From positions 15,596 to 79,595 of the forward strand of contig JBEEJT010000218.1 of NCBI GenBank assembly GCA_041169085.1: a stretch of DNA of 64,000 nucleotides, given 5' to 3'. The position numbers were made by a program, and so were the translations under genes. This document shows, piece after piece, positions 1 to 64,000 of this stretch. Below the pieces are notes generated by a model that was not told where the DNA came from, ran no database searches, and saw only the letters and a program-made list of their open reading frames with translations. Numbering within the stretch: position 1 is the stretch's first letter; every line of letters begins with the position of its first letter. The stretch is from Pseudomonadota bacterium (GTDB taxonomy: Bacteria; Pseudomonadota; Gammaproteobacteria; Burkholderiales; Burkholderiaceae_C).

Positions 1-1729
<1,729 letters not shown>

Positions 1730-1749
1730 GTTGTCGCTGTGAGGGGTGG

Positions 1750-3465
1750 TCAGGCGGGCCAGGCCGATGGCGCAGTCACGGGTGGTGTCTGGCTGGCGGC
1801 GCTGGCGGGGTCGGTGCCCCCAGCATGCCTGAGAAACGCGAGCGAAGCGAGGGTGCTGGCATCGGTGTGCTCGGGCATGTCTGCGCCTTGCGACAGGTGG
1901 GCCAGCACGCCGTTGGCCACGGTCTTGCCCAGCTCCACGCCCCATTGGTCGAAGGCCAGCGTTTGCCAGATGGCGGCCTGGCAGAACACCTTGTGCTCGT
2001 ACAACGCCACCAGCGCGCCCAGGCTGTGCGGCGTCACGGTGTCGAGCCAGATCAGGTTGCTGGCGGTGTTGCCTTCGAAGCTGCGGTGCGGTGTGAGCCG
2101 ATCGGCCTGGGCCGGGCTCAGGCCGCTGTCGATGAGCAACTGGCGGGTGGTGGGCGCGTCGCGGCCCACCGACAGGGCTTGGGCCTGGGCCAGCATGTTG
2201 GCCTGGTTGAAGCGCTGGTGTTCGTCGGCCAGAGGCAGGCTGGCGTCGCTGCGCCGCGTGCCGATGAAGTCGATGGCCACCCGGTGGGTGCCTTGGTGCA
2301 GCAGTTGGTAATAGGCGTGCTGGCCGTCGATGCCCAGGCCGCCCCACACGATGGGGCCGGTGCCGCCCATGGCGGCTTGCACGGCGCGGCCGTCGGCATG
2401 GGTGCCTTTGCCGTTGGACTCCATGTCCATTTGCTGCAGGTAGCTGGGCAGCAGCGCGAGGTGGGCGGTGTAGCTGGTCACGAGCTGCGTGGGCGTGGCC
2501 AGGAAGTTGCGCTGCCAGATGCCCAGCAGCGCCATCAGCACCGGCAGGTTGGCGGCCAGCGGGGCCTGGGCGAAGTGGCGGTCCATGGCGTGGGCGCCTT
2601 CGAGCAGCTGCAAAAAGGCGTCGGTGCCGATGGCGATGGCCAAGGGCAGGCCGATGGCCGACCACAGCGAGTAGCGCCCGCCCACCCAGTCCCAGAAGGC
2701 CAGCGTGAGGTCGGGGTCGAAGCCCAGCGCCAAGGCGGTGTCGGGGGCCGACGTGATGGCGACAAACTGGCGCTGCCATTGCGCCACGCCCGCATCGGCC
2801 AGCCAGCGGCGGGCGCTGCGAGCGTTGAGCAGCGTCTCTTGCGTGGTGAAGGTCTTGGAGGCGACGACGAAGCCGGTGCGCAGCGGGTCGAGCCCTTGCA
2901 GCACGGCTTGCAACACGGCCGCGTCGGGGTTGGACACGAAGTGCACGCGCACGCCGGGCCTGGCGTCGCGCTGCAAGGCCTGGGCCGCCATGCGGGGGCC
3001 CAGGTCGGAGCCACCGATGCCGATGGCCACCACGTCGGTGATGGGCTTGCGGCTGGCGCCCAGCCAGTCGCCTGCGCGGATGCGCTCGGCCAGCGCCAGC
3101 ATGCGTTCGAGCTGGGTCTTCACGTCGCGGCTGATGGCCGCAGACCAGGTGGGGGTGTCGTCCAGCGCGCCCCGCAAGGCCACGTGCAACACGGCGCGGT
3201 CTTCGGTGGTGTTGATGCGTTCGCCCCGGAACATGGCGTCGCGCTGGGCTTCGAGGTGGCTTTGGCGGGCCAGGTCGAGCAGCGACTGCCAAACGGCGGG
3301 GGTGACGCGCTGGCGGCTGTAGTCCAGCGTCAGGCCGGCGGCCTGGGCTGTCATGCGTGCCGGGCGCTGCGGGTCTTGCAGCAGGTCGCGCAAATGGGGC
3401 ACGTGGGTGGCGGCGAGGGCCAGGGCATGCCAGGCGGGCAAGTGGTGGGGCAGGGCGGCGGTCAT
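1750..3465 (-). CDS. pgi: Glucose-6-phosphate isomerase
   Basis: Motifs [37 protein letters not shown]. Start set at MTAALPHH (3465), not at the ORF-track start inside eda. Confidence 0.95.
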
Positions 3466-3601
3466 GGTGTCGGCGATGAAGGGCCTGGCCCGCTTCGTGG
3501 GCGGGCCATGGCGCAGGAGGGGAACCGGGCCGGGTCTCGGCCGCGGTGAACCCGGGGCAGGCGTCAGGGTGATGACGCCTGGGCCCCGTCGTGGGCGTGA
3601 C

Positions 3602-4243
3602 TCAGCGGGCCATGGCGGCCAGCTTGTCGGTGGCGCGCTGGGCCACGCTGGTGATGTGGTCCCAGCGGCCCGCCTCGATGTCGGCCAGCGGGGCCAGCCA
3701 GGAGCCACCCACCACCGCCACGTTGCGCTCGGCCAGCAGCGTGGTGAAGTTGTCTTCGCTCACGCCCCCTGTGGGGCAAAAGCGCACGTCGGGGATGGGC
3801 GAGGCCAGCGCCTTGAGCATGCCCTGGCCACCCGCCTGTTGAGCGGGGAAGAGCTTCATGAGCTTGAAGCCCCGGTCGCGGCAGCCCATCACTTCGCTGG
3901 GCGTCATCACGCCGGGCACGAAGGGCAGGCCCAGCTTCACCACTTCGTCGAGCAGCGAAGCCGTGTGGCCGGGAGACAGGCCAAAGCGGGCGCCAGCCTT
4001 CATCACGCGCTCGACGTCGGCGGCTTGCAGCAAGGTGCCAGCGCCCAGGGCCATTTCGGGCACTTCAGCGGCCACGTTGGCGATCGCGTCGAGCGCGCAA
4101 GGGTGGCGCAGCGTGATCTCGATGACGTCGATGCCGCCGGCCAGCAGGGCGCGGGCCAGGGGCACGGCCTGGTCGGCATGGCTGAGCGCCACCACGGGCA
4201 CCACGCGGGTCTGGAATGGGGGCAAGGGAGCTGGGGTGGTCAT
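3602..4243 (-). CDS. eda: KDPG/KHG aldolase
   Basis: Motifs IEITLR, GAGT, KLFPA, FCPTGGV; directly downstream of edd; start MTTPAP. Confidence 0.95.
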   Translation of the reverse strand: MTTPAPLPPFQTRVVPVVALSHADQAVPLARALLAGGIDVIEITLRHPCALDAIANVAAEVPEMALGAGTLLQAADVERVMKAGARFGLSPGHTASLLDEVVKLGLPFVPGVMTPSEVMGCRDRGFKLMKLFPAQQAGGQGMLKALASPIPDVRFCPTGGVSEDNFTTLLAERNVAVVGGSWLAPLADIEAGRWDHITSVAQRATDKLAAMAR

Positions 4244-4263
4244 GGTGTGTGGGGGGCGAGGGT

Positions 4264-6135
<1,872 letters not shown>

Positions 6136-6177
6136 GGTGGGTTCACCGATCGGGCGTCAAAGGGGCGGTGGCCGGGC

Positions 6178-6912
6178 TCATTGGCCCATCCACACGGCCA
6201 CAGGCTGGCGAGGCTCGTGCAGCACGAGCGACACCGGCCGGCCGGTGCCGGGGGCCTGGCGGGCCAGTTGGTAGATCTGCTGCTTGCTGGCGCCGGAGAT
6301 CTGCAAGGCGATGTGGCGCGCAGAGGTGAGGGCAGGCAGGGTGAGGGTCAGGCGGTCGTGGGGCGCGTGCGGCGGTCGAACCGGGGCACACAGCACGGGG
6401 GCTTCGGGGTCCAGCGCCAGGTCGGCACCGGAAGCTTGAGAAAACAGCGAGGCGGTGTGGCCGTCCAGGCCCATGCCCAGCACGACCACGTCGGCAGGCC
6501 ACAGCGGCTTGAGCTGGGCTTCCACGTCTTGCGCCCAACTGCGGTAAGCCTCGGCCGCCTGGTCCCAGGGCCCGGCGTGCACGGCGGTGTGGGTGGGGGG
6601 CACCCAGCCCACGAAGCGGGCGGCGGCCGCCGGCCCTTGCAGCAGGTGTTGCCGCACGAGGGTGGCGTTGCTGTCGGGGTGTTCAACGGGCACGCAGCGC
6701 TCGTCCACCAGGGTGACGGTGACCTTCTCCCAGGCCAGCGGGTAGCCAGCCAGCGCCTTGAACAAGGGCACGGGCGACTTGCCGCCCGACACGCAGAGCA
6801 AGGCGTGGCCGCGTTGGTCGATGGCGTCTTGCAAGCGGTGAGCGATGTCTTGAGCCAGGCCATCGGCCAGGGCGGCTTCGGAGTCGTGGTGGTGTTCGAC
6901 GAGGCGGGTCAT
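6178..6912 (-). CDS. pgl: 6-phosphogluconolactonase
   Basis: Motifs SGGKSP, DERCV, LGMGLDGHTASLF, RLTLT; lies between zwf and edd. Confidence 0.93.
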   Translation of the reverse strand: MTRLVEHHHDSEAALADGLAQDIAHRLQDAIDQRGHALLCVSGGKSPVPLFKALAGYPLAWEKVTVTLVDERCVPVEHPDSNATLVRQHLLQGPAAAARFVGWVPPTHTAVHAGPWDQAAEAYRSWAQDVEAQLKPLWPADVVVLGMGLDGHTASLFSQASGADLALDPEAPVLCAPVRPPHAPHDRLTLTLPALTSARHIALQISGASKQQIYQLARQAPGTGRPVSLVLHEPRQPVAVWMGQ

Positions 6913-7058
6913 CGTGTGGATTTCCTGTTCAGCGGTGCCGCCTGTCGGGCCTTGTGGGCGCAGGCGGCGGGGTCAGCATGAGCGGTTCGGTGGAACCGGA
7001 CGAGACTGCGGGAACCAAAGAGCGAAGGGCCAGGGAAAGGGGCCCGGCGTCGGGGCCG

Positions 7059-8537
7059 TCAGGCCTCCTCTGCCCACTGCATGTCGGTGCGGGCCGTGAG
7101 CGCCGAGGACGCGGCCGGCCCCCAGGTGCCTGCGGCATAAGGCCGGGGCGGCTCGTTGATGTCTTGCCAGCCATGGAGTATGGGCTCGGCCCAGGTCCAG
7201 GCGGCTTCCAGCTCGTCGTGGCGCATGAAGTGGGTGAGGCGGCCACGGATGACGTCGATCAGCAGGCGCTCGTAAGCTTCGGCACGGCGCTCGGTGAAGG
7301 CCGTGTGCAAGTCGAGGTCGAGTGCCACGGGGCGCCGCCGCATGCCGCTGCCCGGCTCCTTGGCCATGATCTGCAACTGCACCGATTCTTCGGGTTGCAG
7401 CGAGATCACCAGGCGGTTGACCGGCAGGTGATAGGAGTCCGGGAAGATGTTGAACGGCTGGTTGGTGAAGTCGATGACGATTTCGCTCTTGCGTTCGGCC
7501 ATGCGCTTGCCGGTGCGCAGGAAGAAGGGCACGTTGGCCCAGCGCCAGTTGTCGATGTAGGCGCGCAGGGCCACGAAGGTTTCGGTCTGGCTGTGCGGCG
7601 GCACGTTGGCTTCCTGCAGGTAGCCAGGCACGGGCTTGCCGCCGCTGTTGCCCGCCACATACTGGCCTCGCACCACGTCGCGCACCAGCTCGGCCGGGCC
7701 GATGCGGCGCAGCGACTTCAGCACCTTGAGCTTTTCGTCGCGGATGGCGTCGGCGTCGAGCGAGACGGGTGGCTCCATGGCCACGATGGCCAGCAGTTGC
7801 AGCAGGTGGTTTTGCACCATGTCGCGCAAGGCGCCGGTGCCGTCGTAGAAGCCGGCCCGGCTGCCCACGCCCACCGACTCGGCCACCGTGATCTGCACGC
7901 TGCGGATGTGGCCAGCGCGCCAGATGGGCTCGAAGATGGAGTTGCCGAAGCGCAGCACCATCAGGTTCTGCACGGTCTCCTTGCCCAGGTAGTGGTCGAT
8001 CCGGTAGATCTGGTGTTCGGCGAAATGGCGCCCCACCTGTTGGTTGATGGCCCGCGCAGAGGCCAGGTCATGGCCCAGTGGCTTTTCGAGCACCACACGC
8101 GCATGGGCGTCCACCAGGCCGCAGCCGGCGAGCAGCTCGCAGATGCCGGCAAACAGGCTGGGGGCCGTGGCCAGGTAGAACACGCGCTGGGCGCCCGTGC
8201 GCGTTTGGGCGGCCAGCCGGGCGTAGTCGGCGGGTTGGCTGGCGTCGAGCGGCACGTAGTCGAACAAGGCCACGAAGCGTTGCCAGAGGTCTTCTTGCCA
8301 GTCTTTGGCTTCGATGAACTCGCGTGAGGCGTTGAGCGTCTGCGCCACGTAATCGTCGCGCGACATGGCCTGGCGACCCAGGCCGTAGATGTGGGTGTCG
8401 GCGGGCAGTCGGTCGTGGGCGAAAGCCATGTACAGCGCAGGCAGCAGCTTGCGGATGGACAGGTCGCCGGTGGCACCGAAGATCAAGAGATCCAGCTTCG
8501 TGGGCTGGGCCGAAGCAGCGGGTGTGGGGGTAGACAC
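7059..8537 (-). CDS. zwf: Glucose-6-phosphate 1-dehydrogenase
   Basis: Motifs GATGDL, RIDHYLGKETVQN, RDMVQNHLLQ, RWANVPFFLRTGKR; GTG start. Confidence 0.97.
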   Translation of the reverse strand: MSTPTPAASAQPTKLDLLIFGATGDLSIRKLLPALYMAFAHDRLPADTHIYGLGRQAMSRDDYVAQTLNASREFIEAKDWQEDLWQRFVALFDYVPLDASQPADYARLAAQTRTGAQRVFYLATAPSLFAGICELLAGCGLVDAHARVVLEKPLGHDLASARAINQQVGRHFAEHQIYRIDHYLGKETVQNLMVLRFGNSIFEPIWRAGHIRSVQITVAESVGVGSRAGFYDGTGALRDMVQNHLLQLLAIVAMEPPVSLDADAIRDEKLKVLKSLRRIGPAELVRDVVRGQYVAGNSGGKPVPGYLQEANVPPHSQTETFVALRAYIDNWRWANVPFFLRTGKRMAERKSEIVIDFTNQPFNIFPDSYHLPVNRLVISLQPEESVQLQIMAKEPGSGMRRRPVALDLDLHTAFTERRAEAYERLLIDVIRGRLTHFMRHDELEAAWTWAEPILHGWQDINEPPRPYAAGTWGPAASSALTARTDMQWAEEA

Positions 8538-8560
8538 AGTGAGGGGCTTTCTTCAGCGGT

Positions 8561-8598
8561 TGTAACGCCGTTACGCGCTACTGTGTAATTGAATTACA
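8561..8598. promoter_or_regulatory. Two 15-bp palindromic HexR-type operators upstream of zwf
   Basis: TGTAATTGAATTACA (8584-8598, perfect inverted repeat) and TGTAACGCCGTTACG (8561-8575). Both fit the TGTAAT-N3-ATTACA HexR-type consensus as I recall it, and an RpiR/HexR gene is in the window. Confidence 0.75.
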
Positions 8599-8713
8599 TG
8601 CTGATCTTAATGAATTCTTTCGCCCTTGGGAAGGGGGCAAAGGCGGCAACAACAGGGACTTTTCGAGGGCCAAAGAGCGGGCGCCCGGCATCGGGGCGCG
8701 GCGCCGGGCGGCG

Positions 8714-9970
8714 TCAGGCTTCCAGCTTCAGGAAGACCTCGCGGTCGGGCGCGAAATTCGCATACAGCGGCATCAGGGCGCCACCCAGGGCGCGGGCGTC
8801 GGAACCGATGGTGCCGGGCAGGAGTTCGGGCTGGAAGACGCCTTCCCAGCGGTACTCGGACAAGGCGTTCTGCGTGGCCAAGACCAATTGCTGGTGCATG
8901 GAACGCGAGAACGAGCCGTCAACGATCACCCCGTCGATGTCGAGCAGGCTGGCCGTGACGTTGGCGGCCATGGCGATGCCGCGCGCGGTCTGCGCCAGCC
9001 AGGCCTGGCTGTGCGGCGCCCAGTCGGCTTGCAGGGCGCGCTCGTCGTAAGCGGCCGACGGGTCGAGCCCGGCTTGCTCAAAAGCCTGTTCCAGGTTTTG
9101 CAGCGAGGCCACGCTGAGCAACTGTGGGGGCAGGCCCTGGTTGGCCCCTTGGCTCAGGCCCAGCGGCAGCGAGCCCACGGCGCCACCGTTGCCGTGCCGG
9201 CCGGCGTGCAGCCGGCTGTCGATCACCAGGCCGCCACCCACGAAGGTGTCGACGAACACATAAAGAAAGCTGCGCACGGTGCGGCCCACCCCGGCCACCA
9301 GCTCGGCCACGCAGGCCGCGGAGGTGTCCTTGACAAAGTGCACGTCCAGGTCGGTGATGGTTTGCAAGGTGCGCACGGTGTCGAGCTGCTGCCAGCGCTC
9401 GGCCTTGTCTCGCGGCATGCCCAGCAGGGTTTGCCAGCCGCCCAGGAAGAAGGGGGCGGCCACGCCCACGCCTTGCAAGCGCTGGGAGAGGCCCTCGCCC
9501 TGGATCTCCAGGTGCGCCTGCAGGCGCTGCAGGTCGCGGCCGATGTCGGCGAACAGCTGGTCGGGGTCGGGCCAGGGGTAAGGCGTGGAATGGCGCAGGC
9601 GCACGGCGCCGGTGAAGTCCACGAGCAGCGCGTCCATGCTGCGACGGCCCACCTTGATGCCCACGGCAAAGGCGCCATCGGGGTTGAGCGCGATGGGCAC
9701 GGAAGGCTGGCCCACGCGCCCGCCGCGCACCGGGGCCTGCTTGCGCACCAGGCCTTCCATCAACAGGCGGTCGATGATGAGCGACACGGCCTGGGCGCTG
9801 AGGTGGGTGAGCCGCGCCAATTCGGCCTTGGGCAAGGCCCCATGCATGCGGATGGCTTGCAACACCACGCGCTCGTTGTATTGCCTCACGCCGCCCTGGT
9901 TGGAACCACGGGCGGGCAGGGGGGCGGTGGGACGAGGGGTGGGGCGGGCCATGGCGGGAACTGCTTGCAT
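8714..9970 (-). CDS. ROK-family transcriptional regulator (FrcR-like)
   Basis: N-terminal HTH (LPKAELARLTHLSAQAVS), GQPS, ROK domain (DTSAACVAE, GGGLVID, GNGGAVG). The start may instead be 9952. Confidence 0.88.
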   Translation of the reverse strand: MQAVPAMARPTPRPTAPLPARGSNQGGVRQYNERVVLQAIRMHGALPKAELARLTHLSAQAVSLIIDRLLMEGLVRKQAPVRGGRVGQPSVPIALNPDGAFAVGIKVGRRSMDALLVDFTGAVRLRHSTPYPWPDPDQLFADIGRDLQRLQAHLEIQGEGLSQRLQGVGVAAPFFLGGWQTLLGMPRDKAERWQQLDTVRTLQTITDLDVHFVKDTSAACVAELVAGVGRTVRSFLYVFVDTFVGGGLVIDSRLHAGRHGNGGAVGSLPLGLSQGANQGLPPQLLSVASLQNLEQAFEQAGLDPSAAYDERALQADWAPHSQAWLAQTARGIAMAANVTASLLDIDGVIVDGSFSRSMHQQLVLATQNALSEYRWEGVFQPELLPGTIGSDARALGGALMPLYANFAPDREVFLKLEA

Positions 9971-10007
9971 CTGTCGACAACCAGGGGCGGTCAGCGATGC
10001 CGGGCCT

Positions 10008-10478
10008 TCAGGGCCGCAGCGCTTCGCCGATCACGCCTTTCTTGATCAGCACATTGCCATAAGGTTGGGGGTCACCCGTCAGCACAATGGCGCTGGCGCG
10101 ACGGGTGCGCTCATAAAAAGCGTAGCGTTCGATGAACTCGGTGTCTTCGGGCGCCAGCCAACCCTTGGTGCGCAGCATGGCTTGCACGTCGCGTTGCAGG
10201 CCGGAAGCCTGGCCCGCCGCGAAGTGACACACCTGCATGAAGCCCACCGGCTTTTCCTGGGGGGTGCCCAAGGGCAGCAGGCTCAAGATGGCTTCGGTCA
10301 TGCGCAGCACGGTGGCACACGGGATGCGGATCAGCGGCTTGCTGCCACCGCCAGCCTCCCGCGCGAGCGTGGCGGCCGTGAAATTGGCGTCGGCCACGAT
10401 GATCTCGTCGCCATGGCCCATCTCCGCCAGCACCTTGAGCAGCTCCGGCGTCAGCAGGGGGTCGATGCCCTTCAGCAC
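10008..10478 (-). CDS. RbsD/FucU-family sugar mutarotase/pyranase
   Basis: MLKGIDPLLTPELLKVLAEMGHGDEIIVADANF...RYAFYER...YGNVLIKKGVI; GTG start overlaps the ATPase stop. Confidence 0.9.
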   Translation of the reverse strand: MLKGIDPLLTPELLKVLAEMGHGDEIIVADANFTAATLAREAGGGSKPLIRIPCATVLRMTEAILSLLPLGTPQEKPVGFMQVCHFAAGQASGLQRDVQAMLRTKGWLAPEDTEFIERYAFYERTRRASAIVLTGDPQPYGNVLIKKGVIGEALRP

Positions 10479-11278
10479 AGGGCCTCCCGGGGCAGTTGGT
10501 CAGGCGTCATGGCGCCGGTCATCACCGACACGGTGTCGGCCATGGAGATCATCTTGGGGTTGAGCACCGCCGCGCGTTTGCCCAGGCGCTGCACGTGGAT
10601 GCGGTCGGCGATCTCGAAGACGTGCGGCATGTTGTGGCTGATGAGGATGACGGGCAGGCCCTTGTCGCGCACGCGGCGGATGAGTTCGAGCACCATGTTG
10701 CCTTCCTTGACGCCCAGTGCGGCGGTGGGCTCGTCCATGATCACCACGTTCTTGGCGAAGGCGGCGGCGCGGGCCACGGCCACGCACTGGCGCTGGCCGC
10801 CCGACAAGGTTTCCACGGCCTGGGTCATGGAGCGGATGCCGACCTTCAAGTCGTTCATGCGCTCGATCGCTTCTTCCAGCATGCGCTTCTTGTCGATCAT
10901 GCCCAGCATGCGGGGCAGCATGCCGGGCCTGATGATCTCGCGGCCCAAAAAGAGGTTTTCGGCGATGGTCATGGCCGGGGCCACGGCCAGGTCCTGGTAC
11001 ACCGTCTCGATGCCTTGGCGGCGAGCGTCGATGGGCGACTTCATCTGGATGCGCTGGCCGTGCATCTGGATGTCGCCCTCGTCGGGGATGGTGGCGCCCG
11101 ACAGCGCCTTGATCAACGAGGACTTGCCGGCGCCGTTGTCGCCGATCACGGCCAGGATCTCGCCGGCGCGCAACTCGAAGTCGGCGCCATCCAGGGCGGT
11201 GACCTGGCCGTAGCGTTTGACCAGGCCCCGGGCCTGCATCACGATGGGTTGGGTGGAGGTGGCAGCGGTGGCGTGCAT
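10472..11278 (-). CDS. frcA: Sugar ABC transporter ATP-binding protein (FrcA-like, single NBD)
   Basis: Walker A GDNGAGKS, LSGGQ signature, MDEPTAALG, ISHNM. Confidence 0.85.
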   Translation of the reverse strand: MHATAATSTQPIVMQARGLVKRYGQVTALDGADFELRAGEILAVIGDNGAGKSSLIKALSGATIPDEGDIQMHGQRIQMKSPIDARRQGIETVYQDLAVAPAMTIAENLFLGREIIRPGMLPRMLGMIDKKRMLEEAIERMNDLKVGIRSMTQAVETLSGGQRQCVAVARAAAFAKNVVIMDEPTAALGVKEGNMVLELIRRVRDKGLPVILISHNMPHVFEIADRIHVQRLGKRAAVLNPKMISMADTVSVMTGAMTPDQLPREALC

Positions 11279-11302
11279 GGGGTTGCTCCTGGAGAGATGC
11301 GC

Positions 11303-12259
11303 TCAGCGCTGCTTGTGGGTCAGCTGGTCGGTGGCCACAGCCAAGATGACCAGGATGCCGGTGATCAAAATTTGGTAGACGGACGACACGCCCATCAAGG
11401 TCAGGCCGTTGCGGAACACGCCCACGATCAGGGCGCCGATCAAGGTGCCCACGATGGCGCCCCGGCCGCCGAACAGGCTGGTGCCGCCCAGCACCACGGC
11501 GGTGATGGAGTCGAGGTTTTCCGTCTGACCGGCCTGAGGGTCGCCCACGCCGGTGCGGGCCACCGACAGCATGGCGGCCACGCCGTAAAAGGTGCCGGCC
11601 AGGGCGTAGACGGTGAGCAGCACGCGTTCGGTGGAGATGCCCGTCAGGCGGGCGGCCTCGCGGTTGTTGCCCACGGCATAGAGGTGGCGGCCCGGCGCGG
11701 TCTGCGTCAGCGCGAACCACACGACCCCATACAGGGCCAGCATCAGCAGCACGCCGCGCGCCACCGGTGTGCCCAGGATCATCGCCGGGTCACCCAGCCA
11801 GGTCATGGCTTCGGGCAAGTCGGTCACGGTTTGGGATTCGGAATAGATCTGTGTGATCGCGAAGGCGATGTTCATGGTGCCCAGCGTCACGATGAACGGG
11901 GGCAGCTTCACCTTGGTCACCAGCAGGCCGTTGACCAAGCCGAAGGCGGTGGTGGCCCCCACGCCCAGCGCCACGGCGGCGGCAGGCGGCAGGCCCAGTT
12001 CCACGGCGAACTTGGTCATGATGATGGAGCCCAGCGCCATCACCATGCCGCACGACAGGTCGATGCCCGCCGTCAAGATGATCAGGGTCTGGCCGACCGC
12101 CAGCAAACCCACCACCATCACCTGTTGCATCACCAGCGAGAAGTTCTGCCCCGACAAGAAGGTGTCGGTCTTGAACGAGAAGAAAGCGCACGCGGCCATC
12201 AAGGCCAGCAAGGGCCCCAAAGTGGACATGGGGGGCAGGCGACGGGCGAGGTCTTTCAT
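11303..12259 (-). CDS. frcC: Sugar ABC transporter permease (FrcC/RbsC-like)
   Basis: Motifs IILTAGIDLSCG, PPFIVTLGT, GNNREAARLTGI, VVLGGTSLFGGRG; AGGA RBS before ATG 12259. Confidence 0.85.
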   Translation of the reverse strand: MKDLARRLPPMSTLGPLLALMAACAFFSFKTDTFLSGQNFSLVMQQVMVVGLLAVGQTLIILTAGIDLSCGMVMALGSIIMTKFAVELGLPPAAAVALGVGATTAFGLVNGLLVTKVKLPPFIVTLGTMNIAFAITQIYSESQTVTDLPEAMTWLGDPAMILGTPVARGVLLMLALYGVVWFALTQTAPGRHLYAVGNNREAARLTGISTERVLLTVYALAGTFYGVAAMLSVARTGVGDPQAGQTENLDSITAVVLGGTSLFGGRGAIVGTLIGALIVGVFRNGLTLMGVSSVYQILITGILVILAVATDQLTHKQR

Positions 12260-12331
12260 GGCGATTCCTGCTTGGGGAGAAGAGGTGGGGGTGGGGGCAA
12301 GCATGTCGGTCGGTCCTGTCTACTTGTCAGA

Positions 12332-13336
12332 TCACTTCTTGCCCCAGCACAGGTCCAGGCCCACCTTGGTGTCCTTGCTGTCGACGCCCGCCACCGCCTT
12401 GTTGGCGATCAGGGTCACGCCGGTGTCGGTGTAACCCGCCACCTTCTTGCCGCTCTTGGCGTATTCGATGCCAGCGTCCACGCCCATCGAAGCCATCTTC
12501 AGCGGGTACTGCTGCGACGTGGCGGCGATCTTGCCTGCGGCCACGTCCTTCACACCCTGGCAGCCGCCGTCGACCGACACGATCATCACGGCCTTTTCCT
12601 TGCCGGCGGCCTTCAGCGCCTTGTAGGCACCGGCGGCAGCGGGTTCGTTGATCGTGTAGACCAGGTTGATGTCGGGGTTCTTTTGCAGGCAGTTCTCCAT
12701 GGCGGTCTGGCCCTTGGCCTGGTCGCCATAGGAGTCGGCCATGCAGACCACTTCAGCGGGCTTGCTCAGCTCGTTGGACGAGGCGGCGTTGGCGGCCAGG
12801 CCATAGCCCTTGAGGAAGCCGTTGTGGCGTTGCGCGCCCACGGGGTGACCAGGGAAGAGGTCGAGCGTGGCGATCTTGACGGGCTTGCCACCCAGGGCGG
12901 CCTTGGCGTATTGGCCGATCAGCACACCGGCCTTGTAGTTGTCGGTGGCGAACAGGGCGTCCACGGCCTCTTGCGGGTCGGTGGGGCTGTCGAGCGCGAT
13001 GACCATCACGCCCTTGTCACGGGCCTTCTTGATGGCCGGGATGATGGCCTTGGCGTCGGACGGGGTGATCAGGATGGTCTTGGCGCCGGCGGCCATCATG
13101 TTTTCGATGGCGGTGACCTGGCCCGCGTTGTCGCCGTCTTGCTTGCCTGCGGCACTCAGCAACTTGGCGCCGTGGGCCTTGGCGGCTTCGGCCGCACCTT
13201 CCTTCATCTTCACGAAGAAGGGGTTGGTCTCGGTCTTGGTGATCAGGCCGACGATGGGTTGGTCGGCTGCCGCGGCAAACGAAGCGGCGGCCAGGGCGAT
13301 GGCGCCGAACGAGACGGCCAGGGTGCGGGTGGTCAT
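12332..13336 (-). CDS. frcB: Sugar ABC transporter periplasmic binding protein (FrcB-like)
   Basis: Signal peptide; VGLITKTETNPFFVKMKEGA, ALDSP, FATDN, YTINEP, SVDGGC, QQYPLKMA. Confidence 0.85.
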   Translation of the reverse strand: MTTRTLAVSFGAIALAAASFAAAADQPIVGLITKTETNPFFVKMKEGAAEAAKAHGAKLLSAAGKQDGDNAGQVTAIENMMAAGAKTILITPSDAKAIIPAIKKARDKGVMVIALDSPTDPQEAVDALFATDNYKAGVLIGQYAKAALGGKPVKIATLDLFPGHPVGAQRHNGFLKGYGLAANAASSNELSKPAEVVCMADSYGDQAKGQTAMENCLQKNPDINLVYTINEPAAAGAYKALKAAGKEKAVMIVSVDGGCQGVKDVAAGKIAATSQQYPLKMASMGVDAGIEYAKSGKKVAGYTDTGVTLIANKAVAGVDSKDTKVGLDLCWGKK

Positions 13337-13441
13337 GTTGGAAGCTCCTCAGTCAGGGGTTGGTCTGTCCAGATCTGCGTCGACCGCAGCCAGAGCGGGT
13401 GGCTCTTTGCGGCGACCGCGGGACGAAGTATCGGAATGGAA

Positions 13442-13470
13442 CATTAATAAATCAAGTGGTTGTATTAATG
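13442..13470. promoter_or_regulatory. AT-rich imperfect palindrome in the frcB/pfkB divergent promoter (candidate ROK operator)
   Basis: CATTAATA-N13-TATTAATG; 11 of 14 positions pair across the whole arms. Confidence 0.55.
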
Positions 13471-13593
13471 GGAAACCCTAGTGTCAAACCCTAGGTGACC
13501 ACGCGACACTGGCGGCCGTGCAAAGTGACCTGAAGACCGTGCCTCGGCCGGCACTCAGGGTTTGCCTGGATCTGATGCGTTGGAGAGCCAAAC

Positions 13594-14577
13594 ATGTTTG
13601 CCAGCCTGGGCGAAGCCCTTGTCGACCTCATCGAACACGCCGATGGCCGCTACGAGCCCTGTCTGGGCGGTTCGGTCTGCAACTTCACCCGGGCCGTGGC
13701 CCGCCAGGGCGAAGGCATCCGCTACCTCAACCCCTTGTCCACCGACACCTTTGGCGAGCGTTTCGTGGGCCGCCTGCGCGACGACGGCGTGGCCATCGAC
13801 CCGCCGTGGCGTTCGGACTGCCCCACCTCCCTGGCGGTGGTGTCGCTGGGGCCGGGCGGCGTGCCCCAATACGTCTTTCACCGCGAGCACGTGGCCGACC
13901 GCGACGGCAGCGCCGACGCCTTGGTGGCGCGCTTGCCGGAGGGCGTCACGCTGCTGCACGCGGGTGGCCTGGCCCTGATCCCGCCGGACGACGACAAGGT
14001 GGTGGCGGTGATCGAGGCCGCCCGCAACCGAGGCGGGCTCATCTCCATCGACGCCAACCTGCGCACCGTGGTGGTGGGGCGGGACCCGGCGCGTCAGCAG
14101 GCTTATCGTCAGGCGGTGGACCGGGTGCTGGCCTTGGCCGACATCGTCAAGCTCAGCGACGAAGACATCGCCCACATGGGTTGGGCGGGCGGTGCGGCCG
14201 ACGACGAGGCCCTGCGCGCCGTGGCCCATCGCCTGATCGGGCAAGGCGCAGGTTTGGTGGCGCTCACGCTGGGCGCCGACGGGGCGGTGCTGGCCAATGC
14301 CCAAGGGGTGGTGCGTCGCGCCATCCCGCCTGGGGTGCAGGTGGTCGACACCGTGGGGGCGGGCGACTGCTTCCAGGCCGGTTTGTTGGTGTGGCTCAAG
14401 AAGTCGGGCCACCTCGTGCCCGGCATGCTGCACAAGCTCAACCTGGGCGTGCTCGACCAGGCTTTGGAACACGCCATGGCCGCCGCTGCGATCAACGTGC
14501 AGCGCCAGGGCTGCCAGCCGCCCAGCTGGCTGGAAACCCGGGGCTGGGTGGAACAGGGGCGGGCGCCGGTCGCTTGA
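13594..14577 (+). CDS. PfkB-family carbohydrate kinase (probable fructokinase)
   Basis: GEALVDL, GGSVCN, DANLR, VKLSDED, VVDTVGAGDCF; divergent from the frc operon. Confidence 0.88.
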   Translation: MFASLGEALVDLIEHADGRYEPCLGGSVCNFTRAVARQGEGIRYLNPLSTDTFGERFVGRLRDDGVAIDPPWRSDCPTSLAVVSLGPGGVPQYVFHREHVADRDGSADALVARLPEGVTLLHAGGLALIPPDDDKVVAVIEAARNRGGLISIDANLRTVVVGRDPARQQAYRQAVDRVLALADIVKLSDEDIAHMGWAGGAADDEALRAVAHRLIGQGAGLVALTLGADGAVLANAQGVVRRAIPPGVQVVDTVGAGDCFQAGLLVWLKKSGHLVPGMLHKLNLGVLDQALEHAMAAAAINVQRQGCQPPSWLETRGWVEQGRAPVA

Positions 14578-14593
14578 TGACGGCCTGCTGGCC

Positions 14594-15454
14594 TCAGTCG
14601 GCGCGGTAACGGCGGCTGATGAGGTTGTGCTTGACCTGGTGCAGCCTCGCGGGGAGATCGGGGCCGAGTTGCAGCGCCACCCCCGTGGCGAGGATGTCGA
14701 TGATCACCAGGTGCAGCAGCCGCGACACCATGGGGCTGAACTCTTCGTAGCTCTCGGGGTGGTCGGCTGCGATGTGGGTGCGCGCCGCCGCCGCCAGCGG
14801 CGAGCCGCTCGAGGTGATCGCGATGGTGTGGGCGCCTTGCTTGTGGGCCAGTTCGGTGGCGTCGAGCAAGTCGCGGCTGCGGCCGGCGTTGGAGATCACC
14901 ACCAGGCAATCCTGGGGCTGCAGCAGCGTGGCGCCGATGATTTGCAGGTGACCGTCTGATTGGGCATTGGCGTGGCAGCCCATGCGAAAGAACTTGTGCT
15001 GGGCGTCCAGGGCCACGATCCCGGAGTTGCCCACGCCGTGGAACTCGATGCGGCGGCCCGCCCGCACGGTGGCCGACAAAGCGTCGATCGCCTGCTCGAT
15101 GTGGCGTGCCGGTGCCGACTGTCTGAAGGCGCGCAACACCTCGATGCTGTTGTCGGTGATCTTGTCGACCAGCTCGCTGCTGCCGTCTTGCGGCCCCACC
15201 GCCTGGTGCACAAAGGGCACGCCGCCCTGGCCCAGGCTGCCCGCCAGCTTCAGGCGGAAATCAGGCCAGCCCTCGAAGCCCAGGCTGCGGCAAAAGCGCA
15301 CCACCGTGGGGTTGCTCACGCCGGCCAGCCGCGCCACTTCGGCCACCGGCCACGACAGCGCGGCGCGCGGGTCAGCGAGCACGGCGCGCGCCACTTTCTG
15401 CTCGGCGGCGGGCAGGTGCTCGACCTGGCGTGAGATTTGATCGGTCAGGGCCAT
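14594..15454 (-). CDS. hexR: RpiR/HexR-family transcriptional regulator (HTH + SIS)
   Basis: VSNPTVVRFCRSLGFEGWPDFRLKLA, GVGNSGIVALDAQHKFFR, SPMVSRLLHLVIIDILA; linked to the ED genes. Confidence 0.82.
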   Translation of the reverse strand: MALTDQISRQVEHLPAAEQKVARAVLADPRAALSWPVAEVARLAGVSNPTVVRFCRSLGFEGWPDFRLKLAGSLGQGGVPFVHQAVGPQDGSSELVDKITDNSIEVLRAFRQSAPARHIEQAIDALSATVRAGRRIEFHGVGNSGIVALDAQHKFFRMGCHANAQSDGHLQIIGATLLQPQDCLVVISNAGRSRDLLDATELAHKQGAHTIAITSSGSPLAAAARTHIAADHPESYEEFSPMVSRLLHLVIIDILATGVALQLGPDLPARLHQVKHNLISRRYRAD

Positions 15455-15598
15455 GCGGGTGGGGCGCTCGTGGGGGCCAACGGTGGGGGCAAAGCGTGTG
15501 CGCACAGTCTAGGGCGGAAGCCTGAGGGGCGGAGCGCGCGTGCCAAAATGGGGCGCTGGCCCCACAGCGGTCGCCCTGAAAGACTCTCGGAAACGCCC

Positions 15599-16312
15599 AT
15601 GCGCTTGCTGCTTGCAGAAGACGACCCCATCTTGGCCGACGCCTTGTCCGCCAACCTGCGTTCTGCGGGTTTCGACGTCGAAGTCGCCGAGAACGGTGCC
15701 GTGGCCGAGTACCTGCTCATCAAGCACCCGTTTGACCTGGGCGTCATCGACATCGGCCTGCCCCTGGTCGATGGCCTGACCGTGCTCAAGCGCGCCCACG
15801 CGGCACGCCCCACCTTGCCGTTGCTGGTGCTCACGGCCCTCGATGGCCTGGAAAGCCGCGTGGCCGGGCTCAATGCGGGCGCAGACGACTACCTGACCAA
15901 ACCCTTTGATTTCCCCGAGCTGGAGGCCCGCATCCGCGCCTTGCTGCGCCGTGCCCGCCTGGGCGGCTCGGTCGGCAGCGCAGGCACCGGCGGCCCGTCG
16001 AAGGTGGGCACCCCGGTGCAGATCAGTGGCCGATTGAGCTTCGACCGCGACGCCCGCCGCGCAGCGGTCCATGGCCAGTCGGTCGACCTCTCGCCACGCG
16101 AATGGATGCTGCTCGACGCCTTGCTCACCCACGAAGGCAAGGTGGTGACCAAGGAGCAGATCGCCGCGGTCTGGTCGGGCGACGCCCAGGAGCCAGGCAC
16201 GCCGTCGGGCTCGCTCGAAGTGATCGTGCACCGCTTGCGCCGCAAGCTCGAAGGCTCGGACGTGTCCATCCGTACGGTGCGCGGCCTGGGCTACCTGCTC
16301 GAAAACGTCTGA
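15599..16312 (+). CDS. OmpR-family response regulator (TctD/QseB-like)
   Basis: MRLLLAEDD, DIGLP, GADDYLTKPFDFPELEARIRALLRR, LEVIVHRLRRKL, IRTVRGLGY. Confidence 0.93.
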   Translation: MRLLLAEDDPILADALSANLRSAGFDVEVAENGAVAEYLLIKHPFDLGVIDIGLPLVDGLTVLKRAHAARPTLPLLVLTALDGLESRVAGLNAGADDYLTKPFDFPELEARIRALLRRARLGGSVGSAGTGGPSKVGTPVQISGRLSFDRDARRAAVHGQSVDLSPREWMLLDALLTHEGKVVTKEQIAAVWSGDAQEPGTPSGSLEVIVHRLRRKLEGSDVSIRTVRGLGYLLENV

Positions 16313-16327
16313 CGGGGCGGCCGGCAC

Positions 16328-17824
16328 ATGCTCGATCGCCGTCGACCTGGGCTGAGCGGTCGGCTGCGTCGCCTGTGGTTCACCTTGCCGGGCGTCAACC
16401 CCGGCACCACGCCACTGCGGCGTTACCTCATGATCTGGCTGCTGGTGCCGCAGCTGGTGTTGTGGGTGGGGGCTGCGGCCATGTCTTACCAGGTGGCCGC
16501 GCGTTACGCCAACCTGGCCGTGGACCGCACGCTCTACCAGGCCTCTCGCGCCCTGGCCCGCCAGGTCAAGCCCACGGGCAGCGGCTTGATGATCGACCTG
16601 CCCAAGGCTGCGCGCGACATCATCGAATCCGACCCCGACGAGCAGGTCTATTACATGGTGAGCTCGCCGCCTGGTCAGTTCATCCTGGGCAACAAGGCGC
16701 TGTCCAAGCCACCTGAGCGTTTGCTCTTGCCCGATGGCCGCCCGCCGCTCGACGACCCCCGCTTCTACGACGACCGCATCAACGTGTCGGGCGTGAAGGT
16801 CAACGTCCGCGTGGGGGCGCTGTATGTGGGCTGGGGCGAGCCGGGGGACGAGCGGATCTTGCTGGTCCAGATTGCCAAGAGCCGGGTCAGCCGAGACGCC
16901 CTGGCCGGGCGCATCCTGGGCGACATCGCCTTGCCCCTGGTGGCGCTGGTGCTGGCCATGTCGCTCGTGGTGTGGGCCAGCTTGCGTGCGGGCCTGGCGC
17001 CACTGGCGCGCTTGCAGCAAGCCGTGCGTGACCGCCCGGCCGACGACCTCGCGCCCATCCACCTGGGCCAGGCGCCTGAAGAAATCGATGTGTTGACCTC
17101 GGCGCTCAATGGCTTGCTCACGCGGGTGCAGCTCAGCGTGGCCAGCCAGCGGCGCTTCATCAGCGACGCCGCCCACCAGTTGCGCACGCCCCTGGCCGGC
17201 CTCAAGAGCCAGACCGAGCTGGCGCTCAAGGCCACCGCCGACCCCGAACTCAAAGCCCGCCTGCAACGTGTGCACGAAAGCGCCACCCGCTCGGCCCACC
17301 TGGTCAACCAGCTGCTCACGCTGGCGCGGGCCGAGCCCGAGTCGGCCAACGCGATCGGCCGCAGCCGCTTTGATCTGCGCCGCCTGATCAGCGAACTCAC
17401 CGCTGAAATGGTGCCCCGCGCCTTGCAGTCCGGCGTGGACCTGGGCCTGGCCGAAGACGGCGAAAGCGAGGCGCTCGGGCCCCTGAACCTGCTGGGCAAC
17501 GCCTTGCTGATGCGCGAAGCCGTGTTCAACGTGATCGACAACGCCATCCGCTACGGTGGGCACGGCAGCGAGGTGACGGTGGGCGCTGGCAGAGATGGCC
17601 AAAGCATGTGGGTGCAGGTGGACGACACCGGCCCGGGCGTGGACCCGACCCACATCGACGCCCTGTTCCAGCGTTTCTTTCGTGCGACACACGAAGGCAC
17701 CGGGTGTGGCCTGGGGCTGGCGATCGTGAAAGAAATCGTGGAAAGGCATGGTGGCGAAGTCCATGTTGCCAACAGGGTTCCCCATGGTTTGAGCGTGACA
17801 TTGGTCTTTCCTTTGACCGAATGA
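16328..17824 (+). CDS. Sensor histidine kinase (TctE-like)
   Basis: Two TM segments flanking a periplasmic domain (AVDRTLYQASRAL...DEQVYYMV), HAMP, RFISDAAHQLRTPL, NVIDNAIRY, DDTGPG, GCGLGLAIV. Confidence 0.9.
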   Translation: MLDRRRPGLSGRLRRLWFTLPGVNPGTTPLRRYLMIWLLVPQLVLWVGAAAMSYQVAARYANLAVDRTLYQASRALARQVKPTGSGLMIDLPKAARDIIESDPDEQVYYMVSSPPGQFILGNKALSKPPERLLLPDGRPPLDDPRFYDDRINVSGVKVNVRVGALYVGWGEPGDERILLVQIAKSRVSRDALAGRILGDIALPLVALVLAMSLVVWASLRAGLAPLARLQQAVRDRPADDLAPIHLGQAPEEIDVLTSALNGLLTRVQLSVASQRRFISDAAHQLRTPLAGLKSQTELALKATADPELKARLQRVHESATRSAHLVNQLLTLARAEPESANAIGRSRFDLRRLISELTAEMVPRALQSGVDLGLAEDGESEALGPLNLLGNALLMREAVFNVIDNAIRYGGHGSEVTVGAGRDGQSMWVQVDDTGPGVDPTHIDALFQRFFRATHEGTGCGLGLAIVKEIVERHGGEVHVANRVPHGLSVTLVFPLTE

Positions 17825-17935
17825 ACACAAATTCTTGCAAATACCGATACGGAATTCCGCAACCCCGCAGGTGAGGGGGTGGCTTCTAGCACCGAAAGTA
17901 TCGATGCGCAATAGGAGAAGATTCCGACATGTTGT

Positions 17936-17962
17936 GTTAATGGTTCGTTAATACTTCGTTGG
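17936..17962 (+). promoter_or_regulatory. 11-bp-period direct repeats upstream of the porin (candidate OmpR-type box)
   Basis: GTTAA at 17936 and 17947, GTTGG at 17958; TTCGTT at 17944 and 17955. Confidence 0.35.
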
Positions 17963-18020
17963 CCCCGGCAGTGTCGCTGAGCATCAGCCGGGTATGTCCA
18001 ACTCCCGACGAAGAGACAAC

Positions 18021-19220
18021 ATGAAGACCTCCAAACTCATCCGTACCGCTCCCCTGATGGTTCTGGGCGCCATGCTGGCCTTGCCGGCCGCGGCCCAGCT
18101 GTCTCTGGAATCCAATGGCTACTTCCGCGCTGGTCCGCAACAGACCAAGAAGGACAGCAACCGCGCCTGCTACGGCTTGAGTGGTGCGGAATTCAAATAC
18201 CGTCTCGGCAACGAATGCGACTTCTACGGTGAGTTCCTCTTCACCGGCAACATCAAGAAGGACACCGGCGAGCAAGTCAAGCTGGTGCTGATGCCCAACC
18301 TGTACAACGGCGGCACCAGCACCGACGGCGGCACCAAGCTGGGCATGGCCCAGATGTACACCGAGATGAAGGGCCTGGACTTCGCGCCTGACGTCGCCTT
18401 CTGGGGCGGCAAGCGCTACCACCGTGGTGCCGACATCCACATCGTCGACAAGTTCTTCGAGCAGCTCGACGGCACCGGCGCCGGCGCCAGCCTCCCGGCC
18501 ATGGGCGGCAAGCTGGACCTGGCGGTTTATCGCCAGGACGACACCACCAACAGTGCAGGTTCGCAGTTGCCCGGCAACCGCTTGAACGCCTGGCTGCGCG
18601 ACGTGCCGGCCCTGGGCGGCAAGGTCAACGTGGTGGCCACCTTCGTCAAGGGCGACGGTGCTGGCGGCAAGGCGGGCACCTCGCTGAGCGTGCGCCACAC
18701 GCAAGACGGCGTGCTCGGCGGCTCGAACAACGTGTGGGTGCAGATCTCGCAAGGCTCGGCTGGCCTGACCGGCAACTTCGGCACGCTGACGGCAGGCTCC
18801 GACGTCAAGAAGATCCGCATCGTGGACGGCCTGCAGTTCAAGCTGAGCGACAAGGTGGGCGGCCAGGCCATCGCCATGTACCAGCAGAACAAGGCCGACT
18901 CGGGTGACGCGACCATCACCTCGCTGGGCGGTCGCGTCTCCTACGCCGCCACCCGCAACTTCAAGCTGGTGACCGAGCTGGGCATCGACCGCGTCAAGCC
19001 GTCGGGTGGCTCTGCGGCCAACCTGACCAAGCTGACCATCGCCCCGACCCTGGCCGCAGGCCAAGGCTTCTGGGAACGCCCCGAGCTGCGCTTCTACATG
19101 ACCACCGCCAAGTGGAACAACGCCGCCAACGCCCAGGCTGGCGTCAGTGGCCTGACCGGCATCGGCGACGGCAAGACCTCGGGCACCAGCTACGGCGTGC
19201 AAGCTGAAATCTGGTGGTGA
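18021..19220 (+). CDS. lamB: LamB/maltoporin-family carbohydrate porin
   Basis: Signal peptide, GYFRAG, KYRLGNECDFYGE, FWGGKRY, FWERPELRFY, C-terminal YGVQAEIWW. Confidence 0.88.
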   Translation: MKTSKLIRTAPLMVLGAMLALPAAAQLSLESNGYFRAGPQQTKKDSNRACYGLSGAEFKYRLGNECDFYGEFLFTGNIKKDTGEQVKLVLMPNLYNGGTSTDGGTKLGMAQMYTEMKGLDFAPDVAFWGGKRYHRGADIHIVDKFFEQLDGTGAGASLPAMGGKLDLAVYRQDDTTNSAGSQLPGNRLNAWLRDVPALGGKVNVVATFVKGDGAGGKAGTSLSVRHTQDGVLGGSNNVWVQISQGSAGLTGNFGTLTAGSDVKKIRIVDGLQFKLSDKVGGQAIAMYQQNKADSGDATITSLGGRVSYAATRNFKLVTELGIDRVKPSGGSAANLTKLTIAPTLAAGQGFWERPELRFYMTTAKWNNAANAQAGVSGLTGIGDGKTSGTSYGVQAEIWW

Positions 19221-19405
19221 GCTGCCGTTCACCGCAGCCCGGCTGAACCGCCGCCGGGCTGTGGCCACGCGCCCACCCACGCCACCCGCTGCAACCTAGC
19301 CTCTGCACGGGTGGCGCGCATCCCCCACACTCCCAAGACGGGCCTCGCTGGCCCGCCTGACAGGGCCGAGCCCAAGCGGGTCGAGCCCATCCTCGAGGAC
19401 GCAAC

Positions 19406-20662
19406 ATGATCAAGACCCAACTGACCGTCGCCAGCGCCGCTGCCCTGGTGGCCCTGAGCCTGACCGGCGTCGCCCGAGCTGGCGAAGTCGAAGTCCTGCA
19501 CTGGTGGACTTCCGGTGGTGAAGCCAAGGCCGCGCAAGCGCTGGCCGCCACGATGAAGGCCAAGGGCCACGTGTGGAAGGACTTTGCCGTGGCCGGCGGT
19601 GGCGGTGACTCCGCCATGACCGTGCTGAAGTCGCGCGTGGTCTCGGGCAACGCCCCGGCCGCCGCCCAAATCAAGGGCCCCTCGCTGCAAGAGTGGGCCG
19701 CCGAAGGCGTGTTGACCAACCTCGACGACGTCGCCAAGGCCGACAAGTGGGACCAGGTGCTGCCTGCCCCGATCGCCAATGGCCTCAAGTACAAGGGCCA
19801 CTACATCGCCGCACCGGTCAACGTGCACCGCGTGAACTGGCTGTGGGCCAACCCCGAAGCCTTCAAGAAGGCCGGCGCCAAGGTGCCGACCACCTGGCCT
19901 GAGTTCTTCACCGCGGCTGAGGCCCTGAAGAAGGCCGGCATCATCCCCGTGGCCCACGGTGGCCAGAACTGGCAGGACTTCACCACGTTCGAAAGCGTGG
20001 CGCTGGGCCTGGGCGGCGCCGACTTCTACAAGAAGGCCCTGGTGCAACTCGACGTGGGCACCATCAAGAGCGCCAAGATGAAGGAAGTGCTCGAGACTTT
20101 CAAGAAGATCAAGGGCTACACCGACAAGAACTCGCCGGGCCGCGACTGGAACCTGACCACCGCCATGGTGATCCGCGGTGAAGCCGGCATGCAGCTGATG
20201 GGTGACTGGGCCAAGGGTGAGTTCATCGCCGCAGGCAAGACGCCGGGCAAGGACTTCGAATGCGTGGCCGCCCCCGGCACCGCCAAGTCTTTCACCTACA
20301 ACGTCGACAGCTTCGCGATGTTCCAGCTCAAGAACGACGCCAACATCAAGGCCCAGCGCGACCTGGCCACGGCCATCATGTCGCCCGAGTTCCAGGAGCT
20401 GTTCAACCTGAACAAGGGCTCCATCCCGGTGCGCACGGGGCTGGACCTGAGCAAGTTCGACGCCTGTGCCAAGACCTCGGCCAAGGACTTCGGCGACAGC
20501 GCCAAGGCTGGCTCGCTGGTGCCGTCCATTGCCCACGGCATGGCGGTGCCTTCAGCGGTGCAAGGGGCCATGCAAGACGTCATCTCCCAATACTGGAACA
20601 GCGACAAGGCCACGGCCGACGACACCATCAAGAAGCTGGTGGCCGCGGCCCAAACCAAGTGA
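19406..20662 (+). CDS. Sugar ABC transporter binding protein (GtsA-like, probably glucose)
   Basis: Signal peptide; EVEVLHWWTSGGEA, APVNVHRVNWLW, MGDWAKGEF, FNLNKGSIP. Confidence 0.85.
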   Translation: MIKTQLTVASAAALVALSLTGVARAGEVEVLHWWTSGGEAKAAQALAATMKAKGHVWKDFAVAGGGGDSAMTVLKSRVVSGNAPAAAQIKGPSLQEWAAEGVLTNLDDVAKADKWDQVLPAPIANGLKYKGHYIAAPVNVHRVNWLWANPEAFKKAGAKVPTTWPEFFTAAEALKKAGIIPVAHGGQNWQDFTTFESVALGLGGADFYKKALVQLDVGTIKSAKMKEVLETFKKIKGYTDKNSPGRDWNLTTAMVIRGEAGMQLMGDWAKGEFIAAGKTPGKDFECVAAPGTAKSFTYNVDSFAMFQLKNDANIKAQRDLATAIMSPEFQELFNLNKGSIPVRTGLDLSKFDACAKTSAKDFGDSAKAGSLVPSIAHGMAVPSAVQGAMQDVISQYWNSDKATADDTIKKLVAAAQTK

Positions 20663-20710
20663 CCTGCTGATTCTTCGCCATCCAGACTGGCCATCTTGAA
20701 TCGGCCACCG

Positions 20711-20752
20711 ACCGGGGTCGGGGCCCACAAGGCCTCAGGCCCCGGTTTTCTT
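20711..20752 (+). terminator. Stem-loop with T tract after the binding-protein gene (partial terminator / mRNA stabiliser)
   Basis: ACCGGGG...CCCCGGT followed by TTTCTT. Confidence 0.45.
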
Positions 20753-20802
20753 CGCTACAGGCGTTTCAACCAGACGGCGTCACCCACCGCCTGCCAAACC
20801 CC

Positions 20803-21690
20803 ATGACCACAACAACCCGATCTCCCAGCACGGACTGGCTGCCCAAACTGGTGGTGGCCCCGTCCTTCGTGCTGTCCTTGCTGTTCATCTACGGGCTCAT
20901 CGCCTGGAACGGGTGGTTCTCGGTGTCGGCCTCGCGGCTGATGCCCAACTACGCCTTCCAGGGCTTCGACGCCTATGTCGGCCTGCTCGACAACGAGCGC
21001 TTCCTGCAGTCGGCCAAGAACCTGCTGGTCTTTGGCTTGCTGTTTTTGGGCGGCTCGATGGGCCTGGGCCTCTTCCTGGCCATCTTGCTTGACCAGAAGA
21101 TCCGTGCCGAAGGTGTGCTGCGCACCATCTACCTCTACCCCATGGCGCTGAGTTTCATCGTCACCGGGGCGGCGTGGAAGTGGATCCTCAACCCCGGCCT
21201 GGGCGTGGAACACATGGTGCAGAGCTGGGGCTATGCCGAGTTCACCTTCGACTGGATCGTTGACCCCGACCACGCCATCTATTGCGTGGCCATTGCCGGC
21301 ATCTGGCAAAGCGCCGGCTTCGTGATGGCGCTGTTCCTGGCGGGCCTGCGCGGCATCGACGACTCGATCATCAAGGCGGCCCAGCTCGATGGCGCTTCGA
21401 CACCGCGCATCTACTGGCGCATCCTGATCCCCAGCCTGCGCCCGGTGTTCTTCTCGACGCTGATGGTGATGTCGCACATCGCCATCAAGAGCTTCGACCT
21501 GGTGATGGCGCTCACCGGCGGCGGCCCCGGCTTCGCGACCGACACGCCCGCCACCTTCATGTACGCCATGGCCTTCACCCGCGGCCAGATCAATGTGGGT
21601 GCCGCCTCTGCGACGCTGATGCTGGCCACCGTGGCCGCCATCGTCGTGCCTTACCTCTACAGCGAGCTGCGCGCGCAGCAGCGCCACTGA
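20803..21690 (+). CDS. CUT1 sugar ABC permease (GtsB-like)
   Basis: LLDQKIRAEGVLRTIYLYPMALSFIVTG; EAA loop IIKAAQLDGA. Confidence 0.88.
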   Translation: MTTTTRSPSTDWLPKLVVAPSFVLSLLFIYGLIAWNGWFSVSASRLMPNYAFQGFDAYVGLLDNERFLQSAKNLLVFGLLFLGGSMGLGLFLAILLDQKIRAEGVLRTIYLYPMALSFIVTGAAWKWILNPGLGVEHMVQSWGYAEFTFDWIVDPDHAIYCVAIAGIWQSAGFVMALFLAGLRGIDDSIIKAAQLDGASTPRIYWRILIPSLRPVFFSTLMVMSHIAIKSFDLVMALTGGGPGFATDTPATFMYAMAFTRGQINVGAASATLMLATVAAIVVPYLYSELRAQQRH

Positions 21691-21703
21691 AGGGGGCTGA
21701 ATC

Positions 21704-22576
21704 ATGTTGCCATCGACCCAACAACCCACCTTCGATTGGACCCGGGCCCTGCTGTGGGCCGTGCTGATCGGCCTGGCCGCCTTCTTCCTGGCGCCGCTCT
21801 ACGTCATGCTCTCGACCTCGTTCAAGACCATGGACGAGATCCGCGAAGGCAGCCTGCTGGCCCTGCCACACGCGATCAGCTTCGAGGCCTGGGCCAAGGC
21901 CTGGTCAAGCGCCTGCACGGGCACCGACTGCGGCGGCTTGCAGCCCTTCTTCATGAACTCCGTGAAGATGGTGATCCCGGCGGTGCTGGTGTCCACGCTG
22001 CTGGGCGCCATCAACGGCTACGTGCTCACCAAGTGGAAGTTCAAGGGCAGCGACACGCTGTTCGCCTTGATGCTGTTTGGCGTGTTCATGCCGTTGCAGG
22101 TCATCTTGCTGCCCATGTCGCAGATCCTGGGCTACCTGGGGATCGCCAGCTCCATCTGGGGCCTGGTGCTGGTGCACCTGCTGTGCGGCCTGCCCAGCAC
22201 CACGCTGTTCTTCCGCAACTACTACGCCGCGCTGCCTGACGAGCTGATCAAGGCCGCGATGCTCGATGGTGCGGGCTTCTGGCGCATCTTCTTTCGCATC
22301 GTGTTGCCGCTGTCCACGCCCATCCTGGTCGTGACGCTGATCTGGCAGTTCACGCAGATCTGGAACGACTTCCTCTTTGGCGTGGTGTTCTCCAGCACCG
22401 ACAGCAAGCCGTTGACGGTGGGCCTCAACAACCTGGCCAACACCTCCAGCTCCGTCAAGGAATACAACGTGGACATGGCTGCCGCAATGATCGCCGGCCT
22501 GCCCACCCTCTTCGTGTACATCGTGGCCGGCAAGTACTTCGTGCGCGGCCTGACGGCTGGTGCCGTCAAAGGTTGA
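21704..22576 (+). CDS. CUT1 sugar ABC permease (GtsC-like)
   Basis: STSFKTMDEIR, ELIKAAMLDGAG, WQFTQIWNDFLFG, FVRGLTAGAVKG. Confidence 0.88.
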   Translation: MLPSTQQPTFDWTRALLWAVLIGLAAFFLAPLYVMLSTSFKTMDEIREGSLLALPHAISFEAWAKAWSSACTGTDCGGLQPFFMNSVKMVIPAVLVSTLLGAINGYVLTKWKFKGSDTLFALMLFGVFMPLQVILLPMSQILGYLGIASSIWGLVLVHLLCGLPSTTLFFRNYYAALPDELIKAAMLDGAGFWRIFFRIVLPLSTPILVVTLIWQFTQIWNDFLFGVVFSSTDSKPLTVGLNNLANTSSSVKEYNVDMAAAMIAGLPTLFVYIVAGKYFVRGLTAGAVKG

Positions 22577-22587
22577 AAGGAAGCATC

Positions 22588-23666
<1,079 letters not shown>

Positions 23667-23670
<4 letters not shown>

Positions 23671-24665
23671 ATGACGTGAGCCTGAACGCTGACCCCCGCT
23701 TGCTCGCCGACGTGGGCGGCACCAACGCCCGCTTCGCCTGGCAGGCCGGGCCGGGTGCGCCCGTGCAAGACGTGTGCACCCTGGCCACGGCCGATTTCCC
23801 TTCGCTCGAAGGCGCCCTGCGCGCCTACCTGGCGCAGACCGGCCACAGCGCGCCGCCACGGTGTGCCATCGGCATCGCCAACCCCGTACACGGCGACCAG
23901 ATCAAGGTCACCAACAACCATTGGTCTTTCGCCATCAGTGCCTTGAAGGCGGCCCTGGGCTTCGAAGAGCTGGTGGTCATCAACGACTTCACCGCGCTGG
24001 CGCTGGCCTTGCCCCACTTGCAAGCCCACGAGGTGAGGGTGCTGCCGGGCGGCCCCACCCAGGCGGAAGCCGGCCAGGCCATCGGGGTCTTGGGCGCGGG
24101 CACGGGCTTAGGGATGGGCGGCTTGTTGCCGCTGCGTTTGCCTGGTGGCGTGTTGCATTGGGCGCCCATCGAAGGCGAAGGGGGGCACATCTGCATGGCG
24201 CCTGAAACCGAGCTTGAAATCGGCGTGTTGCGCTTTTTGCAGGGCCAGTTGCCTGGTCGCGTGTCGGCCGAGCGGCTGCTGTCAGGCATGGGCCTTGAGA
24301 ACCTGTGCGACGCCATCGCCCACGTCACGGGCCAGGTGCCTCGCGTCGGTGAGCGCACGGCGGCCGCCATCAGCCAGGCGGGCTTGAGCGGCGAGTGCCC
24401 CGTGTGCGTGCAGGTGCTCGACACCTTCTGTGGCCTCCTGGGCAGCGTGGCCGGTGACCTGGCGCTGCTGTTGGGCGCGCGTGGCGGCATCTACATTGGC
24501 GGGGGCATCGTGCCGCGCCTGGGCGAGTTCTTCGACCGCTCCACCTTCCGCCAGCGCTTTGACAACAAAGGCCGCATGTCGGTGCTCACCCGGCAGGTGC
24601 CGGTGTTCATCATCGATGCGGCCGTGTCACCCGCCTTGCTGGGGGCCAGCCAGGCCTTGCGCTGA
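23667..24665 (+). CDS. glk: Glucokinase
   Basis: LLADVGGTNARF, INDFTA, GAGTGLG, EGGH, SAERLLSG, GGIYIGGGIVP; ATGA overlap with the ATPase. Confidence 0.93.
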
Positions 24666-24679
24666 AGGCCGGGGCGGGC

Positions 24680-26170
24680 TCAGGCGTTCAGCACTTCCTG
24701 CGCAGCCCGCTCGCCTGAGCGCACCGCGCCTTCCATGTAGCCCGACCAGGCCGTGGCCGTTTCCGTGCCCGCCCAGTGCACGCGGCCGATGGCTTGGCGC
24801 CACACGTCCTTGAACTGCGTGAGCACCCCCGGCGGGCACACGCCGGTGTAGCCACCCTGGCTGTACGCCTCGGCTTGCCAGTTCACTTCCAGGTACGCCT
24901 TGGGCGAGGCCGCTTCGTTGCCAAAGTAGGCCGTGAAGGCCTTGATGACGGCGGCTTTGCGGTCGGCTGCGCTCATCAACGAGGCGTCGATGGCGTCCTG
25001 GCCTTCGATGAAGCCCAGCATCACGCCGGGCGCGCCTTCGCCGGGCGGCGTGCTGTCGAAGGTCACCTTGGTGATGTGGTCGTCGCTGGTGACCTGGCCG
25101 TTGAGGCCGGCGTCGCGCCAGAAGGGCCGCTCGTACACCGCAAAGGCCTTCCACACCGAGCCCATGGGCACGCGCTGCATCAGCTGGGTGCGCACCTGCA
25201 TGGCGCCGTCCAGCGGCTGGAAGTCGATGCGCTGCGCCATGGCCGGCGACATGGCCACCACCACACGCTGCGCTTGCACGCTGAAGCCGTCGCCTTCGAT
25301 GCGCACGCCCTGCGCGCTTTGGGTGACGCGCTTGACCCCGGCGTTGTAGAGGATGCGTTCGCCCAGGCTGCGGGCCATGCCCTGAGCGATCAACTGCGAG
25401 CCGCCCACCACCTGGTCTTGCTGGGCGCCCCCCGTGGTGCTCAGCAGCAGGGTGAGGCCACCCGACATGCGCGCGTACCAAAGGAAATGCAGCATCGAGA
25501 TCGAGGCCGGCTCGGTCGACAGCAAGGCCAACACCGCCACACGCAACAGGTTGCGTGCGTCCTTGTTGCCCACGTTTTTGTCGATCCAGGTCTGCACGCT
25601 CATGCTGTCGAGCGCCACGGCGTTGCTGGCCGTCCAGGGTGTGTCGGGGGGCAGCTTGGCCGCCAGGTTGTCGAGGTTGAGCAGGGCGGTGCCCGCGCTC
25701 AACAGCGCCAGGGGGTTGGCCGTGGGCAGCACCCCTTTGTAGGTCGTGCGCCGGCCGTTCATCAGGTTCACCAACCGGCCCGTGTCGAAGATGGGGGAGG
25801 TCTGCAGGCCGAACTCGGCACACAGGGCATACATGCGCTCTTGGGTGGGGCCCAGGAACTGTGCCCCTGCGGCCACCACCCACTTGTCGTAAGGGGCGGG
25901 CAGGGGCTGGTTCCAGCAACGGCCGCCCACGCGGTCTCGCCCTTCGACCACCAGCACCTGCTTGCCTGCGGCCACCAGGCTGCGGGCACAGGCCAGGCCG
26001 GCATAACCGGCGCCCAGGACGGCCACCTCGGTGGTGTAGCTGCCGCGCGCCGAGGCCACCGTGGCCGATTGCGCGGGGCCGGTGCCCAAGGCGCTGAGGG
26101 TGGGCAGGGCGGCCAGCGAGGTGGCGGTGCGCCCGATCCAGCGGCGGCGTGCGTTCTGTGGTGTCGACAT
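24680..26170 (-). CDS. Flavin monoamine oxidase family protein with predicted Tat signal
   Basis: ARRRWIG twin-Arg leader, GAGYAG, EGRDRVGGR, GAQFLGPTQ, WAGTETA, GYMEGAVRSGERAA. Confidence 0.88.
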   Translation of the reverse strand: MSTPQNARRRWIGRTATSLAALPTLSALGTGPAQSATVASARGSYTTEVAVLGAGYAGLACARSLVAAGKQVLVVEGRDRVGGRCWNQPLPAPYDKWVVAAGAQFLGPTQERMYALCAEFGLQTSPIFDTGRLVNLMNGRRTTYKGVLPTANPLALLSAGTALLNLDNLAAKLPPDTPWTASNAVALDSMSVQTWIDKNVGNKDARNLLRVAVLALLSTEPASISMLHFLWYARMSGGLTLLLSTTGGAQQDQVVGGSQLIAQGMARSLGERILYNAGVKRVTQSAQGVRIEGDGFSVQAQRVVVAMSPAMAQRIDFQPLDGAMQVRTQLMQRVPMGSVWKAFAVYERPFWRDAGLNGQVTSDDHITKVTFDSTPPGEGAPGVMLGFIEGQDAIDASLMSAADRKAAVIKAFTAYFGNEAASPKAYLEVNWQAEAYSQGGYTGVCPPGVLTQFKDVWRQAIGRVHWAGTETATAWSGYMEGAVRSGERAAQEVLNA

Positions 26171-26475
26171 GGCGGAGGGCGCCACTTCAGGCGCTGGGTT
26201 GGCAAAAGGGGGCGCGTGGCCCGTCGGTCGAGCCAGTTTCACCAAGTCGAAGTGGCGTCGCCCTGGTGATTCGCCCCAGAGGCGCGTGTGTCAGGGGTGA
26301 AGTGGTGACAGACCAGCTCCCTGAGCGTCGGTGCAGTCAAAGCCGTGAACTGGGTGCCCAAGGCCATGCCATTTCCACCTTTGCGGCATGGCCGTTCCGC
26401 TCCAATCAAGCCAGGGCCCTCGTCAATCGCTTCAGGCCGAGGTTGCGCTTTTTGCCCGCACCGCCACCCGATGCC

Positions 26476-28290
26476 ATGCCCACCATGACCGCACACCAGC
26501 CCATCGTGTCATCGCCAACCGCCAAGCCCACCCCCAAGCAGCCCAAGGCAGAGGGCACGCCCCGCCGTGAGGCCGACCTCACGATGGAGTACCTGCTGCG
26601 GCGCATGAAGCACAAAAGCGACTTCCCGGCTTTGTCCACGTCGATGTCGCGCGTGCAAAACCTGGCGCAGTCCGACACCGACAACATGCAGACCTTGTGC
26701 GACGAGGTGCTGCAAGACGTCGCCCTCACGCAAAAGCTGCTGCGCCTGGTCAACACCGCCCACTTCCGCCGTGCGGGCACCGACCCCATCAGCACCGTTT
26801 CGCGGGCCGTGGCCCTCATCGGTGCGGGCGGGGTGCGCAACCTGGCGATGTCCTTGATGCTGCTCGACCGCATGGAAGACAAGGTCCATGCCAAGCAACT
26901 CAAGGCCGAGTTCCTGCGCACGGTGATGGCCGGCACGATCGCCAGCGAACTGTCGTCTTCACCGCGGCAAGCCGAGCAAGCCTACCTGGCGGCCATGTTC
27001 CGCAACCTGGGCCGCCTGTTGGTGCACTTCTACCTGCCTGAAGACGCCGAACAAATCCGCGCGCAATGTGTGCCTTTGGCCAAAGGCGGGCCCGGCCTGG
27101 ATGAGCGCCAGGCCGCCTTGCGGGTCTTGGGTGTGGGCATGGACCAATTGGGTGACAAGGTGGCCGAAATGTGGGGCCTGGCGCCCGAGCTGCGCGCGGC
27201 CATGCTCGACCCAGGCTCCGACCTGCCTCGGCGAGACCTGCATGGCCAGCCCGATTTCCTGCGCTGGCTGGCCTCGGTCTCCAACGAAGCCACCGATTGC
27301 CTGATGCACAGCGACCCCGCCGCGCTGGGCGACTCGCTGATGGCCGTGCAAGGCCGCTACGCCATGCCGTTGAACCTGCGTGGCACCGTCTTGCAAGACG
27401 CCGCGGGCCGGTCACGCAAGCGCCTCACCGAACTCACGCAGGCGCTGCAAATGGCCGTGCCCCGCGAGGTCGAAGTCGAGCGCTTGCTCGACGCCTACTA
27501 CGTGGACACGCCGCCGAACCAGCCCGTTCAAGTGGAAGTGCCAGCGGCCTCGGCCGGGGGGCAAGCCATATCCGTGGCCGAAGACACGTCGCCACACCTG
27601 CGCACCGCCGTCAACTCGAACCGCACGCCGGACGGCTTTGCCGACAGCGCTTACGTCAAGACCGTGGTGGGCCGCCCGGACGACGAGCTGGGCCTGCCAC
27701 CGCAAATGCCCGCGGTGGCCACGCCCATGCCCTTGCCGGACCAGACGGTGGCCAACGTCCTGACCAACGGCATCCAGGACTTGACCAACACCCTGCTGGA
27801 GACCTTCAAGCTCAATGACGTGCTCCAGGTGGTGCTGGAGACCATCTACCGCGGCCTGGAGTGTCAGTGCGTGGTGTTTTGCCTGCGCGACCCGCGCAGC
27901 AACCAGCTGTTGGGGCGCCTGGCCATTGGCGAAGACGCCGACATCGTCAAGGCCGCCTTCAAGGTGCCCCTGACACCGGTGGCCGGGCAGCCGCCCGACC
28001 TGTTCAGCGTGGTCTGCCTCAAGCACGCCGACTTGCTGATCGACGATGCCAGTGAAGCCGGCATCCGCGCCAAGCTGCCCAACTGGTACCTCAAGCATGT
28101 GGGGGCCCCCACCTTCCTCTTGCTGCCATTGGTGCTCAAGCGCAAGGGGCAGGGCGATGTGGTGCTGGGCTTGATCTACGCAGACCGCGGCGAGGCCGGC
28201 ACCTTCCAGGTGCGCGACCGTGAGTTGTCGCTGCTGCGCACCCTGCGCAACCAGGCGCTGATGGCCTTCAAACAGACCACGGGCCAGTGA
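26476..28290 (+). CDS. HDOD-domain signalling protein with C-terminal GAF-like domain
   Basis: SDFPALS, DVALTQKLLRLVN, ISTVSRAVALIG, AMFRNLGRL; C-terminal LETIYRGL...GLIYAD. The start may be 26485. Confidence 0.78.
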   Translation: MPTMTAHQPIVSSPTAKPTPKQPKAEGTPRREADLTMEYLLRRMKHKSDFPALSTSMSRVQNLAQSDTDNMQTLCDEVLQDVALTQKLLRLVNTAHFRRAGTDPISTVSRAVALIGAGGVRNLAMSLMLLDRMEDKVHAKQLKAEFLRTVMAGTIASELSSSPRQAEQAYLAAMFRNLGRLLVHFYLPEDAEQIRAQCVPLAKGGPGLDERQAALRVLGVGMDQLGDKVAEMWGLAPELRAAMLDPGSDLPRRDLHGQPDFLRWLASVSNEATDCLMHSDPAALGDSLMAVQGRYAMPLNLRGTVLQDAAGRSRKRLTELTQALQMAVPREVEVERLLDAYYVDTPPNQPVQVEVPAASAGGQAISVAEDTSPHLRTAVNSNRTPDGFADSAYVKTVVGRPDDELGLPPQMPAVATPMPLPDQTVANVLTNGIQDLTNTLLETFKLNDVLQVVLETIYRGLECQCVVFCLRDPRSNQLLGRLAIGEDADIVKAAFKVPLTPVAGQPPDLFSVVCLKHADLLIDDASEAGIRAKLPNWYLKHVGAPTFLLLPLVLKRKGQGDVVLGLIYADRGEAGTFQVRDRELSLLRTLRNQALMAFKQTTGQ

Positions 28291-28308
28291 GCGCGGATAA
28301 TCGCGCCC

Positions 28309-28779
28309 ATGTTCCGCATCGTCCTGGTCGAACCCGAGATCCCGCCCAACACGGGCAACGTCATCCGCCTGGCGGCCAACACTGGCTGCGAGCTGCACCT
28401 CATCGAGCCTTTGGGCTTTTCGATGGACGACAAGCTGCTGCGCCGCGCGGGCCTCGATTACCACGAGTACGCCACCGTCAAGCGGCACGCCAATTGGGCG
28501 GCCTTCGTGGCGTCTGAGCAGCCCGACATGGCGCGGGTCTTCGCGTTCACGACGCGCGGCAGTCGGCCCTTCCATGAGCCCGCCTGGCAAAAGGGCGACT
28601 GGCTGGTGTTCGGCGCCGAATCACGCGGGCTGGACCCAGCCTTGCGCGACGGCTTTCCCCTGGCGCAGCGCGTGCGCCTGCCCATGCTGCCCGACCAGCG
28701 CAGCCTCAACCTGAGCAACGCCGTGGCCGTGGCCGTGTTCGAAGCCTGGCGCCAAAACGGCTACGCAGGCAGCAGCTGA
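28309..28779 (+). CDS. trmL: tRNA (cytidine/uridine-34-2'-O)-methyltransferase
   Basis: EPEIPPNTGNVIRL, RRAGLDYHE, FGAESRGL, RSLNLSNAVA. Confidence 0.95.
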   Translation: MFRIVLVEPEIPPNTGNVIRLAANTGCELHLIEPLGFSMDDKLLRRAGLDYHEYATVKRHANWAAFVASEQPDMARVFAFTTRGSRPFHEPAWQKGDWLVFGAESRGLDPALRDGFPLAQRVRLPMLPDQRSLNLSNAVAVAVFEAWRQNGYAGSS

Positions 28780-28795
28780 GCGCGCCTGGCGCGCC

Positions 28796-29800
28796 TCAGA
28801 CCTCTGCGCGTGCCTCGCGGCGCATCAGCGCCATCACGGCCTGAGCGGGCGTCAGCGTGCCTTCCAGCACACCCACCACCGCTTCGGTGATGGGCATGGC
28901 CACGCCCAGTTGCCGGGCGCGTTCCCACACCGTTGCCGCACTGTAGACGCCCTCGGCCACGTGGCCCAGTTCGGCCACGATGGTGGCCAGCGGCTTGCCC
29001 GAAGCCAGCTGCAAGCCCACCGTGCGGTTGCGCGAGAGGTGGCCGGTGGCGGTCAAGACCAGGTCGCCCAGGCCCGAAAGGCCCATGAAGGTGTCGGTGC
29101 GGGCGCCCAGGGCCACGCCCAGGCGGGTCATTTCGGCCAGGCCACGCGTGATCAAGGCGGCGCGGGCGTTGAGGCCCAGGTCCATGCCATCGACGATGCC
29201 GGTGGCGATCGCCAGCACGTTTTTCACCGCACCGCCCACTTCCACGCCCACCGGGTCAGGCGAGGTGTAGACGCGCAAGGTCTCGCTGTGGAAGGCCGCC
29301 ACGGCCTGCTCGCACAGCTGGGCGTCGGCGCTGGCCGCCACCAGGGCGGTGGGCTGGCCTTGCGCCACTTCCAGCGCAAAGCTGGGGCCCGAGAGCACGC
29401 CGGCGCGCACCTGGGGCCGCACGGCCTGAGCCACTTCATGGCCCAGACGGCCGGTGCCTTTCTCGAAGCCCTTGCACAGCCACAAGGCGCGCGCCTGCTC
29501 GGGCAGCCGCGCCAGCAGGCCGGCCAGGCCCGCCATGGGCGAAGCCAGCACAAGCAGGCCATCGGCGGCCACCACGGCGGCGACGGTCGCGTCGAAGTCG
29601 GCGCTCAGTTGCAGGGCGTCTGGGAAGGGGACGGCGGCCAGGTAGCGGGCGTTGAGGCGCGCCTGGGCCATCTCGGCCACCTGGGCGGGGTCACGCGCCC
29701 AGAGCGTCACCTGGGGGTTGTGGCGGGCGGCGCTGATGGCCAGGGCTGTGCCCCATGCACCAGCGCCCAGCACCGCGATGGGCCTGAGTTCGGCTGCCAC
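28796..29800 (-). CDS. gpsA: NAD(P)H-dependent glycerol-3-phosphate dehydrogenase
   Basis: [39 protein letters not shown]; GTG start. Confidence 0.95.
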
Positions 29801-29897
29801 GTGTGTCAGTTCAATGCAGATCGGCGCGGTGGCGCCGGTCGTGGGCCTGCCTCAATCGGCCGGCCCGCGCACCCCGAGGGGTGCGGGCGGCTGGCCT

Positions 29898-30359
29898 TCA
29901 GGCCTGGCCGACTTGGCCAGCGGCGGCTTGTTGCAGCTGGGCTTCGTACATGGCCTGGAAGTTCACTTCGGTCAGGTGCACGGGCGGGAAGCCGGTGCGG
30001 TTGATCACGTCGGCCACGGTGGCGCGCAGGTAGGGGTAGACGATCTGCGGGCAGGCGATGGCGATGATCGGCTGCATCTGGTCTTGCGGCACGTTGCGGA
30101 TCTCGAAGATGCCGGCTTGCTTGGCTTCCACCAGGAACAGCACCTTGTCGCCCAGCTTGGCGGTCACGGTGGCGGTCACGGCCACTTCATAGATGGCGTC
30201 GGCCACGATGGGTTCGGCGTGCAGGTTCAGTTGCACGTCGATTTGCGGCTGGCCTTGCTCCAGCAGGATGGCCGGGGCGTTGGGCAGCTCGACGGACAGG
30301 TCCTTCAGGTAGATGCGCTGGATGGCAAAGCTGGGCTGGTTGTTGGCCTGTTCGGTCAT
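29898..30359 (-). CDS. secB: Protein-export chaperone SecB
   Basis: [39 protein letters not shown]. Confidence 0.95.
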
Positions 30360-30536
30360 GGTGAAAGTTTCCTCGTTGATGTGTGGTGTGCGAGCCAGGC
30401 GGGCGCAACAAGCGCCGCATGAAGTCCAAGCCAAACGCAGACAGCCACGAAACTGGCGGTGGATTATGGCTCAGGGCCGTGACCACTCGGCGACACGGCG
30501 CACAGGGTTTGCGCCGGGGCAGAAGCCCGGGCCACC

Positions 30537-30575
30537 AGAACAAGGGGCCCGGTGGCGACTGGCGCCACGGGCCCC
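30537..30575 (-). terminator. Probable intrinsic terminator of the monooxygenase gene
   Basis: GGGGCCC-G-GTGGCG...CGCCAC-GGGCCCC stem followed on the minus strand by TTGTTCT. Confidence 0.55.
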
Positions 30576-30614
30576 GGGTGCACTGAGCGCCTGAGCGGCC
30601 TCAGTTCAGTTGGA

Positions 30615-32093
30615 TCAGGCGGCCTTGCGCTGAGCGGCCTGCACGCTGCCGGCCTTGGTGAAGGCCATCACGCCGTCTTCCAGCTTGCCGTTGTGCAGCT
30701 GCTCGCGGTCCATGGCGTAGTTCTGGTAGAGCTTCCAGGGGGCGCGGTCGGCGCCCTTGGGCAGCTCGTGGGCCACGCGGGCCACGTAGCCCGAAGTCAT
30801 GTCCAGCAGCGGGGCTTCCTTCACGTCGGGCGTGCGGATGGGCTGGGCGATCTGGTTGCCGGACTTGTCCATGTGCTTGAGCATGCGGCACAGGTATTCG
30901 GCGATCAGGTCGGCCTTCAGCGTCCACGAAGCGTTGGTGTAGCCCAGCGTGTTCGTGAAGTTGGGGATGTCGTTGAACATCAGGCCCTTGTACGAGATGT
31001 GGTTGGCGATGTTGAGCGCCTGGCCGTCCTTGCTCAGCTGCATGCCGCCGAACATCTGCAATTGCAGGCCGGTGGCGGTCACGATGATGTCGGCTTCCAG
31101 CGTCTGGCCCGACTTCAGCTGGATGCCCTTGTCCACGAAGCGGTCGATGTGGTCGGTCACCACAGAAGCCTTGCCACGGCGCAGGGCTTTGAACAGGTCG
31201 CCATTGGGCACGGCGCACAGGCGCTGGTCCCAGGGGTTGTACGGCGGCGTGAAGTGCTTCATGTCGAAGTCCGGGCCGACCTGCACCTTCACTTGCTTGA
31301 GCAGCAGCTTGCGCATGAAGTTGGGGTACTTGCGCGACAGCTTGAAGATGCCCTGGGTGATGAAATTGTTGCGGGCTCGGCTGATGTTGTAGACCGTCAT
31401 CTCCGGCAGGAACTTCAGCAGGAAGCGCACCATCGGGTCGAACTGAGGCACCGAGATCACGTAGCTGGGCGTGCGCTGCAGCATGGTCACGTGGCCGGCC
31501 TTGTCGGTCATCGAGGGGATCAGGGTGATGGCCGTGGCGCCCGAGCCGATCACGACCACGCGCTTGCCGCTGTAGTCGAGGTTCTCAGGCCAGAATTGCG
31601 GGTGAATCAGCTGACCCTTGAAGGTGTCGAGGCCGGGGAAGTCGGGCGTGAAGCCTTGCTCGTAGTTGTAGTAGCCCGAGCACATGTGCAGCCAGTTGCA
31701 GGTCAGCTGCGTGGTTTCGCCGCTCTTCTTCTGGCAGGTCACCGTCCAGCGGGCGGTGGCGCTGTCCCAATCGGCCTTGACGACCTTGTGGCCGTAGCGC
31801 ACCTTGCTGTCGAAGCCGCCGTCACGGGCCACTTCCTTGATGTAGTTGCGGATGCGGCCGCCGTCGGCGATCACCTGCTTTTCGGTCCAGGGCTTGAAGT
31901 TGTAGCCCAGGGTGTACATGTCCGAGTCGGAACGGATGCCGGGGTAGCGGAACAGGTCCCAGGTGCCGCCCATCGTGTCGCGACCTTCCAGGATGGCGAA
32001 GGTCTTCTCGGGGCAGTTCTTGCGCAGGTGGTGCGCAGCGCCAATGCCGGACAGGCCAGCGCCCACGATCAGGACATCAAAATGTTCGGACAT
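30615..32093 (-). CDS. FAD/NAD(P)H-dependent monooxygenase (EthA-like Baeyer-Villiger type)
   Basis: GAGLSG, GGTWDLFRYPGIRSDSD, BVMO fingerprint FKGQLIHPQFWP, GSGATA, ATGL; start MSEHFDV. Confidence 0.9.
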   Translation of the reverse strand: MSEHFDVLIVGAGLSGIGAAHHLRKNCPEKTFAILEGRDTMGGTWDLFRYPGIRSDSDMYTLGYNFKPWTEKQVIADGGRIRNYIKEVARDGGFDSKVRYGHKVVKADWDSATARWTVTCQKKSGETTQLTCNWLHMCSGYYNYEQGFTPDFPGLDTFKGQLIHPQFWPENLDYSGKRVVVIGSGATAITLIPSMTDKAGHVTMLQRTPSYVISVPQFDPMVRFLLKFLPEMTVYNISRARNNFITQGIFKLSRKYPNFMRKLLLKQVKVQVGPDFDMKHFTPPYNPWDQRLCAVPNGDLFKALRRGKASVVTDHIDRFVDKGIQLKSGQTLEADIIVTATGLQLQMFGGMQLSKDGQALNIANHISYKGLMFNDIPNFTNTLGYTNASWTLKADLIAEYLCRMLKHMDKSGNQIAQPIRTPDVKEAPLLDMTSGYVARVAHELPKGADRAPWKLYQNYAMDREQLHNGKLEDGVMAFTKAGSVQAAQRKAA

Positions 32094-32354
32094 GCCAAGG
32101 TCTCCAGGTCTCAACCCGTCGTGCGGGCTTTTGGGTCTGATTCGCGACAAACCCGTTGAAAGAATGGGCGGACTGTACAACTGAAAACGATCATTGTCAA
32201 AATCGTTTCGTGGCGATTGTGCTAGCGCCGATCCCGTGGACTGGATGATGCGCGGCCCAGGCGACCCACAACGGGAGCTTGCACGACAGCATGGGAAGGG
32301 CGGCCGACAGCACCCCGACATGCGGGCCCCAAAAATTCACGCTTTCCATGGGGA

Positions 32355-32387
32355 AACGCCCACGGTGCGGGTTCGCACGTGGGCGTT
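32355..32387 (-). terminator. Long stem-loop downstream of grxC (terminator-like)
   Basis: AACGCCCAC-G-GTGCG/GGTT/CGCAC-GTGGGCGTT; the T tract is weak. Confidence 0.4.
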
Positions 32388-32432
32388 GAACGAGGGTGAA
32401 GCGGTGAGGCCCGAGGGCCCCGGGGGGGCGAT

Positions 32433-32693
32433 TCAGGCGCCCTGGAGCAGCGGCATCAGGCCGCCGCGCTGGTCGAGGGCCATCAGGTCGTCGCAGCCGC
32501 CCACGTGGGTGTCGCCGATGAAGATTTGCGGCACCGTGCGGCGGCCGGTGATGGCCACCATGTGGTCACGCTGGGCCGGGTCCAGGTCGACGCGCACTTC
32601 GTCGATGGTCGTCACGCCCCTCTGCTGCAGCAGGGCCTTGGCCCGCACGCAGTAGGGACAGACCTGGGTGGTGTACATCTTGACGGCTTGCAT
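32433..32693 (-). CDS. grxC: Glutaredoxin 3
   Basis: CPYC, TVPQIFIG, GGCDDL. Confidence 0.95.
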   Translation of the reverse strand: MQAVKMYTTQVCPYCVRAKALLQQRGVTTIDEVRVDLDPAQRDHMVAITGRRTVPQIFIGDTHVGGCDDLMALDQRGGLMPLLQGA

Positions 32694-32784
32694 GGTGGTG
32701 ACGCTGGGTAGAGGGCGGGTTCAAATTCAGGCGGGTGTCGCCATTGTCTCGCCACCCGCAAGCCTGCAACGGCGGTCAGGCTTT

Positions 32785-33204
32785 TCAGGCTTTCTCGGTG
32801 GGCAGGTTGGCTTCGCGCCAGGCCTTGAGGCCACCGGCCAGCGACTGGGCGTTTTCGTAGCCCAGCTTCTGCAGTTCGGCGACGGCCTTTTTCGAGCGCA
32901 TGCCGCTGGCGCAAACGACCACCAGCGGGATCTTCTTGTTCGAAGGCAGGCCCTTGCCCTCACCGAGCTGGTCGAGCGGCACGTTCTTGGCGCCCGCCAC
33001 GTGGCCGGCGGCGAATTCCTGTGGCGAGCACACGTCGATCACCTGGGCCTTCTCGCGGTTGATCAGCTGCACGGCCAGGGCGGGAGAAACGGCGCCGGAC
33101 AGGTCGCCTTCCTGGAACTTCTGCCACAGCAACATGCCGCCGGAGCCGATGGCGGCCAGCGCCCAGTACCAGTTGTCGGCCAGGAAGTTGGTGGGGGTGC
33201 TCAT
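32785..33204 (-). CDS. Rhodanese-like domain protein (YibN-like)
   Basis: N-terminal TM helix, GHVAGAKNVP, VCASGMRS, LAGGLKAW; position upstream of grxC is typical. Confidence 0.88.
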   Translation of the reverse strand: MSTPTNFLADNWYWALAAIGSGGMLLWQKFQEGDLSGAVSPALAVQLINREKAQVIDVCSPQEFAAGHVAGAKNVPLDQLGEGKGLPSNKKIPLVVVCASGMRSKKAVAELQKLGYENAQSLAGGLKAWREANLPTEKA

Positions 33205-33360
33205 GCGAGGGGGGCTTTCGGGTGGGGCCGTGAGTGGCCTGACGGGTGGAACGTCAAGGAAGGGGGGACAGGCCACTGGCCTGCGGGCAAGCCGGGATTA
33301 TAAAATCGAGGGCTTTTCACCCTGTGCCCACCCAGGCACACCCCTTTTGAGGCTGCCGAC

Positions 33361-34104
33361 ATGTACAAGCTCGTGCTGATCCGCCACGGCGAATCGACCT
33401 GGAACCTGGAAAACCGTTTCACTGGCTGGACCGATGTCGAGCTGACCCCCACCGGCGTGTCGCAGGCCATGTCGGCCGGCAAGCTGCTCAAGGCCGAAGG
33501 CTACGAGTTTGACGTGGCCTACACCTCGGTGCTCAAGCGCGCCATCCACACGCTGAACTACGCGCTCGACGAGATGGATTGCAGCTGGTTGCCCGTGGTG
33601 AAAGATTGGCGCCTCAACGAGCGCCACTACGGTGGCCTGCAAGGCCTGACCCAGGCCGACATGGCCCAGCACTATGGCGACGAGCAGGAGCTGATCTGGC
33701 GCCGCAGCTACGACACCCCGCCGCCCGCCCTGGAAGCCACCGACCCGCGCGGCCAGCGCCAGGACAAGCGCTACGCCAAGCTCAACCCCGAGCTGGTGCC
33801 CCTGACCGAGTGCCTGAAGGACACCGTGGCCCGCGTGGTGCCTTACTGGACGGAAGTGCTCGGCCCGGCCATCCAGTCGGGTCAGCGCATCGTGATCGCT
33901 GCGCACGGCAACTCGATCCGCGCCCTGATCAAGTACCTGGACAACATCAGCGACAGCGACATCGTCAGTCTCAACATCCCCAACGGCATCCCGCTGGTGT
34001 ACGAGCTCGACGCCAACCTCAAGCCCATCAAGCACTACTACCTGGGCGACGCCGAAGCCGCTGCAGCGGCTGCTGCCGCCGTGGCCAAGCAAGGCAAGGC
34101 CTGA
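33361..34104 (+). CDS. gpmA: 2,3-BPG-dependent phosphoglycerate mutase
   Basis: RHGES, RFTGW, LNERHYG, WRRSYD, AHGNS; anomalous GLTQ in place of GLNK (see findings). Confidence 0.93.
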
Positions 34105-34171
34105 TGAAAACGCCACGCGGGCCTGGTGGCCGGCGTGGCGATGCCGGGGCTGTGAGCCCAGGTTCTCAATG

Positions 34172-34198
34172 GGGGGCGCGCAGGCGCCCCCTTGTCGT
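34172..34198. terminator. GC-rich hairpin between convergent gpmA and the tail-collar gene
   Basis: GGGGGCGC-GCAG-GCGCCCCC followed by TTGTCGTT. Confidence 0.55.
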
Positions 34199-34819
34199 TC
34201 ACGGGCGCGAAGGGAAGAGGCCCGTGACCGCGATGCAGGCGGTCATGCCCAGGTAAGGGTTGCGGATGTCCAGGGGTTGGCCGCCGCCGGCCGAGCCCAT
34301 CGCGATGGCCGAGCTGCTCATGTTGTCGGTGGCCGCGCCGGTGCTGAAGTTGCTGGAGCGCGCCAGTTTGGCCGGCACGGCGCCAGCCGGGCTGTCGCTG
34401 TTGCCTGCCGCAGCGGTGCCCTTGAGTTGCGCCGTGTGGGTGTGGGCGGGCATTTGGTTGACCTGGATGTTGACCTGGGTCTGGCCGCCAGTCTGGCCCA
34501 AGGTGACCGCGAGCGCCCCCGGGCGTTGGCCAGTGCCCACTGCAACGCGGCCGCGCAAATCGGGCAAAGCGAACGATTGCACCCCGTTGCCGCCATAGGT
34601 TGTGCCGAGAAGCGCATACACGGCTTGGTACTGATAGATGGACAGTTCGCGGCCGTCTGCAGGCAAGTATCCCTGAGGGCAGAAATTGGCTGCGGTGTAG
34701 CACACCGAGCCGATGTAGGGCTCTGCGGTGCACGTGGCGTGAGCCGGGGCGCTCAACAGGGCGCAAGCGGCGATGCCAGCATGAAGGGCGATGCGCGCCC
34801 GGGTGCTCGAAAGGGTCAT
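34199..34819 (-). CDS. Phage tail-collar-domain (microcystin-dependent-protein-like) protein with Sec signal peptide
   Basis: Leader ending SAPAHA; EPYIGSV...PQGYLPADGRELSI...VYALLGTTYGGNGVQSFALPDLRGRVAVG; QMPAHTH; C-terminal PYLGMTACIAVTGLFPSR. Confidence 0.85.
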   Translation of the reverse strand: MTLSSTRARIALHAGIAACALLSAPAHATCTAEPYIGSVCYTAANFCPQGYLPADGRELSIYQYQAVYALLGTTYGGNGVQSFALPDLRGRVAVGTGQRPGALAVTLGQTGGQTQVNIQVNQMPAHTHTAQLKGTAAAGNSDSPAGAVPAKLARSSNFSTGAATDNMSSSAIAMGSAGGGQPLDIRNPYLGMTACIAVTGLFPSRP

Positions 34820-34850
34820 GGGGATTCCTGCTGAAGTGGATGGTTAGGGC

Positions 34851-35675
34851 TCAGGTGCGGCGGCGCATCAGGGCCAGAGTGAACAGGCCAGACAAGGCCA
34901 GCGTGAGGGTGGAGGGCAAGGGCACCGTGCTGGTGATGGGGGGGATGACCGGGGGCTGCAAGATCACGCCGTTGACGGCGATGATGTCGATCACCAGCTG
35001 CGCCTGGATGTCGTTGGACAAATTGCCCGCGGCATACAGGCCGCCCCAGGTGCGCTGAAGCGCCGTGAAACTGGTTTGCTGGCCAGGGGCGAGCTGCACG
35101 GCGAAGGCGTTCCCTTCGCTGGCCACGTTCATGTTGTTGCCAGGGCCGGTGTTGACCGTGTCCACGCGATGGTCGGAGAACAACAGTTCGTTGTTGGCGG
35201 CGTCTCGCACCGAGATGTCGGCGATCCCGTAGGCGTCGGCACCTGTGGCGGTCACCACGTTGTTGATCAAGCCATTGAAGACGATCGCGTAGGTGTTGCT
35301 GCTCGACAGGTTGCTCAGGTTGAAGGCGTAGTCGACGAAGACGCCGCGCCCCTCGGCTGTGGCTTGCGTTGCCGACAGCGTCAGGCGGGCGCCCAGGCCA
35401 TCGCCTGAGCTCAGCAGGTGGTTGCTGAGGCTGGCCAATTGCCAGGTGGCTGGGTCGCCCGAAAAGCTGATGCTGCTGATGCTGCCGCCGCTGGTCAGAG
35501 ACAAAGTGGCCGATTGGCTGGCGCCACCGGTCGGGGCATAGGCGTTGGCGGTGTCGATGCTCACCGAGCCTGTGACTTTGAGGTCGGCCGGCAGGGCCAC
35601 GGTGCCAGTCGCCCAAGCGGGGACGCTCAAAGCCAGGGCGGCCAGAGCGGTGAGTTGCCTCGCTGAAATCGTCAT
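34851..35675 (-). CDS. Exosortase-type surface protein with VPLPS-CTERM (PEP-CTERM variant) tail
   Basis: Signal peptide (SVPAWA), Ser/Thr/Asn-rich body, C-terminal VPLPS-TLTLALSGLFTLALM-RRRT. Confidence 0.8.
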   Translation of the reverse strand: MTISARQLTALAALALSVPAWATGTVALPADLKVTGSVSIDTANAYAPTGGASQSATLSLTSGGSISSISFSGDPATWQLASLSNHLLSSGDGLGARLTLSATQATAEGRGVFVDYAFNLSNLSSSNTYAIVFNGLINNVVTATGADAYGIADISVRDAANNELLFSDHRVDTVNTGPGNNMNVASEGNAFAVQLAPGQQTSFTALQRTWGGLYAAGNLSNDIQAQLVIDIIAVNGVILQPPVIPPITSTVPLPSTLTLALSGLFTLALMRRRT

Positions 35676-35747
35676 GTGGTGTCCTGTTGCGTGATGTGCA
35701 GTTTGGCGCGACTGTATGGTCTCCAGCCTGCCGGCACAAGTTGCAAG

Positions 35748-36746
35748 CTAGGGGAGACCCCGCAACTGGATGCCCAATGGGCAATGGTCGGACAAGAGCT
35801 TGCCCTGTTCGCGCAAGCTGTAGGCCACGCGCATGAAGGCGGTGCGCCGACTTTGCGCTTTGAGCTTGTCGCTGATCAGCACGTCGTCGATGTAGGCGTT
35901 GAAATGGTCATCGGTGTCGCACGGCACATAGGGTTCTCCTTCGGTCGCACGGTGCAACACGGCACCTGTGGGCACGCCATCGCTCCACGCCTTGAACATG
36001 GCCAAGGGCGCCGACTCATCGGAGCCCTCAGGCAGTCGGGCATCCTTGTCGAGGTGGCGGTTGAAGTCACCCATCACGACAAAGGCGACGCCCTCGCGCG
36101 CTCGTGCATCGATCCAGTGCTCCACCACAGGGACCTGCTCTCGCAGCTTGCCGCAGGGCTTGAATGCCCGATCGAGCTGACCGTTGAAACAGCCGCTTTT
36201 CATGTGCACTGCCAGCAGGCGCACGGCTTGAGGGGTGCCCGGCCACAAAGTGATGTCGGCACCGGCGCGGCTGCGCCCATCGGCATCGAGCTCGGCCAAT
36301 TCCGGGTTGCACAGGTAAGGGATGCCATCGCGGATGGCGAAGCCCACTTTTTGTGGATGGGCCCGCCGGATGAAGCAATCGGTCATCCAGCCTTTGCGGA
36401 AAACCAGGTCGGCTGCGGCGGGGCCGTCGACTTCTTGCAGCGCCACCACATCGGCCTGGAACTCGGTGAGCAGCCGCTGGGCCGTGCGGGCCAGCGCATC
36501 CAGGTCAGCGGCGGTGCGTTGGGGGGGCTGTTCGCGCCCTGGGGTGCAGGGCAGTGCGTGTTCGCTGGAGGGCGGCTGCTGTGCCTTGCACTGCGGCCGC
36601 ATGGCCCGATCGGCCTCGGGCGTGATGAGCCACGCCATGTTCCACGTCATCAGGGTGAACGTGGGGCCACGCGGTGCCGCCTGTGCCCTGGTGGCGCCGA
36701 TCGCCCAGGCCCACAGTGCGATGCACAACAAGAACCTGGGCTTCAT
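35748..36746 (-). CDS. Secreted endonuclease/exonuclease/phosphatase (EEP) family protein
   Basis: Signal peptide; TWNMAW, ALQEVDG, VHMKSG, MGDFNR, IDDVL, SDHCP. Confidence 0.88.
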   Translation of the reverse strand: MKPRFLLCIALWAWAIGATRAQAAPRGPTFTLMTWNMAWLITPEADRAMRPQCKAQQPPSSEHALPCTPGREQPPQRTAADLDALARTAQRLLTEFQADVVALQEVDGPAAADLVFRKGWMTDCFIRRAHPQKVGFAIRDGIPYLCNPELAELDADGRSRAGADITLWPGTPQAVRLLAVHMKSGCFNGQLDRAFKPCGKLREQVPVVEHWIDARAREGVAFVVMGDFNRHLDKDARLPEGSDESAPLAMFKAWSDGVPTGAVLHRATEGEPYVPCDTDDHFNAYIDDVLISDKLKAQSRRTAFMRVAYSLREQGKLLSDHCPLGIQLRGLP

Positions 36747-36762
36747 GGCGGCCTTCGGGGGC

Positions 36763-37668
36763 TCAGATGCCCAGCGCGGCGCGGTCCAGCGTGTAGTTCT
36801 GCGGGCCGGCGGCGGCGATCTTGATGGCGCCGATCTGGTTGGCCAGGGCCACCGACTTGACCAGGTCCCAGCCCTGGGTCAGGCCGAACAGCAGGCCGCC
36901 GCGGAAGGCGTCGCCACAGCCGGTCGGGTCGACCACGGCCGCGGCCTTGACGCCCGGCACGTGGGTCTTCACGCCTTGCACGTACACGTTGCAGCCTTCG
37001 GCGCCCAGGGTCTCGATCAGGCCTTGCAGGTGGCCCTTGGAGATGTCGGCCAGGCTGCGGCCGGTGCGGTCGGCCAGCAACTTGGCTTCGTAGTCGTTGA
37101 CGGCCACCCAGGTGGCTTGCGAGATGAAGCGCTCCAGGTCAGCACCGTCGAACATCGGCAGGCCTTGGCCCGGGTCGAAGATGAAGGGGATCTTGGCGGC
37201 TTGCAGCTGCTCGGCGTGCTGGATCATGGCGTCGCGGCCATCGGGGGCCACGATGGCCAGCTTGATCGAGGCGTCGGCTTCGATGCGCTGGATGTGGGCC
37301 TGGCCCATGGCGCCGGGGTGGAAGGCCGTGATCTGGTTGTTGTCGGCGTCGGTGATGATGATGGCCGTCGCGGTGTAGTCCTCTTCCACCGTGTGGACGT
37401 ACTTCAGGCTCACGCCCATGGCTTCCAGGTGGTTGCGGTACAGGGCGCCGTCTTTGCCCAGCGTGGCCATGATCAGGGGCTCGCCGCCCAGCTGCTTGAG
37501 GCTGTAGGCGATGTTGCCCGCGCAGCCACCGAACTCCTTGCGCAGGGTCGGGGTCAGGAAGGACACGTTGAGGATGTGCACCTGCTCGGGCAGGATCTGC
37601 TGCGCGAAGCGACCATGGAAGTTGGTGATGGTGTCGAACGCGAGCGAACCGCAGATCAGCACGGACAT
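36763..37668 (-). CDS. PfkB-family kinase (adenosine kinase-like)
   Basis: CGSLAFDTI, FGGCAGNIAY, FDPGQG, NDYE, VDPTGCGDAFRGG; conserved neighbour of DUF3426. Confidence 0.88.
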   Translation of the reverse strand: MSVLICGSLAFDTITNFHGRFAQQILPEQVHILNVSFLTPTLRKEFGGCAGNIAYSLKQLGGEPLIMATLGKDGALYRNHLEAMGVSLKYVHTVEEDYTATAIIITDADNNQITAFHPGAMGQAHIQRIEADASIKLAIVAPDGRDAMIQHAEQLQAAKIPFIFDPGQGLPMFDGADLERFISQATWVAVNDYEAKLLADRTGRSLADISKGHLQGLIETLGAEGCNVYVQGVKTHVPGVKAAAVVDPTGCGDAFRGGLLFGLTQGWDLVKSVALANQIGAIKIAAAGPQNYTLDRAALGI

Positions 37669-37680
37669 GGGCAAAACCTT

Positions 37681-39486
37681 TCAGGGATAGAAGATGTCGG
37701 CGGTGTAGCCCGCCGGTTGCAGCTTGGCGATTTTGAGGCGCCACTGCAAGGTGGTGCTGCGCTGGGCCGGGGCGGCTTCAGGCAGTGGCAGGCCGGGGCC
37801 TGCTTGGGGTTCAGCGCCGTCTTGCCAGGTGGCGTCTTGCGGCTTGAACACGTTGCGGATGATGACGGCACCGCTGAGGTCGGTGAGCGACAGGTCGATG
37901 TGGGGCCACGCCAGCCCGATGGGGGCCTTGTTTTGCAAGACCACCGTGAGGCGGTAGACGTCGGGGCCTTCGGACGTGGCGCGCACGAAACTCAGGCTGT
38001 CGACCTGCAGGTCTTCGATGCGCAGCGGCGGCTGGATGGTGCAGCCAACCAGACGGCACCATTGCGCCAGTTGGGGGCGCAGCGGCGGGTGGTGTGCCGC
38101 GATCAGGTCGCGGAACTGGTGAGTCATCTGCGCACCCAGCAAAGCGAGCAGCATCACGGCCAGCAGCCCCAACGCGGCGCGCATGGCCGGGTGGCGCCAG
38201 CGGGCTTGAGCCTGGGCTTGTTGCACGAAGCCTGGGGTCGCTTCAGCCGCGGGGGCGGCCTTGCGGCGCAGCGCGCTGCCTTTGGCCGGCGGCTCAGCTG
38301 CAGGCTCGGCGGCAGGTGGCTCCGCGGCGGGGGCCTCTGGCGTGGCCTGGAGGTGGGCGGCGTCTTCTTCGAAGCGAGAGGGGATGGTGGACGGCTCGTC
38401 TTCCGTGGCTTCGGGCGTGCCCGGGGCGGGCTCGGCCAGCACGGTGATCGCGGGGGCGGCGGCCGGGGCTGGCGCGGCAGAGAGGTCCTCTTCGGCGTCC
38501 AGCAGCCAGTCGTCGGGCACTTCCGCGTCGGCGAAATCGGGGGAGTCGGTCGGGCGGCGGGCGGCGGCCGGCCGGTCGCGCCGGGTGGAAGGCAGCAGGT
38601 AGCGGGAGTCCAGCGCGTCTGATTCTTCGGTGCTGGGCACCAGGTCGTAGCGGCTGGGGCTGGACCAGTCGTCGCCGCCGCTGTCAGGCGGGGGCGCGCT
38701 GTCTGAAACGGTGAGGCCCGCGAGCTGGAAGTCGCCAGCAGGGCCTGCGGCGGCCGGTGCGGCCCGGTGGTCGGGTTCGGGCGCAGGCTGAGGCGAGCGG
38801 GCTTCGGCCGGGTCCGAGCCCATGGGCGACAGGCGCAGCGACAGCGGTGCGCTCATGCCTTCGAGCTCAGGGGGCGCCGAGGGGTCGGTGAGGTCGGCCG
38901 TCTGTCGGGGGATGAGGTCGACGGCGGTGTCGAGTTCGATGTCGTCGAGGCCCGGCGTGCGTGGCGCGGCATCGGCTGGCGCCGGTGGGTCGGCGGGGTC
39001 GGCGGGGTCGGCGGGGTCGGCGGGGTCGGCGGGCGCCTCGGGCACCACGGTGTCGAGGTCGAAGTCGGTGGTGGCGGGCACGGGGGCCAGCCAGGATCGG
39101 GTCTGCGCAGGGGCGGGTTGGGGCCCGATGCGCGGCCCCGCGGGGGCGGCGGCGACCGGCTCAGGCGGTGCGGTGTCGTCGAGTTCGCTTTGCGGCAAGG
39201 TGGCCGGCCACTCCGAGGGGGGCTGGCTGGGCGGGTTGTCGCGCTCGTCGGCGTCGGCCGTGGTGACCTCGTCGGCAGGTTGCGGCTGGGCAACGGCCTG
39301 GCTCTGTTCGGGTGCGGGGGCCTGGCGCGGTGGCGGCGGCTCCCTGTCGAGGTCAAACAGGGTGGGCAGGGCGTGGAAAACCTCGTTGCAACGGCCACAG
39401 CGCACCCAGCCCTCGGAGACCTTCAATTGGTCTTCGACGACCTTGAAGATCGTGCCGCAATGGGTGCAACGGGTGGCCAGGCTCAT
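37681..39486 (-). CDS. Zinc-ribbon (MJ0042-type) + DUF3426 membrane protein
   Basis: TRCTHCGTIFKVVEDQLKVSEGWVRCGRCNEVF, long acidic Pro/Ala linker, TM helix, C-terminal LQNKA..WPHIDLSLTD...YTADIFYP. Confidence 0.85.
   Translation of the reverse strand: MSLATRCTHCGTIFKVVEDQLKVSEGWVRCGRCNEVFHALPTLFDLDREPPPPRQAPAPEQSQAVAQPQPADEVTTADADERDNPPSQPPSEWPATLPQSELDDTAPPEPVAAAPAGPRIGPQPAPAQTRSWLAPVPATTDFDLDTVVPEAPADPADPADPADPADPPAPADAAPRTPGLDDIELDTAVDLIPRQTADLTDPSAPPELEGMSAPLSLRLSPMGSDPAEARSPQPAPEPDHRAAPAAAGPAGDFQLAGLTVSDSAPPPDSGGDDWSSPSRYDLVPSTEESDALDSRYLLPSTRRDRPAAARRPTDSPDFADAEVPDDWLLDAEEDLSAAPAPAAAPAITVLAEPAPGTPEATEDEPSTIPSRFEEDAAHLQATPEAPAAEPPAAEPAAEPPAKGSALRRKAAPAAEATPGFVQQAQAQARWRHPAMRAALGLLAVMLLALLGAQMTHQFRDLIAAHHPPLRPQLAQWCRLVGCTIQPPLRIEDLQVDSLSFVRATSEGPDVYRLTVVLQNKAPIGLAWPHIDLSLTDLSGAVIIRNVFKPQDATWQDGAEPQAGPGLPLPEAAPAQRSTTLQWRLKIAKLQPAGYTADIFYP
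38987..39031. repeat. 9-bp tandem repeat (GGGTCGGCG)x5 encoding Pro-Ala-Asp repeats
   Basis: Five perfect copies counted directly. Confidence 0.9.
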
Positions 39487-39616
39487 GAGGCCCGTTTATG
39501 CCATTGATCGGGGCCTTTTTCCGTCCCGCCACCGGATTTGCGGTGGCAGGGACGTTGGCCGGGTGCAACTGGCGCCAACACGGCTGTGCAAGCGCCTGAT
39601 GCGCGTCAAGCGTCGG

Positions 39617-40501
39617 TCAGAAGCTGCCCTTGCTGCCGAAGTTCGACAAGTCGGTGCCCTGGGCACGGAAGAAGGTGCCGTAGCGTTCGTCTTCGTCAAC
39701 GAAGCGCTTGGCCCAGGCCAGGGCGTATTTGGCCACGTGGGCTTGCGAGCTGGCGCTGGCGGTCGTCCACAGCGACAGGTGGTTGAAGCCGGCCAGTTCG
39801 ACCCACACGGCGGGCGTGCTGCCGTCCAGGGCCTGGAAGAAGGGCTTGGACCAGCTGCTGGCCAGGCCATCGTTCTGGGCGGTGAGCACCAGCGTGGGGG
39901 TCTTGGTGGTGGTGGCCAGGCTCTTGTAGCTGGTGCCGGGCTCGCCCGCCATCAGGCCCACGAGCGCCTTGAGTTCGGGGTGGGTGGCGGCGGCGTAGAA
40001 GGTGCCGGCGCCGCCAGCCGAGTGGCCCATGAAGGCCACGCGGGTCTCGTCGACCTGGCCAGCCCAGGCCACGGCCTGCACCTTGTTCTGGGCCTTCATG
40101 GCGTCCATCACGGCCACCAGTTGCGTGGCCCGGGCCTTGGGCATGTCCAGCAGCGATTTGGTTTGCACCACGGCCACCACAAAGCCATGCGAGGCGATGC
40201 GCTCGGCGATGCCGGCATACAGGCCGGCCGAGCTCACGAAGCCCGGGCACAGCACCACCAGGCCAAAGGTGCCCTGGCTGCGGTCGGTGGGGTGGTAAAC
40301 GGTGGTGCCATTGCCGTAAGCCGACGCGTTGACCAGCGTGGCCTTGGCGGTGGCGAACGGGCCGGCGGCCTCGATGCTGGCCACGGTGGGGGCCGGGCCT
40401 TTGGCGTAGCCGGCGGCGAAGGCCGACGACATGGCGGCGGCGCCGAGGGTGAGGCCGGCGATCAGGCGGCGGACGGAAGTGGAGGGGGAAGCGGTGCGCA
40501 T
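39617..40501 (-). CDS. Secreted PETase/cutinase-like alpha/beta hydrolase (294 aa)
   Basis: GGAG RBS; signal peptide; YAKGPAPTVASIEAAGPF, TVYHPT, CPGF, RIASHGFVV, MGHSAGG, QNDGLA, GFNH, WAKRFVDEDERYGTF; triad S161/D211/H241. Confidence 0.85.
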   Translation of the reverse strand: MRTASPSTSVRRLIAGLTLGAAAMSSAFAAGYAKGPAPTVASIEAAGPFATAKATLVNASAYGNGTTVYHPTDRSQGTFGLVVLCPGFVSSAGLYAGIAERIASHGFVVAVVQTKSLLDMPKARATQLVAVMDAMKAQNKVQAVAWAGQVDETRVAFMGHSAGGAGTFYAAATHPELKALVGLMAGEPGTSYKSLATTTKTPTLVLTAQNDGLASSWSKPFFQALDGSTPAVWVELAGFNHLSLWTTASASSQAHVAKYALAWAKRFVDEDERYGTFFRAQGTDLSNFGSKGSF

Positions 40502-40514
40502 GGGGGCTCCTGGC

Positions 40515-40539
40515 GAATTGTTCTGAACATGAACAATTC
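40515..40539. promoter_or_regulatory. Perfect inverted repeat 14-38 bp upstream of the hydrolase start (candidate operator)
   Basis: GAATTGTTC-tgaacat-GAACAATTC. Confidence 0.6.
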
Positions 40540-40568
40540 TTCCGACGCGCGGCGCCCGCAACCACGGG

Positions 40569-40599
40569 AAAAGCCCGGGGCGGTTTCCCGACCCGGGCT
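40569..40599 (-). terminator. Intrinsic terminator after prmA
   Basis: AGCCCGGG...CCCGGGCT stem followed on the minus strand by TTT. Confidence 0.6.
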
Positions 40600-40644
40600 G
40601 GCGTTCGCTTCGAAGCGTGTGCGCCTCAGGCGAGGCGGGATGCA

Positions 40645-41583
40645 TCAAACCGGCTTGCGCGCGGTCATCAGGATCCAACCGTCTTCCGAGTTGCTGACCT
40701 GCAGTTGCAGGCCCACTTCGGCGTAGGCGTCTTTGAGCTCTTGTTCCTGGCGGGCCAGGATGCCGGCCAGCACCAGGTGGCCACCGGGGGCCACGTGGCC
40801 GGCCAGCAGCGGCGCCAGCATCTTCAGCGGCGTGGCCAGGATGTTGGCCAGCACCAGCGGGTAGGCGCCTTGGGCTTCGCCCACCAAGTCGGGCAGGCCG
40901 GCCCGAATGGGCAATTTGCCGTCGGGGTCCTTCAGGTGGGCCAGGTTGGCTTCGGCGTTGGCGTTGGTGGCATCCACCGCGGCCGGGTCGATGTCGACCG
41001 CGTCGATCAGGCCCGAACCAAACAACGCGGCCCCGATGGCCAGGATGCCGGAGCCGCAACCGTAATCCAGCACGGGTTGGCCCTGGAAGGCTTCAGGGTG
41101 TTGGGCCGTCCACTTCAGGCACATGCGGGTGGTGGGGTGGGTGCCCGTTCCAAAGGCCAGGCCCGGGTCCAGGCGCATCACGGTCTGGGCTGCCGCCGGC
41201 ACCTCGTGCCACGTGGGCACGATGAAGAAGGTGTCGGTGATGGGCACAGGCTTGAACTGCGACTGCGTCAGGCGCACCCAATCTTGTTCGTCCACGGGCT
41301 GGATGCCCTGAACGTGGACGTCTGCGGCCCAGTCCTGGGCCAACAAGAGCGTGGCCGCTTCCAGCGCTTCCGCTTCGGTCGGGAACAAGCTCTTGATGGT
41401 GGAGCGCTGCCAGGCTTCGCGCGCCACCGGCATGCCCGGTTCGCCCCACAGGGCTTCTTCGTGTTCCGTGTCGGCATCGGCGTCTTCGACGGACACGGAC
41501 AAGGCGTCGACCTCCATGAGCGCGTCGCTCAAGGTTTCGACTTCGGCCTCTTTGGCCAGCAGGGTGAGTTCAAACAGGGGCAT
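40645..41583 (-). CDS. prmA: Ribosomal protein L11 methyltransferase
   Basis: DWVRLTQSQFKP, LDPGLAFGTGTHPTT, LDYGCGSGILAI, ANILA. Confidence 0.95.
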   Translation of the reverse strand: MPLFELTLLAKEAEVETLSDALMEVDALSVSVEDADADTEHEEALWGEPGMPVAREAWQRSTIKSLFPTEAEALEAATLLLAQDWAADVHVQGIQPVDEQDWVRLTQSQFKPVPITDTFFIVPTWHEVPAAAQTVMRLDPGLAFGTGTHPTTRMCLKWTAQHPEAFQGQPVLDYGCGSGILAIGAALFGSGLIDAVDIDPAAVDATNANAEANLAHLKDPDGKLPIRAGLPDLVGEAQGAYPLVLANILATPLKMLAPLLAGHVAPGGHLVLAGILARQEQELKDAYAEVGLQLQVSNSEDGWILMTARKPV

Positions 41584-41606
41584 GTCGGTGGGGCTTGGGG
41601 CCAGGT

Positions 41607-42956
41607 TCAACGCTTGCGCGCGGCCATCCAGCCTTCGAGGTAATGGATGTCGGTGCCGCCTTCAACGAACTTGGCGTCGACCATCAGCTCGCGGTGCAGC
41701 GGGATGTTGGTCTGGATGCCTTCGACCACGGTTTCCGACAGGGCGGTGCGCATGCGGGCCAGGGCCTGCTCGCGGGTGTCGCCGTGCACGATGATCTTGC
41801 CGATCATGGAGTCGTAGTTGGGGGGCACGAAGTAGTTCGTGTAGACGTGGGAATCCACGCGCACGCCAGGGCCGCCCGGCGCGTGCCAAGTGGTGATGCG
41901 GCCGGGCGACGGGATGAACTTCACCGGGTCTTCGGCGTTGATGCGCACCTCGATGGCGTGGCCGCGCAGTTCCACCTGACGTTGCGTGAAGGGCAGCTTT
42001 TCGCCTGCGGCCACACGGATCTGCATCTGCACGATGTCGATGCCGCTCGTCATCTCGGTGACGGGGTGCTCCACCTGCACGCGGGTGTTCATCTCGATGA
42101 AGTAGAACTCGCCGTTTTCATAGAGGAACTCGAAGGTGCCGGCGCCTCGGTAGCCGATCTTCTTGCAGGCGGCAGCGCAGCGGTCGCCCACCTTTTCGAT
42201 GATGCGACGGGGGATGCCAGGCGCCGGTGCCTCTTCGATGATCTTTTGGTGGCGGCGCTGCATGGAGCAGTCGCGCTCACCCAGCCAGACCGCGTTCTTG
42301 TGCTGGTCGGCCATGACCTGGATTTCGACGTGGCGCGGGTGCTGGAGGAACTTCTCCATGTACACCTCGGGGTTGCCGAACGCGGCGCCCGCTTCCGCCT
42401 TGGTGGTCTGCACGGCGTGGATCAGCGCGGCTTCGGTGTGCACCACACGCATGCCCCGGCCACCGCCACCGCCTGCGGCCTTGATGATGACGGGGTAGCC
42501 CACCTGGCGGGCGATCTTGATGATTTCCTTCGGGTCTTCCGGCAGGGCGCCGTCCGAGCCCGGCACGCAAGGCACGCCCGACTTGATCATGGCCTGCTTG
42601 GCCGAGACCTTGTCGCCCATCAGGCGGATGGACTCCGGTGTGGGGCCGATGAAGGTGAAGCCCGATTGCTCGACGCGCTCGGCGAAGTCGGCGTTCTCAG
42701 ACAGGAAGCCATAGCCGGGGTGGATGGCCTCGGCGTCGGTCACTTCGGCGGCCGAGATGATGGCCGGCATGTGCAGGTAGCTCTGGGCAGACGGGGCCGG
42801 GCCAATGCACACGGCCTCGTCGGCCAGCTTCACGTACTTGGCTTCGCGGTCGGCTTCGGAATACACCACCACCGACTGGATGCCCATTTCGCGGCACGCC
42901 CGCTGGATGCGCAGGGCGATCTCGCCACGGTTGGCGATCAGGATCTTCTTGAACAT
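41607..42956 (-). CDS. accC: Acetyl-CoA carboxylase biotin carboxylase subunit
   Basis: [51 protein letters not shown]. Confidence 0.97.
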
Positions 42957-42966
42957 GAAGACCCCC

Positions 42967-43425
42967 TTATTCGATGATCAACAGGGGCTGACCGTATTCG
43001 ACAGGCTTGCCGTTTTCGACCAGGATCTTCGAGATGACGCCGTCCTTGTCGGCTTCGATCTCGTTCATGATCTTCATGGCTTCGATGATGCACACCGGCT
43101 GGCCCGCCTTGACGGTGTCGCCCACTTCGGCGAAGGCCTTGGCGCCCGGGCTCGATGCGCGGTAGAAGGTGCCCACCATGGGCGACTTCACCACGTGGCC
43201 GGTTTCTTCCGGCGCGGCTTCGGCGGCCGGGGCGGCAGCCGGTGCGGCGGGGGCGGCGGCCACGGCAGCCGGCATGGCCTGAGGCATGACCGCGTGGGTC
43301 ATGACCACGGGCGTGGCGCCCGCCTTGACGATGCGCACCTTGCCGTCGGCTTCGGTGATTTCCAGCTCCGACACGTTCGATTCGGAAACCAGGTCGATCA
43401 GGGTCTTGAGTTTGCGCAGGTCCAT
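42967..43425 (-). CDS. accB: Biotin carboxyl carrier protein
   Basis: [32 protein letters not shown]. Confidence 0.96.
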
Positions 43426-43563
43426 GTGGTGTGCTCCAAGCAAAGGCCGGCTGGTGGGCCGACGCTGTAGGTGTGGGCGGTCAGGCTCGTGGCCCGTGGC
43501 TGCCCGTCAAAACGGTCAACGCGGGTGGCCACACGGGCCACGTCTGCGCGCTGGGTGGGGAGG

Positions 43564-44010
43564 TCAGGCCTGAGCGGCGCTCAGGCGGGTGAGTGCGGCT
43601 TCGAGCGCCAGGTGGTAGCCCTGGGCGCCCAAGCCGACGATGACCCCTTCTGCCAGGTCCGAGAAATACGAGTGGTGGCGGAAGGGCTCGCGGCGGTGCA
43701 CATTGGACAGGTGCACCTCGATGAAGGGGATGGCCACGCCGGCCAGCGCGTCACGCATGGCGACGCTGGTGTGGGTGTAGGCCCCGGGGTTGATGACGAT
43801 GAAGCGCGTGCCGTCCAGGCGGGCGGCCTGGATGCGGTCGACCAGCGCCCCTTCGTGGTTGCTCTGGTAGGCGGTCAGGCTGGCGCCGCGTGCGGCGGCC
43901 TGGGCCGTCAGGGCGGCGTTGATCTGCTCCAGGGTGGTGGACCCATAGACCTGCGGTTCGCGTGTGCCCAGCAGGTTGAGGTTGGGCCCGTGGAGGACAA
44001 GAATCTGCAT
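43564..44010 (-). CDS. aroQ: Type II 3-dehydroquinate dehydratase
   Basis: [36 protein letters not shown]. Confidence 0.96.
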
Positions 44011-44125
44011 GCGTAGGGGAGCGGCTTGGGGAGGGGTGGGTGACGCCGAGGGCACACGCCCCGCCAGCTCCGTAACTGAACGTGAGCGGATTTTAGCCGT
44101 GATTGCTGAAAAATCCAGTGCTTTG

Positions 44126-44148
44126 CTTCAAGTTGCACGAACTTGAAG
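44126..44148. promoter_or_regulatory. Perfect 9-bp inverted repeat upstream of aroQ-accBC
   Basis: CTTCAAGTT-gcacg-AACTTGAAG. Confidence 0.45.
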
Positions 44149-44251
44149 AAACTTTGCTGGTACCGGCAGTTCGCGGCGTTTCGCGGCCTGATCCGACATC
44201 TAGGCCGCCGATGGCGCGTGCAACCGTGGACCGGCGCTGCGCCCCACTCAT

Positions 44252-44845
44252 TCAGGGGGTGAGCTTGGCCACCCAGGGCTGCAGGTCGGCGCCCTTGAGC
44301 GCACCGAGTTTGCGCCAGGCGATCTGCCCCTTGGGGTCGATCAACACCGTGAAGGGCAGTCCGCCCGAGGTGTTGCCCAGCGCCTGGGCGAGGTCGGAGC
44401 CGTCCATGCCGACGAGACCCAGGGCGAATCCTACCCTGACTTTCTTCAGGAATTCGCGCACCGGGGTGGGACCGTCGATGGCCAGGCCCACCACCTGCCA
44501 GCCTTTGGCGCGTTGCGCCCGCTGAAATCGGTCGAGCTCCGGCATTTCCTTGACGCAGGGGGGGCACCACGTCGCCCAGAAATTGAGGACCAAGGGCTTG
44601 CCTCGCAGCGAGGCCATGTTCAAGGTGCCGCCTTCCGGTCGCTCGAAGGTCTGAGCCCAGAACGCCGGGGTGAGTTGGTCGCCCTGCACGAGGGCGGCCG
44701 GTGGGTTGCTGGCCTGCGGCGCACCCAGCCAGCCCAGGCCGACGCCTCCGGCGGCCAGCTGAAGCAGCCGGCGGCGAGAGGTCGGGCCAGGGCCCTCGTG
44801 GAGAGCGGGGGTGGCCAGGGGCGGTGGGGTCAGGCGAACGTGCAT
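44252..44845 (-). CDS. TlpA-like thiol-disulfide oxidoreductase
   Basis: LNFWATWCPPCVKEMP, GLPFT; N-terminal SRRRLL followed by a hydrophobic segment. Confidence 0.88.
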   Translation of the reverse strand: MHVRLTPPPLATPALHEGPGPTSRRRLLQLAAGGVGLGWLGAPQASNPPAALVQGDQLTPAFWAQTFERPEGGTLNMASLRGKPLVLNFWATWCPPCVKEMPELDRFQRAQRAKGWQVVGLAIDGPTPVREFLKKVRVGFALGLVGMDGSDLAQALGNTSGGLPFTVLIDPKGQIAWRKLGALKGADLQPWVAKLTP

Positions 44846-44973
44846 GGTCGCAGCTTACCCCCTGCTCGCTTTGGCCAACACCCTGGGCGAGGCGGAAATC
44901 ACGGGCTTGTCCGCTGTCGCGGGGGAAGCTGTCGGCAACAATACGCAAAACATTCAACACAGAGGGTCACGCC

Positions 44974-45786
44974 ATGGCGCAATCACCTTTCCTGATCAGG
45001 TCGCTGGTCATCTGTACGGTGGGTCTCCTGGCCCAGGTCACCAGCGTGAGCGTGCGGGCGCAGGGCACCCCCACCCTGACGTGGGCCATGGGCGCCGACG
45101 TGCTGACTTTTCTCAACGCCACCGGCACGGTGGTCGACCCGCTTTTGCCGGCCGTGCAGCAGCAGACGCGCAAGAACAGCGGTGTTTACACAAGCCTCGC
45201 CTTGGCCTTGCCGGTCACGGGCGGCGCCTGGGCGGCCGATCAAGCGGGCTACAGCACCGTCAACGCCGCTGGAGGTTGGGCTTGGCAGTTCCAATCCACT
45301 GGCAATGGGCAGGGCCACAGCCTGACCGTCGAAGGCTTGACGGTGGACCTGGGGCGCCGGGCCATCGACGCCTGGGTGGTGGGCTCGGCCAGTGGCCCGG
45401 CTCAGCGCCTCACGATGTGGACGTTCGACGCCGTTCAGGTCAGCCCGGCGGGCACCCCGGGAGCGGGGGGCGCGGTGTCGTCCGTGGTCTCGGGTGTGAC
45501 CTTGACCGAAGCTGGGCGCCAGTTGGTGGCCGCGCAGCTGGACCCAGACTTCCTGACCCAGGGGGCGGCCCTGACCGCCCGCGCGGGCGATTGGGGCGCC
45601 CTCACCTTCAACGTGGCCCTGGCGACGAGCGCGACCACGGTGCCGGAGCCCGCCGCCATCAGCTTGTTCGCCTTGGGGGGCTTGGGGCTGTGGGGCTTGG
45701 TCAGGCGTCGCCCTCGGGCGGCGTCAGCAGGCGCTGGAGCCCGGGCAAGTCACCCTGGCTGCTGCGCCCCTGGCCATCGGCTTTGA
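44974..45786 (+). CDS. PEP-CTERM sorting-domain protein
   Basis: Signal peptide (SVSVRA), Thr/Gly-rich body, VPEP-AAISLFALGGLGLWGLV-RRR; the tail overlaps the convergent gene. Confidence 0.82.
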   Translation: MAQSPFLIRSLVICTVGLLAQVTSVSVRAQGTPTLTWAMGADVLTFLNATGTVVDPLLPAVQQQTRKNSGVYTSLALALPVTGGAWAADQAGYSTVNAAGGWAWQFQSTGNGQGHSLTVEGLTVDLGRRAIDAWVVGSASGPAQRLTMWTFDAVQVSPAGTPGAGGAVSSVVSGVTLTEAGRQLVAAQLDPDFLTQGAALTARAGDWGALTFNVALATSATTVPEPAAISLFALGGLGLWGLVRRRPRAASAGAGARASHPGCCAPGHRL

Positions 45787-46297
45787 GGGCGCCGCGCAAG
45801 TCGTCGGCGTCCAGGATGGTGAGGTGCAGGCCCACCTCTTCGCCCAAACCCGGGCAAGGGATGCTCAGGCTCAGGCGGTCGACGCTGCTGTTGCGTGGCC
45901 CCGGTGCGCTGCTGACGTCGTAGTCCAGGCCACGGTTGAGCAGCTCGATCTCGGTGGATTTGCTGTCGTCGCAATACAGCTGCAGGAAGATGTCGTTGAG
46001 CCGGGTGGCCGTGCCGCGCCACACGGCGCCGCTCAGGTGCGGGCGGAACTCGGCCAGCCGCTGCATCCACACGGCGGCGGTTTCGCGCAGGGCGCGCAGC
46101 TCGGCCGGGTGAGTGTCGGCACAAAACAGGTCCAGGTATTCGCGCACAGCGGCTTCGACCTGGTCGTTGTCGGGCAACTCGGCGCGGGCGTTGACGCCCA
46201 GTTGCTTCACCGCCCTGCGCTTGGCGGGGCCATATTCCAGGCCCTCTTCAACGACCAGGCGGGCGGCGGTGGCGGCGATCTCTTCTTTCAGGCTCAT
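45701..46297 (-). CDS. Conserved hypothetical protein (nucleotidyltransferase-like fold possible)
   Basis: MSLKEEIAATAARLVVEEGLEYGPAKRRA...PHLSGAVWRGTATRLNDIFLQL; recognised from memory as a common tlpA neighbour in Burkholderiales. Confidence 0.7.
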   Translation of the reverse strand: MSLKEEIAATAARLVVEEGLEYGPAKRRAVKQLGVNARAELPDNDQVEAAVREYLDLFCADTHPAELRALRETAAVWMQRLAEFRPHLSGAVWRGTATRLNDIFLQLYCDDSKSTEIELLNRGLDYDVSSAPGPRNSSVDRLSLSIPCPGLGEEVGLHLTILDADDLRGALKADGQGRSSQGDLPGLQRLLTPPEGDA

Positions 46298-46308
46298 GTT
46301 GGAGTTGC

Positions 46309-48516
46309 TCAGGCACTGACCCACACCGGCACGGCGCTGAAGGCCGCGTTGGCGGCCACGCGCTCGGTCACGCGGTCGTCGGTCAGGTCGTTGATGCTGA
46401 CGCCAGCGTGCTCGCGGGCCACCCGCAGCGCCACGCCTTCGCGGCCATGGCCCCAGCCGTGCGGCAGGCTGACCACGCCAGCACGGATGTGGTCGGTGAC
46501 TTGGAGCGGCACTTCGATGTCGCCGGTGCGTGAGCGCACGCGCACCGTTTGACCGTCAGCGAGGCTGCGCTCGGCGGCGTCGGTGGGGTGCATCATCAGC
46601 GTGCAACGTGGCTTGCCGCTGACCAGCCTGGGGCTGTTGTGCATCCAGGAGTTGTTGCTGCGCACGTCGCGACGGCCAATCAGCTTGAGCGCCCCTTCGG
46701 CCATGGCGTGGCCGCTTTCGGTGGCTTGTTGCAGCAAGCCGGGCAACTCGCGCAGTTCTCTCGAAATGGGGGGCGGCAGCAGGTCGACGCGACGGCCGCG
46801 CTTGACCAGTTGCGCGTGCAGCGAGGGCCGCAGGGCCCCCAGGTCCACGCCTTCAGGGTGTCGGGCCAGGCGCTTGAAGCTCAGTCCGCCACGCGATTGC
46901 ATGAGGATGAGTTGCAGCATGCGCTTGGGCGGCAGCTTCTGCATGGCCAGCGCGGCCATGCCGCTGAGGCGTTGGGGCAGGCCGCTGCGGCCGAGTGCGT
47001 GGGTGCGGCGCGCATAGCGTTCGCTCAGGGCCTGAAAGATCTGCCAGTCGTGCCGCTGATCGGCGTGGGGGCTGACCACGGCGGGGCTGTAGCGCGCCAC
47101 GTTGTGCACGGCGAAGTGCAGGAACACCATGTCGTAGTGGTCGTGCTCGACAAAGCAGGTGGGCGGCAGGATGACGTGGGCGTGGCGCGTGGTTTCGTTG
47201 ATGTAGAAATCGACCGAGACCATGAAATCGAGGCCGGCCAGCGCCGTGTCGAGCTGGCGACCATTGGGCGTGGACAGCACCGGGTTGCCGGCCACCGTCA
47301 CCAGCGCCCGCACCTGGCCTGGGCCTGGGGTGAGCATCTCTTCGGCCAACACCGACACGGGCAGCTCACCGGCGAACTCGGGCGCGCCGCGCACACGGCT
47401 GCGCCACGCGTCAAAGTGGCCCGCGCCGATCAGGCCCGTGGAGATGAGGTTGATGGCCGGCGAGGTGAGCAGCGCACCGCCTTCGCGGTCGAGGTTGCCC
47501 GTGAGCAGGTTGAGCACCTGGATGGCCCAATGGCACACCACGCCGTGTTCCTGGGTGGACACGCCCAGCCGGCCGTAGGCCACGGCCTGGGGGGCTGCGG
47601 CGAACTCGCGGGCGATGCGTCGCGTGGTGTCGGCGTCGATGCCGGTGGTGGTGGCCACCGCTTCGGGGCTGAACGGGGCCACCAGGTCGCGCACGGCTCG
47701 GATGCCGTCGGTGATCGCTTCCCAGGGGCCCGGGCGCACGAGCTCTTCGGCGAACAGCGTGTGGATGAGCGCCAGCAACCAGAAGGCGTCGCTGCCGGGG
47801 TCGATGAAGTGGTGCTCGCTGGCCACCGCTGCGGTCTCGGTGAGGCGCGGGTCCACGACGACGATCTTGCCCCCGCGTTCACGCAAGGCCTTGAAGCGGG
47901 CGCGCACGTCGGGCACGGTCATGATGCTGCCGTTGGAGGCCAGCGGGTTGCCGCCCAGGATCAGCATGTACTGGGTGCGGTCGACGTCCGGGATGGGCAG
48001 GGCGAACTGGTGGCCATACAGCCAGTGCGACATCAACTGGTGGGGCAACTGGTCGGCCGAGGTGGCGGAATAACGGTTGCGTGTCTTGAGCAAGCCCAGG
48101 AAGGGCAAGCCGTGGGTGATGCAGCCCCAGTTGTGCACGTTGGGGTTGCCTTGGTAAGCGGCCACGGCGTTGGCGCCATGTTGTTCTCGGGTGCGCGCCA
48201 GTTGTTCGACCACCAAGTCGAAGGCCTCGTCCCAGGCGATGGGCTGCCAATGGGCCACACCATCTTTCATCACACGCTTGACGGGTTGCTTGAGGCGGTC
48301 CGGGTCTTCGTGGATGTCCTTCATGGCCACGGCCTTGGGGCAGATGTGGCCGCGCGACAGGGGGTCGGCGGGGTTGCCTCGCACCGAGACGATGTGTTCG
48401 TGGGGTGCTTCGCCTTGCACCTGGAACACCACGCCGCAAATGGCCTCGCACAGGTTGCAGGCGCCTTGCACGGTGCGGACGGGGCCGCTGGGCGTTGGGG
48501 TGGGGGTGTGGCTCAT
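46309..48516 (-). CDS. Molybdopterin-dependent oxidoreductase with N-terminal [4Fe-4S] motif
   Basis: CNLCEAIC...GHICPKA, GGNPLASNGS, VVVDPR, C-terminal NNSWMHN, MHPTDA, PHGWGH; start MSHTPTP. Confidence 0.88.
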   Translation of the reverse strand: MSHTPTPTPSGPVRTVQGACNLCEAICGVVFQVQGEAPHEHIVSVRGNPADPLSRGHICPKAVAMKDIHEDPDRLKQPVKRVMKDGVAHWQPIAWDEAFDLVVEQLARTREQHGANAVAAYQGNPNVHNWGCITHGLPFLGLLKTRNRYSATSADQLPHQLMSHWLYGHQFALPIPDVDRTQYMLILGGNPLASNGSIMTVPDVRARFKALRERGGKIVVVDPRLTETAAVASEHHFIDPGSDAFWLLALIHTLFAEELVRPGPWEAITDGIRAVRDLVAPFSPEAVATTTGIDADTTRRIAREFAAAPQAVAYGRLGVSTQEHGVVCHWAIQVLNLLTGNLDREGGALLTSPAINLISTGLIGAGHFDAWRSRVRGAPEFAGELPVSVLAEEMLTPGPGQVRALVTVAGNPVLSTPNGRQLDTALAGLDFMVSVDFYINETTRHAHVILPPTCFVEHDHYDMVFLHFAVHNVARYSPAVVSPHADQRHDWQIFQALSERYARRTHALGRSGLPQRLSGMAALAMQKLPPKRMLQLILMQSRGGLSFKRLARHPEGVDLGALRPSLHAQLVKRGRRVDLLPPPISRELRELPGLLQQATESGHAMAEGALKLIGRRDVRSNNSWMHNSPRLVSGKPRCTLMMHPTDAAERSLADGQTVRVRSRTGDIEVPLQVTDHIRAGVVSLPHGWGHGREGVALRVAREHAGVSINDLTDDRVTERVAANAAFSAVPVWVSA

Positions 48517-48550
48517 GGCGGTCGCTCCAGGGGTGGCGCCATCATGCCAG

Positions 48551-50863
48551 TCAGCGGGGGCTTGTGCTGTCCAGTGCGCGCAACGGTCGGGCGGCGTCGG
48601 CCACGCCGTCGGCCGCGGTTTGCAGCAAATCGAGCCGGTGCAGCAGCCAGGCGGTGGTGGAGGACACGTCGGTGCCGCCCACACGGTCGAGCTCGGTGGC
48701 GGGCAAGTCGCTGTCGAAGAGGTGGTGGTCCGCAAAGGTGTGCTGGCCCGGCAGCACCGGTGCCATGGGCACGGTGTCGCTGGCGTCGGGGCGGGTGGCC
48801 CGGAAGGCGCCCAGCACAGTGCGGTGGGTGCGGCTCAGGGCAGGGTGGGCCACTTCATGGGCCACCTGGTGGCCTTTGACGAAGAGCAGGTTGCGCACCA
48901 CCGCCACGTCGCTGTTCAAGCGGTGACAGGCGATCAGCAGGCGCTCGAGCATGGGGCTGAGCTGGCGGACCCGCTCGGGCTCCTTGGCCATGCGCGCCAA
49001 CGATTGGGTGAGCTGCGCCAGGGCCTCTTGCGTGTCGCGGCGGGCGAGGTGGGGTTCGGTGGCCGGGGTGGGGGCAGGCGCCAGCTTCAAGGCCTGGGTG
49101 ACGTCCCGCGCCATGCATTCGAGCAGCCGGCCCACCAGCTTGGGCAATTGCTGGCGCTCCCAGGTGGGCCACACGTGGGTGAAGCCCCAGGCGAGCAGCG
49201 CGCCCAGCACGGTGTCGGCCAGGCGCTCGCCCACGGTCTGCCACATGGGCTCGACGCCGGGGGTGAGCAAGTGGCTTTGCAGCAAGGCCAGCACGGCGCC
49301 AGAGGCCGCGGTGATGCGGTAGTCGATGAGCACAAAGCCATGCGCCAGGCTCAGGGACAAGGCCAGCGGCAGCAGCAGCCAGGCTGGGTGGGGCATCAGC
49401 CACACCAGTGCGGCGGCCACGAGGCAGCCCAGCAAGGTGCCCACGATGCGGGCATCGCGGCGCAGCAGCGTTTGCTCCAGGTTGCCGCGCATGACGACGG
49501 CCACCGTCATCAAGATCCAGTGGGGGTGGCTGGCCCAGGGCATGTGATGGCCCAGCAGCAAGGCGCAGGCGCAGGCCAGCGTGGTGCGGGCAGCGTATCG
49601 GCACACCGGTGCCTGCCAGCGCAGTTGGCTGCGCAGGTGGCCCAGCGGCCAGTTAGGCGGGGTGGTCATGGCCTGCAGCAACGCGGTCTGACCCAGCACG
49701 TCCACCGGGGGCAGCGGGGAGGGGATGCGTGTGCTCCCGTCGGGTTCGTGCTGGCCCACTTGCGGGCTCACGGCGTCGATGGCGTCGACCACCCAGCTCA
49801 GGTGCTGCACGCGGCGTTGCACGGCTTCTTGCAGCATCAGGTCGGCCCGCGCCAGCGTGATGGGCAGCCCGGGGGCGGCGTCGCCATCGTGCAGGGCGTC
49901 GGGGGGCATGGCCATGGGGGGCACGCTCGCGGGCAGGCGGCGGCCACGCCAGCCGTCTGCACAGCGCTGGATGTGGGTGGCCTCGGCTTGCAGCCGCGTG
50001 GCCAGGTGCTGCATGGCGGCCTGGGAGGCGGGGCCGGGCGGGGTGTGTTCGAGGTCGGCCTGGCAGCCGTACAGCACGTCTCGCAGGCGCACGGCCTGGG
50101 CCAGCGCTTCGATGCCGTGGCGCACGCGTGTCTGGCGCTCGGCCAGGTGGGCTGCGGGGTAGAGGAGGTCTCGTGCCGCCTGCAGGGTCTCCGGCATCCC
50201 CGCCTGGGCCTGAAGCAGCGCCAGCAGCGCCTGGCTGCGCTCGGCTTCGGAGGCGTGGCGCGCCGCCAGCGCGGTCCAGCGCGCCTGGTGTCGCATGAGG
50301 GCAACCAGGCTGTCGAGCACATCGACCAGGGCCAGGTCTCGGTAGCGGCCGGCCAGGGCCCAGGCGCTCAACCAGCCCCAGCAGGCCATGCCGATGGCGC
50401 CCACGGCCACCCAGGCCAGATGTGAGGCCAGGGGCAGGCTGGCGTGGGCCTGCGGGCCGTGGAAGGCGGCCGACTGGAACACCACGCTGAGCACCGCGAC
50501 GAAGGTGAGTGGCCCGCCGCGTTTGCCCCAGGACATCCAGAAGATGCTAGCGAAAATCGTCAGCAGGGTGGCGGCCGACAAGGCCCAGACGCTGTGGTGG
50601 GTCCACGCGACCAGGGCGGCGCTGAGCACGCAGACCAACACGGCAGGCCACATGCTGTGGCGCTTGCGCCAGGGCGCCACGACGGTGTCGGCCACGCTGG
50701 TGGCGGCCGCGCCCGACGACGCGGTGACCGCCTGCGGGTAGCCCGCGAGCGTGGCGATCAACAGGCACAGCAGCATGAGCCCGAGGCCCACGCTCAGGCC
50801 GTTGAGCACGGGGGCGGGCCAGGTGCCGGGGTGCCAGCGCAGGCGGGACGGTGTGGGCGTCAT
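48551..50863 (-). CDS. FUSC/YccS-family membrane protein
   Basis: Two TM blocks; YAARTTLAC, HPHWILMTVAVVMR, RIVGTLLGC, ERLADTVLG. Confidence 0.8.
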   Translation of the reverse strand: MTPTPSRLRWHPGTWPAPVLNGLSVGLGLMLLCLLIATLAGYPQAVTASSGAAATSVADTVVAPWRKRHSMWPAVLVCVLSAALVAWTHHSVWALSAATLLTIFASIFWMSWGKRGGPLTFVAVLSVVFQSAAFHGPQAHASLPLASHLAWVAVGAIGMACWGWLSAWALAGRYRDLALVDVLDSLVALMRHQARWTALAARHASEAERSQALLALLQAQAGMPETLQAARDLLYPAAHLAERQTRVRHGIEALAQAVRLRDVLYGCQADLEHTPPGPASQAAMQHLATRLQAEATHIQRCADGWRGRRLPASVPPMAMPPDALHDGDAAPGLPITLARADLMLQEAVQRRVQHLSWVVDAIDAVSPQVGQHEPDGSTRIPSPLPPVDVLGQTALLQAMTTPPNWPLGHLRSQLRWQAPVCRYAARTTLACACALLLGHHMPWASHPHWILMTVAVVMRGNLEQTLLRRDARIVGTLLGCLVAAALVWLMPHPAWLLLPLALSLSLAHGFVLIDYRITAASGAVLALLQSHLLTPGVEPMWQTVGERLADTVLGALLAWGFTHVWPTWERQQLPKLVGRLLECMARDVTQALKLAPAPTPATEPHLARRDTQEALAQLTQSLARMAKEPERVRQLSPMLERLLIACHRLNSDVAVVRNLLFVKGHQVAHEVAHPALSRTHRTVLGAFRATRPDASDTVPMAPVLPGQHTFADHHLFDSDLPATELDRVGGTDVSSTTAWLLHRLDLLQTAADGVADAARPLRALDSTSPR

Positions 50864-50920
50864 GGGGTGCAAGGCGTCAAGCCTAACCCAGTCCGCCCTT
50901 CACCTCGCCCTGCAGGGGGA

Positions 50921-52450
50921 TCAGCTCTCGCGGCGCAGCGCCGGGAACAGGATCACGTCGCGGATGTTGGGCGCGTCGGTCAGCAGCATCATCAGGCGGT
51001 CGATGCCGATGCCACAGCCACCGGTGGGGGGCAGGCCGTATTCCAGCGCGCGGATGTAGTCGGCGTCGAAGTACATGGCTTCTTCGTCGCCAGCTTCCTT
51101 CGCGTCGGCCTGGGCCTGGAAGCGTGCGGCTTGCTCTTCCGGGTCGTTCAGCTCGGAGAAGCCGTTGCCGTATTCACGACCGGTGATGAACAGCTCGAAG
51201 CGCTCGGTGATGCTGGGGTTGGCGTCAGACGCGCGGGCCAGCGGGCTCACTTCAACGGGGTAGTCCACGATGAAGGTGGGCTGCCACAGCTGCTCTTCCA
51301 CGGCGGCTTCGAACACGCCGAATTGCAACTCGGCCAGCGTCCAGCGGGCCGGCGGCTCTTCACCCAGGTGCTTGAGCTTGTCGTGCAGGGCCTTGGGGTC
51401 GTCGGCCTGTTCGGGCGTCAGGCCGGCGTACTTGATCAGCGAATCGCGCACGGTCAGGCGCTCGAAGGGCGACTCGAGGTCGACTTCCTTGCCGCCATAG
51501 GTGACCTTGGCCGTGCCCACGGCCGCGTGGGCGGCGTGGCGCAGGATGGCTTCGGTGAAGTCCATCAGGTCGCGGTGGTTCCACCATGCGGAGTAGAACT
51601 CCATCATCGTGAACTCGGGGTTGTGGCGCACCGACACGCCTTCGTTGCGGAAGTTGCGGTTGATCTCGAACACGCGCTCGAAGCCGCCCACCACCAGGCG
51701 CTTCAGGTACAGCTCGGGCGCGATGCGCAGGAACATTTCCTGGTCGAGCGCGTTGTGGTGGGTGATGAAGGGCTTGGCGTTGGCGCCGCCGGGGATGGGG
51801 TGCATCATTGGCGTCTCGACTTCCAGGAAGCCGTTGTCCACCATGAAGGCACGAATCGAGGCGATGGCCTTGGAGCGGGCGATGAAGCGGCCGCGCGAGT
51901 GTTCGTCGACGATCAGGTCCACGTAACGCTGGCGGTACTTCTGTTCCTGGTCGGTCATGCCGTGGAACTTGTCGGGCAACGGGCGCAGGGCCTTGGTCAA
52001 CAGGCGGATGCGGGTGACCTTGATGGACAGCTCGCCCGTCTTGGTCTTGAACAGCGTGCCCTCGGCACCCAGGATGTCGCCCAGGTCCCAGTGCTTGAAG
52101 GCTTGCAGGGTCTCGGCGCCGACGTTGTCGAGCGTGACGTAGACCTGGATGCGGCCGGTGGCGTCTTGCAGCGTGCCGAAGCAGGCCTTGCCCATGACGC
52201 GCTTGAGCATCAGGCGGCCGCCGACGCAGGCGGTCACGGCCTGGGCTTCGAGGGCTTCGGCTTCGGTGGCGTCGTGGGCGGCGTGCAGGCCGGCGGCGCG
52301 GTCGCTGGGCTTGAAGTCGTTGGGGAAGGCCACACCCTGGGCGCGGATGGCGGCCAGTTTCTCGCGACGCTCGGCCACCAGTTTGTTGGTGTCCACCACG
52401 TTTTCTATGGTGGTCGGGTCGGTCGGGGCGTGGTCGCGGGGCGTGGTCAT
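50921..52450 (-). CDS. lysS: Lysyl-tRNA synthetase (class II)
   Basis: [51 protein letters not shown]. Confidence 0.97.
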
Positions 52451-52603
52451 GGTGTGTCGGCGCGCTGGCTGCGCGCGGGCGTGTTTCGGGGCAAACCCCG
52501 TATTGTATGAAACCCTGGGGCCGGTGGGGCGACCGCGACGTCAAACAGGCGCCATCGGGCGGGTTCCCGGGCCGGCGGCGAGGGCTCGGCGACAATCCAG
52601 CCC

Positions 52604-53968
52604 ATGTCCGACCCCGCCCGCAGCGCCCTTCGTCCCGCCCTGTTGTCCGCCGTGCCCCGCGCGGCCTTTGGCAACCTGTTGGCCAAGTTGTTGATGGTGG
52701 GCCTGGGCTTGGGCATCACGGTCACCGTGGCCAGGCTGGGGACGCAAGTGCAGGGGGCGTTCGCGCTGTTTGTGGCGGTCGAGTCCGGCTTGCTGACTCT
52801 GTTTTCGGGCCTGGGCCTCTGGTTGGCCAGGCAGATGTCGCGGCAGGCGGGCGGCGAGTCGGGCGCGAGCGTGGCCAGCTTGCCGATGTTGCAGGGCGTG
52901 TTGCGTGCGGCGGTGGGGCTGGGCTTGCTGGCCGCGCTGGCGCTGCTGGGCGTGTCTTGGTGGGCCGACACCTTGCCTTATGCCAAGCTCTGGCTGCTGG
53001 CCCTGGGCGCGCCCTTTTTGTTGCTGGTGCCCACGGCCACCGGGCTGTGGCTGGGCCAGGGCCGGATGTGGCCGATCAACGTGGCCCAGGTGGCCTCGCC
53101 CGCGTTGGTGTTGTTGGCCTTGTTGGGCTTCCTGAACTTCCACGAGGGTGAGGTGTTGCGCCGGGCGCCCACGGTGGTGCTGGTGTTGGTGGCTTGGGTG
53201 GCGGGCAAGTCGCTGGTGGGGGCGTTGACGGCCTTTCGGGCCCTGCGCGACGCCGATCGGGGCGACGCCCTGGCGGCAGGCGAACAAGCCACCACGCGCC
53301 TGGGCGAGTTCCAGCGTGCGCCTCAAGGCTGGTGGTCTGACTGGCGATTCGTGGCCACCATTGGGGTGACCAATGTGGTGTCGCTGCTCAACTACCGGGC
53401 GTCTTTGTTCCTGGTCGAACATTTTCACGGCCTGGGCGTGGCCGGCACCTATTCCATTGCCGTGACGGTGGCCGAACTGTTGTGGCTGCTGTCGTCTTCG
53501 GTGACGGTTTCGGCTTACGCCCGCATTGGCCACCCAGACCTGAAGGTGGCCTCGGCCATGACGGTGCACGCGGTGCGCATCAATGTCCTGGCCACGCTGG
53601 TGGCGGCGCCGGTGTTGCTGGCGCTGGCCTGGTGGGGCGTGCCGCTGGTGATGGGCGAGGCGTATCAGGCTTCGCTGCTGCCGCTGGCGGCGTTGCTGCC
53701 GGGGGTGGCGGCCTACGCGGCGGCGTCCAGCTTGTCGGCGTTCTACACCAACCACCTGGGGCGGCCCCAGTTGTCTGGCGCGATTGCGGCCACGTCGCTG
53801 GCCATCAGCTTTGCGCTGGGTTGCGTGCTGGTGCCCCGCTACGGTGCTGCTGGTGCGGGCATGGCGTCGAGTCTGGGCTACATCCTGGCCATCGCGGCGG
53901 CCTATGGTGTGTTCCTGAAACACGCCCAGCTGCCGCTGTCGGCCTTGTGGCGACGCGGCAGCGTTTGA
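52604..53968 (+). CDS. Wzx-like (MOP superfamily) oligosaccharide flippase
   Basis: About a dozen hydrophobic segments; LLNYRASLFLV, GTYSIAV, LVPRYGAAGAGMASS; next to glycosyltransferases. Confidence 0.78.
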   Translation: MSDPARSALRPALLSAVPRAAFGNLLAKLLMVGLGLGITVTVARLGTQVQGAFALFVAVESGLLTLFSGLGLWLARQMSRQAGGESGASVASLPMLQGVLRAAVGLGLLAALALLGVSWWADTLPYAKLWLLALGAPFLLLVPTATGLWLGQGRMWPINVAQVASPALVLLALLGFLNFHEGEVLRRAPTVVLVLVAWVAGKSLVGALTAFRALRDADRGDALAAGEQATTRLGEFQRAPQGWWSDWRFVATIGVTNVVSLLNYRASLFLVEHFHGLGVAGTYSIAVTVAELLWLLSSSVTVSAYARIGHPDLKVASAMTVHAVRINVLATLVAAPVLLALAWWGVPLVMGEAYQASLLPLAALLPGVAAYAAASSLSAFYTNHLGRPQLSGAIAATSLAISFALGCVLVPRYGAAGAGMASSLGYILAIAAAYGVFLKHAQLPLSALWRRGSV

Positions 53969-53982
53969 GGCTCAAGCCGGGG

Positions 53983-55197
53983 TCACTGGCCCACGGCCTT
54001 GTAAACGGCGTCTTTCCAGCCGAAGAAATACGGGTGCCAGAAACCCATGTGGCGCTGGGTCATGACGACGCCGGCCAAGCCGCTATCCGGGTGCATGAAC
54101 CAGTGCGTGCCGGCCAGGCCGCCCCACTGGAATTCGCCGGTGGAGCTGGCGGGGTCGAACGGGCTGGGCTGCAGCGTCACGGCGCCGCCCAGGCCAAAGC
54201 CCTTGCCGCGCACTTCGCCAAAGGCCGCGAAGCTGATGAAGCGGCCGTCAGGCAGCTGGTTGCGCATCATCATGGCCAGCGTCTCTGGCTTGAGCAGGGC
54301 GGGTTCGGGGTGAGCGTCTGAGGGCGGCGTGAGGCCGCGCATCAGGGCCACCATGTCGGGCAAGGTGCTGACCAGGCCGCCACCACCCGATTGCCACGGC
54401 GCTTCATGCAGGTAGGCGCCGGGGTAAGGGTAGGTGTCCTTGCGGCTCAGGCCGGGCTTGAACGGGTTGTTCAGGTCGGCGCCCACGTACATGGCCGTCA
54501 GCCGGTCGTGGTGGGCGGGCGGGATGGCGAAGGCCGTGTCCGCCATGCCCAGGGGCGCACAGATGCGCTGTTGCAGCACATCCTTGAACGGCTGGCCGCT
54601 GGCCACCTCGACCACGCGGCCCAACACGTCGGTGGCCACGGAGTATTGCCAGCCTTCGCCCGGCTGGTAGAGCAGCGGCAATTCGGCCAGCTTGTTGCAC
54701 ATGTCGTCCAGCGTCTGCAAGGGGTGCAGCACGGCCTTGGCCTTGTAGGCCTGGAAGGTGGGCTTGCTTGGGTCCAGCAGGCCGTAGTCCAGGCCTGAGC
54801 TGTGCGTCAGCAGGTGCCGCACGGTGATGGGGCGGCGCAGGGGTTCGGTGTCGTCCAGCGAGGTGGCGCCCGGCTTGAGCACCTTCAGATGGGCCAGTTG
54901 CGGCACCCATTCGCTGGCCGGGGCGTCCAGGTCGAGCCGGCCTGCTTCCCACAGTTGCAAGGCGGCCACCGAAGTCAGCAGCTTGGTGTTGGAGAACGCC
55001 CGGAAGATGTGGTCGGTGCGCATGGGCGTGCCGGCTTCCCGGTCGGCGTGGCCCACCGTGTGGACGTCGAGCACGTCGCGCCCGCGCAGCACGGCGCAGG
55101 TGGCGCCTGCCAGCAACTCCTTGTCGATGTGGTTGCGCAGCACGGTGTGGGCAGCGCTGAAATCGTGGCCGTGGTCGATGGGGTGGAGGGTGGTCAT
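53983..55197 (-). CDS. Beta-lactamase-fold serine hydrolase (family VIII esterase-like)
   Basis: FRAFSNTK (SxxK), ITVRHLLTHSSG, WQYSV, GGGGLVST, WGGLAGT. Confidence 0.87.
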   Translation of the reverse strand: MTTLHPIDHGHDFSAAHTVLRNHIDKELLAGATCAVLRGRDVLDVHTVGHADREAGTPMRTDHIFRAFSNTKLLTSVAALQLWEAGRLDLDAPASEWVPQLAHLKVLKPGATSLDDTEPLRRPITVRHLLTHSSGLDYGLLDPSKPTFQAYKAKAVLHPLQTLDDMCNKLAELPLLYQPGEGWQYSVATDVLGRVVEVASGQPFKDVLQQRICAPLGMADTAFAIPPAHHDRLTAMYVGADLNNPFKPGLSRKDTYPYPGAYLHEAPWQSGGGGLVSTLPDMVALMRGLTPPSDAHPEPALLKPETLAMMMRNQLPDGRFISFAAFGEVRGKGFGLGGAVTLQPSPFDPASSTGEFQWGGLAGTHWFMHPDSGLAGVVMTQRHMGFWHPYFFGWKDAVYKAVGQ

Positions 55198-55313
55198 GCG
55201 GTTGCGGGGGGCGAATGGGGAGGGGGCCGAGGCCCACGCGGCAATCAACGACAATACCAGCTTGCCCACCCCTTTGGGCACCCGGCTTGCCCGCAGGGGC
55301 GGCTGCCCCACCC

Positions 55314-55955
55314 ATGTCCTTCCTGACCGAGCGCATCAAACACCCCGTGGTACGCCTGCTGGCCGCTTTCACCGGCCCGCGGGTGGTTTACGGCTGGCGC
55401 AACGCCGATGGCAGCTGGAGCCCGCACACCCGCGTCAGCACCCACACCTGCATCGAAGGCCGCGAAGGGTTGCACCTGGGTGACCACGTGTTCATCGGCC
55501 ACTTCAACCGCCTCGATGGCTCCAACGGACTGGTGATCGAAGAAGGGGTGCAGGTGACCAACTACGTATCGGTGCTCACGCATTCCAGCCACAAAGCGGT
55601 GCGCGTGATGGGGCGGCGCTACATCGGCGACGCCGACCCGGTGGGCTACATCCGCCGTTCGACGCACGTCGGGGCTTACAGCTTCCTGGGCCCGCACAGC
55701 GTGGTCGCCGCGGGTGCGCGCATCGGCAAGGGCGTGATCGTGCAGGGCTACAGCTATGTGTCGGGCGACGTGCCCGACTTCGCCATCGTGGGCCCCGCTG
55801 CGCCGGGCAAGCCTGCCGTGGTGATCGGTGACTCGCGCGACATGGACGCGGCCTTGCTGCGCGCGCACCCCGAGTTGCAGCCGGTGTATGCCCAATGGGC
55901 GGGCCGCGCGGCCATGGACGACGCGGTGCGCCGCCAAGTGAAAGGACAGGGATGA
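55314..55955 (+). CDS. Hexapeptide-repeat (LbH) acyltransferase
   Basis: LHLGDHVFIG, VIEEGVQV, THVGAYSFLG, ARIGKGVIV; ATGA-coupled to GT4. Confidence 0.82.
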   Translation: MSFLTERIKHPVVRLLAAFTGPRVVYGWRNADGSWSPHTRVSTHTCIEGREGLHLGDHVFIGHFNRLDGSNGLVIEEGVQVTNYVSVLTHSSHKAVRVMGRRYIGDADPVGYIRRSTHVGAYSFLGPHSVVAAGARIGKGVIVQGYSYVSGDVPDFAIVGPAAPGKPAVVIGDSRDMDAALLRAHPELQPVYAQWAGRAAMDDAVRRQVKGQG

Positions 55956-57139
55956 GCGCCGTGCGCCAGGAGTCGACGTTGCCCGCAGGCCACCACCGCA
56001 CCGCTGTGTGTGAAGGCGAGAAGCTGCGCATCTTGTTCTTCGCCGACGCCTCCAGCGTGCACACCCGCCGGTGGGTGGCCGCCGCCGTGGAGCGCGGCGC
56101 CGAAGCCGTGGTGGTGACGCGCTTGCCGGGCGAGGTGCCGGGGGCGCGCGAGGTGATCGCCTTGCGCCCCGGTGGCGACAAGCTGGGCTGGTTCCAGGCG
56201 GTGCCGGCCTTGCGCAAGCTCGTGCGTGAACTGTTGCCTCGCTTCAACCCGCACATCGTGCACGGCCACTATGTGACGTCTTACGGCATGTGGGCGGCGG
56301 CCTGCGGCCTGGACCGCCCCACCGTGCTCACCGCCTGGGGCAGCGACATCCTGGTCACGCCGCGCGAGAGCAAGCTCATGCGCATGGTGGTGAAGTGGTC
56401 CTTGCGTCACGCCGACCTGATCACCGCCGACTCGCTGGACATGGTGGAAGAGATCGCACAGGTCTACCACCCCGCAGCGCCTTGCCACCAGATCTTGTGG
56501 GGCGCCGACACCGACAAGTTCGCGCCCGCCACGCCTGCGCCCGGCTTCGAGGTGGTGAGCCTGCGCAGCTGGGAGCCCAACTACAACATCGACACCATCT
56601 TGCAGGGCTTCGCCGACTTTGCTGCCCAACGCCCGCAGGCCGAGCCCAAGCTGCACCTGCTGGGTGGTGGCGCCCTGGCTGAAACGCTGAAGGCGCAGAT
56701 CTCGCAACTGGGCCTGACCGAGCGCGTGGTGCTGCACGGCCGTGTCGGCGACCAGGCCATGGTGGACGCCATCCAGCGCAGCCGCGTGAGCGTGTCGGTG
56801 CCCACTTCGGACGCCACCTCGGTGTCGGTGCTGGAGTCGATGGCCTGCGGTTTGCCCATCGTGGCCAGCGACTTGCCCGCCAACCGCCAATGGCTGGACG
56901 AGCGCGGCGGCTGGCTGGTGCCCCCGCGTGACGCCGCTGCGCTCACCCAGGCGCTGCTGCAAGCTTGCGACCACCCGCAGCAGCTGGCCCAGATGGGGCA
57001 GCACAACCGTGACCTGATCGAGCGTGAAGCCTCGCGCCGCGGCCAGATGGACGCCATGTGGCGCCTCTATCAAAAGCTGCTGGAGCCCTGTGTGCCGCGC
57101 CACCAGCGCCCGAGGCCCACACAGGCCCTTCGTCCATGA
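55952..57139 (+). CDS. GT4-family glycosyltransferase
   Basis: IVHGHY, TAWGSD, SLRSWEPNYNID, SVLESMACGLPIVASD. Confidence 0.88.
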   Translation: MSAVRQESTLPAGHHRTAVCEGEKLRILFFADASSVHTRRWVAAAVERGAEAVVVTRLPGEVPGAREVIALRPGGDKLGWFQAVPALRKLVRELLPRFNPHIVHGHYVTSYGMWAAACGLDRPTVLTAWGSDILVTPRESKLMRMVVKWSLRHADLITADSLDMVEEIAQVYHPAAPCHQILWGADTDKFAPATPAPGFEVVSLRSWEPNYNIDTILQGFADFAAQRPQAEPKLHLLGGGALAETLKAQISQLGLTERVVLHGRVGDQAMVDAIQRSRVSVSVPTSDATSVSVLESMACGLPIVASDLPANRQWLDERGGWLVPPRDAAALTQALLQACDHPQQLAQMGQHNRDLIEREASRRGQMDAMWRLYQKLLEPCVPRHQRPRPTQALRP

Positions 57140-57155
57140 ACCCTCAGGTCCTGGC

Positions 57156-58358
57156 ATGAGTGAACACGTGGGCGTGCCGCCCAGCCCCCTGGCCACCGAC
57201 CTGGTGCCCCAGACCGCCGAGCCGGGCGCGCGTGCGCTGGTCAGCGTCATCGTGCCTTGCCGCAACGAGTTCCTGCACATCACGCCGTTTTGCGACAGCG
57301 TGGCTGCGCAACAGTTGCCCGAAGGCTGGCGCATGGAAGTGCTCATCGCCGACGGCCAGAGCGACGACGGCACCCGTGCGCTGATCGAAGCCCGCGCCGA
57401 GGCCGACCCCCGTTTCGTGTTGGTCGACAACCCCGGGCGCATCGTGTCGTGTGGCCTCAACCGCTGCCTGGCGCAGTCGCATGGCGAGTTCATCGTGCGG
57501 CTCGACGTGCACACGGTGTACGCGGCCGACTACGTGGCCCAATGCATCGCCACCTGGCAGCGCACCGGCGCGGACAACGTGGGTGGCCCCTGGCGTGCCC
57601 AGGCCCCGGATGGTCCGACCCACGCGGTGCAGCGCGCCGTGGCGGCCGCCTTCCAGTCGCGCCTGGTTTCGGGCGGCGCCTTGTCTCGCGACCTGGCTTA
57701 CGACGGCGAAGTCGACACCGTCTACCTGGGCTCCTGGCCCCGTGCCACCTTCGCCCGCTTCGGTGGCTTCGACGAGCGCCTGGTGCGCAACCAGGACGAC
57801 GAACACAACCTGCGCATCCACCGGGGTGGTGGCCGCATCTGGCAGTCGGCGGCCATCCGCAGCCTGTATTGCCCGCGGGCCAACGTGGGCGACGTGTTCC
57901 GCCAATACCGCCAATACGGCTACTGGAAGCCCTTTGTGATGCGCAAGCACGGCCAGGCGGCCGCCCTGCGCCACCTGGTGCCAGGCTTGTTCGTGTTGGC
58001 CTTTTTCGTGCTGGTGCTGGCGGTGGTGCTGGGCAGCGTGGCCGTGGCCCTGTTGCCGCCGCTGCACCCCTTGCGCTGGCCTGCCGTGTGGCTCGCCACG
58101 CTGGGCACGGGTGGCTTGCTGGGCCAGACCCTGCTCTACGGCACCGCCGTGGCCGCCATGTGCCAACGCATCGGCCAAGGCCTGAAGGACGACCATGGCG
58201 GCCAGGTGCCGCCCGAGCGAGAGGTGAGCACCTGGCGCCACCTGCCCGACGTGATCGCCGCTTACCACCTGGGCTACGGGCTGGGCTCGTTGCGCGGCTG
58301 GTGGGATGTGCTGCGCGGCCGCTCGCCCGACCCGGCCTATGGCCGCCTCACCCGTTGA
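57156..58358 (+). CDS. GT2-family glycosyltransferase (ExoA-like) with C-terminal TM helices
   Basis: SVIVPCRNE, DGQSDDGT, RLDVH, GGFDERLVRNQDDEHNLR, QYRQYGYWK. Confidence 0.87.
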   Translation: MSEHVGVPPSPLATDLVPQTAEPGARALVSVIVPCRNEFLHITPFCDSVAAQQLPEGWRMEVLIADGQSDDGTRALIEARAEADPRFVLVDNPGRIVSCGLNRCLAQSHGEFIVRLDVHTVYAADYVAQCIATWQRTGADNVGGPWRAQAPDGPTHAVQRAVAAAFQSRLVSGGALSRDLAYDGEVDTVYLGSWPRATFARFGGFDERLVRNQDDEHNLRIHRGGGRIWQSAAIRSLYCPRANVGDVFRQYRQYGYWKPFVMRKHGQAAALRHLVPGLFVLAFFVLVLAVVLGSVAVALLPPLHPLRWPAVWLATLGTGGLLGQTLLYGTAVAAMCQRIGQGLKDDHGGQVPPEREVSTWRHLPDVIAAYHLGYGLGSLRGWWDVLRGRSPDPAYGRLTR

Positions 58359-58373
58359 TTTGACCGGACCCCC

Positions 58374-59558
58374 ATGAGCCAAGACAACAAGCTGCCCTTC
58401 CTGCCGTTTGCCCTGCCCGAGATCGGCGAAGAAGAGATCGCCGAAGTGGTCGACACCTTGCGTTCCGGCTGGGTCACCACCGGCCCCAAGGCCCGCCAGT
58501 TCGAGCAGGCCTTCGTGCAATACCTGGACCAGGGCCACGCCGACAGCGGCCTGCAGGCGATCGCCGTGAACTCCGCCACCGCTGGCCTGCACCTGGCGCT
58601 CGAAGCGCTGGGCATCGGCCCGGGCGACGAGGTCATCACCACCACCCACACCTTCACCGCCACGGCGGAAGTGGTGCGCTACCTGGGCGCCGACGTGAAG
58701 CTGGTGGACATCGACCCCGCCACGCTCAACATCGACTCGGCGGCCATCGAAGCGGCCATCACGCCCAAGACCAAGGCCATCATGCCGGTGCATTACGCCG
58801 GCCTGTCGGTGGACATGGACGCCATTGCCGCGATCGCGGCCAAGCATGGCCTGAAGGTGGTCGAAGACGCGGCCCACGCGCTGCCCACCACCTGGCGCGG
58901 CCAGCTGATCGGCACCTTGAAGAGCGACGCCGTGGTCTTCAGCTTCTACGCCAACAAGACCATGACCACGGGCGAAGGCGGCATGCTGGTCACGCGCGAT
59001 GCCGCGCTGGCCGCGCGCGCCAAGGTCATGCGCCTGCACGGCATCAACCGCGACGCCTTCGACCGCTTCACGGCCAAGGTGCCCAGCTGGTACTACGAGA
59101 TCGTCGCCCCCGGCTTCAAGTACAACCTGACCGACATCGCTGCCGCGATGGGCCTGCACCAGCTCAAGCGCATCGAGGGCTTCCGCACCCGCCGCGAAGC
59201 GATCGCCCGCCGCTACGACGAAGCCTTGGCTGACCTGCCCATCGTCTTGCCGCCGCGCCCTGTCCACGCCGAAGACGTGCACTCTTGGCACCTCTACGTG
59301 GTGCGCCTGGCCGACGACCAGCTGAACCGCGACGCCGTGATCGAAAGCCTGTTCAACGACGGCATCGGCGTGAGCGTGCACTACATCCCGCTGCACTTGC
59401 ACCCCTATTGGAAAGAGCGCTACGACCTGAAGCCCGAGGCCTTCCCGCACAGCCAGCGGGCTTACGAGCGCATGTTGACCTTGCCGCTGTACACCCGCAT
59501 GACGGACGACGACGTCGAGCGCGTCATCGCGGCCGTGCGTCGGGCCGTGGGCCGCTGA
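58374..59558 (+). CDS. DegT/DnrJ/EryC1/StrS PLP-dependent sugar aminotransferase (WlbF/PglC-like)
   Basis: [45 protein letters not shown]. Confidence 0.92.
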
Positions 59559-59582
59559 GTTGGCGAGCGAGAAGTCGAGTTG

Positions 59583-60179
59583 ATGGCCAAGCGCGCGTTC
59601 GACCTGCTGCTGTCTTCACTGGGCCTGCTGCTGCTGTCGCCGGTGTTGCTGCTCATGGCGTTGGCGGTGAAGCTCGACTCGCCCGGGCCGGTCTTCTACC
59701 GGCAGGAGCGGGTGGGCTTGCACGGGCGGGTGTTTCGCATCCACAAGTTCCGCACCATGCACCACAACCCGCAGGCCCTGGGCTTGCAGATCACCGTGGG
59801 GCGCGACCCGCGCATCACCCGCGTCGGGCATTGGCTGCGCGAGACCAAGGCCGACGAGCTCGCCCAGCTCCTCGACGTGTGGCTGGGCGACATGAGCCTG
59901 GTGGGGCCTCGCCCCGAGGTGCCGCGCTACGTGGCCCATTACCCGTCGGCCATGAAAGCCAAGGTGCTGTCGGTCAAGCCGGGCATCACCGACATCGCCA
60001 GCATCGAGTACCGCGATGAAAACCGCATCCTCGCGCAAGCGGCCGACCCCGAACACGCCTACATCCACGACGTGATGCCCCACAAGCTGGCACTGGCGGC
60101 GCAGTATGTGGACCAGGCTTCGGTGTGGCTGGACATCCAGCTGATCTGGCGCACGGTGCGGGCCATCGTCCGGCACTGA
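59583..60179 (+). CDS. Monotopic phosphoglycosyl transferase (WlbG/PglC-like initiating sugar transferase)
   Basis: [47 protein letters not shown]. Confidence 0.9.
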
Positions 60180-60197
60180 CTGGCGCCGCAACGCAGG

Positions 60198-60674
60198 TCA
60201 ATCGCGCGGGGCCGGGGCGTCGCTGATGCGCAGCAACATGGCGCGCAGGGTGCTCAGGTCCGAGTCGGCCAACATGCGCGTGGCTTCCTGATCGCAGGCC
60301 TGCACGGCGCGGGTGATCTCGACCAGGTCGCGCTCGCCTTTGTCGGTCAGCACCAGGGCGAAAGCCCGGGCGTCACCCGGCACGGTCTGGCGCTCCATGT
60401 AGTTCAGGGCTTCCAAAGCGTCGACCAGGGCCACCACGCCAGAGCGGGCGATGCCCATGATGCGGGCCAAGTCGGTGAGCTTGAGCCCGGGGTTCAGCGA
60501 CACGATGGTCATCGCTGAGAAGCGCTGTGGCGTGATCGACCACGAGGCCAGCGCCGATTCGAAAAACTCGTAGAGCCGGATCTGCGCGCGGCGCACCGCG
60601 TAGCCAGTCAGTTCATCGAGGATGCCGTATCGGATGCCCGGCACACGGGGCACGAATCGGTCGTTGTCGGCCAT
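60198..60674 (-). CDS. MarR-family transcriptional regulator
   Basis: GYAVRRAQ, ITPQRF, LTDLARIMGIARSGVVALVDALE, LVLTDKG. Confidence 0.85.
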   Translation of the reverse strand: MADNDRFVPRVPGIRYGILDELTGYAVRRAQIRLYEFFESALASWSITPQRFSAMTIVSLNPGLKLTDLARIMGIARSGVVALVDALEALNYMERQTVPGDARAFALVLTDKGERDLVEITRAVQACDQEATRMLADSDLSTLRAMLLRISDAPAPRD

Positions 60675-60773
60675 CGTTCAAGCAAGGAAAAGAAGGCGGG
60701 GATCGCCTGTTGGGCCATTGTAGGGACGCCGGTGACCCACCTGCGTGTGGACCGCGGCGTGTGGCGTGCCGAC

Positions 60774-60816
60774 AAAAAAAGAAACCAGGCGCAGCGGGTG
60801 ACCCGCTGGCACCTGG
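60774..60816 (-). terminator. Intrinsic terminator after the metal-protein gene
   Basis: CCAGG..CAGCGG-GTGAC-CCGCTG..CCTGG stem followed on the minus strand by TTTCTTTTTTT. Confidence 0.7.
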
Positions 60817-60863
60817 CCAGGAAGACGAATGTTAAAGACAGACTTGTTATGGGAGAAACAGGG

Positions 60864-61742
60864 TCAGTGGGCGGCCTGGAACATGGCGGCACCGGCCTGG
60901 CGGGCGTCGCCCGTGGTCTCGTAGGTCTGGACCCACACGCCGTAGCTGTGGATGGCGTCGTGTTGCCAGGGATGGAAGCCCGGCTTGAAGTAAGCCAGCA
61001 GCCCCAAGGTGTTGCGCGAGAAGATGCCCTTGGGGCCGTACAGCCACCAGGCCCCCTTGGCGCACAGCCACAGGCGTTGGAGCAGGTTGAAGCCATCGCC
61101 CTTCAGCAGCAGGTTGGTCAGGCGCATCGAGTCGACCACCAGCTTGTACAGCGCGTGGACCATGGCGGCGTTGCGCTTGAAGTAGCCCACCTTGGCCACC
61201 TTCTGCATCACGTCGAAGCACACGGCCTTGTGTTCCATTTCCTCGATCGCGTGCCAGGCCCACAGGGCGCGCACATTGGGGTCGGCCGGGGCCATCACTT
61301 CCTTCTTCTCGAACAGCATCTGGGCCATCATGGCCGTGAAGTGTTCGAAGGCCGACGTCAGCGCCAGGTTGTATTCGTTGGAGTACTTCTTGCCGTATTC
61401 GGCGAACAGCTTCTTGGCGTCGCGCACGATCTTGTCGACGTCGCAGCCCTGGTGGCGAAGCAAGTCGTTGTAGTGCGTGTGGGCGATGCCGTGTTGGCCT
61501 TCCTGGCGGATGAAGTTCTTCACGTCCTCGGCCAACTGCTTGTCGGCGATCAGGTTGCGGAAGGCGCGCACGCTGGTGATGAAGTAACGCTCGCCATCGG
61601 GGAAGGCCGCCTGCATGCCGTCGAACAGACGGGTCTGGAAGGGCTGGCCGCCGTACCACCAGCGCGGCGAATCGGCGGTGATCTGGAAGTCCAGCTGCTC
61701 GCGGGGCACGATGGGGTTCGGTGTGAAAGTCTGGCCGCTCAT
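60864..61742 (-). CDS. Predicted metal-dependent hydrolase family protein (EXXH motifs)
   Basis: [42 protein letters not shown]. Confidence 0.8.
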
Positions 61743-61831
61743 GGTGTGTCTCCTCGTCCTGACCCATCCCGGCGGGTGAACACCGCCTGTCGGATACGTC
61801 TTGTTGCCAGTTTACGAATGCGGCCTTTGCT

Positions 61832-61845
61832 TGACGTATACGTCA
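61832..61845. promoter_or_regulatory. Perfect 14-bp palindrome in the divergent promoter (candidate operator)
   Basis: TGACGTATACGTCA. Confidence 0.5.
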
Positions 61846-62014
61846 TCGCGACAAAAAGGCATCAGCGGCGACAGGCTGGTGGCTCAAGATGGCGGCCCGG
61901 CGGATCGCAATTGCGGGTTTGTGCGGAGTGCCGCGTGGCGGATGATGTCGGTTGTTCACCCCCTCGCGTCAGCCTGTACGCTGCGCGTTCCACTCCTTTC
62001 TTCCTGGTCTGCCC

Positions 62015-62956
62015 ATGAGCGATGCCACCCCTGATTCCCTTCGTTTTGACGGCCGTGTGGCCATCGTCACCGGCGCTGGTGGCGGCTTGGGCCGCAGCCA
62101 TGCGCTGCAACTGGCCGCCCGTGGCGCCAAGGTGCTGGTCAACGACCTGGGGGTGGCCCGCGACGGCAGCGCCGCCAGTGGCCTGAGCCCTGCCGAGCAG
62201 GTGGTGGCCGAGATCCGCGCCGCCGGGGGCGACGCGCTGGCCAATGCCGGCTCGGTGACCGACCCGCAGGCCGTGCAAGCCATGGTCGACCAGGCGATGG
62301 CGGCCTGGGGCCGCGTCGACATCCTGGTGTGCAACGCCGGCTTCCTGCGCGACAAGTCGTTTTCGAAGATGTCGCTCGACGACATCCGCCAGATCGTCGA
62401 CGTGCACCTGATGGCCGCCTTCTACGGCGCCAAGGCCGTGTGGGACACCATGAAGGGCCAAGGCTATGGCCGCATCGTGTTCACCACCTCGTCGAGCGGC
62501 CTGTTCGGCAACTTCGGGCAGGCCAACTACGGCGCGGCCAAGATGGGCGTGGTGGGCCTCATGCAGACCCTGGCGCTGGAAGGCGAAAAGTACAACGTGC
62601 GCGTCAACTGCCTGGCGCCCACCGCCGCCACCCGCATGACGCAAGACCTCATGCCCCCGGACGTGCTGGCGCTGCTGACCCCCGAGAGCGTGACGCCTGC
62701 GCTGCTGGTGCTGGCCAGCGAGCAGGCGCCCACCCGCACCGTGCTCAACGCCGGGGCGGGCGTGGTGGCGGCCACGCACATCGCCATGACCCAGGGCGTC
62801 TACGTGGGCGCGGGCCCGGACGCCCCTGAACAGGTCGCCGCACGGCTTGACACCATCCGCAGCCGCGAAGGCGACAGCGTGCCCGCCAGCGGGGCCGGGC
62901 AGACCCAGCAGGAGGTCACCACCGTGCTGGCCGCCCGCGCTGCCCGCCCCCGTTGA
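62015..62956 (+). CDS. SDR oxidoreductase (hydroxyacyl-CoA dehydrogenase / MFE-2-like)
   Basis: TGAGGGLG, VNDLG, CNAG, TTSSSG, NYGAAK; start MSDATP. Confidence 0.88.
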   Translation: MSDATPDSLRFDGRVAIVTGAGGGLGRSHALQLAARGAKVLVNDLGVARDGSAASGLSPAEQVVAEIRAAGGDALANAGSVTDPQAVQAMVDQAMAAWGRVDILVCNAGFLRDKSFSKMSLDDIRQIVDVHLMAAFYGAKAVWDTMKGQGYGRIVFTTSSSGLFGNFGQANYGAAKMGVVGLMQTLALEGEKYNVRVNCLAPTAATRMTQDLMPPDVLALLTPESVTPALLVLASEQAPTRTVLNAGAGVVAATHIAMTQGVYVGAGPDAPEQVAARLDTIRSREGDSVPASGAGQTQQEVTTVLAARAARPR

Positions 62957-63070
62957 TCGCCCCCGTTGAGCGCCTGACTTTGGGCCGCTTTTCGGCCGAT
63001 GCCTGCGCCCCTGGGTTGACCAAAATCGGCTCAGGCTGCCTGACTTCCGTGGGCGGCATGGGGCATGGGC

Positions 63071-64000
63071 ATGCGGCAAGCAAGCGGCGAACGACAGCGT
63101 GACACAGCGACCTGGCTGAACGGCCTGGGCGCGCTGCTCTGCCTGTTGCTGGCCTGCGGCCTGGCCGCGTGCGGCGGGGCGGGGGGCTCGGCGCGTGGCA
63201 CCGGCAACGGCACCACCGTCCAGGGCGACGCCAGCCTCACGGGCGTGGCTGCGATCGGGGCCCCCATGCTGGGCGCCCGCATCGACGTGGTCGATGCTCG
63301 TGGCGTGGCTGTGGGCACCACCACCGCCAGCTTGTCCGACGGGCGCTACACCCTCACGCTCGATGCTGGCGCCACCTTGCCCCTGCTGCTGCAAGCCAGT
63401 GGCGTGGACATGACCGGGGCCCCCCAGACGCTGCATGCGGTGGTGCAGGCCCTCGACAGCACCCGCACGGTGGCCCACGTCACCCCCTTGACCACGGCGC
63501 TCACAGCCTTGTTGTTGGGCGCCGAGCCCGCCAGCCAGTTTGCCCAAGCCAGCAGCGTCCACAGCGCCTGGACCACGCTGGGCAGCACCGCCGCGCTGGC
63601 GGCCGCCCAAGTCTGGCTGCGCTCCGTGCTTTCGCTCAACCTCAAGGACGCGGGCTACACCGACCCCACCCAAACCAACCTCTTGGGTGACACGACCTTC
63701 AGCGCCAACAAGACCGGGCTGGACATCGCCCTGGAGAGCGTGCGGGTGGCCTTCGTCACCCAACTCAATGGCCTGCCCGCCATGACCTTGAGCAACAAGC
63801 TCATCCTCAAGGGCCAAAGCGAAGTGCAGGTGGACCTGGCCGCCGCGCGCACCAGCCTGGCCGCCAGCACACCGGCCGTGGCCGACGCGGCCGTCACCTC
63901 CACCCTCAAGGCCACCACGGGCAACAGCGCTTTCATGCCGGGCGTGGCCGGGCTCGACACGGTGAGCGCCAGCTTGAACGCGGCCATGGCGGCCGGGGCC
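63071..64000 (+). CDS. Putative surface lipoprotein (partial; runs off the right edge)
   Basis: Not in the ORF track; open from ATG 63071 (or 63065) to the window end; lipobox LAAC-GG, then SLTGVAAIGAPMLGARIDVVDARG...AHVTPLTTAL. Confidence 0.72.
   Translation, partial: MRQASGERQRDTATWLNGLGALLCLLLACGLAACGGAGGSARGTGNGTTVQGDASLTGVAAIGAPMLGARIDVVDARGVAVGTTTASLSDGRYTLTLDAGATLPLLLQASGVDMTGAPQTLHAVVQALDSTRTVAHVTPLTTALTALLLGAEPASQFAQASSVHSAWTTLGSTAALAAAQVWLRSVLSLNLKDAGYTDPTQTNLLGDTTFSANKTGLDIALESVRVAFVTQLNGLPAMTLSNKLILKGQSEVQVDLAAARTSLAASTPAVADAAVTSTLKATTGNSAFMPGVAGLDTVSASLNAAMAAGA

Follow-up and report, generated by a model that had tools for sequence, protein, structure and literature searches.

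A conserved gene pair of a leader-bearing tail-collar protein and a protein with a PEP-CTERM-like tail

Collar tips and exosortase-sorted proteins

Collar ('microcystin-dependent protein') genes outside phages are present in thousands of bacteria, and no tested function for them was found in the literature searched. To our knowledge, few cargoes of the PEP-CTERM/exosortase system have been tested for function, and their fate after cleavage is largely obscure. The gene pair described here, A followed by B, is the smallest genetic unit in which these two problems are joined: it consists of one predicted exported Collar gene (B) and one CTERM-tailed partner (A), with no accessory enzymes.

The described proteins closest to B are the receptor-binding tip of T4 gp12 (1ocy; PF07484 with Gp10_C, PF21939) and the fibres 8kec and 9nxk, all of which share with it the Collar domain and an invariant HxH head. 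In contrast to the T4 gp12-type fibres, B has no fibrous shaft, its mature chain beginning 3-4 residues before the domain, and it combines a Sec leader and two co-varying cysteine pairs with a chromosomal, phage-free setting. The MdpB-like Collar proteins of ~170 aa (COG4675), encoded in leaderless triplets such as that of locus L165, have in common with B a cellular, non-phage Collar core and a C-terminal GIFPSR, and the L165 cassette is likewise headed by a PEP-CTERM protein. The present pair differs from these in its single Collar gene, in the Sec leader and predicted disulfides of B, in the lack of a GNAT gene and of a small Tat or DUF partner, and in a CTERM partner that is unrelated in sequence. 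A Collar domain on a surface appendage is described in a PilV-Collar fusion adhesin of a shufflon locus, for which a role in binding specificity was hypothesised by the authors (PMC9881135); there the domain is fused to a type IV pilin and varied by DNA inversion, whereas B is a separate, predicted exported protein beside an exosortase-type partner.

Protein A resembles the substrates of the PEP-CTERM/exosortase system (PF07589, TIGR02595; XrtB, TIGR03113) in having a signal peptide and a C-terminal PxP motif, transmembrane (TM) helix and basic tail. Orthologues of A pass the models for this tail, and the host has XrtB, EpsI-B, EpsD and ~37 VPEP proteins. In a related genus, PEP-CTERM proteins act in floc formation (PMC9850573). 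Compared with this system, to which the Aquincola floc protein PepA belongs (NF033554; PMC9850573), the tail of the A protein studied here has Leu in place of Glu and scores below threshold. No curated family of PEP-CTERM proteins is hit by the N-terminal domain of A, all similarity being confined to the tail. A further difference is the obligate pairing of A with a Collar gene. The VPLPA-CTERM/XrtD system (TIGR03370, TIGR04152) shares the V-P-L-P start of the A tail, but A has no TIGR03370 match, both host exosortases are XrtB-like and the A orthologues have PEP tails. No paper containing both 'tail collar' and 'PEP-CTERM' was found in the literature searched.

The locus and its Collar protein

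The window, the whole stretch of DNA analysed, is 64,000 nucleotides long. Both genes appear in its ORF list on the minus strand, where an earlier sequence-only reading had placed them, within the following features:

34105..35747, minus strand: two-gene insertion of 1.64 kb, between the gpmA stop and the stop of the EEP-family gene
34851..35675, minus strand: gene A (ORF, 274 aa), predicted exported beta-sandwich protein with a putative degenerate PEP-CTERM tail
35610..35675, minus strand: A signal peptide, residues 1-22 (...VPAWA/TG), with Arg6, hydrophobic core and AxA site
34971..35588, minus strand: A all-beta (sandwich) domain, residues ~30-235; AF2 strands at 32-234, block pLDDT 92-98
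34854..34931, minus strand: A sorting tail, residues 249-274, STVPLPSTLTLALSGLFTLALMRRRT, with PxP motif, TM helix and basic cluster
34820..34850, minus strand: A-B spacer of 31 bp, with an AGGA ribosome-binding site read at 34826-34829
34199..34819, minus strand: gene B (ORF, 206 aa), tail-collar (gp12/MdpB-like) protein with a Sec leader
34736..34819, minus strand: B signal peptide, residues 1-28 (...SAPAHA/TC), read from the sequence
34544..34711, minus strand: B Collar domain, residues 37-92 (Pfam envelope)
34436..34444, minus strand: B HxH motif, H126-T-H128, putative trimer-axis metal site
34173..34190, minus strand: GC-rich hairpin GGGGCGC-ctgc-GCGCCCC, read 8 nt past the B stop, without a T-run

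The AGGA sits 6 nt ahead of the ATG of B, and no promoter-like site was found in the 31-bp spacer by promoter scan. Scans of the locus for sigma-70 promoters and intrinsic terminators returned nothing of use; the hairpin was not called by the terminator scan, and it gives a weak hint that the operon may end there. A sigma-54 promoter upstream of A was looked for because the Aquincola PEP-CTERM floc gene is RpoN-dependent, and was rejected when the best match across 18 loci reached 6 of 12 positions. The neighbours encode GpsA, SecB, an FMO-like oxidase, Grx, rhodanese, GpmA, a secreted EEP-family protein, PfkB, DUF3426 and a PETase-like hydrolase. Annotation of these neighbours found no phage gene within ~10 kb, nor is there a GNAT or defence gene near the pair. 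B is the sole Collar gene in the 4.28-Mb assembly. The insert has a GC content of 0.658, and the window as a whole one of 0.678.

The assignment of B to the Collar family is clear, with 79.8 bits against Pfam PF07484 (cut-off 24) and 17 bits against Gp10_C. The AF2 model (pLDDT 86.8) matches the T4 gp12 receptor-binding domain 1ocy, the cyanophage A-1(L) fibre 8kec and the Pa223 fibre 9nxk, all at a Foldseek probability of 1.00. The HxH motif of B aligns to that of 8kec, and each of the 98 sequences compared has both of its histidines, H126 and H128. B can be described as a stand-alone copy of a phage tail-fibre receptor-binding tip, consisting of the Collar domain and the HxH head. TM-scores of the monomer model are low (0.3-0.37), as fits a chain removed from a trimer, and are no proof of one.

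The N-terminus of B reads MTLSSTRARIALHAGIAACALLSAPAHA and continues after the cleavage site with TCTAEPYIGSV, giving a basic n-region, a hydrophobic core and an AxA cleavage site. This leader stands where leaderless cellular homologues have their initiator Met, and an N-terminal extension with an AxA-type site ahead of the conserved EPxxG domain start is present in 97 of the 98 members of the B subfamily. The mature protein has four cysteines, three of them close to its N-terminus (C30, C40 and C47) and one, C195, close to its C-terminus; a fifth, C19, is within the leader. Across the 98 sequences, C30 and C40 occur together in 83 and are both absent in 13, and C47 and C195 occur together in 96 and are both absent in 2. 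The leaderless relative P0101 has none of the four. Export of B, as predicted from its leader, is supported because the cysteine pairs co-vary and P0101 has neither pair; the same patterns point to C30-C40 and C47-C195 as the probable disulfides. A lipoprotein assignment was rejected, since the cleavage site of B, where a lipobox ([LVI][ASTVI][GAS]C) would lie, reads AHA/TC; throughout the family, the Cys that follows this site stands at +1 or +2 and forms a co-varying pair with C40. The sequence-only reading thus holds for the local architecture: the two ORFs, the 31-bp gap, the separate AGGA site for B, the lack of phage genes close by (here over ~10 kb), and the Sec leader with four cysteines, three N-terminal and one C-terminal, to which the fifth in the leader is added.

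Databases call B a 'phage tail protein' or 'tail fiber protein', raising the possibility that it is a prophage tail-fibre remnant, a degraded phage gene beside a chance neighbour. This reading is effectively refuted: some 10 kb around the pair is free of phage genes, the insertion measures just 1.64 kb, the signal peptide and predicted disulfide pairs of B are incompatible with cytoplasmic virion assembly, and the pair is conserved in 18 loci.

Protein A and its sorting tail

The Sec-type leader of A reads MTISARQLTALAALALSVPAWA up to the cleavage site, and the protein ends in VPLPSTLTLALSGLFTLALMRRRT. An N-terminal leader is seen in every aligned A orthologue; in the AF2 model (pLDDT 91.9, pTM 0.84), residues 5-22 of this region are helical and their pLDDT is lower. 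Alignment of orthologues identifies D41, N44, D92, D115, N122, S124, D147, D172 and N175 as invariant or nearly so; mature A offers no cysteine for a disulfide bond with B. Beyond sub-threshold matches at the level of the tail, A matches no Pfam or NCBIfam family, and it thus defines a protein family without a curated model, with 290 representative proteins (~290 representative clusters) found by profile search at E <= 1e-10, mostly ~250-320 aa long among the matches listed. A sequence-based structure search found no PDB relative at E <= 10. Fold searches of the PDB and BFVD gave only weak beta-sandwich matches, to Bd1399 (8okh, TMt 0.52-0.56), to birnavirus VP2 and to assorted phage proteins at TM < 0.3; none of these matches points to a function.

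The sorting tail, modelled as a helix at residues 255-273, scores 14.4 bits against the Pfam PEP-CTERM model PF07589, below the cut-off of 20.7, and matches neither TIGR02595 nor TIGR03370 at E <= 0.1. Its motif is P-L-P, Leu standing where PEP has Glu. Of ~38 such tails in the genome it alone is not of the PEP type, the remaining ~37 ORFs being VPEP-tailed. In the A family as a whole, the middle residue (n = 148 tails) is E in 75, giving a PEP reading, L in 29, A in 13 and V in 12. P252, P254 and L259 are invariant in 15 orthologues. Canonical VPEP, IPEP or LPEP tails are found in five A orthologues (L123, L124, L126, L152 and L159); that of L126 passes both models (Pfam 21.1, TIGR02595 20.3), and those of L152 (23.6) and L159 (17.0) pass TIGR02595, for which the cut-off is 16. 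Canonical and variant tails thus alternate within one orthologous family, and the VPLP-type members keep the arrangement of PxPG(S/T)LPL, TM helix and RRR.

The exosortases of the host fit the same picture. One scores 315.5 bits as XrtB (cut-off 275) and has a B-type EpsI with it; a second XrtB-like gene scores 265 bits and is accompanied by EpsD. XrtD is absent from the genome by its model TIGR04152, for which the two exosortases score 137 and 136 bits, short of the cut-off of 400. On these sequence comparisons, the A tail is a degenerate PEP-CTERM and not a VPLPA-CTERM, and the term 'VPLPS-CTERM' describes a sequence and not a recognised class, because the tail lies below the curated PEP-CTERM thresholds. 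Exosortase processing of the window's A is putative, since the tail lacks the Glu of PEP and is below those thresholds. The sequence-only reading of A as an exosortase-anchored VPLPS-CTERM protein is therefore correct as to the VPLPS, TM and RRR elements and not as to class, the tail failing the PEP-CTERM and VPLPA models; of the two profile checks it had suggested, that of B against Collar gives a strong match and that of A against PEP-CTERM or TIGR03370 falls short. Presence of an exosortase does not discriminate between genomes, with 2-3 found in carriers and non-carriers of the pair alike.

These features bear on whether the tail is still read by an exosortase. It is conceivable, though improbable, that exosortase has ceased to act on the degenerate VPLPS tail, which only anchors A in the inner membrane. 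B would then be the partner of A in the periplasm, and the two might serve, for instance, to sense the state of the envelope or to handle polysaccharides. Such an arrangement would account for the failure of the window's A at PF07589 and TIGR02595 as the only non-PEP tail of its genome, for the loss of Glu in half of the A family and for the lack of an evident route of export across the outer membrane. In distant lineages, moreover, B is followed by a leader-bearing Sel1-repeat protein, and proteins of this kind are typically periplasmic adaptors. Against it stand the retention of PxPG(S/T)LPL, TM helix and RRR in VPLP-type orthologues, the invariance of P252, P254 and L259, the alternation of canonical and variant tails in one family, as expected if the same machinery reads all of them, and the presence of exosortases in every carrier genome checked.

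Pairing, mobility and a proposed binding module

A leader-bearing Collar gene lies directly downstream of A, on the same strand and after a gap of 3-97 bp, in 18 of 18 loci with an A homologue, drawn from whole genomes at three sampling levels and from metagenome contigs. The order is fixed at A identities down to ~25-30%, the flanking genes differ from genus to genus, and A was never seen without B in these loci. Of the 301 same-family genomes, 6 have A, and these are exactly the 6 with the best Collar matches; the pairwise identities of A and B are correlated (r = 0.79, Mantel p = 2e-4). No exopolysaccharide or exosortase gene adjoins the pair in any A-B locus. The converse dependence is not strict: L158 has a triplet of leader-bearing Collar genes without A, nested inside the A-paired clade, and L160 a single such gene of the same clade, also without A, so B-type proteins can function without it.

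In two genomes of the same genus, G234 and G051, the corresponding site is empty, reading EEP stop, ~36 bp, gpmA stop between flanks in the same order (DUF3426-PfkB-EEP and GpmA-Rhod-Grx), and neither A nor B is found anywhere in either genome. The pair is identified as a 1.64-kb insertion in the window because of these two empty sites, and comparison of the loci marks the cassette as mobile. Sporadic occurrence and mobility (6 of 301 family genomes, empty sites in the same genus) are typical of accessory defence genes, and the fold of B is that of a phage receptor-binding tip. Together these features might suggest a phage-defence decoy or receptor mask, in which exported tip trimers attach to the LPS or exopolysaccharide receptor of the cell that makes them, or are shed, and thereby compete with phages bearing gp12-like tips. 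We consider this very improbable given that no defence genes are nearby and that Collar proteins are widespread cellular proteins, for which we know of no demonstrated role in defence.

The link between Collar and CTERM proteins extends beyond the A family. P0090 is a fusion of two Collar domains to a PEP-CTERM tail (23.6 bits). PEP-CTERM proteins unrelated to A lie upstream of leader-bearing Collar genes in L105, L109, L110 and L112, a genuine VPLPA-CTERM protein precedes two such genes in L007, a Caulobacterales MAG, and in L165, from a genome of the same family, a PEP-CTERM protein heads a cassette of a leaderless Collar triplet and a GNAT gene. Homology of A to the CTERM partners in L105, L007 and L165 was rejected, as hhalign aligns the tails only. 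A search of genome contigs with B gave only distant Collar genes (34-48% identity), used as a rough background; a crude regular expression, which missed many Collar ORFs and yields indicative counts only, detected leader-bearing Collar genes in 3 loci, 1 of them (L007) with a CTERM neighbour.

Much of what the sequence-only reading had proposed about the pairing is sustained by these comparisons. The probable operon is a conserved unit in 18 of 18 loci, the predicted neighbourhood association of signal-peptide Collar genes with CTERM genes was found, in favour of the hypothesis, and the tie to the exosortase system is seen in the PEP tails of orthologues, the host XrtB, the Collar and PEP-CTERM fusions and the further CTERM partners. 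The association runs in one direction, every A homologue examined having a leader-bearing Collar gene and the reverse failing in L158 and L160. The arrangement it cites of leaderless triplet, GNAT and large adhesin is real in L165, with the qualification that the partner there is a PEP-CTERM protein and not only a giant adhesin. The hypothesis of a surface appendage retains the conserved A-B unit, the CTERM/exosortase tie and the export of B; its tail is reassigned to a degenerate PEP-CTERM in a genome with XrtB, instead of a signal of VPLPA type. Docking of B on A, a surface location and the suggested roles (adhesion, decoy, matrix) stay putative.

We give about even weight to the possibility that A and B are a mobile, co-inherited two-gene operon for a two-component binding module of the envelope or matrix. 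In such a module, A would be exported and stay anchored through its tail in the inner membrane. XrtB would then cleave it and pass it on to the surface of the cell or to the exopolysaccharide matrix, a route already proposed for other PEP-CTERM proteins. B would fold in the oxidising periplasm, acquire two disulfides per chain (C30-C40 and C47-C195) and form a trimer around a metal ion that the HxH motifs coordinate, in the manner of T4 gp12. A could serve as the attachment or adaptor for B, because B has neither a shaft nor an anchor of its own. The complex might then bind a glycan, either LPS or exopolysaccharide, and add to cell-cell or cell-matrix cohesion, in flocs or biofilms, or to surface recognition. 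Docking of B on A, the surface location and the ligand are the parts of this scheme that we infer.

The same data would also be explained if A and B were co-transferred, co-expressed matrix or surface proteins that make no contact, A being a further PEP-CTERM protein of the matrix and B a free secreted or periplasmic trimeric lectin for the cell's own polysaccharide. B-type proteins without A occur in L158 and L160, and at least four sequence-unrelated families of CTERM partners adjoin Collar genes, a pattern for which a common pathway or location is an easier explanation than a single specific interface. The floc role of PEP-CTERM proteins in a related genus (PMC9850573) is also in keeping with this view. 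We nevertheless consider an absence of contact unlikely, though deserving serious consideration, in light of the strict 18/18 adjacency in fixed order down to ~25-30% A identity amid changing flanks, the fact that A without B is never seen, and the Collar and PEP-CTERM fusions, which suggest that Collar units are physically tethered by this route.

A more general and tentative proposal, about which we are doubtful, is that Gram-negatives possess a general 'socket and tip' system. In this system, Collar trimers of phage origin would be displayed on the cell surface or in the matrix via exosortase-sorted proteins, either in trans, by docking on a dedicated beta-sandwich with a CTERM tail such as A, or in cis, as in the fusions, and A-B would be its minimal mobile homotrimeric version. 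It might confer specificity in cell-cell or cell-matrix recognition (flocculation, kin recognition) or mask a phage receptor, and exosortase B would accept P-(L/V/A/I)-P in place of P-E-P, a tolerance that would be established for this enzyme were the proposal true. The cassette is found in cultured strains of Roseateles, Inhella, Chitinivorax and Methylomonas, making tip docking, the location of the complex, the glycan bound and the need for the PEP Glu directly testable. The host of the pair in the window is itself a freshwater betaproteobacterium.

Locus and cassette boundaries

The two minus-strand ORFs described in a sequence-only reading of the window lie exactly where that reading had placed them, within a block of housekeeping genes:

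34199-34819, minus strand: gene B, 206-aa ORF, leader-bearing Collar (tail-fibre tip) protein
34851-35675, minus strand: gene A, 274-aa ORF, predicted exported beta-sandwich protein with a CTERM-type tail
35748-36746, minus strand: secreted endonuclease/exonuclease/phosphatase-family (EEP) protein with leader MKPRFLLCIALWAWAIGATRAQA, directly upstream of A
Housekeeping genes of the surrounding ~10 kb: GpsA, SecB, FMO-like oxidase, Grx, rhodanese, GpmA, secreted EEP-family protein, PfkB, DUF3426, PETase-like hydrolase

The 31-bp spacer and the AGGA 6 nt ahead of the B start codon are likewise present in the sequence, and a GC-rich hairpin lacking a T-run follows the B stop codon. The 4.28-Mb assembly (377 contigs) contains no Collar gene other than B. 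Both genes are missing from two genomes of the same genus, in which the homologous site reads DUF3426-PfkB-EEP, ~36 bp, GpmA-Rhod-Grx; the window therefore contains a clean 1.64-kb two-gene insertion (34105-35747), in which no compositional anomaly was found. The EEP-family gene lies outside this cassette, because it keeps its position in same-genus genomes devoid of A and B. In databases B is named 'microcystin-dependent protein', 'tail fiber protein', or 'phage tail protein', and the last two names might suggest a prophage remnant; no phage genes occur among those of the surrounding ~10 kb, as had been claimed, and this origin is effectively excluded.

Several neighbors of the cassette have features of their own. 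An FMO/Baeyer-Villiger-type flavin monooxygenase (568 aa, 30615-32321, minus strand) lies between secB and grx, and tblastn against the syntenic region of the two same-genus genomes finds nothing equivalent; the gene therefore resembles a second small insertion in the housekeeping block. A 480-aa ORF (39617-41059, minus strand) scores 192 bits with the PET hydrolase-like PETase model PF12740, and a signal-like segment lies within the protein ahead of the domain; the genome itself seems to fall into the Burkholderiales group of Roseateles/Ideonella type. In the zinc-ribbon and DUF3426 protein (37681-39486, minus strand), a very long low-complexity middle rich in Pro and Ala, with (ADP)n repeats, is poorly conserved across same-genus genomes.

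Pairing of A and B across genomes

The proposal that A and B form one unit is borne out by sampled whole genomes and single look-ups: at every one of the 18 A loci, a Collar gene with a leader begins 3-97 bp downstream of A. Within the same GTDB family, A occurs in only 6 of 301 genomes, and no other genome has B matches as good as those of these six (210-232 bits, 52-58% identity, single copy); B follows A on the same strand in all of them, 80-120 bp downstream. The next-best Collar matches in the family reach at most 148 bits and are mostly tandem triplets. An order-level sample (401 genomes, A profile) added four genomes, drawn from two further families and each with a Collar gene directly downstream, and a phylum-level sample (401 genomes) added two gammaproteobacterial genomes with the gene order A, B, Sel1-repeat gene; all three matches in the latter, the window's own genome included, fall within one class. 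Single look-ups contributed further loci in a Burkholderiales MAG, two Roseateles strains, a JGI contig, and a Methylomonas chromosome. They also yielded a metagenome contig on which a distant A (profile E ~4e-39) precedes Collar, Sel1, and HEAT-repeat genes.

The association exceeds chance. Pairwise identities of A and B are correlated (r = 0.79, Mantel p = 2e-4), the genes flanking the pair differ between genera, and the two genes have been inherited and moved as a unit. In the preferred reading, B would use A as an anchor or adaptor; a less likely rival is that A and B are two matrix proteins expressed together without interacting. In the distant lineages (loci L152, 3001-6406; L155; L156), a leader-bearing Sel1-repeat protein follows A-B, joined in L152 by a HEAT-repeat protein, and these loci form three- or four-gene modules for predicted exported proteins.

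Signal-peptide Collar genes had been predicted to associate with CTERM genes, and beyond A-B at least four other kinds of link were found. Protein P0090 is a direct fusion of two Collar domains to a PEP-CTERM tail (23.6 bits). A second partner family of 229-240-aa PEP-CTERM proteins lies upstream of a different leader-bearing Collar clade (loci L105, L109, L110, L112). In a Caulobacterales MAG (L007, 3123-5188), two leader-bearing Collar genes follow the gene for a genuine VPLPA-CTERM protein (TIGR03370, 37.4 bits) after a 33-bp gap; this is the alphaproteobacterial counterpart of the A-B pairing, with another sorting system. The leaderless triplet with a GNAT gene, described as the usual arrangement of non-phage Collar genes, was found in locus L165, with the qualification that a PEP-CTERM protein heads it there. 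The N-domains of these other partners have no detectable homology to A. Crude regular expressions were used for the background count of CTERM neighbors around generic Collar genes.

The Collar-CTERM link is not symmetrical. At locus L158 (3378-5238), from which A is absent, a 129-aa Cys-containing ORF precedes a tandem array of three Collar genes, each with a leader and four Cys; in the tree the triplet is nested inside the A-paired clade, suggesting loss of A followed by triplication. A is likewise absent beside a single Erythrobacter Collar gene (L160).

Structural features of the two proteins

B begins with MTLSSTRARIALHAGIAACALLSAPAHA|TCTAEPYIGSV, and its predicted Sec leader recurs, with an AxA-type site, in all but one of 98 aligned subfamily members, in agreement with the earlier proposal; signal peptides of both proteins were called by eye and by conservation. 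A lipoprotein assignment was rejected, as Cys follows the cleavage site at +1 or +2 and a lipobox is absent. B exceeds the Pfam Collar cut-off of 24 with 79.8 bits (the Gp10_C match is weak), and its AF2 model (pLDDT 86.8) matches, each time with probability 1.00, the structures 1ocy (T4 gp12 receptor-binding domain), 8kec (cyanophage A-1(L) fibre), and 9nxk (Pa223 fibre). The invariant H126-x-H128 aligns to the HxH of 8kec. In gp12-type tips, the HxH histidines coordinate a metal on the trimer axis, and B would similarly trimerise around a metal. Mature B starts 3-4 residues ahead of the start of leaderless cellular homologues (M-x-x-PFIGEI); it is a bare tip from which the shaft is absent.

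Among the 98 members, C30 and C40 are jointly present in 83 and jointly absent in 13, and C47 and C195 are jointly present in 96 and jointly absent in 2; one sequence lacks all four Cys, another retains the first pair only, and the leaderless member has none of the four. Two subfamily-specific disulfides are the simplest explanation of this pattern. B would fold with two disulfides per chain, a reading of the covariation that supports export to an oxidising compartment.

A also begins with a predicted Sec-type leader, MTISARQLTALAALALSVPAWA|TG. Databases name A 'hypothetical protein', and neither Pfam nor NCBIfam has a model that covers its body. Run against 1.8 billion representative proteins, a profile search returned 388 matches at E <= 1e-3, of which 290 reach E <= 1e-10; the matches listed are mostly ~250-320 aa and align over nearly the whole profile. 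In the AF2 model (pLDDT 91.9, pTM 0.84), residues ~30-235 fold into a compact all-beta sandwich, which a short linker joins to a terminal TM helix. Fold matches, such as Bdellovibrio Bd1399 (TMt 0.52-0.56), are weak and point to no function, and viral models gave nothing convincing. Conserved positions are often Asp/Asn (D41, N44, D92, D115, N122, D147, D172, N175) and might suit a metal or sugar site. The A-B module would bind glycan and add to cohesion or recognition; the likeness of B to phage fibre tips would also fit a phage decoy or receptor mask, an unlikely alternative.

The component parts of A-B are of known kinds. The obligate pairing and family A itself are new, as are the apparently Sec-exported, disulfide-braced Collar form and the frequent Glu loss from the sorting motif. 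In the literature searched, no paper had both 'tail collar' and 'PEP-CTERM', and a PilV-Collar shufflon fusion (PMC9881135) comes closest in print to suggesting that a bacterial appendage can carry a Collar domain.

The sorting tail of A

The C terminus of A, ...STVPLPSTLTLALSGLFTLALMRRRT, had been called a VPLPS-CTERM tail. It is of the exosortase sorting type and falls outside the recognised classes: it scores 14.4 bits against the Pfam PEP-CTERM threshold of 20.7 and does not match TIGR02595 or TIGR03370 at E <= 0.1. In orthologues from other families the tail reads LPEP, IPEP, or VPEP, followed by TM and RR, and the PEP-tailed ones tested exceed the PF07589 or TIGR02595 cut-off. The tail of A is a PEP-CTERM derivative. 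In the window's genome one XrtB exosortase exceeds its cut-off and is accompanied by a B-type EpsI, and another, XrtB-like gene adjoins EpsD; no XrtD was found in it. Given the PEP-tailed orthologues and XrtB without XrtD, 'VPLPS-CTERM' is best read as a degenerate PEP-CTERM signal in an XrtB organism. XrtB would sort A to the surface or into the exopolysaccharide matrix. A less likely alternative is that the tail stays uncleaved and that A and B form a periplasmic or inner-membrane module.

The genome contains ~37 canonical VPEP tails, and A has its sole P-L-P tail; the form VPLPG(S/T)LPL is kept within the window's own A clade. About half of 148 A-family tails (P0127-P0275 and loci) carry L, A, V, I, T, or S in place of the PEP Glu, the middle residue being E in 75, L in 29, A in 13, V in 12, and I in 6. 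These variants form a natural test set for exosortase requirements.

What the first reader, a model, noticed from the sequence alone, without database searches (positions are those of the whole stretch)
39617..40501. Divergent PETase/cutinase-like secreted hydrolase with a remodelled substrate cleft, inserted between prmA and DUF3426
The 294-aa protein aligns by eye along its whole length with Ideonella sakaiensis PETase as I recall it (YAKGPAPT/YARGPNPT, RIASHGFVV/RLASHGFVV, WAKRFVDEDERY/WMKRFMDNDTRY), and the triad is intact (S161, D211, H241). Key PET-binding positions differ: F88 for Y87, H160 for W159, A162 for M161 (GHSAGG), and Gly at the wobbling W185 position (LMAGEP versus QAPWDS). 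It has only one Cys, so no PETase disulfides. This predicts a polyester or lipid hydrolase of different specificity, possibly a new subfamily. It interrupts the usual prmA-DUF3426 adjacency and has its own control signals.
Basis: partly seen in the sequence, partly recalled or inferred. Interest (0 to 1): 0.8.

Follow-up and report, generated by a model that had tools for sequence, protein, structure and literature searches.

The report
Rewired PETase-like esterase in a lipase slot
This is an intact, exported serine esterase from the well-known PETase/cutinase family, but from a small uncharacterised Aquabacterium subfamily whose substrate pocket is rebuilt and whose upstream DNA motif is shared with true lipase genes. 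It therefore looks like a lipid or aliphatic-ester hydrolase rather than a plastic-degrading enzyme.

Summary
Window 39617-40501 (-) encodes a 294-aa exported alpha/beta hydrolase of Pfam PF12740 (194 bits). It is 35% identical to IsPETase, with the triad S161/D211/H241 intact and no disulfides.

F88 and H160 are ordinary for the family. The real signatures, invariant in about 46 relatives, are A162, G186, W217 at the IsPETase S214 position, and a longer post-His loop with W245. Across the family, a small residue at 185 goes with an aromatic at 214, which suggests the pocket's aromatic wall was relocated rather than lost. I could not check this in 3D.

The gene sits between prmA and DUF3426 in every orthologous locus with context. 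Most genomes of the same genus have that slot empty, one holds a decayed remnant, and two hold an unrelated LipA-type lipase.

A palindrome, ATTGTT-N9-AACAAT, lies just upstream of this gene. It also precedes 12 LipA-type lipase genes across the genus and, with one mismatch, a LipA-type lipase in this genome.

Best reading: a secreted lipolytic esterase co-regulated with lipases, and a poor PET hydrolase. It is a new variant of a known kind, of moderate interest. No member has been assayed.

The parts
39617..40501 (-). ORF of the PETase-like hydrolase (P0001, 294 aa plus stop)
   Evidence: PF12740 at 194 bits; AF2 model with pLDDT 89; Foldseek TM 0.86-0.90 to PET hydrolases and the 1JFR lipase
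40415..40501 (-). Probable Sec signal peptide, residues 1-29 (n-region with R11 R12, hydrophobic LIAGLTLGAAAM, c-region SAFA|AG)
   Evidence: Read from the sequence. pLDDT is below 60 over residues 1-31. Alignments to mature solved enzymes start at residues 28-32. The RR pair is not conserved in orthologues, so Tat export is unlikely. Inferred; no signal-peptide predictor was available.
40010..40027 (-). Nucleophile elbow G159-H-S161-A162-G-G164 (GHSAGG), with Ser161 at 40019-40021 and Ala162 replacing the family's Met
   Evidence: invariant in alignment A1
39944..39946 (-). Gly186 at the position of the conserved subsite-I Trp (IsPETase W185)
   Evidence: invariant in A1
39869..39871 (-). Catalytic Asp211
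39851..39853 (-). Trp217 at the IsPETase S214 position (His in most homologues); proposed relocated aromatic wall of subsite I
   Evidence: invariant in A1. Its placement in 3D was not checked.
39779..39781 (-). Catalytic His241
39752..39778 (-). Extended loop after His (L242-A250, with near-invariant W245); 5 residues longer than in actinobacterial enzymes and 2 longer than in IsPETase
40515..40539 (-). Palindrome GAATTGTTC-N7-GAACAATTC (core ATTGTT-N9-AACAAT), ending 13 nt before the start codon by window coordinates; probable operator shared with lipase genes
40507..40511 (-). Shine-Dalgarno sequence AGGAG, 5 nt before the ATG
40569..40598 (-). Terminator-like hairpin after prmA (GCCCGGGTCGG-GAAA-CCGCCCCGGGC followed by TTTT)
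   Evidence: -23.3 kcal/mol, z -3.0. The consensus scan did not call it; the tail has only four T (read).
40645..41610 (-). Upstream flank: prmA
   Evidence: PF06325, 260 bits
37681..39486 (-). Downstream flank: Zn-ribbon/DUF3426 protein

Best explanation
The gene encodes an exported carboxylesterase/lipase of the PETase/cutinase-like fold.

Catalysis: it uses the classical Ser161-Asp211-His241 triad, with the oxyanion hole formed by the backbone NH of Phe88 and Ala162.

Pocket: it belongs to a small orthologous subfamily whose acyl/aromatic subsite I is rebuilt. The family's Met161 and Trp185 are replaced by Ala and Gly. The residue that normally packs against Trp185 (position 214) has become Trp217. 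The loop after the catalytic His is lengthened and carries Trp245. Both stabilising disulfides are absent.

Genomic setting: in a subclade of Aquabacterium the gene sits in a variable slot between prmA and DUF3426, as its own transcription unit. It is preceded by a palindrome (ATTGTT-N9-AACAAT) that elsewhere in the genus, and in this genome, precedes family I.1 LipA-type lipase genes. In two species one of those lipases occupies this same slot.

Conclusion: it most likely works as one of the cell's secreted lipolytic enzymes, under the same regulator as the true lipases. Its likely substrates are lipids or aliphatic (poly)esters. It is not expected to be an efficient PET hydrolase.

Shown: family and fold, intact triad, subfamily signatures, synteny, slot variability, and the motif's association with lipase genes.
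Inferred: export, the 3D role of W217, the regulatory nature of the palindrome, and substrate class.
For: Family and fold:
- PF12740 at 194 bits against a cut-off of 28.
- AF2 pLDDT 89.2, pTM 0.86.
- Foldseek top hits are PET hydrolases and the S. exfoliatus lipase 1JFR, TM 0.86-0.90.

Constraint:
- 46 sequences, mean column identity 69%.
- G159-H-S-A-G-G164, D211, H241, G186 and W217 are invariant; W245 is conserved at 90% or more.

Subfamily:
- Identities of 54-82%, then a drop to 47% and 42%.
- One clade with 100% support and a stem of 1.07 substitutions per site, inside an Aquabacterium radiation.
- Only 2 full-length representatives at 50% identity among 1.84 billion proteins.

Pocket rewiring:
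- Family-wide residue triples at positions 161/185/214: MWH 141, AGW 47, AAY 4, AAF 4, AGY 1, MGF 1, MAY 1, MAA 1.
- Aromatic 214 accompanies W185 in only 5 sequences.
- 7 phylogenetically independent contrasts, about 5.4 in the same direction and 0.4 opposite.

Literature:
- In IsPETase, W185A keeps 5% and M161A 52% of PET activity (PMC8669999).
- Positions 214 and 218 control the W185 side chain (PMC10080609).

Slot:
- Orthologues lie in prmA-[gene]-DUF3426 in L009, L010, L027, L089, L090 and L091.
- In 22 of the 30 prmA loci fetched from the genus, DUF3426 starts 18-114 bp after prmA.
- G026 and G031 carry a LipA-type lipase there; it matches 1EX9 at E 6e-69.

Motif:
- Conserved upstream of all the orthologues examined.
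- 22 exact sites in 19 of 76 genus genomes, against 2 for the reversed control.
- Of these sites, 12 precede LipA-type lipases, 1 precedes this gene and 2 precede other alpha/beta hydrolases.
- A one-mismatch copy precedes the best LipA-type lipase of the window's own genome.
Against: - No member of the subfamily has been assayed, so the substrate class is inferred from regulation and context only.
- The covariation rests on few independent events (sign test median p about 0.06).
- The scan found no sigma-70 promoter, and the factor that binds the palindrome is unknown.
- 7 of the 22 exact palindrome sites precede non-hydrolase genes.
- A canonical Aquabacterium paralogue (Dh5) does degrade PCL and PET powder (PMC10547765), so polyester activity in the wider gene family of this genus is real. 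Activity on aliphatic polyesters here is quite possible.
Confidence: 0.6

Rival explanations
1. It is a genuine aromatic-polyester (PET/PBAT-type) hydrolase whose altered cleft still binds terephthalate units. W217 and W245 would supply the aromatic clamp, giving a new type of PETase.
For: All nearest solved relatives are PET hydrolases. F88 keeps the aromatic residue at position 87, and an aromatic residue is retained next to the pocket. An Aquabacterium paralogue degrades PET powder.
Against: - It lacks M161 and W185; the W185A mutant of IsPETase keeps 5% activity.
- NCBIfam's BHET-hydrolase equivalog scores 204 bits against a cut-off of 520.
- It has no disulfides.
- The same genome already holds four canonical M/W paralogues.
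- Its upstream motif and its slot are shared with true lipases.
Confidence: 0.12
2. It is a cutinase/suberinase or aliphatic-polyester (PCL, PBS, PHA-like) depolymerase that acts on natural polymeric esters in freshwater biofilms. The shared palindrome would reflect general carbon-source control, not a lipid-specific role.
For: PF12740 members include cutinases and PBS(A) depolymerases (PDB names). Aquabacterium Dh5 clears PCL. The palindrome also precedes non-lipase alpha/beta hydrolases and other genes.
Against: 12 of the 22 exact motif sites precede LipA-type true lipases, and the slot itself alternates with such a lipase. No PHA-depolymerase signal was found beyond 26 bits. This rival overlaps with the best explanation, since aliphatic esters are common to both.
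Confidence: 0.2
3. The palindrome is not an operator. It is a structural or recombination element, or an RNA hairpin, that travels with mobile lipase-type cassettes, so the association says nothing about function or regulation.
For: The motif is absent from empty slots and arrives with whichever gene occupies the slot. It can fold as an RNA hairpin (-13.7 kcal/mol in the window). The slot shows gain, loss and replacement.
Against: - The arms ATTGTT/AACAAT are conserved in sequence across non-homologous genes at different loci.
- Where the inner bases differ between sites, they often still extend the dyad.
- The site always lies just 5' of the Shine-Dalgarno sequence on the coding strand.
- No mobile-element genes are present in the slot.
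- The hairpin z-scores are weak or inconsistent.
Confidence: 0.1
4. The protein is a decaying or catalytically irrelevant paralogue (a pseudoenzyme).
For: One species keeps only a deleted remnant in the slot. The subfamily has lost the disulfides and two pocket residues.
Against: The frame is open. The triad and 59 columns are invariant over 46 sequences that share as little as 44-58% identity. The AF2 model is confident.
Confidence: 0.03

Closest known systems
Type I/II bacterial PET hydrolases and cutinase-like polyesterases (IsPETase, LCC, TfCut2, PHL7; Pfam PF12740)
   Same: Same fold (TM 0.86-0.90), the same Ser-Asp-His triad in a G-x-S-x-G elbow, the same size and an N-terminal export signal; 35-40% identity. 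F at position 87 and H at 159, as in most type I enzymes.
   Different: Ala for Met161, Gly for Trp185 and Trp for His/Ser214. A post-His loop 5 residues longer than in type I and 2 longer than in IsPETase, with a conserved Trp. No C-terminal disulfide and no IsPETase-type second disulfide.
Streptomyces exfoliatus lipase (PDB 1JFR), the lipase member of the same family
   Same: Same family and fold (E 1e-47; Foldseek rank 3, TM 0.86). It shows that PF12740 proteins can be lipases.
   Different: Actinobacterial. I did not inspect 1JFR's pocket residues or Cys pattern; the actinobacterial homologues that I did tabulate carry Met161, Trp185 and the C-terminal Cys pair.
Aquabacterium PETase-like paralogues (for example Dh5, MBI3384080.1, which degrades PCL and PET powder; PMC10547765)
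   Same: Same genus-level radiation, secreted, Leu at position 238 and an extended loop.
   Different: The canonical paralogues examined keep Met161/Trp185/His214 and sit at other loci. The slot subfamily is separated from them by a long stem.
Family I.1 true lipases (P. aeruginosa LipA, PDB 1EX9) of the same genus
   Same: Same upstream palindrome at the same position relative to the start codon. In G026 and G031 the lipase occupies the same chromosomal slot. Both are secreted.
   Different: The two are not detectably alike in sequence: each slot gene was picked out by its own query only. The elbow differs too (GHSQGG). In G008 the gene downstream of the lipase has no Pfam hit, and I only guess it is a foldase.

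Membership tests
Pfam PF12740 (PETase / polyesterase-lipase-cutinase family) | Scores above the family's gathering threshold | tested here: met
   194.4 bits against a cut-off of 28, covering profile positions 5-244 of 263
Pfam PF12740 (PETase / polyesterase-lipase-cutinase family) | Alpha/beta-hydrolase fold superposable on solved members | tested here: met
   AF2 pLDDT 89.2; Foldseek E 1e-28, TM 0.86-0.90 to 7NEI, 1JFR, 6EQD and others
Pfam PF12740 (PETase / polyesterase-lipase-cutinase family) | Ser-Asp-His triad with Ser in G-x-S-x-G | tested here: met
   S161 in GHSAGG, D211 and H241 align to S160/D206/H237 and are invariant in 46 sequences
Pfam PF12740 (PETase / polyesterase-lipase-cutinase family) | Conserved C-terminal disulfide (IsPETase C273-C289) | tested here: not met
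   Only one Cys (C85). Positions 273 and 289 are R/Q/S/K and S/D/E across the subfamily. Several other Aquabacterium paralogues also lack it, so this is a frequent rather than strictly defining feature.
PET hydrolase (functional class; types I, IIa, IIb) | Conserved subsite I: Y/F87, M161, W185, I/V208 | tested here: not met
   F88 and L213 are compatible, but A162 and G186 replace Met and Trp
PET hydrolase (functional class; types I, IIa, IIb) | NCBIfam equivalog NF051441 (BHET hydrolase) above its cut-off | tested here: not met
   203.7 bits against a cut-off of 520
PET hydrolase (functional class; types I, IIa, IIb) | Releases TPA, MHET or BHET from PET | not testable with these tools
   Needs an enzyme assay
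Family I.1 bacterial true lipases (LipA type) | Sequence homology to LipA (1EX9) | tested here: not met
   At tblastn E <= 1e-8 the window's slot locus matched the PETase-like query only, and the LipA-type slot loci matched the LipA query only. This is functional and regulatory analogy, not family membership.

The most novel reading that the evidence does not exclude
The Ala161/Gly185/Trp214 arrangement would be a distinct, recurrently evolved active-site architecture of the PETase fold, in which the aromatic wall is supplied from the helix after the catalytic Asp. It would confer a new specificity class, such as true lipase-like or bulky aliphatic-ester activity. In addition, the ATTGTT-N9-AACAAT palindrome would define a previously undescribed lipase regulon in Sphaerotilaceae, with non-homologous lipolytic genes exchanged as operator-bearing cassettes in the prmA/DUF3426 slot.
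Probability: 0.3. Interest if true: 0.6.

Novelty: new variant of a known kind. Interest (0 to 1): 0.45.

Why it matters
PETase-family enzymes are engineered intensively, and Trp185 with its neighbours 214 and 218 is treated as a fixed design element. A natural, conserved lineage that deletes Trp185 and Met161 and places a Trp at position 214 is a ready-made test of how that pocket can be rebuilt and what specificity results.

It is also a caution for plastic-degradation surveys. A strong 'PETase' Pfam hit in a freshwater genome can be a lipase-regulon enzyme.

The shared palindrome gives a testable handle on lipase regulation in Aquabacterium. The slot shows non-homologous lipolytic genes replacing each other at one chromosomal site.

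Tried and rejected
- Literature search for 'GHSAGG': 0 papers. I found no characterised member of the subfamily.
- Sigma-70 promoter and intrinsic terminator scan of 39300-40800: nothing.
- Rfam at E <= 1: only a sub-threshold chance hit, P15 at 18.9 bits against 70.
- Tat export: considered because of R11 R12, rejected because the RR pair is not conserved in orthologues.
- A sigma-54 promoter or an LTTR-type site as explanations of the palindrome, judged by eye: spacing and position are inconsistent between loci, so neither was adopted.
- AF2 coordinates are not exposed to the Python box, so I could not measure W217 or W245 distances to Ser161.
- The search of earlier findings returned nothing by place or by sequence.
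- The idea that GHSAGG is unique to this subfamily was rejected: two other Aquabacterium clades have it, with Ala at 185 and Tyr or Phe at 214.
- dN/dS was not attempted. Synonymous sites are probably saturated at 59-82% protein identity.

Full report
**1. Observation**

The minus-strand ORF at 39617-40501 is real: ATG at 40501, TGA at 39617-39619, 294 aa. It is preceded by AGGAG 5 nt upstream.

It scores 194 bits on Pfam PF12740 'PETase' against a cut-off of 28. It matches more than 180 PDB chains, the best at E 3e-52 (ancestral PETases, PHL7, the 1JFR lipase).

The protein has one Cys (C85). All four PETase disulfide positions are non-Cys. The flanks are prmA and a Zn-ribbon/DUF3426 protein.

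**2. Fold**

An AlphaFold2 model built on 46 subfamily sequences has mean pLDDT 89.2 and pTM 0.86. Only residues 1-31 are of low confidence. Foldseek places the model with PET hydrolases, cutinases and the S. exfoliatus lipase at TM 0.86-0.90 normalised to the target.

The N-terminus reads as a Sec signal peptide: R11 R12, then LIAGLTLGAAAM, then SAFA|AG. The RR pair is not conserved in orthologues, so I do not favour Tat export. This is inference; no signal-peptide predictor was available.

**3. A defined subfamily**

The 5.8-billion-protein search returns 45 clusters at 54-82% identity. After those comes one outlier at 47%, then canonical family members at 42% or less.

- In the alignment (A1), G159-H-S-A-G-G164, G186, D211, W217 and H241-L242 are invariant. 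C85 and W245 are conserved at 90% or more. Mean column identity is 69%.
- In a tree the group is one clade (SH-aLRT 100) on a stem of 1.07 substitutions per site. It lies in an unresolved trichotomy with two clades of Aquabacterium/Sphaerotilaceae paralogues, apart from the actinobacterial enzymes and IsPETase.
- In the 50%-identity library of 1.84 billion representatives it collapses to two full-length representatives.
- The window's own genome has four further PF12740 genes that score higher (227-281 bits) and keep the canonical pocket.

**4. What is really unusual in the pocket**

F at position 87 and H at 159 are the majority residues among homologues, so they are not remodelling. Four things are specific to the subfamily:

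- Ala for Met161.
- Gly for Trp185.
- A two-residue deletion after the catalytic Asp that brings an invariant Trp (W217) to the position of IsPETase S214.
- A loop after the catalytic His that is 5 residues longer than in actinobacterial enzymes and 2 longer than in IsPETase, with W245.

Position 214 (with 218) is the residue that controls the Trp185 side chain. It is a 'strictly conserved' His in other PET hydrolases (PMC10080609).

I tabulated positions 161/185/214 across 293 family sequences aligned to one HMM; 269 had a complete triad:

| 161/185/214 | Sequences |
|---|---|
| M/W/H | 141 |
| A/G/W | 47 |
| A/A/Y | 4 |
| A/A/F | 4 |
| A/G/Y | 1 |
| M/G/F | 1 |
| M/A/Y | 1 |
| M/A/A | 1 |

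An aromatic residue at 214 accompanies Trp185 in only 5 sequences. So a small residue at 185 goes with an aromatic at 214 in six of seven residue classes, including two further Aquabacterium clades.

On a tree built without these columns there are 7 independent contrasts. About 5.4 go the same way and 0.4 the opposite way, with a sign test median p of about 0.06. That is suggestive, not significant.

My reading is that the aromatic wall of subsite I is relocated from the beta7-alpha5 loop to the start of the following helix, and Met161->Ala makes room for it. I could not verify this in 3D, because model coordinates are not exposed.

In IsPETase, W185A keeps 5% and M161A 52% of PET activity (PMC8669999). 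An efficient PETase is therefore not expected here. NCBIfam's BHET-hydrolase equivalog is far below its cut-off (204 against 520 bits).

**5. The slot**

Every orthologue with readable context lies in aroQ-accB-accC-prmA-[gene]-DUF3426-pfkB:

- L009, an Aquabacterium MAG, 59% identity.
- L010, 70%.
- L027, 75%.
- L089 and L090, 74%.
- L091, 63%.

Record titles name the genus Aquabacterium. In the 30 prmA loci fetched from 41 genomes of that genus:

- In 22, DUF3426 starts 18-114 bp after prmA.
- Three carry the gene: the window's genome, G008 and G004.
- One, G026, has a 1183-bp gap.

That gap, and the same site in G031, holds a 318-aa secreted family I.1 lipase with a GHSQGG elbow. It matches P. 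aeruginosa LipA (1EX9) at E 6e-69.

G027 keeps only an in-frame remnant. Residues about 86-101 are fused to about 201-294, so the remnant lacks:

- a start codon;
- the signal peptide;
- the Ser nucleophile.

G029 and G009 have an empty slot.

The gene is therefore not a private insertion. The slot is variable and is occupied by alternative, non-homologous secreted lipolytic genes.

**6. A shared upstream motif**

The upstream region contains, in order:

- A strong hairpin followed by TTTT after prmA, at 40598-40569 (-23.3 kcal/mol, z -3.0).
- An AT-rich perfect palindrome, GAATTGTTC-N7-GAACAATTC, at 40539-40515.
- The Shine-Dalgarno sequence and the ATG.

The core ATTGTT-N(8-9)-(G)AACA(A)T is conserved before all the orthologues examined. 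The same core, ATTGTT-N9-AACAAT, precedes the LipA-type lipase in the slot of G026 and G031. It also precedes a LipA-type lipase elsewhere in G008.

Across 76 genus genomes there are 22 exact sites in 19 genomes, against 2 for the reversed control. I inspected all 22:

| Gene downstream of the site | Sites |
|---|---|
| LipA-type lipase (one, in G006, followed 177 nt later by a canonical PETase-like paralogue) | 12 |
| The window's gene | 1 |
| Other alpha/beta hydrolases | 2 |
| AraC-family regulator gene | 2 |
| Unrelated genes | 5 |

In the window's own genome the only exact copy is at this gene. A one-mismatch copy precedes the best of its four LipA-type lipases, on contig C363.

The site usually ends roughly 10-60 nt before the start codon, on the coding strand. 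The arms are conserved in sequence across non-homologous genes, which points to a protein-binding operator rather than a mere RNA hairpin. The binder is unknown. No sigma-70 promoter, terminator or Rfam family was called in the region.

**7. Interpretation**

The best-supported reading is an exported, catalytically competent esterase/lipase that belongs to the same regulon as the true lipases. It probably acts on lipids or aliphatic esters and polyesters, with a rebuilt subsite I.

- Rivals are a novel aromatic-polyester hydrolase, a cutinase or aliphatic-polyester depolymerase without a lipid link, a non-regulatory palindrome, and a pseudoenzyme. They are weighed in their own sections.
- A canonical Aquabacterium paralogue (Dh5) degrades PCL and PET powder (PMC10547765). 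Some polyester activity, especially on aliphatic polyesters, is therefore plausible.
- No characterised member of this subfamily was found.

**8. Verdict**

This is a new variant of a known kind.

Interest is moderate. The family is very well known and nothing has been assayed. But three things are new, coherent and directly testable: the conserved W185G/M161A/S214W rewiring, its recurrence in the family, and the lipase-type regulation and cassette exchange in the slot.

Limits:
- Earlier-findings look-ups were empty.

Noticed in passing
L121:2532-3488 (G026) and L123 (G031), between prmA and DUF3426: A family I.1 LipA-type secreted lipase (318 aa, GHSQGG elbow, 1EX9 homologue) occupies the same slot that holds the PETase-like gene in the window. 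It is preceded by the same palindrome.
   Followed up: yes
L122:2810-3150 (G027), minus strand: Decayed remnant of the subfamily gene in the slot. Residues about 86-101 are fused in frame to about 201-294, with no start codon, no signal peptide and no catalytic Ser.
   Followed up: yes
L161 (G006:C20:493500-497000): One palindrome is followed by a LipA-type lipase and, 177 nt downstream on the same strand, by a canonical PETase-like paralogue. This looks like a lipase plus PETase-like tandem behind one motif.
   Followed up: partly
L142 (G068) and L148 (G035): An exact palindrome (ATTGTTCAGTTGGACAACAAT) lies 34-46 nt upstream of an AraC-family regulator gene (PF12625 plus HTH_18). It may be the regulator of the motif, or just another target; this was not tested.
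   Followed up: partly
G000 contig C8:50061-51776 (L001/L003): The window's genome carries a tandem pair of PETase-like genes with a GWSMGG elbow (Trp at position 159, as in IsPETase). They group with IsPETase in the tree, though on long branches. Two more canonical paralogues lie on C284 and C92.
   Followed up: partly
L013, L014, L018 (second gene of a tandem pair); L020, L021, L057: Two further Aquabacterium clades have GHSAGG with Ala at position 185 and Tyr or Phe at position 214. These look like independent versions of the same pocket rewiring.
   Followed up: partly
window 38250-39250 (inside the DUF3426 gene, 37681-39486, minus strand): The middle of the DUF3426 protein is a long Pro/Ala/Asp-rich low-complexity linker that includes a PADPADPADPADP repeat. 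Local GC reaches 73-77%, against about 65-70% around it.
   Followed up: no
L130:1-528 (G008), minus strand, downstream of the LipA-type lipase: An ORF with an N-terminal membrane anchor and no Pfam hit follows the lipase. It could be a lipase-specific foldase, but this is not established.
   Followed up: partly
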